Source: an uncultured Pseudomonadota bacterium (GTDB lineage: Bacteria; BMS3Abin14). From it: a DNA stretch of 15,516 nt. Within the stretch, counting starts at the first letter, position 1. Every line of letters begins with the position of its first letter. The position numbers and the translations under genes were made by a program. Under the pieces are notes generated by a model that saw only the letters and a program-made list of their open reading frames with translations, had not been told where the DNA came from and searched no databases. The stretch lies in assembly GCA_964454175.1 (NCBI GenBank), contig CAYVSA010000020.1, positions 1-15,516 of the forward strand, read 5' to 3'. Positions 1 to 15,516 of the stretch are shown piece after piece.

Positions 1-29
1 TTTCGTCTCGGGTTTCAGGATGGTCATGT

Positions 30-1859
30 TTACTCCACGGTGACGCTCTTTGCGAGGTTCCTGGGTTGATCCACATCAGTTCCCTTGAGTACTGCCACGT
101 AATAGGCAAACAGCTGCAGGGGAAGGGTGGTAAGAATGGGCGTTAGAAACGGCTCTGTTACGGGAACGGTGAAGAGGGAATCGGACGTCTCAACAAGTGC
201 GCTGTCTTCGTGGTCCGCAACGGCAATTACCACGCCGCCCCGGGCCCTGACCTCCTCCAGGTTTGCAAGGACCTTTTCGTAAACGGAATCCTTCGGGGCC
301 AGGAATACGACAGGCATGTTCTCGTCAATGAGGGCAATGGGGCCGTGCTTCATTTCGCCGGCGGGGTATCCTTCCGCGTGAATATAACTTATTTCCTTGA
401 GTTTCAGCGCCCCTTCGAGGGCTATCGGGTAGTTCACCCCCCTGCCGAGATAGAGAAAGTTTGAGTAGCGATAGTATTTTCCCGCGAGGTCCTCAATCTC
501 GCCGGCCCTGGCCAGGATGTCCTCAAGTTTGTTGGGAAGGGCGTAAAGCTCGTCCAGCATCTCCCGGCATCGCTCGGGGGCGAGGTGCCCCCGTTTCCTG
601 CCGAGGTACATGGCAAGGAGGGTCAGGCAGGCAAGCTGGGTCGTGAAAGCCTTGGTGGAGGCAACGCCTATTTCGGGCCCGGCATGGGTATAGATAACCC
701 CTGACGATTCCCTGGTCATCATGCTGCCGACGACGTTGCAGATGGAAAGTACCGAAGTGCCTTTTTTCCTGCACTCTCTCACCGCAGCCAGAGTATCTGC
801 AGTCTCCCCCGACTGGGAGATGGCAACAGCCAGCGTTTTCTTGCCCAGGATCGGGTCGCGGTATCGGAACTCAGACCCGTAATCAACTTTTGTGGGCAGC
901 CCAGCCAGGCTCTCAAACAGGAACTGGCCCACAAGACCCGAGTGCCATGATGTGCCGCAAGCTACTATGACGCACCTTTCCAGGCCCTGGATATAACTGT
1001 CGTCCAGCTCCAGATCGTCGAGTTGGAAGTCCCCGTTGTCTTCAAATATCCTGCCGCGAACGGTGTCGGCAAGGGCTTCAGGCTGTTCATGGATCTCCTT
1101 GAGCATGAAGTGTTTGTATCCGCCTTTTTCAGCCATGACCGGATCCCAGTTAATGGAAACTTCTTCCGGGTCCCGACTGGTCCCCGCAAGATCGGTTATC
1201 ACTACTCCTTCAGAAGTCACCTGCCCGATCTCCTGGTCGTCCAGGTAAATGAAGCGCCGGGTGTGGTGAAGGACTGCGGGGATATCGGAGGCCACAAACA
1301 TCTCACCTTCACCAATACCCACAACAAGAGGCGGCCCGTACCTGGCTGCAACCAGTTTTCCAGGTTCGTCCGCACTGAGAGCCACGATGGCATAGACACC
1401 CTTTATCATTTCCAGAGAGACCCTTACCGCCGCGGCCAGATCTCCAGAGTAGTTCTCTTCAATCAGGTGGGCGAGTACCTCGCTGTCGGTCTCCGAGAGG
1501 ATCTTGTGCCCCTTGTCGGCAAGTTCTTCTCTCAGGTTCCTGTAGTTCTCAATTATCCCGTTGTGAACCAGGACGATCCTGCCTGAACAGTCGGTGTGGG
1601 GGTGAGCATTTTCCTCGTTGGGCCGACCGTGGGTGGCCCAACGAGTGTGGCCGATACCGGCGGACCCGCCGACGGGATTGTTTTTGAGCACTTTTTCCAG
1701 GGCTGTGATCTTTCCAACACTCCTTCGCACCTGGAGGCCGCCGTCTTCAATAATCGCGATGCCTGCTGAATCGTAACCCCTGTATTCGAGCCTCCTCAAC
1801 CCATCCATGAGGATGTCAGAGGCCTCGCCCCTGCCTACATACCCGACTATCCCGCACAT
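30..1859 (-). CDS. glmS: glutamine--fructose-6-phosphate aminotransferase (isomerising), GlmS
   Basis: The 609-aa ORF starts MCGIVGYVG with the N-terminal nucleophile Cys2 of the class II glutamine amidotransferase domain. It contains the LRRLEYRGYDSAG motif and two SIS domains, and ends ...KSVTVE as in E. coli GlmS. A strong SD (AAGGAAAGGGAAAAG) lies upstream on the minus strand. The stop codon is TAA. Confidence 0.95.
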   Translation of the reverse strand: MCGIVGYVGRGEASDILMDGLRRLEYRGYDSAGIAIIEDGGLQVRRSVGKITALEKVLKNNPVGGSAGIGHTRWATHGRPNEENAHPHTDCSGRIVLVHNGIIENYRNLREELADKGHKILSETDSEVLAHLIEENYSGDLAAAVRVSLEMIKGVYAIVALSADEPGKLVAARYGPPLVVGIGEGEMFVASDIPAVLHHTRRFIYLDDQEIGQVTSEGVVITDLAGTSRDPEEVSINWDPVMAEKGGYKHFMLKEIHEQPEALADTVRGRIFEDNGDFQLDDLELDDSYIQGLERCVIVACGTSWHSGLVGQFLFESLAGLPTKVDYGSEFRYRDPILGKKTLAVAISQSGETADTLAAVRECRKKGTSVLSICNVVGSMMTRESSGVIYTHAGPEIGVASTKAFTTQLACLTLLAMYLGRKRGHLAPERCREMLDELYALPNKLEDILARAGEIEDLAGKYYRYSNFLYLGRGVNYPIALEGALKLKEISYIHAEGYPAGEMKHGPIALIDENMPVVFLAPKDSVYEKVLANLEEVRARGGVVIAVADHEDSALVETSDSLFTVPVTEPFLTPILTTLPLQLFAYYVAVLKGTDVDQPRNLAKSVTVE

Positions 1860-3250
1860 CAGCTCTTTTCCCTTTCCTTGACCGCTCTCTCGCGGAATTT
1901 TGGTGCCCAGTCATCCTTGACGGTCTGTTTACTCCTGGCGATGCCAAGTGAGTCTGGGGGAAGGTCCGAGGTTATGGTCGATCCCGCAGCGGTTATGGCG
2001 CCTTTTCCCACCTGAACCGGTGCGACCAGCATTGTCCCGCTGCCGATGAATACGCCGTCCCCTAACACTGTCTTGTGTTTGGAAAACCCGTCGTAGTTGC
2101 ATGTGACAGTTCCGGCTCCCACGTTGACTCCTTCACCGAGCTGTGAATCTCCGATGTAAGTGAGGTGGGACGCCTTGCTGCCCTTTCCAATTGTGGATTT
2201 TTTTACCTCGACGAAGTTTCCGATCTTTGAACCCTCCATCAGACGGGTCTCGGGCCGGAGGTGGGCGAAGGGCCCCACGACTGCGCCTGTATCGATGATG
2301 GACTTCTCTATTACGGAATAGGGCTTCACCTCGACTTCAGGGCCGATGATCGAGTCCTTTATTACTGCGCCGGGATGGATCACAGACCCTGAACCAACGC
2401 GGGTCTTGCCGTAAAGGAAAGTCATGGGGTGGAGGATGACGTCAGATTCGATACGGACAGTCTCATCAACGTAGGTTGTTTCCGGGTCAATAATCCGAAC
2501 GCCGGAGTCCATAAGTTTTGCCAGTATTTCCTTCTTCATGACCACCTCCATGGCAGCGAGTTGGGCAAGTGTGTTGATGCCCATGGCCTGTGCCGGGTCC
2601 TCGATCACGCAGGTAGATACAGTCTTGCCTGTTTCCGATGCTGCCAGAACAAGATCTGTCAGGTAGTACTCCCCCTGGGCGTTGTCGTTTCCCAGGCGCG
2701 GGAGCTCCTCTGTCAGAAAACGGGATTCAAAGGCGTATACGCCCATGTTGCCCTCATTGATCTTTTCCTGACCCTCAGTGAGATCCCTTTGCTCGCGAAT
2801 GGCAACAGCCCTTCCCGAACCGTCTCTTATTATTCTGCCGTAGCCCTCCGGATCACCAAGGATGGATGTCATGACGGTGACGGCAGCAGAGCTTTTCCTG
2901 TGTTCCTTCAGCAGGTCTTCAAGGTTTTTCCGGCTGAGCAGGGGCACATCCCCGGAAAGGACCAGGACTGTACCCGAAAACCCCCTGATCAGGTCAAGGC
3001 ACTGCAAAAGTGCGTGTCCTGTGCCGAGTTGAGGCTCCTGGATCACAATTTCGCAGTTCTCAAGATCCTTGACGGCAGCCTCTACAAGGTCGGCCCTGTG
3101 TCCCAACACTACCAGTATCCTGTCGGCTGAGATCTCCCCGGCTTGCGAAAGAGCATGCTTGATGAGCTGTTTGCCGCCGAGGGTGTGAAGGACCTTGGGG
3201 ATTTTTGAGTTCATCCTGGTACCCTTGCCGGCGGCAAGGATGACGGCCAT
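1859..3250 (-). CDS. glmU: bifunctional UDP-N-acetylglucosamine pyrophosphorylase / glucosamine-1-phosphate N-acetyltransferase, GlmU
   Basis: [27 protein letters not shown] aligns with the E. coli GlmU N-terminus ([28 protein letters not shown]). The C-terminal left-handed beta-helix hexapeptide repeats and the NYDG motif are present. The six-frame ORF extends to 3304, but the Met at 3248-3250 has an AGGAAA SD 8 nt upstream and matches the homologue's start. The TGA stop overlaps the glmS ATG by 1 nt (CTGATG). Confidence 0.93.
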   Translation of the reverse strand: [463 protein letters not shown]

Positions 3251-3371
3251 CAGCGGACTTTCCTGCGGATGTGACATAAACGTTTTGAAAGCTCCTGACT
3301 GCATTGATAGCGGCTAAACCGCGATTGGGGATTATTCCAGCAACCCTAATGACTGTCAAGGGTTTGACTGA

Positions 3372-3445
3372 GGTTTGAGCTGGTTCCATGTTCCAGGTTC
3401 CATGTTCCATGTTCCAATGCTCCAATCTCTAAGGCTCTAATCTCC
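3372..3445. repeat. tandem heptamer array (GTTCCAT/GTTCCAG x5) decaying into GCTCCAAT/CTCTAAG/GCTCTAAT units, in the divergent intergenic region
   Basis: Read directly from the sequence: GGTTCCAT GTTCCAG GTTCCAT GTTCCAT GTTCCAAT GCTCCAAT CTCTAAG GCTCTAAT. On the minus strand the array reads (ATGGAAC)n, which creates the spurious ORF MEHWNMEHGTWNMEP. Confidence 0.7.
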
Positions 3446-3486
3446 ATTTTCCAGTGCTCTATCACCGACCACAAACTGTAAAGGTT

Positions 3487-3515
3487 TTGAAATAGAAGTG
3501 TTGTTCTGGTATCAT
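3487..3515 (+). promoter_or_regulatory. putative sigma70-type promoter (TTGAAA - 17 nt - TATCAT) for the plus-strand cluster
   Basis: TTGAAA at 3487-3492, a 17-nt spacer, then TATCAT at 3510-3515, about 65 nt upstream of the 3581 start. This is motif inspection only. Confidence 0.35.
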
Positions 3516-3580
3516 TTCTGGGATATTTTAAGACATATCCTGAACATTCGTCTCAAATGGGGGTCGCCTGACGGCGGGAA

Positions 3581-4129
3581 ATGAAAAACCGGGTACAGAA
3601 ACTGGAAAGCAGTATCAACCAGCTGAAAGCTCAGTACGACCAGTACTTTCTGGGAGTTTTAAAGGCGCCTCCAGCCAAACTGGCAGATGAAGTGGCTCGT
3701 GAGGTAAGGTTTCTGACGTCAAAGAAAATGCAGAGTACCGCACTTCAGTTCAAACTCCAGCAGATAATTGCACGCTACAACACCTACCTGAATTTCTGGC
3801 AGAGGAGCATCAGGGACCTGGAAGAGGGCCGGACTACCCGTCGGAAGGACAAGGGCGCCGCGGCGGCAAAAGCCAGGGAGGGTGTTTTCCAGGTCAGTTC
3901 CATCGATTCCGACAAGGTTCAGGTGGAGTCACTTTACAGAAAGCTGACTAGTGAATACAGGGAAGCTGGCAAAAAACAGGTTCCCGGTCTGCCTAAGGTC
4001 AGGGAAATGGTCAAACAGCAGACTGATCTGATAAAACAGAAGTTTAACTGCGATACCGTTGAATACAGGGTTGTTGTCGAAGAGGGTAAGGTAAAGATCA
4101 AGGCCAACCCTGTAACAGGAAAGGGGTAG
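3581..4129 (+). CDS. hypothetical protein, N-terminal coiled-coil/helical half and beta-rich C-terminal half; first gene of the SPFH cluster
   Basis: 182-aa ORF with an ATG start and a GGCGGG purine-rich stretch upstream. The N-terminal 100 residues are strongly helical and rich in K/Q/E/L (MKNRVQKLESSINQLKAQYDQYF...). The C-terminus (EYRVVVEEGKVKIKANPV) looks like beta strand. No family was recognised. It is in the same frame as the next ORF and ends in TAG. Confidence 0.55.
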   Translation: MKNRVQKLESSINQLKAQYDQYFLGVLKAPPAKLADEVAREVRFLTSKKMQSTALQFKLQQIIARYNTYLNFWQRSIRDLEEGRTTRRKDKGAAAAKAREGVFQVSSIDSDKVQVESLYRKLTSEYREAGKKQVPGLPKVREMVKQQTDLIKQKFNCDTVEYRVVVEEGKVKIKANPVTGKG

Positions 4130-4138
4130 GGGCAGAAA

Positions 4139-4651
4139 TTGGCACGCTCAAAGGCAGCAGACCTGCTCGAGAAGCTTACCCGGTTCGTACCGGGTATTTC
4201 AGGGTACCAGGACAGGGAAAAGAGGAGGGCTTCGGACAAAGCTGTCAGGGACAGCGCAGCCGGAGCGGTTCTCAAGTGCAGGGAGCTTGTGCTGGGTATG
4301 ATGTCGGAACTCTCGCGGAGCAAAGGGCTCTCCAACCTCAAGTCGGTGGGTGTCCTGGAAGGTACGGCCGTGAAGCTGGAACGACTCGAGGATGAGCTGA
4401 GGTATGCTTCTTACGGTTACTCAGGCTTTTTCGACCGTGACGGAATAAGTATTGATGAACTTGAGGACCTCTATGATTCAGACCTGTCCCTCCTGGAGAG
4501 TGCTGGAAAACTCGAGGGCATGGTGGGAGACTCACCCCCACAGTCCGCATCTTCAGGGTGGGTGAAGGACCTGGGTGATGCGGTCGATGAGCTTTCGGGA
4601 TCGGTGAGCAGCAGGAAAAAGAAACTGGACTCTGAAAGGGGCCGAGTGTGA
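4139..4651 (+). CDS. hypothetical acidic helical protein, translationally coupled to the downstream SPFH gene
   Basis: 170-aa ORF starting at TTG 4139, 9 nt after the upstream TAG and in the same frame. GGAAAGGGG lies 11 nt upstream. Its TGA stop overlaps the GTG start of the SPFH gene (GTGTGA). There is no TM segment and no recognised family. Confidence 0.5.
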   Translation: MARSKAADLLEKLTRFVPGISGYQDREKRRASDKAVRDSAAGAVLKCRELVLGMMSELSRSKGLSNLKSVGVLEGTAVKLERLEDELRYASYGYSGFFDRDGISIDELEDLYDSDLSLLESAGKLEGMVGDSPPQSASSGWVKDLGDAVDELSGSVSSRKKKLDSERGRV

Positions 4652-5772
4652 GCGAATTTATTGAAGTCCTGGAGTGGGAGGACTCCACCGGGGAGGAAAT
4701 GGTGTACAGAATTCCTCCAGATGGGACCGGGGAGATAAAGTTTGGTGCCCAGTTGGTAGTTAATGAAAATCAGGCTGCTGTGTTCTTCCGGGACGGACGC
4801 GCACTGGATGTATTGGGTCCGGGCCGTCACACCCTCACTACCCAGAACCTTCCGCTGCTGACGAAGGCTCTGAGCTTGCCCTTCGGGTTCAAAAGCCCCT
4901 TCCGGGTTGCTGTCTACTTCGTGGCGATGAAGACCTTTACGAACATGACCTGGGGAACGAGAGACCCGGTTGCCTTCAGGGACAGCGAGTTGGGGATGGT
5001 CCGCCTCAGGGCCCACGGAAACTTCACCATCCGGATAGTCCAGCCCATGCTGTTCGTTAACGTGGTGGTTGGAACTCAGGGCGTGTACCTGACCGATGAG
5101 ATCTCGGATTTTTTAAGGGCGGTGATCGTGTCAGGACTCAACGATCTTCTTGGTGAACATGTGGAAACTCTCCTGGACCTTCCCCGGATTTACGAGGAGC
5201 TCGGCGCAGCAGCAAAAGCCAGGCTCCGGGACGAATTCTTAAAGTACGGTATTGAATTAAGAGATATGATAATCAGGGCGATAACACCCCCGGACGATGT
5301 ACAGAAGATAATCGATGAAAAGGGCAGTATGCGGGCTGTTGGGGAGGACGATTATCTGCGTTTTAAGGCGGCGCAGTTCATGGGTAACGCAGCCGAATCC
5401 CAGGGGGAGGGCGCCGGCTCAACCGCCCAGTCGGGCATGGGCCTCGGTCTGGGAGCCGGTTTCGGCATGATGGTTCCGGCTTTTCTCCAGGGGGCACTTG
5501 AAAAGAAGGAACTTAAAAAAGCGGGCCGGGCATTTTCCTGCCCCCAGTGCGAGACATCCCTGCCCGAAGATGCCAGATTCTGCCATGTTTGCGGGACGGC
5601 TCTGCTCAAGGGTCAGATTTGCTCCGGATGCGGCCAGGACCTGCCGGCGGATGCCAGGTTCTGCTATCAGTGCGGAGTTGAGGTTAAGAAACTTGCGAGA
5701 AATTGCCCTCACTGTTCGAAGAAAGTTCCTGATGCGGCCAGTTTCTGTCTCAATTGCGGCGAAAAACTCTAA
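4648..5772 (+). CDS. SPFH/Band-7 superfamily protein of the Band_7_1 (YdjI-like, 'putative virion core protein') type with three C-terminal tandem zinc ribbons
   Basis: The N-terminus MSEFIEVLEWEDSTGEEMVYRIPPDGTGEIKFGAQLVVNENQAAVFFRDGRALDVLGPGRHTLTTQNLP closely parallels B. subtilis YdjI (..VVEWEEF.DDMIFYKW......IKKGSRLIIRPGQDAVFLNNGR...). A Gly/Met-rich linker follows. Three tandem zinc-ribbon repeats then close the protein, each C-x2-C, 10 residues, then ARFC-x2-CG: CPQC..ARFCHVCG, CSGC..ARFCYQCG and CPHC..ASFCLNCG. There is no TM segment. The start is GTG. Confidence 0.8.
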   Translation: MSEFIEVLEWEDSTGEEMVYRIPPDGTGEIKFGAQLVVNENQAAVFFRDGRALDVLGPGRHTLTTQNLPLLTKALSLPFGFKSPFRVAVYFVAMKTFTNMTWGTRDPVAFRDSELGMVRLRAHGNFTIRIVQPMLFVNVVVGTQGVYLTDEISDFLRAVIVSGLNDLLGEHVETLLDLPRIYEELGAAAKARLRDEFLKYGIELRDMIIRAITPPDDVQKIIDEKGSMRAVGEDDYLRFKAAQFMGNAAESQGEGAGSTAQSGMGLGLGAGFGMMVPAFLQGALEKKELKKAGRAFSCPQCETSLPEDARFCHVCGTALLKGQICSGCGQDLPADARFCYQCGVEVKKLARNCPHCSKKVPDAASFCLNCGEKL

Positions 5773-5807
5773 CGTTATGGGGTCGGACCCCAGGGTAATG
5801 ATCCGCC

Positions 5808-7124
5808 ATGGACTCCTGCTACGTAAGTCATAGTTGTCCTCAATGCGGGGGTGATGTCCTTTTTACCGAGATGACCACCGGTACCAGGTGCAGGTACTGC
5901 GACGCTGGGTTCCTCGTGCTGGGCGGCAGGTCTGCCTGGCTCAACTTTCTTATTAAACCCAGGTTGGGGGCCAGGGAGACGGCAAGGGCAGTTACGAAAA
6001 CTGCAATTGACCGTGGGTGGGGCCCTCCCATGCTTCGCTCGGTAATTCAGTTCTACCTTCCCTACTACAGGACCACCGGGCAGGTTGTGAGGTGGTTGAA
6101 AGGTGAAAAGAGGGTTGAAGGCCCCTCTCCGAATACGATCGTGGAAAAGATCAAAACGAGGCATGCTGATATCATGCGCCCTGCCTTTGATGATCTCTGG
6201 TCCGGCTTGTTCTCACCCGGTGTCAGAGCGCAGACCCTGAATCTTTTTGTGGCTACCGAAGAAAATGCCGGGAAGCTGGCCTTCGTTCCCGTCAAAGCAA
6301 AAAAGGAGGAGTTTCTGCGTGAGACCAGGGGGGGGTTGACCAGCGGACTGAATGAAGCCGGCCTCAAGGTGTTCGAGGAAAAGACATTTTTTATTTCGGA
6401 ACGACACACAGTTCTCTACTTCCCCCTGTCTATGGCAGAGGTGAGGGAAGGTGGAGGGCCCCGGTGGCTTCTGTTCGATGCGGTTGGCGGCGGCTACTTA
6501 AGAGACATCACCCGAAATGACATGGAGACTCTTCTCGACAGCATGGGTATTTCCGGGGATGGATCGCCTGGAGAAGGCCGGTTGAAACTGGTTCCCCTGA
6601 TATGTCCCGAGTGCGCGGGGGACCTCGATGATGAGCCGTATGCCGCCGTCAGGTTCTGCCGCAGCTGCGGCAGGGGATGGGAGTCAGCGGGAAGCCGCCT
6701 GAAAGAGAGAGAGTGCCTCTGGACCGGTGCACCTGAAAAAGAGGATGACACGGGCACATTGTACCTGCCCTTCTGGAGGAGACAACATTCAGGCAGCATC
6801 TTTCACGTGCCGGCCTTCGGTATACGATCTCCCAGGCTTCTTTACAACGTGTCGGTTCACTACCTGAATGCCGGGTTTGACGCAGAACCCATACCCTACA
6901 GCAGGAGGTTGAGGATACGAAGGCTGCCTGCGCAGCTGCATGCCGACGAGGCTTGGAATGTCGAGAAGATGGGCTCGGCCCGATCCCGCGGTTTGGAAGG
7001 ATCTGGTGAAAACGACTCCGGACAGGCTCTGCTTATGGTACCATTCAGGAAAAGGGGTACAGACCTTGTAGACCTCATTCACGGGGTAGCTGTACCGCTT
7101 TCCGCTCTTGATGGAAGGGTTTGA
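5808..7124 (+). CDS. double zinc-ribbon protein (YdjG-like architecture), function unknown
   Basis: 438-aa ORF. An N-terminal zinc ribbon (CPQCGG..CRYC) is at residues 10-31 and a second (CPECAG..FCRSCG) is at about 257-283. There is no TM segment. It sits between the SPFH gene and nfeD, and its TGA stop overlaps the nfeD start region. Confidence 0.7.
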   Translation: MDSCYVSHSCPQCGGDVLFTEMTTGTRCRYCDAGFLVLGGRSAWLNFLIKPRLGARETARAVTKTAIDRGWGPPMLRSVIQFYLPYYRTTGQVVRWLKGEKRVEGPSPNTIVEKIKTRHADIMRPAFDDLWSGLFSPGVRAQTLNLFVATEENAGKLAFVPVKAKKEEFLRETRGGLTSGLNEAGLKVFEEKTFFISERHTVLYFPLSMAEVREGGGPRWLLFDAVGGGYLRDITRNDMETLLDSMGISGDGSPGEGRLKLVPLICPECAGDLDDEPYAAVRFCRSCGRGWESAGSRLKERECLWTGAPEKEDDTGTLYLPFWRRQHSGSIFHVPAFGIRSPRLLYNVSVHYLNAGFDAEPIPYSRRLRIRRLPAQLHADEAWNVEKMGSARSRGLEGSGENDSGQALLMVPFRKRGTDLVDLIHGVAVPLSALDGRV

Positions 7125-8586
7125 TAGTGTGAACGAAGAGTCATTTGGCAAATACCGATCGCTGGCAGCCCTGATCACGTTCCTCATCATGTTGATCACT
7201 GCCGCAGCCGGAATACCGGATGCCTGTGCAGCCGGGAAAAGCTCCCTTGACACAGGTCAGACGGCTGAGCCCGTCAGGGTTGCCGTGATAACGGTAGACG
7301 GTGCAATAACGCCTGTAGCTGCTGAGTACATCGAGGATGCTATCAAGGAGGCCGACTCAGCGGGTGACTATCTCCTGGTTATAAAACTGGACACACCCGG
7401 CGGGCTGATGAGTTCAATGAGGAGCATAGTTAAGGACATCCTGGCCTCTCCACTGCCGGTAGCGGTCTACGTATCTCCATCGGGCGGGCGGGCGGCTTCA
7501 GCGGGAGTATTCATCACCATGGCCGCACACGTGGCTGCCATGTCCCCAGGCACCAATATCGGCGCGGCGCACCCGGTGAACATAGGCGGTGGGGGGTTCT
7601 TCGGCAAGAAAAGGGAGGAAGATGGGGACGGCCAGAAAAAGGAGGATAAAGAGCCCGGTGCCAGCGGTGAGAAAGAGGAAAAATCCCTCTCCGATGAGAA
7701 CATCATGGCCCGGAAGGTGGTTAACGATACTGTTGCTTTCATAAAGAGTATCGCGGAAAAGAACGGGCGGAACGCCCGGTGGGCAGAGAGATCCGTTCGG
7801 GAAAGCATATCCTCAACCGAAAAAGAGGCCCTGAAAGCCGGAGTTATCGATCTGGTGGCAGAAGATATCGATGATCTTCTTGAAAAAATGGAGGGGCGCA
7901 CCGTGGTTGTCTCAGGAAAGGAGATGACGCTTGCCCTGTCCGGTGCTGTCGTAGATGAAAGGCCCATGGATCTCAGGCACAGGATCCTTTCAACAATAAC
8001 TGACCCCAATGTGGCCTATATGCTCATGATGTTGGGGATATACGGGCTGTTTTTCGAGCTGGCCAACCCGGGAGTGATCCTGCCGGGTGTCCTGGGCGGG
8101 ATCGCACTTGTCCTCGCTTTTTTCGCCTTCCAGGTCCTGCCGGTGAACTACGCGGGGATACTGCTGATAGGTCTTGCCCTGGTCCTATTCATACTTGAGA
8201 TAAAGGTTGTCTCCTACGGTATGCTTTCGGTGGGAGGCATTGTATCTGTGTTTTTAGGGAGCATAATGCTCCTGCGCTCCGTGGAGCCGTATTACCGTAT
8301 ATCCCGAGTGTTGATATTCGGTATGACTGGATTTACGGCGCTGTTTTTCCTGGTGGGTCTGGGTCTCGCTTTAAAGGTACAGCGCAGGAAACCCGTTACG
8401 GGAACGGAAGGTCTTGTTGGGGAAACAGGGGTGGCGGCAACTGACCTGTCTTTGAGTGGAAAGATCAGGGTCCACGGGGAGATCTGGACGGCGGAAAGCA
8501 AGGTGCAGATAAGCGCGGGGCAGGCGGTGAAGGTCACTGGTATGGAGGGGATGGTGCTGCTTGTTGAGATTGATGAGAGTGATTGA
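7111..8586 (+). CDS. nfeD: NfeD-family membrane-bound ClpP-class serine protease (long form, stomatin operon partner protein) with a C-terminal OB-fold
   Basis: An N-terminal signal/TM segment is followed by a ClpP-like domain with VAVITVDGAITPVAAEYIEDAIKEA, LVIKLDTPGG and YVSPSGGRAASAGVFITMAAH (Ser nucleophile). A multi-TM region follows, then a C-terminal NfeD OB-fold (GKIRVHGEIWTAESKVQISAGQAVKVTGMEGMVLLVE). The ORF opens at TTG 7108. ATG 7111 was chosen here. GTG 7129, with GGAAGGG 10 nt upstream, is an alternative start. Confidence 0.85.
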   Translation: MEGFDSVNEESFGKYRSLAALITFLIMLITAAAGIPDACAAGKSSLDTGQTAEPVRVAVITVDGAITPVAAEYIEDAIKEADSAGDYLLVIKLDTPGGLMSSMRSIVKDILASPLPVAVYVSPSGGRAASAGVFITMAAHVAAMSPGTNIGAAHPVNIGGGGFFGKKREEDGDGQKKEDKEPGASGEKEEKSLSDENIMARKVVNDTVAFIKSIAEKNGRNARWAERSVRESISSTEKEALKAGVIDLVAEDIDDLLEKMEGRTVVVSGKEMTLALSGAVVDERPMDLRHRILSTITDPNVAYMLMMLGIYGLFFELANPGVILPGVLGGIALVLAFFAFQVLPVNYAGILLIGLALVLFILEIKVVSYGMLSVGGIVSVFLGSIMLLRSVEPYYRISRVLIFGMTGFTALFFLVGLGLALKVQRRKPVTGTEGLVGETGVAATDLSLSGKIRVHGEIWTAESKVQISAGQAVKVTGMEGMVLLVEIDESD

Positions 8587-8597
8587 AATTGTCCCAG

Positions 8598-8618
8598 GAC
8601 CCACGGCCCATGACCCAT
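8598..8618. repeat. three tandem heptamers GACCCAC GGCCCAT GACCCAT immediately downstream of nfeD
   Basis: Read directly from the sequence at 8598-8618. The adjacent GTCCCAGG (8591-8598) is the reverse complement of CCTGGGAC in the downstream array. Confidence 0.5.
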
Positions 8619-8649
8619 GTGGATTCGAACTCTCAGAGAAATGAAGATT

Positions 8650-8677
8650 TGAAACTTGTTTTACTGGTTGTAAATAG
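8650..8677 (+). promoter_or_regulatory. putative internal sigma70-type promoter (TTGAAA - 16 nt - TAAATA) upstream of the stomatin gene
   Basis: Motif inspection only. It lies inside the 152-bp nfeD-stomatin spacer, 60 nt upstream of the ATG at 8739. Confidence 0.25.
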
Positions 8678-8688
8678 CCGTTTTTGTT

Positions 8689-8723
8689 GACCTGGGACCT
8701 GGGATCTGGGACCAGGGACCGAT
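8689..8723. repeat. tandem heptamer array GACCTGG GACCTGG GATCTGG GACCAGG GACCGAT in the stomatin 5' leader
   Basis: Read directly from the sequence. It ends 5 nt before the consensus SD AAAGGAGG at 8726-8733. Confidence 0.65.
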
Positions 8724-8738
8724 CCAAAGGAGGAAACC

Positions 8739-9521
8739 ATGTTTGGTGCTAGCTACCTGGTTGTTGGGGTTGTAATAGCTGTGATCATGTTCCTGTGGTC
8801 GGCTATCAAGGTCATGAAGGAATACGAGCGGGCAGTAGTGTTTTTCCTCGGCCGTCTTGTGGGAACCAGGGGGCCGGGCCTTGTAATAATCATCCCTGTC
8901 CTGGAAAAAATGGTGCGCATCAGTCTCAGGCTTGTCACAATGGATGTCCCACCCCAGGATATAATCACCCGGGATAATGTTTCGGTCAAAGTTAACGCGG
9001 TGGTTTATTTCAGGGTCATGGATCCGGCAAAGGCTGTCGTCGAGGTGGAGGACTATTACTACGCAACGAGTCAGTTGGCTCAAACGACCCTGCGAAGTGT
9101 TCTGGGCCAGGCTGATCTGGACGACCTGCTGGCGGCGAGGGAGAAGATCAACCACCAGCTCCAGGATATCCTCGATACGCAGACAGATCCCTGGGGGATC
9201 AAGGTTACTATGGTGGAGGTCAAGCACGTCGACCTTCCCCAGGAAATGCAGCGGGCAATGGCCAGACAGGCCGAGGCAGAAAGGGAGCGGAGGGCCAAGG
9301 TAATAGCTGCTGACGGTGAGTACCAGGCATCCGACAAACTTACTCAGGCAGCCAATATTATGTCAGACAATCCCCAGGCCCTGCAGCTGAGATATCTGCA
9401 GACCCTGCGGGAGATCGCCACCGAGAACAATTCCACGACGATCTTCCCACTGCCAATGGATTTAATCGGAGCCTTTATGGACAAGATGAAGAAGGGCGGC
9501 GGGGATAAAGGTCAAGAGTGA
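8739..9521 (+). CDS. prokaryotic stomatin (SPFH/Band-7, p-stomatin PH1511 type)
   Basis: An N-terminal hydrophobic hairpin ([17 protein letters not shown]) is followed by the canonical stomatin core: [59 protein letters not shown] and [25 protein letters not shown] coiled-coil ([31 protein letters not shown]) and a hydrophobic C-terminal tail follow. A perfect SD AAAGGAGG sits 5 nt upstream of the ATG. Confidence 0.92.
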
Positions 9522-9735
9522 TAGCGTGTCTGTCTGGAACATTAGAGATTGGAAATTTGCAATAAACTTTAATGGATACACTCGATCACCGATCACCAAT
9601 AACGCATTACTATATGTACCAGAAACTGGAAACAAGAAAATCCCCAACGTATTTCAAGCAAAAAGCCATTGAATATTAAATCAAAGAATGGCATTTTAGT
9701 GCCTTTCTCGAAATCATCGAGCCAGGAGTTCATTT

Positions 9736-10527
9736 ATGAAGATCCACAGTGTTCACCCTAAATTTCTGAGTGATGAAACCATCACGGCAGAACACGACTT
9801 TCTGCACAAACTTTTCGACGCCCTCATGGATAAAGAAGAAGATCACGGGTTTGGAGACGATCCCGATTACAACCGTTTCACCGGGAAGTGTGGTGTCCTC
9901 TATCCCAGGCACAGGATGCTGATGGAAGAGATGGATATCCGTGGTACTCTTCACGAAACCCTGCTGGACAGGCGGGAGATCCATCCCGACGAGATGGATT
10001 ACTGGTCACCTTCTGATGATGATGTTTTTAAGGACAGGGATGAGCTTGCTTCGGGAGGCGAGGCGGGAAGGTTTTCCCTCGGCGGCCAGGAAAGCGCCGA
10101 GGATGCTGCGGGGAGGATGGATGTTTGCTCTGCCCTGGCTGATACCGTAGAGGATGAGATCCTCCTTGGGCTGTGGAGGATCTACGGTTTCACAGTCATG
10201 GAACGTTCTTACAACCGCTACAGACTTCTGTCCGACCCACTCCGTGGTAAAAAGAGGGGGCAGGTCTGGATCCTCTTCGACCTGATGATCGAAGAAGCCC
10301 TCAGCGTCAAGCCTGACGAAAATGGACCCAGGATCGCCTACGAAACAGTCTGGGAAGCCCTGGAGCCCGAAGCTTCCGAAGTTGAGAAAGCCGAATTCGA
10401 AAAGATCATTGACGGTCTGGAACCCGGCAAGATCAGCGTCCAGGCCAGAAAATTTCTGTCTCAGACTGCAGCAAGACAAAGCGCTGATGATCTGTTGAAA
10501 TCTCACATGTTGAAGTACTATCTTTAG
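9736..10527 (+). CDS. putative pyrimidine-dimer DNA glycosylase-like protein (T4 endonuclease V / Pyr_excise family) with a long acidic C-terminal extension
   Basis: The N-terminus MKIHSVHPKFLSDETITAEHDFLHKLF matches the family's N-terminal signature. In T4 endoV this is [28 protein letters not shown]; in bacterial homologues it is MRLWSLHPKYLD. An AGGAG SD sits 7 nt upstream of the ATG. At 263 aa the protein is about 100 aa longer than typical members, because of a D/E-rich C-terminal half. The functional call is of moderate confidence. The CDS call itself is firm. Confidence 0.55.
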   Translation: MKIHSVHPKFLSDETITAEHDFLHKLFDALMDKEEDHGFGDDPDYNRFTGKCGVLYPRHRMLMEEMDIRGTLHETLLDRREIHPDEMDYWSPSDDDVFKDRDELASGGEAGRFSLGGQESAEDAAGRMDVCSALADTVEDEILLGLWRIYGFTVMERSYNRYRLLSDPLRGKKRGQVWILFDLMIEEALSVKPDENGPRIAYETVWEALEPEASEVEKAEFEKIIDGLEPGKISVQARKFLSQTAARQSADDLLKSHMLKYYL

Positions 10528-10544
10528 AGATCGCAGGTTACGAA

Positions 10545-13500
10545 TCAGGCGCTGGATCCGTCCAGCGCTTTTATTATGGTCGCGATGAGCTGCTCGGGTC
10601 GGTAAGGTTTCTGGATAAAGCCGACCTGGGGATATTTGTTCAGGATAGTGGCGGTTATCTCCTCCTCCGTGTAACCCGAAGACAGAATTATCCTCTCGCT
10701 GCCATTTATCTCGAAGATATTTTCAAGGACAACGTCGCCTGTCATTCCCGGCATGGTCATATCCAGCAGGACAAGAGAGACCCTGTCCGAGTTTTCCCTG
10801 TAGGTCTCCAGACCTCTAACACCGTCCTCTGCGGTGAGTACGTCAAAACCCAGCAGTTCGAGCATCATTTTAGCAACTTCGCGGACGCTTTCCTCATCGT
10901 CCACAACCAGTACTGTTCCCTCAAATTTCTGTTGACCCAGGACCGGTTCTGCTCTCTTTTCGGGTTCAGGAGCAGTTCCGTCGCTGTAGGGCAGAAAAAT
11001 CTTGACGGATGTCCCTTTGCCGGGCTGGCTTCGTACTCTTATGGAGCCGTGGTGACCCTTCACTATGCCGAGTGCGGCTGCGAGGCCAAGACCCCTGCCC
11101 GTGTCCTTGGTGGTGAAGAAGGGCTCAAAGATCCTTTCAATTATTTCCTCCTCCATTCCGGAGCCGGTGTCTTTTATCTCAAGACATGAGTACCGTCCCC
11201 CGCTGTGTTCCTCGGCAACGAATCGACTGACCAGGTCTCCTGGTTCGCAGTTCTCAACAGAGGTGGTGATCGTAACCGTTCCGCTATTTTCAGCGGCATC
11301 GGAGGCATTTGTTATCAGGTTCATCAATAACTGCTGTATCTGCGCTGTATCAGCTTCTACGTAGGGCAGCTCCTCTGAAAGTTTGTAATTGACCTTTACT
11401 CCCTTAGATATCCCTGTTGACAGCAGTTCGGTCATCTCTTTAACCAGGGTACTCATGTCCGTCCTGGTTATGACGAATTTACCGCGTCCCGAATAGGCCA
11501 GCATCTGGTTGGTGAGTTCCGCTGCGCGCTGCGCTGCCTTTTCGATCCTGTCAATATTCTTTTTCAAGGGCGACTCGTCATCGAGCTTCATCTGCAGAAG
11601 GCTGACGTTGCCCATAATGCCCATGAGTATGTTGTTAAAATCGTGGGCAATGCCGCCTGCAAGCACACCCAGGCTCTCGAGTTTCTGCGTGTGCTGGATC
11701 TGCTCTTCGAGCCGTTTTGCTTCTTCTTCGTGGAGTTTCAGTTCAGTGATGTCACTGAAGACAGATTGGTATTCAGTTACTTCGCCCTTCAAGTCCACTA
11801 GTGCCCTGTCTGTCCTCATCAGCCACCGTTCACTGCCGTCCTGTGATATTTTGAGCTCCCTCGCTGCCAGGGGATTGACCTGATCGAGGGATGAGTAACT
11901 CTCTTTGTCCTCCCCGGTGCCCTGTTCGTAAATCACCTCGTGTATGTTTTTGCCAACCAGGTCCTCCCAGTTGGTTTTGAAGAAACTGCAGAAAGCCTTG
12001 TTGACGAAAGTCAGGGACAGCTCCTTGTCAATGCGGCAGACCAGTGCAGGCATGTCCTGAACAACCGCCCTGTATCTGGCAGAGGTCTCCCGCAGGGCGT
12101 CTTCTGCCTGTTTCCTCCTGGTAAAATCGGCGAAAATGGCTACAACTCCCATGACGAAGTTGCCCTCCATCATCGGAGATGTAGAAAGGCTGAGGTTGAT
12201 AAGCGACCCGTTCTTTCTCCTCCTGACGACATCCCTTGCAAGTATTCGTTTCCCGAGAGACGCCATTTCAAAAAATTTCTGGAACTCTTCCTCTCTCTCT
12301 TCAGGAATGATAGGCAGCGGCTTACCCAGTACCTCATTTTCCGTCCAGCCGAACATCTCCTCGGCAGCAGGGTTCCAGAGGGTGATGAGCCCGTTCAGAT
12401 CCGCCACGACTATCGCCAGGGGAGAGGCCGAAAACAGGGCGGTCAGGGTGCTGTTAACCTCTCTGAGGGCGGACTCCATGGTAATAGCTACAGAGATATC
12501 CCTTATAATACCCTGATAACCAGTTGGCTTTCCGTTCTTGTCCCTTACAAGGGTCGCTGTGTTCAGGATGGTCTTTTTGTTCCCCGCAGCAGTGGTGAAC
12601 GTGGATTGAAACTCCTTCACGTAGCCTTTTTCTTCCAGGTTTTGCGAGAACAACCTCCTTTTTTCCTTGTCCGGGTAGATCACCTCAACAAGGTTCAACT
12701 CTTTGAGTACCTCCAGGCTGGGAGCGTCCAGCAGGTCCTGGCCCGCTGGGTTGCACTCGACTATCCTGCCTTCAAGAGTTGTGAAGTACACTGTGTCAAG
12801 CGACTCCTCGAAAAAGGTTCGGAACCTCTTTTCACTCTTGTCCAGCGCCTCTTCAGACTCCTTTCTCTCTGTGATGTCAACTGCCGAACAGACATAGCCG
12901 GTAAATCCGTCCTCGCTGTCGAACATGGCTGTAGCAGAAAAAAAGACAGGGATGATCCTTCCGAGCCTGGAAACCATCCATGCTTCAGCGCTCAGAGACG
13001 ATGCATGATCGTCCCTGTCATCGGGGACAAGGCCCTTTATGGGTGATCGTTTCTCAACAAAGAGGCTCTCGAAGGGCCTGCCAACCAGATCCTCTTCCGG
13101 GTATTCCAGAAGGATGGTAGACGCCCTGTTGGCGGTCTCGATCCTGCCTTCAGATGACACGACAATGAGAGCGTCGTGCATGGTTTTCAGGATGTTGTCC
13201 ATGTAGTCCATTGCCGGCATCACAACGGTTTCATACCTTCTGAGGTCATTGACCATGCTCATGAAGCTTGTGGCCAGCTGTCCCAGTTCGTCCGAAGAGT
13301 CATCCTTAATAGTGATGTCCAGATTTCCCCTGGCGACTTCTTCAGTAGCTTTCTTGAGGGCCTGAATGGGGCCGGATATGGACCTGGCAACAAGGAGGCC
13401 GATCAGAAGGGTCATTGCCAGGGTGACCAGAGAAATGGACAGCATCCTGTTTTTGAGAACGGCTGCTTCATTTAAAACCTCTGTTTTTCTGGAGGTTTCG

Positions 13501-14399
13501 GCCCTTATGTTGATGTCCATGAGACTGGAGGCGTTGAGTCTGATAAGCCTGGCGTAGGAGTAGAATTTTCTCAAAAAATTGCGGTGCTCTGACAGATCGA
13601 AGACCTCACCCCTTCTCTTCTTGTCCCTGTATGTTCTGACTAGTGCTTCCCCGCTTTTCCTGAAATCAACACCCAGCTGCTTCAGCTGTCCTGTGAGCGT
13701 GCCTGCCTCCCTGTTTCGGGTCCGCTTTGTGATGACCTCGATCTGCTCCTGCATGGAGGATGTTCGCAAGGCGAATTTTGAAATGTCCTCCTCACTGCCG
13801 GTAATAAGACCGATTAAAAGGTGTACTTCGGCTCTTTTAACAAAACTTGTCACCTCCGAGGAAGCGGTTATGGATTCCTGCCTGTTGAGAAAGTCTGTGA
13901 AAAATTTGGTCATCTTCAGGCCGCCTTTCCTTATTAGGCCTGAAGATTCATTTATATTGTGGAAAAGCTCCAGATTGTCTTTCGCAATGGACCCGGTCTG
14001 GCTGCCTGAAGCTTCATCATAGTGGCTCAGGAGTGTTTGACTGGAAGTTTGAAACCTGCCCACATCCGACTGGATCCTGTTGAGTATAGACCGTCCCTCA
14101 GGTTCGTGGACCTTCTCATCGAGAACTGAGAGGGCTTCCAGTACTGATGCGAACCTTGCCTCGTAAGTCTGTCTGTCAGACGGGTCGCCCAGGGCTACAT
14201 ACATGAAGATGTGGGTCTCGGCCCGCTTTATGTGGCTGGTCACGTCGTTGGAGGCAGAAACCAGCTCTCTTAACCGCTTTTCATCACCCTGAAATGAATC
14301 GGCTATCCTCTGGGTCGTAAAGTATCCGAGCACGCCCGAGATGCTGGCTACAAGGGCGATGGCAAAGATACCGATCAGAAGTTTTAGCCTGATGCTCAT
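10545..14399 (-). CDS. hybrid sensor histidine kinase/response regulator: TM - periplasmic sensor domain (about 290 aa) - TM - HAMP - 4x PAS - HisKA - HATPase_c - REC
   Basis: The ORF runs to 14483. Met at 14397-14399 (MSIRLKLLIG) has a GGAG SD 9 nt upstream and sits directly before the first TM helix (LKLLIGIFAIALVASISGVLGYF). A second TM helix (LVTLAMTLLIGLLVA) is followed by HAMP (GPIQALKKATEEVARGNLDI...LATSFMSMVNDL). Four PAS-like modules follow. The H-box is LAGGIAHDFNNIL. The N/G boxes are NLITNASDA and DTGSGM..GRGLGLAA. The C-terminal receiver has VLVVDDEESV and LLDMTMPGMTG. Confidence 0.9.
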   Translation of the reverse strand: MSIRLKLLIGIFAIALVASISGVLGYFTTQRIADSFQGDEKRLRELVSASNDVTSHIKRAETHIFMYVALGDPSDRQTYEARFASVLEALSVLDEKVHEPEGRSILNRIQSDVGRFQTSSQTLLSHYDEASGSQTGSIAKDNLELFHNINESSGLIRKGGLKMTKFFTDFLNRQESITASSEVTSFVKRAEVHLLIGLITGSEEDISKFALRTSSMQEQIEVITKRTRNREAGTLTGQLKQLGVDFRKSGEALVRTYRDKKRRGEVFDLSEHRNFLRKFYSYARLIRLNASSLMDINIRAETSRKTEVLNEAAVLKNRMLSISLVTLAMTLLIGLLVARSISGPIQALKKATEEVARGNLDITIKDDSSDELGQLATSFMSMVNDLRRYETVVMPAMDYMDNILKTMHDALIVVSSEGRIETANRASTILLEYPEEDLVGRPFESLFVEKRSPIKGLVPDDRDDHASSLSAEAWMVSRLGRIIPVFFSATAMFDSEDGFTGYVCSAVDITERKESEEALDKSEKRFRTFFEESLDTVYFTTLEGRIVECNPAGQDLLDAPSLEVLKELNLVEVIYPDKEKRRLFSQNLEEKGYVKEFQSTFTTAAGNKKTILNTATLVRDKNGKPTGYQGIIRDISVAITMESALREVNSTLTALFSASPLAIVVADLNGLITLWNPAAEEMFGWTENEVLGKPLPIIPEEREEEFQKFFEMASLGKRILARDVVRRRKNGSLINLSLSTSPMMEGNFVMGVVAIFADFTRRKQAEDALRETSARYRAVVQDMPALVCRIDKELSLTFVNKAFCSFFKTNWEDLVGKNIHEVIYEQGTGEDKESYSSLDQVNPLAARELKISQDGSERWLMRTDRALVDLKGEVTEYQSVFSDITELKLHEEEAKRLEEQIQHTQKLESLGVLAGGIAHDFNNILMGIMGNVSLLQMKLDDESPLKKNIDRIEKAAQRAAELTNQMLAYSGRGKFVITRTDMSTLVKEMTELLSTGISKGVKVNYKLSEELPYVEADTAQIQQLLMNLITNASDAAENSGTVTITTSVENCEPGDLVSRFVAEEHSGGRYSCLEIKDTGSGMEEEIIERIFEPFFTTKDTGRGLGLAAALGIVKGHHGSIRVRSQPGKGTSVKIFLPYSDGTAPEPEKRAEPVLGQQKFEGTVLVVDDEESVREVAKMMLELLGFDVLTAEDGVRGLETYRENSDRVSLVLLDMTMPGMTGDVVLENIFEINGSERIILSSGYTEEEITATILNKYPQVGFIQKPYRPEQLIATIIKALDGSSA
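10548..10575 (+). terminator. rho-independent terminator hairpin (GGCGCTGGA-tccg-TCCAGCGCC followed by TTTTATT) for the 9736-10527 gene, overlapping the last seven codons of the convergent kinase gene
   Basis: A perfect 8-9 bp GC-rich stem with a 4-nt loop, followed by a T-tract on the plus strand. On the minus strand the stem encodes ...ALDGSSA*. Confidence 0.55.
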
Positions 14400-14506
14400 T
14401 TGCGGTTTCTCCGGAGTTTCCTTCCTGCGGCTGTCCTGGCACCGACTTTCTGGACAAGGCCGGCTGGGAACCTTAAGGAACATGCCTGAAAAATCGAGAA
14501 CACTGG

Positions 14507-14512
14507 ATTATA
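14507..14512 (-). promoter_or_regulatory. candidate -10 hexamer (TATAAT on the minus strand) for the hybrid kinase gene
   Basis: A perfect TATAAT lies about 108 nt upstream of the 14399 start in an AT-rich spacer. There is no convincing -35 element, so this is weak. Confidence 0.2.
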
Positions 14513-14559
14513 GATTAAATCGATGTTAAATGACATTGGCCAGGAAAAGGTTTTATGTG

Positions 14560-15516
14560 TCAGCCCTCGAGGGTCTCTCTGACAATTTTGATAAGATCCG
14601 CCGGCATGTAGGGTTTCTGGATGAATCCGGAAAGCCCCTTGCCGCTCAGCTGGCCTGTGGCTTCATCTTTCGAAAAGCCGCTGGAAAAGATGATCTTTAC
14701 ATCCTGGCTTATTGCCTTCATGCGATCGAACACCTCAATGCCTCCCATGTGGGGCATGGTCAGGTCGAGTATCACCAGGTCGATCTGGTCCTGGTTCTTC
14801 TCGAAGACATCAAGTCCCTCCCTTCCGTCAGGCGCAAGAAGAACTCTAATGCCCAACTCGGAAAGGACCATGGAGGCGATGTCGCGGACAGACTCCTCGT
14901 CGTCGATCACCAGCACGGTCGCTTCACTTCGCCACTGGTCGCTGGACCAACTGACTTTTTCGGTTTCTTTCGTCCGTTTGTCCGAAGCGGGCAGGAGGAC
15001 CTTGAAGGTCGTACCTTTCCCTGGTTCACTGTATATTTTTATGGCTCCACGGTGTCCCCGCACTATTCCCAGTACGGCGGCCATGCCCAGACCCCTTCCC
15101 ATGGGTTTGGTGGAAAAGAAGGGGTCGAATATCCTTTCCTGGACTTCATTTGTCATGCCGCAGCCGGTGTCGGAAACTTCAAGGAATACATATTGTCCGC
15201 TCTCAAGCTCATCGTCCAGGAGGGTGTCGGTGAGGTAGCTTTTGTCGCACTCACGACAGCCCGTGGTAACGGTAACGACTCCGCTGGTTTCCTCAACGGC
15301 GTCGGAGGCATTGGTGATCAGGTTCATTACCACCTGGCGGATCTGGGACGAGTCGGCTTCGACGGTGGGTATGCCCTTTGAGAGGTTGTACCGGACAAGG
15401 GCGTTCTTTGCCACTGCCGCCTGGAGCAGATGTCCCATCTCCTCCACGAGACTGTTCAGATCAAGGGGTTCTACCACGAACCTGCCTTTGCCCGAATAGG
15501 CGAGCATCTGGTTGGT
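14560..15516 (-). CDS. hybrid sensor histidine kinase/response regulator, C-terminal HATPase_c + REC portion (5'-truncated by the window edge)
   Basis: The translation continues in frame to the window end (rc of the last bases gives TNQMLAYSGKGR). Its first Met is internal. The N/G boxes are NLITNASDA and DTGCGM..GRGLGMAA. The receiver has VLVIDDEESV and ILDLTMPHMGG. It is clearly paralogous to the C-terminus of the 10545-14399 kinase. Confidence 0.85.
   Translation of the reverse strand, partial: TNQMLAYSGKGRFVVEPLDLNSLVEEMGHLLQAAVAKNALVRYNLSKGIPTVEADSSQIRQVVMNLITNASDAVEETSGVVTVTTGCRECDKSYLTDTLLDDELESGQYVFLEVSDTGCGMTNEVQERIFDPFFSTKPMGRGLGMAAVLGIVRGHRGAIKIYSEPGKGTTFKVLLPASDKRTKETEKVSWSSDQWRSEATVLVIDDEESVRDIASMVLSELGIRVLLAPDGREGLDVFEKNQDQIDLVILDLTMPHMGGIEVFDRMKAISQDVKIIFSSGFSKDEATGQLSGKGLSGFIQKPYMPADLIKIVRETLEG

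Follow-up and report, generated by a model that had tools for sequence, protein, structure and literature searches.

The question raised by this locus is whether six adjacent genes, two of which encode SPFH proteins, make up a single membrane-associated system, and whether such a system includes a counterpart of PspA. The whole stretch of DNA analysed here (the window) spans 15,516 nucleotides. A first, sequence-only reading of it had proposed that a YdjI/YdjG-like zinc-ribbon module and an NfeD-stomatin pair were joined in one putative operon, with PspA replaced by two helical unknowns. The explanation that we favour, with slightly better than even confidence, is that the region is an operon-like, lineage-specific fusion of three separable SPFH-scaffold modules, with a presumed role in membrane stress or membrane microdomains.

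The tight packing of the cluster was borne out. An ORF scan recovered the same six plus-strand ORFs with the same boundaries, here called P1 to P6, and the spacings between them are, in order, +9, −4, +35, −17 (or −14) and +152 nt. The sigma-70-like promoter proposed upstream of P1 (3487..3515, plus strand) is also present, as TTGAAA-17-TATCAT with a TG extension and 10 of 12 consensus matches. Nevertheless, it is a candidate only, since 6 promoter-like sites are found in the window against 4.1 expected from shuffles, that is, without enrichment. An Rfam search of the window returned no RNA family. A transmembrane scan found segments in P5 and P6 and none in P1 to P4. Finally, the two SPFH paralogues of the first reading are both assigned by Pfam, P3 to Band_7_1 and P6 to Band_7.

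P3 (4648..5772, plus strand; 374 aa, GTG start) is, as had been claimed, a YdjI-like SPFH protein with three zinc ribbons. Its SPFH domain (4705-5334) matches Band_7_1 (PF13421) at 4.3e-61 and 206.6 bits, above the cutoff of 24, over profile positions 2-210 of 211. Downstream of it lie a Gly-rich hydrophobic linker (5431-5499, residues 262-284) and three C-terminal zinc ribbons (5539-5592, 5620-5673 and 5704-5757; residues 298-370), where 12 cysteines form three CxxC-x10-CxxC units that match Pfam DZR at 3.7e-21. The protein has a low-complexity segment and a C-terminal ribbon and lacks a transmembrane anchor (no segment with KD19>=1.6). It is 73-90% identical across the lineage, and a PDB sequence search with its SPFH domain found no solved relative. 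To our knowledge, no branch of the SPFH superfamily is less well understood than the soluble Band_7_1 proteins, and YdjI/SamI, their sole studied member, has been studied only in the context of PspA.

P4 (5808..7124, plus strand; 438 aa, soluble) carries two zinc ribbons (5835-5900, residues 10-31, and 6603-6668, residues 266-287). They are 234 residues apart, a spacing that recurs across the family. About 50 residues after each ribbon there is a [YF][IL]P[FY]W-type motif, followed by a further domain, and this ribbon-domain-ribbon-domain layout is constant in a family of 664 cluster representatives. P4 itself has no transmembrane-like segment; any hydrophobic segment at all occurs in 27 of 149 family representatives, rarely at the C-terminus. 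When the N-terminal and C-terminal halves were compared by hhalign for an internal duplication, only the ribbon aligned; thus, the idea of a duplicated module rests on the repeated ribbon-x50-PFW pattern and on locus L089, where the two halves of P4 are separate genes. With a lineage-only profile, the ribbon was again the only part that aligned to a YdjG-type protein. A broad P4-family HMM scored ~10 bits against ribbon-removed YdjG-type proteins, whereas 40 shuffles did not exceed 0.5 bits; the comparison draws in part on a B. subtilis sequence confirmed at its two ends by published primers. P4 may therefore be described, weakly, as a two-module relative of the YdjG core, the relation being weak beyond the ribbon. 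The YdjG-like layout first ascribed to it stands as regards the two ribbons and the weak core similarity, but the ribbons are not in tandem and the transmembrane segment is missing. P4-like genes lie 3′ of Band_7_1 genes in loci L019, L020 and L089 and in Paracoccus and Vibrio. More broadly, Band_7_1 is followed by a gene for a zinc-ribbon protein, of the P4 family or otherwise, in Syntrophorhabdaceae, a deltaproteobacterial MAG, L089, Paracoccus, Vibrio, Gemmatirosa and Novosphingobium.

The last two genes form the expected NfeD-stomatin pair. P5 (7108..8586, plus strand; 492 aa, starting at TTG 7108 or ATG 7111) is a long-form NfeD protease (NfeD1b), with the Pfam domains NfeD1b_N (1e-16), NfeD_membrane (4e-24) and NfeD (1e-14). 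An N-terminal transmembrane segment is followed by a ClpP-like protease domain, a multi-span membrane domain and a C-terminal NfeD OB domain. The alignment of P5 to the PH1510 protease (4e-34) places S131 and K203 opposite PH1510 chain positions 83 and 124, which we take to be the catalytic Ser97 and Lys138 (an offset of +14). This Ser/Lys pair is intact in P5 and kept in 13 orthologues. The protease domain also contains a charged, Glu/Lys/Gly-rich insertion of 44 residues (residues 158-201) that is conserved within the lineage. P6 (8739..9521, plus strand; 260 aa) is a p-stomatin of the SPFH1 type, with matches to Pfam Band_7 (1.2e-38) and to two characterised stomatins, the human protein (1e-74) and PH1511 (4e-65); its N-terminal anchor is a transmembrane-like hydrophobic segment at residues 1-28. 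P6 follows P5 after 152 nt on the same strand, in the position of the adjacent SPFH1-type stomatin of an NfeD1b. SPFH1b pairs with NfeD1b, and NfeD-stomatin is a universal dyad (PMC2636767).

P1 (3581..4129, plus strand; 182 aa) is a soluble, basic protein (37 K/R vs 21 D/E) that lacks a transmembrane segment. The AF2 model (pLDDT 81) agrees with its description as a helical protein for the N-terminal three-helix bundle (residues 2-82) but not for the C-terminal domain, which is alpha/beta (residues 114-178, nt 3920-4114). This domain belongs to the NCBIfam family NF041621 (MXAN_5187_C; 1.8e-10, 41 bits, above the cutoff of 30), a Myxococcota model that is a name without a known function. P1 is a lineage-specific add-on: it accompanies the cluster only in this lineage, and distant relatives occur in other contexts; for instance, P0010 is found with ileS-lspA-lgt, without an SPFH gene.

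P2 (4139..4651, plus strand; 170 aa, TTG start, soluble) consists of a short amphipathic N-terminal helix (residues 5-16), which has the highest hydrophobic moment of the protein, and a four-helix bundle (AF2 pLDDT 84, pTM 0.81). It has two conserved loops, PGxxGYxxxExRRxxDKxxR (nt 4187-4249) and YGYxGFFD (nt 4406-4435). The fold matches for the P1 and P2 models are generic helical bundles only and give no functional clue. A Pfam search with 26 members of the P2 family found no Pfam family for any of them. P2 scores 23.7 bits with the Leptospira NCBIfam family LIMLP_15305 (NF047596; cutoff 210, E 3.6e-5, positions 40-170 of 175) and is thus distantly related to this family without belonging to it. 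This model, too, is a name without a known function, and the single paper found to mention it offers no annotation.

These results bear directly on PspA. Its absence, noted in the first reading, was borne out: a Pfam scan of seven proteins of the window at E<=1 found neither PspA_IM30 nor TPM, and a homologue search of about 100 related loci with E. coli PspA as the query gave none. By contrast, the proposal that the two helical unknowns replace PspA was not supported, as neither has an ESCRT-III/PspA match by fold or profile. A cryptic ESCRT-III/PspA-type membrane remodeller that functionally replaces PspA might still be sought in P2 (or P1), because P2 adjoins the YdjI-like SPFH gene, as PspA does in the Bacillus operon, and because its amphipathic N-helix is followed by long helices. 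The closed conformation of ESCRT-III is likewise a helical bundle. Nevertheless, the helices of P2 span 25-35 residues, much shorter than the ESCRT-III hairpin, and the long alpha1-alpha2 hairpin of PspA, Vipp1 and ESCRT-III is found in neither P1 nor P2. Furthermore, PspA_IM30 and Snf7 profiles do not match P1 or P2 at E<=1, PspA_IM30 does not figure in the listed matches of the 26 members of the P2 family, PDB profile searches gave no PspA, Vipp1 or CHMP entry, and hhalign with E. coli PspA gave a probability of 0.6%. Even with the pairing of P2 relatives with Toastrack, an established phage-shock partner (PMC11237479), we consider such a replacement improbable.

P2 belongs instead to an uncharacterised family that is widespread in metagenomes, absent from Pfam and found adjoining Band_7_1 genes. 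At least 499 relatives were found in metagenomes, and in 62 of 72 informative metagenome loci a Band_7_1 gene follows shortly after the P2 homologue, the other flanks being unrelated. The gap is at most 200 nt in 47 of these 62 loci, and in the remaining 15 a single ZnR-TM-Toastrack gene lies between the two, which defines a recurring, mostly soil-derived subgroup. In this subgroup, a protein encoded 5′ of P2 (c3) was considered as a P1 relative, and the comparison showed no relation. The Band_7_1 proteins accompanied by P2 have three, two or no ribbons; thus, P2 tracks the SPFH domain and not the ribbons. It is tempting, although the odds are somewhat against it, to regard the P2 family as an undescribed, near-obligate partner of soluble Band_7_1 proteins, the two together forming a widespread, PspA-independent membrane-stress or scaffolding module with lineage-specific membrane interfaces. 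If so, these interfaces would be ZnR-TM-Toastrack in the mostly soil-derived subgroup, YdjG-like ribbon proteins elsewhere, and the NfeD-stomatin cage here. A P2-family protein offers a testable handle on the recruitment or regulation of Band_7_1 scaffolds, and its links to Toastrack and NfeD-stomatin suggest that the module serves envelope-stress pathways in the absence of ESCRT-III.

Whether the six genes work together depends on how their order is conserved. The complete order is conserved in relatives, but only within one uncultured lineage whose flanks are also syntenic (glmS-glmU upstream, a Pyr_excise gene downstream); consequently, its conservation there is weak evidence for coupling and may be inertia. 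The P2-P3 and P3-P4 sub-modules turn up again in unrelated contexts, which the sequence-only reading had not foreseen. Such a pattern could arise if P1-P4 and NfeD-stomatin belonged to separate operons, two or three in all, that stood side by side by chance without a shared function, as P2-P3 is found alone in most loci and P3-P4 alone in L020, and NfeD-stomatin is universal (PMC2636767). The complete MAG genome CP070682.1, for instance, has kept P1-P4, yet its NfeD is truncated and no stomatin gene adjoins the cluster, and the 152-nt gap just 5′ of P6 carries tandem repeats. However, the terminator scan found no convincing site inside the cluster, none being better than chance, and the overlap between the P4 stop and the P5 start is 4 nt long in 7 of 11 loci of the lineage, the window and L001 having one of 14-17 nt. 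As the P4 proteins of the loci with the 4-nt overlap are only ~50% identical, this shared overlap points to maintained translational coupling. In addition, a distant locus (L091) provides a second case in which a membrane-anchored Band_7 paralogue follows P2-P3. Independent operons are thus an unlikely explanation, although one that deserves some weight.

Far less probable still is a role in anti-phage defence or as the cargo of a mobile element. SPFH and zinc-ribbon proteins do occur in some variable islands, and the Vibrio Band_7_1 locus is on a plasmid, adjoining TIR-domain and TRAFs-binding-domain genes. Here, however, the chromosomal site by glmS-glmU is fixed across the lineage and the GC content shows no shift at the cluster. 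Searches for such an origin were negative throughout: PADLOC gave no family match except a marginal coiled-coil match for P1, the PHROG matches were ribbons and generic SPFH only, and no P2 relatives were found on viral contigs and no P2 or P4 relatives on plasmids.

In the favoured fusion of three modules, the first would consist of the P2 four-helix bundle and the soluble YdjI/SamI-like P3. The second would be P4, as the local version of the zinc-ribbon protein downstream of Band_7_1, of which YdjG/SamG is the studied example, and the third P5-P6, as a classical NfeD1b protease/p-stomatin dyad. Stomatin would form an integral-membrane cage with its protease NfeD, and P3 would oligomerise on the cytoplasmic face. 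Since P1 to P4 all lack membrane segments, P3 would need to dock via partners. Candidates are P2, via its amphipathic N-helix and aromatic conserved loops, and P4, via its ribbons and YdjG-like core; the Gly-rich hydrophobic linker of P3 may make its own contribution. Their joint role might be membrane-stress sensing or microdomain quality control, with no ESCRT-III/PspA effector encoded in the cluster. The six-gene fusion therefore offers a natural system in which to ask whether peripheral and integral SPFH scaffolds cooperate.

Among known systems, the pspA-ydjGHI (pspA-samGHI) operon of B. subtilis encodes a Band_7_1 protein, YdjI/SamI, which, like P3, has a low-complexity segment and a C-terminal ribbon (PMC8581546, PMC11237479). 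YdjG/YdjH recruit YdjI, which is itself soluble (PMC8581546; 10.64898/2026.02.06.704340). The encoding of YdjI/SamI beside the zinc-ribbon YdjG/SamG is reproduced by P3 and P4, and the N-terminal half of P4 is weakly similar by profile to the YdjG core, which in YdjG comes after the ribbons and is YpeB-related/NTF2-like. Nevertheless, PspA and the TPM-domain protein YdjH are both missing here, P4 follows the SPFH gene whereas YdjG/SamG precedes it, and P3 has three ribbons instead of one. YdjG has two tandem N-terminal ribbons and an anchoring C-terminal transmembrane segment, in contrast to the widely separated ribbons and putative duplicated module of P4, and the conserved upstream partner P2 has no counterpart in Bacillus.

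Toastrack and band-7 proteins are partners in phage-shock systems, and P2-P3 relatives share with these contexts the intervening ZnR-TM-Toastrack protein (Ravi et al. 2024, PMC11237479). The same paper describes the association of Band_7_1 with DUF4178, DUF350 and polyamine genes that is seen in Novosphingobium; it presents a PspA-anchored survey in which NfeD does not occur, and its passages on these topics contain neither the P2 family nor a PspA-free P2-Band_7_1 dyad. The remaining part of the cluster is closest to the PH1510-PH1511 operon, with which P5 shares the full long-form architecture and the Ser/Lys pair, and P6 the adjacent, co-directional position of the p-stomatin (PMC2636767). 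It differs from that operon in the 44-residue insertion of P5, which PH1510 lacks, and in the start of P5, which overlaps P4 and thereby joins the dyad here to a second SPFH module.

The fusion of a Band_7_1 module to an NfeD-stomatin dyad is new and was found here in just one uncultured lineage. Of greater interest is that the family of P2, the second small protein of the cluster (4139-4651, plus strand), is a near-constant neighbour of genes for Band_7_1, the soluble type of SPFH protein. With the P2 alignment as seed, a scan of metagenomes gave at least 499 relatives; the homologues in the best 80 loci are 30-48% identical to P2 of the window. Among 72 loci with sufficient downstream sequence, 62 carry a same-strand Band_7_1 gene downstream of the P2 homologue, with a gap within 200 nt in 47 and one gene between in 15. 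Seven of the ten exceptions have less than 1.5 kb of downstream sequence, and four of these seven (loci L027, L051, L054 and L061) carry the intervening gene, so that any Band_7_1 gene would fall beyond the contig end. True absence is seen in only 3 of the 72 informative loci. The dyad is not a by-product of synteny, since the genes beyond it differ between loci (IMP dehydrogenase, succinyl-CoA ligase-like, aldehyde dehydrogenase/CysS and others). Since some SPFH partners carry three ribbons, others two and others none, it is the SPFH domain that P2 tracks.

One subgroup of loci recurs. Its intervening gene codes for a protein with a ribbon at the N-terminus, then a Pro-rich linker, a single transmembrane segment and a Toastrack (DUF4097) domain, the last being a recognised partner domain in phage-shock systems (PMC11237479). 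Six loci of this kind (L030, L032, L035-L037 and L058; for instance, L037 at 9968-13588) share a recurring operon: first a small ribbon-led protein (~180 aa, no Pfam domain), then the P2 homologue, the ribbon-transmembrane-Toastrack protein and a three-ribbon Band_7_1 protein; in some, a 219-225-aa protein whose N-terminus has a hydrophobic, signal-like segment comes last. In a locus from a distant lineage (L091, 9992-12803), a Band_7 SPFH paralogue lies about 300 nt beyond the P2 and P3 homologues, with no NfeD gene; this is a second case of Band_7_1 beside a classical SPFH gene.

The P2 family has the invariant motifs PGxxGY-x5-RRxxDKxxR and YGYxGFFD. It is absent from Pfam, P2 itself having no match there at all, and a limited literature check found no mention of it in the passages covered of the SPFH and PSP surveys PMC2636767, PMC11237479 and PMC9239133. 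The match of P2 to the Leptospira LIMLP_15305 family in NCBIfam is sub-threshold (23.7 bits vs a cutoff of 210). P1 (3581-4129, plus strand) has no Pfam family above threshold, and its residues 114-178 form an MXAN_5187_C domain (NCBIfam, 41 bits vs a cutoff of 30). AlphaFold2 models of both proteins are reasonably confident. That of P2 (pLDDT 84, pTM 0.81) shows four helices of 25-35 residues after a short helix at the N-terminus; in that of P1 (pLDDT 81), a disordered linker joins a three-helix bundle (residues 2-82) to a C-terminal domain of beta-alpha-alpha-beta-beta order.

The sequence-only reading had suggested that P1 and P2 replace PspA, perhaps as divergent PspA-associated or novel effector components. 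PDB profile searches with shallow and deep alignments found no PspA or CHMP entry, the listed Pfam matches of 26 diverse members of the P2 family do not include PspA_IM30, and hhalign of this family with E. coli PspA gave a probability of 0.6%. Consequently, divergent PspA is unsupported by homology. A purely functional analogy with PspA is conceivable, and it is unlikely that either protein is a cryptic PspA-like effector.

The families to which P3, P5 and P6 belong are unremarkable. P3 (4648-5772, plus strand) is a Band_7_1 SPFH protein (Pfam, 4e-61); its linker is Gly-rich and hydrophobic, three CxxC-x10-CxxC ribbons are present, and no transmembrane segment was found. A PDB sequence search with its SPFH domain gave no relative of solved structure. 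P5 (7108-8586, plus strand, with an alternative ATG at 7111) is a complete long-form NfeD (NfeD1b_N, NfeD_membrane and NfeD in Pfam) that matches the Pyrococcus protease PH1510 at 4e-34; the catalytic pair of PH1510 aligns with its Ser131 and Lys203, which are kept in 13 orthologues. Unlike PH1510, it has a 44-residue Glu/Lys/Gly-rich low-complexity insertion in the protease domain (residues 158-201; nt 7579-7710), which is present in 13/13 lineage orthologues with variable length and sequence. P6 (8739-9521, plus strand) is a p-stomatin with an N-terminal hydrophobic anchor (Band_7, 1e-38; human stomatin, 1e-74; PH1511, 4e-65).

P4 (5808-7124, plus strand) has two four-Cys ribbons (residues 10-31 and 266-287), with neither a Pfam domain above threshold nor a transmembrane segment found. 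An exhaustive profile search gave 664 cluster representatives of its family with a threshold of E<=1e-3, or 174 with E<=1e-10. Almost all have 440-520 aa, mostly without hydrophobic segments, and consist of a ribbon, about 50 residues, a [YF][IL]P[FY]W-type motif and about 190 residues, after which the same pattern is repeated. Outside the ribbon, too, YdjG-type proteins are matched by an HMM built for the whole family. The test set was B. subtilis YdjG and a Saprospiraceae protein that has two ribbons in tandem and a transmembrane segment at its C-terminus, and whose gene is directly 3′ of a Band_7_1-SHOCT gene. With their ribbons deleted, these proteins score about 10 bits, whereas none of 40 shuffles exceeds 0.5 bits; the alignment is colinear across two conserved strands. 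This suggests a weak similarity between P4 and YdjG outside the ribbon.

A P4-family or other ribbon-led gene directly follows Band_7_1 in L020 (Syntrophorhabdaceae, where the pair occurs without P2, NfeD or stomatin), L019 (a deltaproteobacterial MAG), L089, Paracoccus, Vibrio, Gemmatirosa and Novosphingobium; in the last two, the product combines a ribbon with DUF4178. This recurrence indicates that P3-P4 is a pairing of the YdjI-YdjG type. P4 is YdjG-like in a loose sense, as it lacks the tandem ribbons and the transmembrane anchor, two features that define YdjG. In L089 (964-4781), three P4-related genes follow P2-P3, and N-half-like and C-half-like modules are separate ORFs, through either a genuine split or an assembly frameshift. 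Paracoccus ferrooxidans pFER4 (L103) has TelA, DUF2927, Band_7_1 SPFH and two-ribbon protein genes in a row. On a Vibrio coralliilyticus plasmid (L104), the Band_7_1 protein ends in a GYF_2 domain without ribbons, and TIR-domain and TRAFs-binding-domain genes lie nearby.

The six co-directional ORFs called from sequence alone are present with exactly matching coordinates, as is a promoter-like site at 3487-3515. Junction spacings from P1 through P6 are +9, -4, +35, -17 (-14 if P5 starts at ATG 7111) and +152 nt; terminator-like sites within the cluster are none better than shuffled sequence, GC content is even over the region and no Rfam family was found in the window. Heptamer tandem repeats occur in intergenic DNA flanking the cluster (GTTCCAT x4.9, 3383-3446) and between P5 and P6 (CCCATGA x3.9, 8593-8619; GACCTGG x4.6, 8689-8720). 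Upstream, glmU and glmS lie on the opposite strand. Downstream is a Pyr_excise/DUF1722 gene (Pfam; pyrimidine-dimer glycosylase, 9736-10527), as in most lineage loci, which is probably unrelated to the cluster and could be co-transcribed with it; no terminator-like site was found between P6 and this gene, and the best one (10547-10570) is 3′ of it. The minus strand carries a 1312-aa hybrid histidine-kinase-like ORF (10545-14483), convergent to the cluster, and a second kinase/receiver ORF (14560-15507) that runs off the window, the domains of both being judged by reading the sequence.

The six-gene order is kept in close and mid-distance relatives (L001-L003, L007, L009-L014, L017 and L025), with identities to the window proteins of 47-81% for P1, about 50% for P4 and 73-90% for P3, and the P4 stop and P5 start overlap by 4 nt in 7 of 11 six-gene loci. 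These loci also share the upstream glmS-glmU and usually the downstream Pyr_excise gene, and so represent one uncultured lineage with general synteny. Consequently, the conserved order says little for a functional link between all six genes. A chance juxtaposition of independent operons is plausible, if on the doubtful side. In the complete MAG genome CP070682.1 (L008/L016), P1-P4 are intact, glmS is shortened, no stomatin gene is adjacent and the NfeD protein (329 aa) is without most of the membrane domain and the OB domain. A defence or mobile origin is very unlikely, given the negative results for PADLOC, PHROGs, viral contigs and plasmids and the constant place in the chromosome.

The favoured reading of the cluster is a fusion, specific to this lineage, of modules that can be separated: P2-P3, which is widespread in metagenomes; P3-P4, which is recurrent; NfeD1b-stomatin, a universal dyad (PMC2636767); and P1, a lineage-specific addition with distant relatives in unrelated contexts. 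Taken together, the observations offer SPFH and envelope-stress biology a useful and testable, if incremental, lead. The P4/P5 overlap supports co-expression with the NfeD-stomatin pair, the sole integral-membrane component encoded in the cluster, P1-P4 all being soluble. In Bacillus, soluble YdjI reaches the membrane only via the membrane proteins YdjG and YdjH (PMC8581546). By analogy, P3 would be docked at the membrane by partners, the candidates being P4 and P2, the latter perhaps by its amphipathic N-helix and conserved aromatic loops.
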